Made by a program: the position numbers and the translations under genes
Assembly: GCF_003334305.1 (NCBI RefSeq)
Contig: NZ_QOWS01000090.1
Source of the DNA: Escherichia coli
Lineage (GTDB): Bacteria > Pseudomonadota > Gammaproteobacteria > Enterobacterales > Enterobacteriaceae
Direction: 5' to 3' (one strand)
DNA: 200 nucleotides
Shown: positions 1 to 200 of the stretch, piece by piece
How the letters are laid out: each line of letters begins with the position of its first letter
Position numbering within the stretch: position 1 is the stretch's first letter
Notes under the pieces: model-generated
The model's input: only the letters and a program-made list of their open reading frames with translations
Database searches by the model: none
What the model was told of the DNA's origin: nothing

Positions 1-68
1 GTGTATTTCCCGTTAGCCAGGTCATACGCGGCCTTAACGGCTTTTGGCGTTGCCGCCTGTGACTCGGA
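1..68. repeat. Copy A of a perfect direct repeat (68 bp visible, cut by the window start); part of a 132-bp in-frame tandem unit
   Basis: Seen in sequence: base-by-base comparison shows + 1-68 is identical to + 133-200 (68/68). The offset is 132 bp = 44 codons, so the repeat preserves the minus-strand reading frame. Identity reaches the window edge, so the true extent is unknown. Confidence 0.95.
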
Positions 69-200
69 AGTGCTGTTAGTCGCACTGCTGAGCTGAACTA
101 TCCCTTTCTGTGCTGTCGTTGCATCCTGTGCGGTGTATTTCCCGTTAGCCAGGTCATACGCGGCCTTAACGGCTTTTGGCGTTGCCGCCTGTGACTCGGA
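1..200 (-). CDS. stf: Internal fragment (partial at both ends) of a phage side tail fibre protein gene, lambdoid Stf-like, made of tandem 44-aa tail-fibre repeat units
   Basis: Seen in sequence: minus-strand frame with codons at + 198-200, 195-197 ... 3-5 is open for all 66 codons. The other two minus-strand frames have stops (TAG = revcomp of + 98-100; TAA = revcomp of + 166-168). All three plus-strand frames have stops (TGA 94-96; TAG 14-16, 77-79, 146-148; TGA 60-62, 192-194). The translation contains GIVQLSSATNSTS (+ 66-104) and ATPKAVKAAYD (+ 21-53 and 153-185). Established knowledge, from memory: these resemble the conserved phage tail fibre repeat of lambda Stf and E. coli prophage Stf proteins (Pfam Phage_fiber_2, accession not verified here). 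Composition is rich in Ala/Thr/Ser/Gln/Lys, typical of a fibrous shaft. The symbol is given at family level only; the specific paralogue (for example stfR, stfE, stfQ or lambda stf) cannot be assigned from 200 bp. No in-frame ATG or stop is present, so gene boundaries are outside the window. Confidence 0.8.
133..200. repeat. Copy B of a perfect direct repeat (68 bp visible, cut by the window end); part of a 132-bp in-frame tandem unit
   Basis: Seen in sequence: identical to + 1-68. It encodes the same peptide, SESQAATPKAVKAAYDLANGKYT, as copy A on the minus strand. Identity reaches the window end, so the repeat may continue beyond position 200. Confidence 0.95.

Follow-up and report, generated by a model that had tools for sequence, protein, structure and literature searches.

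How do two segments of one coding sequence come to be identical to the last nucleotide? The window analysed here is a 200-nt stretch of Escherichia coli DNA in which positions 1-68 and 133-200 are 100% identical, with a start-to-start offset of 132 nt. Given about 132 possible offsets, each with a probability of 4^-68, an exact match of 68 nt is not the product of chance. Because 132 nt corresponds to 44 codons, the repeat is in frame. The initial annotation had described this arrangement as a perfect 132-bp repeat without synonymous divergence inside a tail-fibre gene, and had considered as its source a very recent duplication, ongoing homogenisation by recombination or gene conversion, or an error of assembly. 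The 68-nt identity, the 132-nt period and the frame were all reproduced when recomputed. The window spans 1.5 units, and within it only 68 of the 132 unit positions can be compared.

The coding strand of the window is the minus strand. Reverse-complement frame 1 is open across 66 of 66 codons, giving the peptide SESQAATPKAVKAAYDLANGKYTAQDATTAQKGIVQLSSATNSTSESQAATPKAVKAAYDLANGKY, and there are stops in all three plus frames and in both other minus frames. A plus-strand ORF at positions 1-96 (31 aa, GTG start) was judged spurious, as it lies antisense to this strongly supported CDS.

In E. coli IAI1 the window has a 100% match at NC_011741.1 1653192-1653391, and sequence at least 99% identical to it is present in 257 complete-genome records, IAI1 and SE11 among them. 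In every record listed for this match the CDS is annotated 'prophage tail fiber N-terminal domain-containing protein'. The IAI1 gene is stf (4567-7527 on the IAI1 locus sequence, L001), which encodes the 986-aa protein WP_024190505.1 and lies in the gene order gpJ - lom - stf - tfaQ - pinQ - ydfK at the end of a ~47-kb Qin-like lambdoid prophage (integrase to pinQ) in which integrase, lysis, head and tail genes remain. The peptide of the window matches the 42-position PF03406 HMM twice, with E-values of 3e-21 (model positions 1-39) and 9e-10 (model positions 18-42), and over the whole IAI1 Stf protein the following domains are found by Pfam:

aa 1-134: PF08400 prophage tail fibre N-terminal domain, E 1.3e-71
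aa 462-502, 506-546 and 550-590: three copies of PF03406, 'phage tail fibre repeat', each over model positions 1-41, E 3e-20 to 1e-19
aa 761-808: Collar domain
near the C-terminus: weak matches to PF03335, short fibre repeat

The PF03406 units are placed between a long Ala/Ser-rich shaft and the C-terminal receptor-binding part of the protein. PHROGs matches are to tail-fibre families and agree with Pfam. The tail-fibre identity put forward in the initial annotation is borne out by the database annotation, by the J-lom-stf-tfa-pin synteny and by the combination of PF08400 with three PF03406 units. The stf gene of this Qin-like prophage has three PF03406 units of 44 codons in tandem, and the window covers the place where the first two meet; its features are as follows (window coordinates unless marked L001):

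1-200, minus strand: internal segment of stf, codons 479-544 of the 986-codon CDS, with codon starts at 200, 197 and so on; sole open frame, 100% match to NC_011741.1 1653192-1653391 within WP_024190505.1
108-200, minus strand: PF03406 unit 1 of 3, unit nt 40-132, codons 14-44 (SESQAATPKAVKAAYDLANGKYTAQDATTAQ), placed from Pfam hits and unit starts
1-107, minus strand: PF03406 unit 2 of 3, unit nt 1-107 (KGIVQLSSATNSTSESQAATPKAVKAAYDLANGKY), placed from Pfam hits and unit starts
133-200, no strand assigned: copy A of the exact 68-nt repeat, inside unit 1
1-68, no strand assigned: copy B of the exact 68-nt repeat, inside unit 2
124-200, minus strand: unit-1 copy of an 86-nt perfect-identity (putative conversion) tract, L001 5992-6077, running 9 nt past the window end; offset-132 comparison
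1-77, minus strand: unit-2 copy of the 86-nt tract, L001 6124-6209, beginning 9 nt before the window start; offset-132 comparison
78-123, minus strand: stretch between the tract copies that holds all six synonymous unit-1/unit-2 differences, from the marker tables
105, 96 and 78, minus strand: unit-2 nt 3, 12 and 30, sites of unit-1/unit-2 difference
123, 120 and 108, minus strand: unit-1 nt 117, 120 and 132, sites of unit-1/unit-2 difference

Other parts of the protein are also repetitive. A family of Ala/Ser-rich direct repeats, six in number and 45 nt long, lies in the shaft upstream of the window (L001 5134-5724). From one start to the next the distances are 63, 84, 63, 105 and 231 nt, each divisible by 21 nt (7 codons). 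This periodicity fits a heptad-based coiled coil, like the 'PCoil' region of PMC3368898. Towards the C-terminus (L001 7030-7500, aa about 820-960), in the region of the weak PF03335 matches, there are repeated His-x-His motifs (SHTHS, AHTHS, NHSHR, NHSHS, AHAHT, AHTHS and SHGHT). Elsewhere in the prophage the gene for minor tail protein L is frameshifted (L018 10937-11636), and several genes of the early region are pseudogenes. This prophage, otherwise nearly complete, may thus be defective and its intact stf a reservoir for recombination, and with minor tail protein L frameshifted the IAI1 fibre may never be assembled.

Comparison of the whole IAI1 gene with itself, as the initial annotation had proposed, supplies both the number of units and the identity between them. 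The array has three units only, starting at L001 5962, 6094 and 6226, and totals 396 bp. The peptides encoded by units 1 and 2 are the same; at the DNA level there are six differences in 132 nt, every one synonymous (unit nt 3, 12, 30, 117, 120 and 132), and the exact identity between them extends over 86 nt. The perfect 132-bp repeat of the initial annotation is therefore an effect of the window edges: no synonymous divergence was seen because all six differences fall in the central positions 69-132, which have no partner within the window. The terminal unit is far more divergent: 54-56 of its 132 nt are not shared with the first two units, the changes affecting 21 codons synonymously and 15 non-synonymously, and its last third runs on into the distal domain. 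Tandem Repeats Finder reports the array as 2.3 copies with 92% matches.

The near-identity of units 1 and 2 in IAI1 does not reflect the age of the duplication. In the stf alleles of O157 644-PT8, SCU-108 and B7A, which have the same flanks, unit 1 and unit 2 are different at about 26 of 132 nt. In these O157-type alleles the differences amount to 18 synonymous and 4 non-synonymous codons, with a Nei-Gojobori dS of 1.43 and a dN/dS of about 0.04; the corresponding pS between units 1 and 2 of IAI1 is 0.19, and that between internal and terminal units is about 0.9. Phage P2 gpH has an internal and a terminal unit paired at the same 44-aa spacing as in Stf, and its first unit has 81% DNA identity to IAI1 unit 1. 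The unit duplication must be old, since synonymous sites are saturated in the unconverted alleles and P2 gpH has the same pair. As judged from these sequence comparisons, then, the duplication is ancient and the protein is under strong purifying selection, and the suggestion that the unit originated in a very recent duplication fails on the dS of about 1.4 between units 1 and 2 of unconverted alleles.

What has been homogenised in IAI1 can be read from the 24 sites that discriminate the unit-1 type from the old unit-2 type. Along these sites IAI1 unit 2 reads 2, 2, then 1 at nineteen successive sites, then 2, 2, 2. The unit thus has ends of unit-2 type and a core of unit-1 type (nt 13-116), and the probability that the block would be contiguous by chance is 1.4e-4. 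At the background divergence, an identical run of 86 nt would be expected with a probability of about 6e-9. Of the six sites at which IAI1 unit 2 differs from unit 1, five have the base seen in the unconverted, old-type unit 2 of O157-type alleles. At the remaining site, nt 30, IAI1 unit 2 has T, which matches unit 1 of O157, SCU-108, R1 and mEp460 but not unit 1 of IAI1 itself. On these markers the mosaic bears the signature of gene conversion, or of an equivalent pair of unequal crossovers, over a tract of about 94-104 nt; gene conversion and two sequential unequal crossovers would leave the same pattern and are not distinguishable here. Homogenisation by recombination or gene conversion, one of the routes named in the initial annotation, fits this mosaic well, and that it is ongoing can be inferred from the polymorphism described below.

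A further departure from the old unit-2 type is seen in E. coli B7A, where unit 2 (L012 633-764) lacks two of the old unit-2 markers (T18 and A23) and keeps the rest. Ancestral polymorphism could account for this, as could a second conversion event from unit 1 over a very short patch.

The number of units in the array is itself polymorphic. When a 701-nt query across the array is used, some matches are shorter or longer than the query by exactly 132 bp. A flank-only query made from the two unique flanks gave 1,250 genomes with a place covering at least 80% of it, and spans were counted in an even sample, not a census, of 21 rows that match both flanks. The span is 896 bp (3 units) in 17 of the 21, 1028 bp (4 units) in two, 763 bp (2 units) in one and 631 bp (1 unit) in one. 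The same flanks therefore enclose one, two, three or four units in exact 132-bp steps, and the comparison across strains that the initial annotation had called for does reveal unit-number polymorphism. At the same time, the predominance of the 3-unit state in the sample (17 of 21 genomes) argues against very fast switching of repeat number.

Base-by-base reading of the array was carried out for 12 alleles, and the alleles with altered unit number carry chimeric units at their junctions. IAI1 and OkiPb01697 (L002, 2 units) have identical Tfa and Pin proteins, and their arrays are exactly one 132-bp unit apart in length; the internal unit left in OkiPb01697 is of unit-1 type save at nt 132, which is of unit-2 type, placing the crossover in nt 121-131. 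In the other 2-unit allele, that of NDM_12_14482 (L010), the internal unit is of unit-1 type through nt 116 and of unit-2 type from nt 117. The junction, in nt 31-116, differs from that of OkiPb01697 and falls in the stretch where an IAI1-like parent has its perfect tract. The extra unit of the 4-unit allele (L003; SCU-108, N66 and AH21G053 encode the same protein) is of terminal type at nt 1-27 and of unit-2 type from nt 47. In an O157-type parent with three units, one unequal crossover in which the terminal unit paired with unit 2 would yield exactly this product. Finally, the single unit of the 17-07187 allele (L011) is of unit-1 type to nt 21 and of terminal type from nt 27. Chimeric units with contiguous marker blocks are thus present as unit 2 of IAI1, unit 3 of L003 and unit 1 of each of L002, L010 and L011, and at least five separate recombination events are therefore represented in a dozen alleles. 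The idea that unequal crossing-over would change the number of units without breaking the frame is upheld, the junction units being chimeric as it predicts.

A loss of another kind is seen in strain 23CRST047 (NZ_AP045820.1, L004 about 2663-2760). Here 275 bp, a length not divisible by 3, are deleted from the array, so that unit 1 runs out of frame into the end of the terminal unit, in contrast to the in-frame 132-bp changes elsewhere. The annotation gives the gene as a pseudogene, frameshifted and truncated at its N-terminus, and it lies in a degraded prophage.

Several other accounts of the repeat have to be weighed against these data. Had a 2-unit gene recently copied one whole 132-bp unit, with too little time since for the copies to diverge, units 1 and 2 would be expected to resemble one another as they do (95% identity and no amino-acid change), and 2-unit alleles with the same flanks exist. 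A fresh copy predicts 0 differences, however, against the six synonymous differences observed at a pS of 0.19, and these are not scattered but clustered at both ends of the unit, with five of them in the old O157-type unit-2 state and the intervening block contiguous to the degree given above. Moreover, the near-isogenic 2-unit allele of OkiPb01697 has a unit-1/unit-2 hybrid and so looks derived from a 3-unit allele rather than ancestral to one. We consider a fresh origin of the unit very unlikely, and in the form of a simple recent duplication it is rejected on the marker mosaic. A more tentative matter, and one that concerns only a sub-variant of conversion, is whether the unit-2 core of IAI1 came from the stf gene of another co-resident prophage and not from its own unit 1. 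Genomes have up to 7-8 stf-matching places, and the T at nt 30 is the state of unit 1 in O157, SCU-108, R1 and mEp460; phage lambda is known to exchange stf DNA with Rac and Qin (PMC3945230). Against this, no unit 1 among the sampled alleles has T30 but lacks T50, so that no exact donor was found, and a single C-to-T change after conversion accounts for the data equally well. Import from elsewhere in the genome is possible, though less likely than not.

Two accounts remain. If the second 68-nt copy had arisen from mis-resolution of the repeat during assembly, one might expect the many database proteins from draft assemblies that are labelled 'partial' and end in the repeat region. But the same 200 nt is present at 99% identity or more in 257 independently assembled complete-genome records, the array is only 396 bp long with a perfect tract of 86 bp and diagnostic SNPs on its flanks, and the copy-number variants come in exact 132-bp steps with coherent chimeric junctions. 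Ordinary sequencing reads are long enough to span an 86-bp tract. The assembly error raised in the initial annotation is excluded on these grounds, its probability being negligible. It is scarcely more probable that the tract is conserved as a DNA or RNA element, such as a Pin crossover site or a structured RNA. The gene for the serine recombinase PinQ does lie just downstream of tfa, and some tail-fibre exchanges have been ascribed to invertases (discussion in PMC3945230). Yet O157-type alleles change 19 nt within the same tract while keeping the protein, which argues that the DNA itself is unconstrained. A search for a gix/cix/hix-like core (AAACCNNGGTTT, 1 mismatch allowed) found none in stf or in the window and one hit in 12.2 kb, in gene J, which is at chance level; no suitable inverted repeats of the kind that bound invertible segments were found between stf and pinQ. 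With neither a gix-like core nor suitable inverted repeats, a Pin-invertase crossover site or invertible segment was rejected, as was a structured RNA, for which an Rfam scan of the window gave one sub-threshold match (E = 0.53, 12 bits versus a gathering score of 100).

As to pinQ itself (L001 8200-8790), the gene follows directly after tfaQ, and neither a gix-like core nor inverted repeats were found in L001 4567-9400, nor any alternative segment for the fibre or tfa. The Pin-type invertase thus appears to be an orphan at the IAI1 locus.

We therefore return to recombination between the units. That a conversion patch, together with gain and loss of units by misaligned recombination in a known PF03406 array, is the explanation of the repeat seems to us highly probable. 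In outline, the core of unit 2 would have been overwritten by some 94-104 nt of unit-1-type sequence, via non-allelic homologous recombination or two successive unequal crossovers, and one later or imported base change would then have left the 86 nt of exact identity. Misaligned recombination between units would add or remove whole 132-bp units in frame, which would explain why E. coli stf alleles with identical flanks have 1 to 4 units. The partners in the exchange could be units of a single gene or of stf paralogues in different co-resident prophages. RecA and/or phage recombinases of the Red/RecET type are the probable enzymes, and the direction of each event is likewise inferred. Recombination between lambda and the stf/tfa regions of Rac or Qin occurs at ~2e-6, via Red-beta or RecA (De Paepe et al. 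2014, PMC3945230), and the longest perfect stretches in these exchanges are 49-115 bp (PMC3945230). Because stretches of that length served in the lambda exchanges, the 86-nt perfect tract should be a sufficient substrate for recombination. A Chi site acting as a recombination hotspot for the array was considered and rejected: a search gave none in the stf gene, the only Chi of the 12.2-kb locus being at 11953.

Each unit would, on the sequence, add a fixed module to the trimeric fibre, and unit number might affect fibre length or host range, as the initial annotation suggested. AlphaFold2 models of the three-unit segment (25-row alignment, mean pLDDT 46.7) and of a linked pseudo-trimer of two units (pLDDT 27.0) were too poor for a fold search. 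A short helix over TPKAVKAAYDLA in each unit is all that recurs in them, and we attach no importance to it. It has some appeal to regard the number of units as a selected 'length dial' that sets how far the side tail fibre reaches, or how flexible it is, to suit hosts with O-antigen or capsule of different thickness. Stretches made perfectly identical by conversion, the 86-nt tract being one, would then ease the recurrent in-frame gain and loss of 44-aa units, and conversion tracts would raise the local rate of further unit changes. The junction of one 2-unit allele (L010) lies inside the 86-nt tract region, in line with this proposal. We nevertheless think selection of this kind improbable.

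These findings have a bearing on how such genes are read from sequence databases and manipulated. An observation of zero synonymous divergence in a 200-nt window should be treated with caution, as it can be an edge effect. Most of the unit-bearing database hits are labelled 'partial', many on contigs of about 1-2 kb, and this suggests that draft assemblies often break in or near the PF03406 repeat. The stf array is relevant to the annotation and assembly of prophage fibres because many draft contigs break at the repeat. Some partial PF03406 fragments (for example P0026, P0035 and P0042) have been named 'short-chain fatty acid transporter, partial' by NCBI, in what looks like an annotation error. 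The array is also relevant to the engineering of fibres of defined length. Beyond this it opens no new question: both the PF03406 module and the gene family are already known, the dynamics of the repeat are ordinary and no new kind of element is involved. It does provide a clean, small case of tail-fibre remodelling by homologous recombination at a conserved module.

PF03406 (Phage_fiber_2, Pf2) is known from lambda Stf, K-12 StfR, P2 gpH, the constant parts of P1/P7 and of Mu gpS, and the collagen-like fibres of Stx phages. Ghosh et al. 2012 list it in prophage fibres and state that lambda stf is where it was first recognised (PMC3368898). We find a PF03406-type unit in 349 phage records, which include P2-like phages, P1/P7 Sc, lambda and Stx phages, and a match to one unit in 1,493 representative proteins; among the best 150 of these hits the number of units ranges from 2 to 17. 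The only relatives with solved structures are those of Mu gpS (PDB 5YVQ, 9KI1 and 8JU3), which align with unit 3 (E 3e-9) and have one unit each. The viable phages mEp460, PhiR68_2 and SPF_0923 have two units and keep the J - lom - stf - tfa order. Among close relatives the number of units goes up to 12, and more elaborate arrays occur in two of the representative proteins (P0121 and P0122), where 11-12 near-identical PF03406 units alternate between 44- and 56-aa spacing, the longer linker being GKAPSSHTHPWNQITGVPTASLTA, to build a higher-order repeat of about 100 aa from the PF03406 module.

A close known system is that of the lambdoid Stf/StfR/StfQ fibres with their Tfa chaperone. Stf fibres of this kind are Tfa-dependent homotrimers on the virion that speed adsorption. 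They have the same make-up as the IAI1 protein (PF08400, an Ala/Ser-rich coiled-coil-like shaft, PF03406, Collar and weak PF03335), and the likeness extends to the J-lom-stf-tfa gene order and the Qin-type neighbourhood of pinQ, ydfK and ydfJ. A first-unit lysine is present at aa 466-468 in every full-length lambdoid allele and phage Stf examined. K-12 StfR departs from IAI1 Stf in its distal domain and in having only one unit. Matches to the 701-nt query show that DNA homology between IAI1-type alleles and those of the K-12 StfR/R1/mEp460 type ends within the terminal unit at about nt 87-92 (query positions 249 or 518; L001 about 6048 and 6317), which places the breakpoint at about codon 30 (AAYD/LANGK versus AYD/NAEKRLQKDQ, the slash marking the break). 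As homology stops inside the unit at one position, the PF03406 unit acts as a joint for alternative distal (receptor-binding) ends and is a breakpoint that recurs in mosaics of these with the conserved proximal part.

Set beside other systems of variation, the array differs mainly in scale and in mechanism. Contingency (phase-variable) loci show high-frequency reversible switching; with three units in 17 of 21 sampled genomes there is no sign of such a frequency at stf. In Gin/Cin/Pin switching of G segments, inverted-repeat crossover sites bracket alternative C-termini, whereas the stf locus is without these, and the annotation of the IAI1 locus has one tfa and no alternative Sv-type segment. 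Literature searches turned up no specific earlier account of variation in PF03406 unit number, or of conversion, in stf, which is no proof that none exists. The nearer analogy is with the concerted evolution of in-frame domain repeats, as in the repeats of bacterial surface proteins and the BACON domains of crAss-like phages (PMC6949934), with which the stf array shares unit gain and loss, chimeric junctions and local zero divergence. It differs from these in having few units (1-4 in this allele class) and in homogenisation that is patchy and not array-wide. Between the IAI1 allele and PF03406 arrays as already known there is no categorical difference: IAI1 simply has three units, one of which has, on its markers, been partly converted by its neighbour.

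Follow-up and report, generated by a model that had tools for sequence, protein, structure and literature searches.

The 200 bases of Escherichia coli DNA analysed here (the window) are very probably an internal piece of stf, the side tail fibre gene of a lambda-like siphovirus prophage, which is read on the reverse strand. Six-frame translation leaves minus frame 1, running from window position 200 to 3, as the sole stop-free frame, and a coding frame on the plus strand at 3-200 is ruled out by two stops, so that the gene is on the minus strand. The initial annotation had rightly described a single open frame at 3-200 containing an exact 44-residue unit, leaving its strand unstated. The 66-codon translation reads SESQAATPKAVKAAYDLANGKYT followed by AQDATTAQKGIVQLSSATNSTSESQAATPKAVKAAYDLANGKY and amounts to 1.5 copies of this unit, and at the DNA level window bases 1-68 and 133-200 agree in 68 of 68 positions at an offset of 132, which is far beyond chance. 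Tandem Repeats Finder likewise assigns the full stf gene a period of 132 with 2.3 copies. The features of the window are collected in Table 1.

Table 1. Features of the 200-base window
Feature	Position	Strand	Basis
stf internal fragment, 66 codons	3..200	-	only open frame and 100% match inside the IAI1 CDS
Phage_fiber_2 unit, C-terminal 23 residues SESQAATPKAVKAAYDLANGKYT; unit 1 of the three-unit allele	132..200	-	PF03406 model 18-42, i-E = 9e-10
Next Phage_fiber_2 unit, first 43 of 44 residues AQDATTAQKGIVQLSSATNSTSESQAATPKAVKAAYDLANGKY	3..131	-	PF03406 model 1-39, i-E = 3e-21
Copy A of an exact 68-nt direct repeat, period 132 nt	1..68		offset-132 match
Copy B of the exact 68-nt direct repeat	133..200		offset-132 match

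A search of the window against Rfam for non-coding RNA gave a chance match only (E = 0.53), and no promoter-like or terminator-like sites were found on either of its strands. A 31-codon GTG-initiated reading frame runs antisense to stf on the plus strand at window positions 1-96 and is most likely spurious; the lambda record likewise annotates a hypothetical antisense reading frame (orf206b) within stf.

The repeat unit and its gene

Pfam recognizes the family PF03406 (Phage_fiber_2; InterPro IPR005068, 'phage tail fibre repeat') twice in the 66-residue translation, at residues 28-66 with a score of 75.2 bits and at residues 1-25 with 38.4 bits, and the family model of 42 positions is thereby covered at 1-39 and 18-42. 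PHROGs tail-fibre families match the same peptide with a best value of 2.4e-32. A protein search in a space of 5.8 billion proteins returned 151 matches, and PF03406 is present in all 120 of the matches listed; the source names, where one is given, are tail fibre, phage tail protein or hypothetical. The likeness to a tail-fibre repeat, which the initial annotation had pointed out, is thus confirmed, as is its expectation that a Pfam scan would find the phage tail fibre repeat family, and the protein and DNA similarity searches which it had proposed return tail-fibre genes. The window shows no difference from PF03406 and is an ordinary, typical member of this curated and already known family; the protein motif alone says 'tail fibre', and the repeat is not specific to lambdoid phages. 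Most protein relatives come from contigs of 220-330 bp and are 'partial', from which it follows that the repeat, being multi-copy, is a routine breakpoint of short-read assemblies. Some of these fragments, few in number, bear the labels Staphylococcus aureus, Pseudomonas aeruginosa, Acinetobacter or Xanthomonas, which look like contamination or mislabelling.

A DNA search found the 200 bases with 100% identity in numerous complete chromosomes of E. coli and with ≥99% identity in 257 records, and among the matches listed the window always falls under a 'prophage tail fiber' CDS. The window is matched in 1954 of 5426 genomes, at a median of 2 places per genome and at up to 8, and this presence in several copies accounts for short-read assemblies breaking here. 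Five places match in an 11-kb record that is labelled as a plasmid, and at one of them (CP088558.1:11014-11213) the match is 100% and stops a single base short of the record's end. The record probably represents a piece of prophage that was binned with plasmids.

In strain IAI1 the window corresponds to L001:20001-20200 and to residues 479-544 of a 986-residue protein (CDS 18567-21527) annotated as 'prophage tail fiber N-terminal domain-containing protein', and the window-bearing stf genes of the five loci examined encode 986-1030 residues. The IAI1 Stf begins with the 'prophage tail fibre N-terminal' domain PF08400 (residues 1-134, 1e-71), and its residues 1-94 match the lambda side-fibre N-terminal domain (PDB 9e7m, 1.4e-51). 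A low-complexity, Ala/Ser-rich rod of about 330 residues, three PF03406 units at 462-590 (about 1e-19 to 3e-20 each), a Collar domain at 761-808 and weak Phage_fiber repeats near the C-terminus make up the remainder. The repeat region matches the Mu tail fibre S (PDB 5yvq and 8ju3) at about 5e-8, and residues 744-986 match the needle tip of T4 gp37 (PDB 2xgf) at 2.8e-85. NCBIfam gave no match for the full Stf or for Tfa. The host gene accordingly has the classic lambda Stf architecture, consisting of a collar domain, an Ala/Ser rod, three to four units and a gp37-like tip, of which the last is a modular feature and not universal in Stf, since the two-unit allele of strain NRZ95651 has another tip.

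Prophage context of the identical loci

The genomic context was inferred from identical sequence in other genomes, and five such loci were inspected, with 20-kb flanks for IAI1, WAT, SA186 and 2014C-3655 and 3-kb flanks for AR_0081. The gene order gpJ-lom-stf-tfa is found in all five, and terminase, portal, protease, capsid, tape measure and G/T chaperone genes are present in each of the four loci with 20-kb flanks, none of which contains sheath genes. In IAI1 and WAT the prophage that contains the window is integrated at ydfJ, the Qin site, and has lambda-type head genes, with tfaQ and pinQ downstream. The IAI1 element spans about 46 kb from integrase to pinQ and includes lysis genes, an antiterminator, dicA/dicB/dicC, an exonuclease, an excisionase and the integrase. 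It is probably defective, since the minor tail protein gene gpL is frameshifted and the element contains an IS fragment and several other pseudogenes (L001:12257-12956, L011); in the WAT copy of the Qin-site prophage L is intact. In SA186 and 2014C-3655 the window lies in a different lambdoid prophage, which adjoins ssrA and in which prohead protease and capsid are fused. In this prophage tfa is directly followed by a LEM-3-like gene of the GIY-YIG type and by the genes of a DNA cytosine methyltransferase and of a type II restriction endonuclease (L004/L005:22181-26037), and the GIY-YIG and restriction-modification genes are likely defence or moron cargo. The downstream genes within the 3-kb flanks of AR_0081 match this ssrA-site prophage.

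One 2961-nt stf with the identical window is thus found in two lambdoid backbones (ydfJ, L001; ssrA, L004/L005), which differ in head modules, tfa genes, downstream cargo and integration sites, and this is a clear example of tail-fibre module exchange. In NRZ95651, 'gp53-like' and hypothetical genes lie in the opposite orientation downstream of stf and tfa, together with a frameshifted recombinase (L008:4747-5998). The segment looks like a decayed invertible tail-fibre segment of the Mu G / e14 P type, and the two-unit Stf of this strain has a non-gp37 C-terminus.

The notion that the locus belongs to an integrated prophage or tail gene cluster, as the initial annotation held, is in agreement with the head and tail genes seen in the four loci with wide flanks, where the flank inspection of about 20 kb that it had suggested also shows the order of head genes, tape measure, gpJ, lom, stf and tfa. 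Its assignment to lambdoid phages stands by virtue of 100% DNA identity to lambdoid stf, as against 83.5% identity to P2 H, whereas its use of the motif as a lambdoid hallmark does not, since P2 gpH and Mu S carry the repeat as well. It is precisely this shared repeat, present as two units in P2 gpH, that could suggest an origin in a fibre gene of a contractile-tailed phage or a phage-plasmid (of the P2 gpH, Mu S or P1 S type), and plasmids of roughly 100-130 kb furthermore carry 'tail fiber protein' genes with 89.5% matches. Such an origin is nevertheless highly improbable, since all 100%-identical matches examined are stf genes with the lambda-type PF08400 (StfN) N-terminus located downstream of gpJ and lom, in place of the baseplate-binding N-terminus and the baseplate or sheath neighbourhood of P2 gpH and Mu S. 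In phage and plasmid records, likewise, matches of at least 95% are without exception to a lambdoid stf or to an unannotated fragment, while myophage-type fibre genes reach about 94% at most, and the junction GKYT|AQDATTAQKG...SESQ in the window needs a lambdoid allele of at least three units.

The initial annotation had left undecided between a complete phage, a cryptic prophage and a phage-tail-like bacteriocin. The window alone is compatible with an origin in a tailocin cluster, and related tail-fibre modules occur in tailocins generally. A tailocin cluster would however be without head, packaging and replication genes, whereas terminase, portal, protease and major capsid genes lie upstream of the tail module in four of four loci with wide flanks, and IAI1 adds integrase, excisionase and lysis genes, which leaves this origin even less probable than that from a contractile-tailed phage. 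The question is thereby decided in part, in favour of a prophage, of which at least one, that of IAI1, carries inactivating mutations; the sampled contexts are lambdoid prophages, some of them probably defective, and not tailocins. That the window might instead derive from a non-phage repeat protein such as a bacterial surface adhesin is the least credible alternative and is effectively refuted. Ala/Ser/Thr-rich repeats do occur in adhesins, but the window matches a phage-specific Pfam family with E = 3e-21, is 100% identical at the DNA level to annotated prophage stf and has no non-phage names among its 120 listed protein matches.

Variation in unit number and the unit as a proposed joint

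With the window placed in lambdoid stf, the collinear alleles examined are found to hold between one and four units, and BLAST spans deviate from the query by exactly ±132 nt. Lambda Stf (residues 353-396) and the K-12-type StfR have one unit, phage mEp460 and strains CCUG 73778 and NRZ95651 have two, IAI1 and SA186 have three, and the 1030-residue Stf of AR_0081 has four. In the latter gene the 132-nt unit of the window occurs twice in perfect tandem (L007:3041-3304), so that the window sequence would map to two offsets there. The junction within the window was, among the alleles examined, found only in those with at least three units, and the window therefore requires an allele of at least that number.

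The middle unit of IAI1 (L001:20070-20201) is uneven in its relationships, since it resembles unit 3 over the 5' 30 nt (26/30) and shares about 99% identity with unit 1 over the 3' 96 nt. A single recent duplication fits this divergence only in part, and the chimeric appearance of the unit is consistent with unequal crossover between units. Near-identical 132-nt stretches of DNA would allow unequal crossover or slippage to add or remove whole units in frame. It could further be imagined that the units constitute a fast-mutating 'length dial', in which in-frame gain and loss alters how far the side fibre reaches or the geometry of its knee and tunes adsorption to the thickness of O-antigen or capsule, as opposed to being neutral recombination debris, but we regard this as rather unlikely.

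The position of the units within the fibre is suggestive of a role as a joint. The alleles part directly behind the last unit (...ETLAATPKAVK.A.D.A), continuing in distal domains that are unrelated to one another and even in other tips, and the unit therefore marks the boundary between a conserved proximal rod and an exchangeable receptor-binding part. In Ur-lambda, Stf comprises a collar domain (1-91), a linker, a proximal coiled coil (102-393), a hinge (394-422), a distal domain and finally a receptor-binding domain that binds OmpC, and four trimeric fibres make adsorption 10- to 30-fold faster (PMC12617516). The StfN domains form a dodecameric collar that anchors the four fibres at the tail tip, and the 'coiled coil' up to residue 393 stems from AlphaFold3 segments and not from resolved density (PMC12617516). 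In terms of these modelled segments the single lambda unit would end at the hinge, just before the knee. An engineered lambda-P2 chimera (PMC11338833), in which residues 1-393 of lambda Stf are fused to P2 H starting at residue 251, is furthermore a functional fibre, and by residue numbering this join falls on residue 41 of the 44-residue unit in both lambda Stf and P2 H. The published chimera supports the reading of the unit as a portable joint.

The side fibre would, in such a scheme, accelerate the reversible attachment to the cell surface that precedes receptor binding by gpJ, the gp37-like His-rich distal needle would bind the receptor and depend for its folding on the chaperone gene tfa next to it, and the Phage_fiber_2 units would be the conserved joint at which phages swap distal receptor-binding modules. 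Each unit may form a short stretch of trimeric fibre and so lengthen the fibre immediately ahead of the knee; it is in this sense that we infer how the unit folds, its trimeric state in window-type Stf and any effect that copy number has on adsorption. An AlphaFold2 monomer model of the three-unit region, made from a 61-sequence alignment, is of low confidence (pLDDT 57, pTM 0.19), and the only consistently helical parts of it are the TPKAVKAAYDLA segments. An older electron-microscopy study suggests that Pf2 regions look globular (PMC3368898). An experimentally determined structure of a Phage_fiber_2 unit was not found. A sequence search of the PDB matched the repeat in Mu S entries only, and in the Mu cryo-EM paper only the N-terminus of gp49 is said to be modelled, the repeat lying at about residues 108-150.

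The window marks its locus as accessory, mobile prophage DNA and has little significance beyond annotation. The location of the unit at the junction between the constant and the variable part of the fibre is relevant to engineering of phage host range, and such use has already been published. Copy-number variation and this junction position are tidy but unsurprising. The gene stf is a well-known one of a well-known class of prophages.

Relation to known tail fibres

The closest known systems are lambda Stf (UniProt P03764) and its E. coli prophage paralogues StfR and StfQ, which share with the window-bearing Stf the PF08400 domain, the Ala/Ser rod, the Phage_fiber_2 unit, the gp37-like tip and the gene order J-lom-stf-tfa. 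The 94 N-terminal residues are almost identical to lambda StfN (9e7m). Lambda and the K-12-type StfR differ from the window-bearing allele in having one unit where the latter has three or four, and the hinge and distal region of lambda are unrelated to the stretch that links the last unit to the tip in the window-bearing Stf.

P2 gpH contains the 44-residue unit twice, at residues 166-253, with 83.5% nucleotide identity to the window, and the sequence directly downstream of its unit (the hinge) is shared with lambda Stf, while Mu S (gp49) has a single 44-residue unit. Both are however fibres of contractile tails, which have a different baseplate-binding N-terminal domain and are without the long Ala/Ser rod, and their DNA is not identical to the window. 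Work by Haggård-Ljungquist and colleagues and by Hendrix and Duda, both of 1992, reportedly described fibre segments as being shared horizontally among P2, lambda, Mu and T4; such exchange has long been established, and PMC3368898 and PMC12617516 cite these two lines of work. As regards T4, the last 243 residues of the host Stf can be aligned with the needle domain of gp37 (PDB 2xgf), including its His-x-His motifs, and this likeness is located about 200 residues downstream of the window, which itself is without a gp37 counterpart. A further relationship exists to EPclB, one of the collagen-like prophage fibres of EHEC (Ghosh et al. 2012, PMC3368898). This protein has collagen triple helices and a PfC C-terminus, whereas the window-bearing stf is without collagen repeats, but it likewise combines PF08400 (PfN) with Phage_fiber_2 (Pf2), and in these collagen-like fibres the length of the rod varies by whole repeats.

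Follow-up and report, generated by a model that had tools for sequence, protein, structure and literature searches.

The 200-nt stretch of Escherichia coli DNA analysed here (the window) is very probably part of the shaft-encoding region of a lambda-type side tail fibre gene (stf), carried by a lambdoid prophage of the Rac/Qin/mEp460 kind in which host range varies by homologous exchange and not by site-specific inversion, and in which the recombinase, where present, lacks a substrate in cis. The locus is of a well-known kind, an intact counterpart of the right arm of the Rac and Qin prophages of strain K-12, and the biology that it represents is already known. The evidence comprises the reading frame and internal repeat of the window, the gene order and domain content of matching loci, and a search for the components of an invertible segment.

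The window and its place in the side tail fibre gene

The 66 codons of the window in minus-strand frame 1 contain no stop and translate as SESQAATPKAVKAAYDLANGKYTAQDATTAQKGIVQLSSATNSTSESQAATPKAVKAAYDLANGKY. The other two minus-strand frames contain stop codons, as do the plus-strand frames; plus frame 1 has a single stop, at positions 94-96, and several lie in the other two plus frames. Positions 1-68 are an exact direct copy of positions 133-200 at a spacing of 132 nt (44 codons), which is a repeat far beyond chance. The encoded peptide, containing …GIVQLSSATNSTSESQAATPKAVKAAYDLANGKY…, corresponds to the Pfam 'phage tail fibre repeat' (PF03406, Phage_fiber_2), which occurs here in units of 44 aa. 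Read in the direction of the gene, the window contains (i) the upstream copy of the 68-nt repeat core (positions 133-200, minus strand), encoding the second half of fibre repeat 1 (codons 479-501), (ii) the rest of the 132-nt (44-codon) unit (positions 69-132, minus strand), encoding TAQDATTAQKGIVQLSSATNST, that is, the linker and the first half of repeat 2, and (iii) the downstream copy of the core (positions 1-68, minus strand), encoding SESQAATPKAVKAAYDLANGKY, the second half of repeat 2 (codons 523-545). All three assignments are based on the translation and the exact repeat, and that of the central part also on Pfam.

A plus-strand open reading frame at positions 1-96 and long antisense frames in the surrounding gene were considered as possible genes and dismissed as artefacts that arise from the composition of the Ala/Ser-rich coding strand. 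The antisense frames, of 334 and 120 aa, lie opposite Ala/Ser-rich and repeat-coding parts of stf (L001 14064-15068 and 15105-15467, locus minus strand). Within the window, the plus-strand stretches 1-96 and 133-200, where frame 1 has its single stop, were judged in the same way.

The entire window (positions 1-200, minus strand) is identical to positions 15001-15200 of the locus of E. coli IAI1 (L001), which served as the exemplar; a window position equals 15201 minus the L001 coordinate. This segment is internal to a CDS of 986 codons (13567-16527) that follows J and lom, and 986 aa is the typical length of Stf at the matching loci. The window covers codons 479-545 of this protein, starting in the second half of repeat 1 and reaching the end of repeat 2. 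In IAI1, repeat 3 starts 13 nt to the left of window position 1, the collar domain lies ∼646 nt to the left, and the stf stop codon ends at 1,327 nt, all on the minus strand. They are followed by tfa (minus strand, 1,327 to 1,902 nt to the left) and pin (plus strand, i.e. the strand of the window, ∼2,000 to 2,590 nt to the left). The initial annotation, made from the 200 nt alone, had described the gene as running right to left and leaving the window at position 1, with no downstream partner visible inside it. Both statements agree with the position of the stop codon and with the content of the window, which holds only repeat-coding stf sequence.

The domain architecture of the full-length protein is that of a side tail fibre. 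The attachment domain phage_tail_N (PF08400) occupies aa 1-134 over its full model length (E 1.3e-71) and is joined to a long, Ala/Ser-rich shaft, in which Pfam recognizes three Phage_fiber_2 repeats (aa 462-502, 506-546 and 550-590; each E ∼1e-20). A Collar domain (aa 761-808; E 1.5e-11) and weak HxH 'Phage_fiber' repeats (aa 824-956) were found by Pfam in the distal part. NCBIfam returned no family for Stf or Tfa, and for the recombinase encoded further downstream it gave only matches below cutoff.

At 99% identity or more, the window matches 257 E. coli records. The 40 matches listed are all at 100%, and every one of these falls in a gene annotated as 'prophage tail fiber N-terminal domain-containing protein'. 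Fourteen exact-match loci, a small and non-random sample of the 257 records, were analyzed at the level of gene order. In all of them, as well as in the phage mEp460_ev081, stf is preceded by J and lom and followed by tfa, the arrangement found in lambda. The tail-module context proposed initially is thereby supported, and neither of the findings that had been named as counting against it was made: the frame does not end without a tfa-like gene or tail genes around it, and the repeat does not belong to a non-phage protein.

The same repeat motif occurs in other fibres, which raises the alternative that the window comes from a different fibre class, such as that of a P2/Mu/P1-type myovirus or a phage-plasmid, for which one would expect to see a genuine G/C/P-type invertible segment on the downstream side. 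The motif is present in gpH of P2 at 83.5% DNA identity (window 8-197 versus NC_001895.1 13264-13459, gene H) and, at ∼90% identity, in records of phage-plasmid size. We nevertheless consider this origin extremely unlikely, since all sampled 100% matches sit in lambdoid J-lom-stf-tfa modules and phage and plasmid records do not exceed 95% identity to the window, with the single exception of an exact match at the end of an unannotated 11-kb record. The closest deposited phage, mEp460_ev081, is 95% identical to the window repeat and is itself lambdoid.

The exceptional record, CP088558.1, belongs to a plasmid collection; it contains five matching places, and the 100% match (11014-11213) lies at its very end. 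This record may represent a fragment of a prophage or an artefact of assembly. The likeness between the window repeat and P2 gene H is an instance of fibre segments common to unrelated phage types.

Two further observations concern the prophages that carry the matching loci. Nearly identical tail arms, including pin-ydfK-ynfT, are found at two chromosomal sites, namely the Qin site in IAI1 (L001), where ydfJ is interrupted, and the DLP12 site beside ompT/envY/nfrA in SE11 (L002). Decay is visible in some carriers; in IAI1 the gene for minor tail protein L is frameshifted (L001 7257-7956).

The fibre tip, tfa and the cargo beyond

The last ∼240 aa of Stf align with the receptor-binding tip of T4 gp37 (PDB 2XGF; E 9.5e-86). 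The alignment covers chain residues 15-242, up to the last residue, and the shared C-terminus reads …NIAFNYIVRLA. The initial annotation had placed a receptor-binding tip to the left of the window and had proposed a comparison of the C-terminal domain with known receptor-binding domains; the match to 2XGF answers both points. The sole strongly divergent stretch is Stf aa 878-922, aligned with chain residues 148-177, which we take to be the small gp37 head domain at the very tip (about residues 932-961). Compared with T4 gp37 and its gp38 chaperone, Stf has kept the Collar, the HxH needle repeats and the C-terminus, whereas the head segment has been replaced and the rest of the fibre differs, T4 being a myovirus with long fibres and the fibre studied here a siphovirus side fibre. 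Over more than 90% of their length, the distal 397 aa of Stf show 52-59% identity to distal long-fibre subunits of T-even phages. With mEp460-type lambdoid phages, the identity over the last 240 aa is 95%. The Stf and Tfa proteins of lambda (Ur-lambda) share with the present ones the gene position after J and lom, the N-terminal attachment domain, the gp37-like tip and the Pfam family of Tfa. Over the last ∼230 aa, the lambda-type tip of Lambda imm21 shows 71% identity to the present one, and the tip head differs.

The tfa gene encodes 191 aa, of which residues 72-191 form a Caudo_TAP domain (PF02413; E 3.9e-44), and its start overlaps the stf stop by one base (TAATG). The C-terminal 66 aa of Tfa also match Mu U (PDB 5YVQ; E 1.4e-9). 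A gene of this family lies directly downstream of stf in each of the 14 sampled loci, as had been anticipated for a lambdoid fibre.

Ur-lambda Stf resembles the gp37 tip, binds OmpC, which is the receptor for both Ur-lambda and T4, and makes adsorption 10-30 times faster (PMC12617516). By analogy with these two phages (PMC12617516), the protein encoded here would form four trimeric side fibres anchored near the tail tip by their N-terminal domains, and its gp37-like head would bind a surface receptor reversibly, leading to faster adsorption. Tfa is predicted to be a chaperone required for folding of the fibre tip, on the model of lambda Tfa, T4 gp38 and Mu U.

The genes found beyond tfa vary. 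A 196-aa serine recombinase gene, located on the opposite strand 97 bp past tfa and followed by ydfK and ynfT, is present in nine of the 14 loci; one of the nine is frameshifted (strain 00-3076; L017 5500-6089). Three loci carry instead a GIY-YIG gene with genes for a cytosine (Dcm-type) methyltransferase and a type II restriction endonuclease, one carries Mn catalase and ferritin-like genes, and one has no annotated gene after tfa. In the full set of complete E. coli genomes, the stretch from the window to the cargo is covered to 80% or more by 581 records for the pin arrangement, 313 for catalase and 66 for GIY-YIG. DNA homology between the cargo arrangements stops within the last ∼5 codons of tfa (L001 17080-17200 versus L005 7090-7180 and L007 7100-7240). 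This breakpoint indicates that the tail module ends in the last tfa codons and that the variable cargo begins beyond them. The C-terminus of Tfa was observed to differ slightly according to the cargo set.

A recombinase gene is thus probably, but by no means certainly, present at the window's own locus. It is quite conceivable, if not the favoured reading, that the window comes from a locus with unrelated cargo after tfa (GIY-YIG with restriction-modification genes, catalase/ferritin-like genes, or nothing annotated) and without a recombinase, in which case the prediction of an invertase gene fails there. Five of the 14 exact-match loci lack pin, and 313 plus 66 records without pin stand beside the 581 that have it. 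The pin arrangement is, however, the majority in both the sample, which is small and non-random, and the population.

The order stf-tfa-recombinase-ydfK is also found in the free phage mEp460_ev081 and in the Rac and Qin remnants of K-12. The right arms of the latter (lomR-stfR-tfaR-pinR-ynaE-ynaM and stfQ-tfaQ-pinQ-ydfK-ynfT) share gene order and orientations with the IAI1 locus, in which the tail module is complete, with the genes from capsid to J present. K-12 StfR is 96% identical to the present Stf over the first 494 aa and 79% over the last 234 aa, but it has one fibre repeat compared to three, and the middle region and the tip-head patch differ. The functional lambdoid phage mEp460_ev081 has the order J-lom-stf-tfa-serine recombinase (minus strand)-ydfK-like gene. 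Its recombinase is identical at 195 of 196 residues and its tip at 95% over 240 aa, whereas its Stf is longer (1,023 aa), has a different repeat region and contains no exact match to the window. In lambda, tfa is followed by ea47, and no recombinase gene is known at that place, which is consistent with PMC3945230.

Test for an invertible segment

Classic inversion systems combine a pair of inverted ∼26-bp crossover sites, of which one lies in the fibre gene, with alternative fibre ends and opposed tfa genes, two of each. The segments of the Din family (G of Mu with Gin, P of e14 with PinE, and also C of P1 with Cin) resemble the present locus in that a small serine recombinase gene lies beside tail fibre and tfa genes, and in their host-range function. 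They differ from it in their crossover sites, alternative Sv/U cassettes and inverted repeats, all of which are absent here.

The search for crossover sites was performed with a PWM derived from six Hin/Gin/Pin sites (half-sites of gix, pix and hix), in which the genuine sites of the e14 and Mu controls scored 18-32 bits. In the stf-tfa-pin region, the best score was 5.5 bits, compared to a mean maximum of 7.1 bits in shuffled sequences (5 kb). Whole loci of 6.8-30 kb gave best scores of 6.7-12.4 bits (shuffled mean maximum 10.5 bits; 30 kb). In the entire 45.9-kb genome of mEp460_ev081 the best score was 12.4 bits, a value reached by 35% of the shuffles, for which the mean maximum was 11.5 bits (46 kb). 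A search for the crossover core AAACCNNGGTTT, exact or with one mismatch, yielded two chance matches, both outside the cassette.

Inverted repeats and rearranged copies were sought independently of the PWM. The repeat search recovered the e14 pix pair and the Mu gix pair used as positive controls. Neither this search nor self-blastn revealed inverted repeats above chance flanking the cassette, and opposite-strand self-comparison of the 6.5 kb from the start of stf, in four arrangement types, gave nothing better than E 0.32. No second tfa, inverted tfa or alternative fibre C-terminus was found in any of the 14 loci, nor was an opposite-strand arrangement of the segment, and the 581 pin-bearing records are collinear over the stretch from the window to pin. 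Annotations reading 'tail fiber assembly protein (x2)', examined as candidate alternative cassettes, were traced either to an IS600 insertion that divides tfa in two or, further downstream, to the tfaX remnant of DLP12.

The only notable inverted repeat in the mEp460_ev081 genome (L022) is a perfect 19-nt pair (29406-29424 and 29535-29553, ∼110 nt apart; E 0.027) near a dicB-like gene, and is unrelated to the fibre cassette.

With no crossover sites, a single tfa and a single fibre end, the locus lacks what defines an invertible segment of the Din type, although a recombinase gene is often present. The possible invertible segment suggested in the initial annotation was therefore not found, and the host-range cassette, where anything unusual at the locus had been expected to lie, contained nothing unusual. 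The suggestion that a recombinase and crossover sites be looked for was right in one half, as the recombinase gene is present in nine of the 14 loci, and the sites are absent.

It could still be argued that the 3' end of stf and tfa together form a working invertible segment (on/off or switching), on which the adjacent Pin acts through non-canonical crossover sites. The serine recombinase gene lies only 97 bp past tfa in those nine loci, and its product has an intact catalytic-serine motif and HTH. It is 36-38% identical to Gin and PinE, so that its sites could differ from theirs, and a cognate site very different from the model could escape the PWM alone. Such a site is argued against by the lack of inverted repeats and by the report that PinQ acts at the canonical e14 pix sites and leaves adjacent DNA unchanged (PMC12529663). 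The recombinase gene is, moreover, oriented opposite to that in Mu and e14. Taken with the absence of any Din-type site above chance, the best inverted repeat of E 0.32, the single tfa and single fibre C-terminus, and the collinear records, these points make inversion at non-canonical sites very unlikely, and we retain the reading in which the recombinase has no substrate in cis.

The recombinase and the sources of host-range variation

The recombinase consists of Resolvase and HTH_7 domains (196 aa) and is 98% identical to PinQ and 99% to PinR of K-12, far closer than to PinE of e14 or Gin of Mu, for which the identity given above was the full extent. For PinQ, the 99%-identical PinR and PinE alike, inversion of the 1,797-bp e14 P segment through the pix repeats has been reported (Kirigo et al., NAR 2025; PMC12529663), and K-12 PinQ is explicitly reported not to invert the DNA adjoining it (PMC12529663). 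The absence of a cis site in intact prophages and in a functional phage fits this report and extends it. The best-supported role for the present enzyme, by analogy with K-12 PinQ and PinR acting on e14 P, would be to act in trans, on invertible segments in the fibre genes of the host's other prophages; the analogy draws on the K-12 work of one research group (PMC12529663). It should be noted that a near-full-length e14 P segment was found in only 284 of 5,426 genomes, from which we infer that in most hosts the recombinase has other substrates, or none.

A broader proposal is that the recombinase is not a decayed relic but is retained because it flips invertible fibre segments in the host's other prophages (e14-, P2-, Mu- or P1-like); host range or superinfection defence would then be under cross-prophage control throughout natural E. 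coli. We regard this as possible, though on balance doubtful. If it were true, the new part would be its generality and its use by functional phages, as the K-12 case was published in 2025.

Variation in the fibre itself was traced by comparing the sampled Stf proteins. The distal half is identical in 12 of the 14. In the remaining fibres, from SCU-104 (L007) and Santai (L019), replacements are confined to aa ∼850-950, with conserved HxH repeats on both sides. This tip-head patch is 48-62% identical to the IAI1 type, and the proteins are identical elsewhere, which suggests, at the level of sequence, different receptor specificities on an otherwise identical fibre. The same patch pattern was seen in the tip of K-12 StfR, and as judged from these alignments it is the signature of patchwise homologous exchange. 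Experiments by De Paepe et al. (PMC3945230) have shown that lambda recombines homologously with the stf/tfa regions of Rac and Qin. Host range would accordingly be expected to vary through patchwise homologous replacement of the head segment (approximately Stf aa 850-950) and of whole cassettes.

The number of fibre repeats also varies. The AR_0081 locus (L020 1565-1995) contains one extra 132-nt unit, giving three exact 68-nt cores and an Stf of 1,030 aa, compared to two cores and 986 aa in the other sampled loci. Gain or loss of such units probably adds to fibre variation, with no involvement of site-specific inversion. Two placements of the 200-nt window are possible in AR_0081.

A 200-nt fragment of a tail fibre repeat thus correctly predicts its neighbours, a gp37-like tip and tfa, and the analogy to the inversion switches of Mu, P1 and e14 fails at the stf locus. 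Although the result has little importance beyond quality control, it has modestly useful by-products. The boundary of the tail module can be placed in the last few codons of tfa. Host-range variation in the fibre can be mapped to a head patch of ∼45-100 aa and to the number of 132-nt repeats. Finally, a recombinase of the Rac/Qin/mEp460 type lies beside tfa without an inversion site in cis, even genome-wide in a complete phage, which fits the report of its action in trans.

Follow-up and report, generated by a model that had tools for sequence, protein, structure and literature searches.

An ESQ variant of the phage tail fibre repeat in lambdoid prophage stf genes of Escherichia coli, a probable minor natural allele

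Side tail fibres and the PF03406 repeat

The side tail fibres of Ur-lambda are trimers of the Stf protein; the N-terminal domains build a collar on the tail, and the fibres make adsorption 10- to 30-fold faster without being essential (PMC12617516). In the model of Ur-lambda Stf, a proximal coiled coil (102-393) leads into a hinge (394-422), which is followed by a distal, gp37-like part that binds OmpC (PMC12617516). The single 'phage tail fibre repeat 2' (PF03406) unit of lambda ends near residue 390, a position that, compared with the hinge at 394-422, would place the unit at the junction of the proximal shaft and the hinge. For a related prophage protein of O157:H7, rotary-shadowing electron microscopy suggested that this domain, there called Pf2, is a globular knob between stalks, and the authors of that study stated that little was known about its structure or function (PMC3368898).

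Fibres differ in how many PF03406 units they contain: lambda and StfR, the side tail fibre protein of the Rac prophage of E. coli K-12, have one, P2-like phages between two and four, and P1-like phages many. Lambda orf-401, K-12 StfR and P2 gpH have a common motif, STSETLAATPKAVK / SSATNSTSETLAATPKAVK, embedded in the sequences ...GIVQLSSATNSTSETLAATPKAVKVVMDETN (orf-401), ...GIVQLSSATNSTSETLAATPKAVKSAYDNAEK (StfR) and ...SSATNSTSETLAATPKAVKAAYDLANGKY (the P2 gpH unit). This is the form that a first-pass annotation of the DNA studied here, made from the letters alone, gave as canonical, and all three proteins match it. The same annotation took the reading of this DNA, E-S-Q in place of E-T-L, as a possible sign of a divergent family member.

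The window and its reading frame

The window, by which the whole analysed stretch of 200 nt is meant, is open across all 200 bases in frame 0 of its reverse complement, and the translation reads SESQAATPKAVKAAYDLANGKYTAQDATTAQKGIVQLSSATNSTSESQAATPKAVKAAYDLANGKY. It corresponds to codons 479-544, plus the first two bases of codon 545, of a 986-codon gene of strain IAI1 (WP_024190505.1), and its residues 479-544 take in the end of the first PF03406 unit of that protein and nearly all of the second, of which the final two residues fall outside the window. The following features are distinguished, all on the minus strand:

1 to 200, minus strand: internal fragment of a lambdoid prophage stf gene, 100% identical to positions 8001-8200 of the IAI1 locus, within the CDS at 6567-9527
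69 to 200, minus strand: one full period of 132 nt (44 aa), in the register SESQAATPKAVKAAYDLANGKYTAQDATTAQKGIVQLSSATNST (period-132 self-identity 68/68)
1 to 68, minus strand: first part of the following period, identical to 133-200, encoding SESQAATPKAVKAAYDLANGKY (translation and period comparison)
3 to 119, minus strand: second PF03406 (Phage_fiber_2) unit, residues 506-544 of 506-546 (Pfam, E = 9.2e-20)
57 to 65, minus strand: E-S-Q codons GAG TCA CAG of unit 2 (direct sequence reading)
189 to 197, minus strand: E-S-Q codons GAG TCA CAG of unit 1 (direct sequence reading)

The 23-residue string quoted in the first-pass annotation, SSATNSTSESQAATPKAVKAAYD, is present in the minus-strand translation, where it spans 21-89. 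The motif had been assigned to positions 66-132; its content was read correctly and its location was not, since 66-132 encodes only TAQDATTAQKGIVQLSSATNSTS on the minus strand, and the E-S-Q codons are found at 57-65 and 189-197. Two other candidate features of the window were rejected. A plus-strand open reading frame at 1-96 (31 aa, GTG start) is antisense to the strongly supported coding frame and has no support of its own, and an RNA element received, from Rfam on both strands of the window, a single match at chance level (12.3 bits against a gathering score of 100, E = 0.53).

The host gene and its neighbourhood

In every listed record with an exact match, the CDS is labelled 'prophage tail fiber N-terminal domain-containing protein'. 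In the full protein, Pfam assigns residues 1-134 to PF08400, the prophage tail fibre N-terminal collar domain (E = 1.3e-71), which lies outside the window but in the same ORF of each carrier with a full-length gene. A Collar domain was also matched by Pfam in the 986-aa protein, and the 94-aa chain of PDB entry 9e7m ('Tail fiber protein') matches residues 1-94 (E = 1.4e-51). The three PF03406 units are located at 462-502, 506-546 and 550-590 (E = 3.4e-20, 9.2e-20 and 9.8e-20, respectively), each covering model positions 1-41/42, and the PF03406 region aligns to structures of the Mu fibre protein gpS (5yvq and 8ju3, E ~4e-8). At the opposite end of the protein, the final 243 residues (744-986) align to the T4 gp37 tip, 2xgf (E = 2.8e-85), as a gp37-like tip with His-x-His repeats; the aligned region includes the segment HTHSVAIGSHGHTITVN. 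The PHROG matches are tail-fibre families, and NCBIfam gave no family above threshold for the full protein.

The surroundings of the gene are those of a lambdoid tail region. Its order in IAI1 is gpJ - Lom - stf - tfaQ - pinQ - ydfK - ynfT - truncated ydfJ, which is that of the Qin prophage site of K-12, and the succession J (gpJ) - lom (Ail/Lom protein) - stf - tfa recurs in IAI1, E2865, SM107, 21F61 and 3CM. Strain 7_12_30A has the four genes in this succession too, but stf and tfaQ are separated there by an inserted IS600 element (6466-7622 of its locus). By its domains and neighbours, the gene is a standard lambda-type side tail fibre gene, stf.

Comparison with described side tail fibres

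Ur-lambda Stf, which corresponds to orf-401 plus orf-314 of lambda PaPa, resembles the host protein of the window in its gene position (J-lom-stf-tfa), its PF08400 domain, its Ala/Ser-rich shaft and its PF03406 unit. Orf-401 is 82.8% identical to residues 1-326 of the host protein, and the gp37-like tip of orf-314 is 71% identical to that of the host protein over ~230-250 aligned residues. Lambda differs in having one unit, SETL, where the host protein has three (SESQ, SESQ and SETL), and its DNA is only 79.6% identical to the window, over 98 nt.

Among the K-12 proteins, StfR (Rac, b1372) is 95.7% identical to the host protein over the first 494 residues, a stretch that includes the start of the first PF03406 unit, and it has tfa and pin neighbours as in the host locus; it differs by its single SETL unit and by a middle region unlike that of the host protein. 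StfQ (Qin, b1547) shares the site and the neighbours tfaQ, pinQ, ydfK, ynfT and ydfJ with five of the seven carriers described below, and its C-terminal 250 aligned residues are 77% identical to the host protein, but it is an N-terminally truncated remnant that lacks a PF03406 unit. At the DNA level, the best K-12 match to the window is stfR, with 77.6% identity over 107 nt. The Qin (stfQ) and e14 (stfE, stfP) regions compared gave no match to the window, in the case of Qin because StfQ is truncated at its N-terminus and has no PF03406 unit. The earlier suggestion that this DNA is no copy of a well-known K-12 gene is thus borne out by the comparison with StfR, Qin and e14. The divergence that was read into it does not hold: residues 1-494 of the host protein share 95.7% identity with K-12 StfR, and the gene usually occupies the Qin site, by tfaQ-pinQ-ydfK.

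The Stf of an O157:H7 prophage (WP_000268883.1) is 92.3% identical to the host protein over the full length and likewise has three PF03406 units. These read ESL, EML and ETL, and the first, SESL, is one nucleotide away from SESQ. The Stf of phage PhiR26_1 is 95.4% identical to the host protein in its first 538 residues and 96.7% identical in its tip, with two units, ESL and ETL, that both have Leu, not Gln, at the second position of the dipeptide. In the myophages, P2 gpH and Mu gpS share with the host protein the PF03406 unit, including the ...AAYDLANGKYTAQDATTA.KG... linker between tandem units; they differ from it in their N-terminal baseplate-attachment domains and in their tips. P2-like phages reach 81-91% identity to the window peptide, and all sampled P2 units read SETL, against SESQ in the window.

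The exact allele was found in none of 50,697 phage records, and nothing in them exceeds the 90-95% band by DNA or by protein. By DNA, mEp460, PhiR26_1 and PhiR42_1 come closest to the window, at 95% identity; by protein, the closest phages reach 90-95%. The ESQ allele is well sampled in bacterial genomes and not among isolated phages. A further phage record concerns the repeat itself: in vB_EcoM-813R1 (Punavirus), a tail fibre gene at 4308-7826 is annotated as four successive 'fragment' CDS, and 18 PF03406-like units are spread over all three reading frames at ~4929-7062. This is either a real frameshifted array or an assembly error in a highly repetitive gene.

The repeat array

Bases 1-68 of the window are identical to bases 133-200 at all 68 positions, a self-identity at period 132 that is far above chance, and the window contains ~1.5 copies of a perfect 132-nt (44-aa) tandem unit. 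On the full gene, Tandem Repeats Finder reports a period of 132, 2.3 copies and 92% matches. The three units of the protein read [SESQ][SESQ][SETL], so that the protein itself also contains the canonical motif, 44 residues downstream of the window.

The three units differ in how closely their DNA is related. From position 63 to the end of the 132-nt register, units 1 and 2 show no differences, which indicates, as far as the nucleotide comparison goes, a recent tandem duplication or homogenisation by gene conversion. As the two units are DNA copies of each other, both ESQ occurrences would go back to one event and not to convergence. Unit 3 (8193-8324 of the IAI1 locus) differs from unit 2 (8061-8192) at 32 of 132 nt, mostly by synonymous changes. 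This divergence of unit 3, next to the near-identity of units 1 and 2, points to a mosaic junction directly downstream of the window, with which it is consistent that the identity to the Stf proteins of K-12 (StfR) and PhiR26_1 stops near residues 494-538.

The repeat also leaves its mark on sequence records. Most of the cluster representatives matched by the window peptide are 'partial' tail fibre proteins from contigs of only ~220-330 nt, and the near-perfect 132-nt PF03406 DNA repeat evidently collapses or breaks short-read assemblies. Three ENA-derived fragments from the peptide search contain the strings SYTHLDVYKRQ, LSLIHIY and CIRDR, which we take to be translated Nextera transposase adapter, in which case their contigs would be chimeric with adapter. 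One cluster, of 58 sequences labelled Staphylococcus aureus, has the ending ...AVKVVMDETNRKAHWTVRH, as does the frameshifted orf-401 of lambda PaPa (4651-5856) at its C-terminus, and most likely reflects contamination of the assemblies with lambda DNA.

Variation at the two ESQ positions

The PF03406 core, G-[IVL]-[VT]-Q-L-S-S-A-T-N-S-x-S-E-x-x-A-A-T-P-K-A-V-K, is present in the window. All invariant or near-invariant residues (G, L, AAT, P, K, A, V, K) are kept, and only at the two x positions after S-E are the commonest residues replaced. Relative to the lambda and K-12 StfR motif, the Stf unit carries exactly two residue differences, T->S and L->Q, and the codons GAG TCA CAG stand where canonical units have GAA ACG CTT/CTG (E-T-L).

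The variability of these positions was assessed in 125 units from 120 cluster representatives, a sample biased towards similarity to the query. It comes from a search with the 66-aa window peptide that returned 222 candidates, nearly all of them short partial proteins, and was used for position variability only. The commonest tetrapeptide is SETL (65), followed by SESL (9), SETE (7), SEIL (5), SEML, SEVL and SETQ (4 each) and SESQ (3), with DETK, DEGK and DENQ among the rarer ones. The first position after S-E is T in 86 units, S in 16, A, V and I in 5 each, M in 4, and G and N in 1 each; the second is L in 92, E in 12, Q in 8, K in 6, M in 4 and V in 3, so that Q, E or K takes the place of 'L' in ~21% of the sampled units. 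When 24 motif positions are tabulated, five are invariant and many nearly so, and the two that follow S-E are among the most variable. Elsewhere in the family, ESL, EML and EVL are found besides ETL.

SESL, encoded by GAG TCA CTG, was read at both of the loci (an O157:H7 strain and EC21Z-137) sampled from the genomes that match the ESQ region with one to three mismatches, and at the protein level phage PhiR26_1 reads SESL too. By these codons, ESQ (GAG TCA CAG) is a single T->A change (CTG->CAG) away from the common and widespread ESL allele. This proximity, together with the tolerance of the two positions, makes the allele most likely neutral or nearly so; judged by the variation within the family, the T->S and L->Q changes are probably both of this kind, and ESQ reads as a minor natural allele inside normal family variation. 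The motif had been regarded as unusual, a view that does not agree with a one-nucleotide distance from ESL and with two changed positions that rank among the most variable. An exact database match, which the first-pass annotation itself had named as speaking against an unusual motif, was found as well, in genes known from annotation alone.

Carriers, integration sites and the state of the prophages

Among complete E. coli records, 257 contain the full window with 99% identity or more, and the 30 matches listed, IAI1 and SE11 included, are all 100% identical. For the counting of alleles in E. coli genomes, exact 60-mers were used as lower bounds. A total of 254 records (~4.7% of 5,426 complete genomes) contain the 60-mer around ESQ at 99% identity or above, a level that for so short a sequence amounts to an exact match, and 1,529 further records contain it with one to three mismatches; the corresponding 60-mer of K-12 StfR (SETL) attains the same band in 968 records. 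With exact matches in ~250 genomes, the ESQ reading is not a sequencing oddity. Nor did the suggested origin in a less-sampled lineage survive, given that the exact window occurs in ~250 of 5,426 complete E. coli genomes, among them IAI1 and SE11. The allele is already known, in that it is annotated in hundreds of genomes as part of a well-known phage tail-fibre repeat.

Seven carriers were inspected (IAI1, E2865, 21F61, 7_12_30A, PER12-33-A, SM107 and 3CM). The gene is at the Qin site in five of them, namely IAI1, E2865, 21F61, 7_12_30A and, as a decayed copy, PER12-33-A, and in another lambdoid prophage, adjoining yodB/zinT, in SM107 and 3CM. Six of the seven have an unbroken stf ORF of 972-986 codons, and all six share the array [ESQ][ESQ][ETL]. 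At the yodB/zinT site of SM107 and 3CM, stf (3456-6374 of each locus) has 972 codons, is accompanied by a different tfa gene and contains an exact copy of the window. The array in these two strains is best read, from the sequences compared, as a mosaic exchange of the 5' part of stf between prophages.

The prophages themselves are in various conditions. In the Qin-type prophage of IAI1, the gene for minor tail protein L is frameshifted (257-956) and the prophage interrupts ydfJ (12126-13409), from which it follows that this prophage is defective, although its stf is intact (986 codons). In PER12-33-A, the genes for terminase, portal, J, lom and stf are all reduced to fragments (3572-7416 of its locus). 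The IS600 insertion of 7_12_30A and the fragmentation in PER12-33-A are different stages in the decay of the same prophage. Given the defective state of the IAI1 prophage, it may be that the ESQ allele drifts in a cryptic prophage and does not serve a functional fibre.

Interpretation of the ESQ allele

Taken together, the window is very probably shaft coding sequence of the Stf of a lambdoid prophage, most often one at the Qin site, in which ESQ is a minor and, most likely, near-neutral allele. The N-terminal collar domain of the 986-aa protein would dock the fibre on the tail, and the long Ala/Ser-rich segment would correspond to the coiled-coil shaft of Ur-lambda. After this segment come the three tandem 44-aa PF03406 units, each of which may be a small structural module of trimeric form where the proximal shaft ends, beside the hinge. 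The T4 gp37-like receptor-binding tip, presumably folded with the aid of the downstream Tfa chaperone, follows. Receptor specificity would reside in this C-terminal tip and would not depend on the number of units, which would govern how long and how flexible the fibre is locally. A single-sequence AlphaFold2 monomer of the three-unit region has a mean pLDDT of 38.5 and a pTM of 0.30, which makes it unusable for judging the burial of the variant residues; at that confidence, its strand at GIVQL and its helix from SQAATPK onward are a hint only.

The near-neutral reading has to be weighed against one in which L->Q and T->S are mildly deleterious mutations accumulated in a decaying cryptic prophage, Qin, so that ESQ marks degeneration. 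Signs of decay do surround the allele: K-12 has a cryptic Qin with a truncated stfQ, IAI1 has a frameshift in the gene for minor tail protein L, the entire tail region with stf is fragmented in PER12-33-A, IS600 separates stf from tfaQ in 7_12_30A, and the allele is in no isolated phage of the 50,697 records. The gene itself behaves otherwise, as its ORF of 972-986 codons is intact in six of seven carriers and the [ESQ][ESQ][ETL] array is also found in a second lambdoid prophage, at the yodB/zinT site. Moreover, Q, E and K occupy the position in ~21% of the sampled units (ETQ, ETE, DETK), which argues that a polar residue there is compatible with the fold. Degeneration is, on this evidence, an improbable explanation of the two changes.

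The opposite reading, in which the ESQ units are adaptive and the substitution or the duplication alters fibre length, hinge behaviour or a contact under selection in certain lineages, could appeal to the presence of the change in both duplicated units, to the conservation of [ESQ][ESQ][ETL] across hosts and two integration sites, and to the variation of unit number among related fibres, from the single unit of lambda and StfR to the many of P1-like phages. The two units are DNA copies, however, and count as one event; shared descent explains the conservation of the array; and the receptor specificity of the family sits in the gp37-like C-terminal tip (PMC12617516). Adaptation by these units is accordingly given hardly any weight. 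There is a very small chance that the replacement of Leu by Gln, fixed in both copies of the duplicated unit, alters trimer packing or flexibility at the junction of shaft and hinge and yields a functionally distinct fibre variant. If this were true, [ESQ][ESQ][ETL] would be preserved while the rest of the Qin-type prophages decays, and might act as a store of fibre modules with which newly arriving phages could recombine.

The departure from the canonical motif is ordinary variation between alleles, at two positions of a well-known repeat that tolerate change. The perfect 132-nt tandem duplication offers a substrate for changes in copy number, and the SESQ allele provides a convenient marker for one Stf lineage, found mostly at the Qin site.
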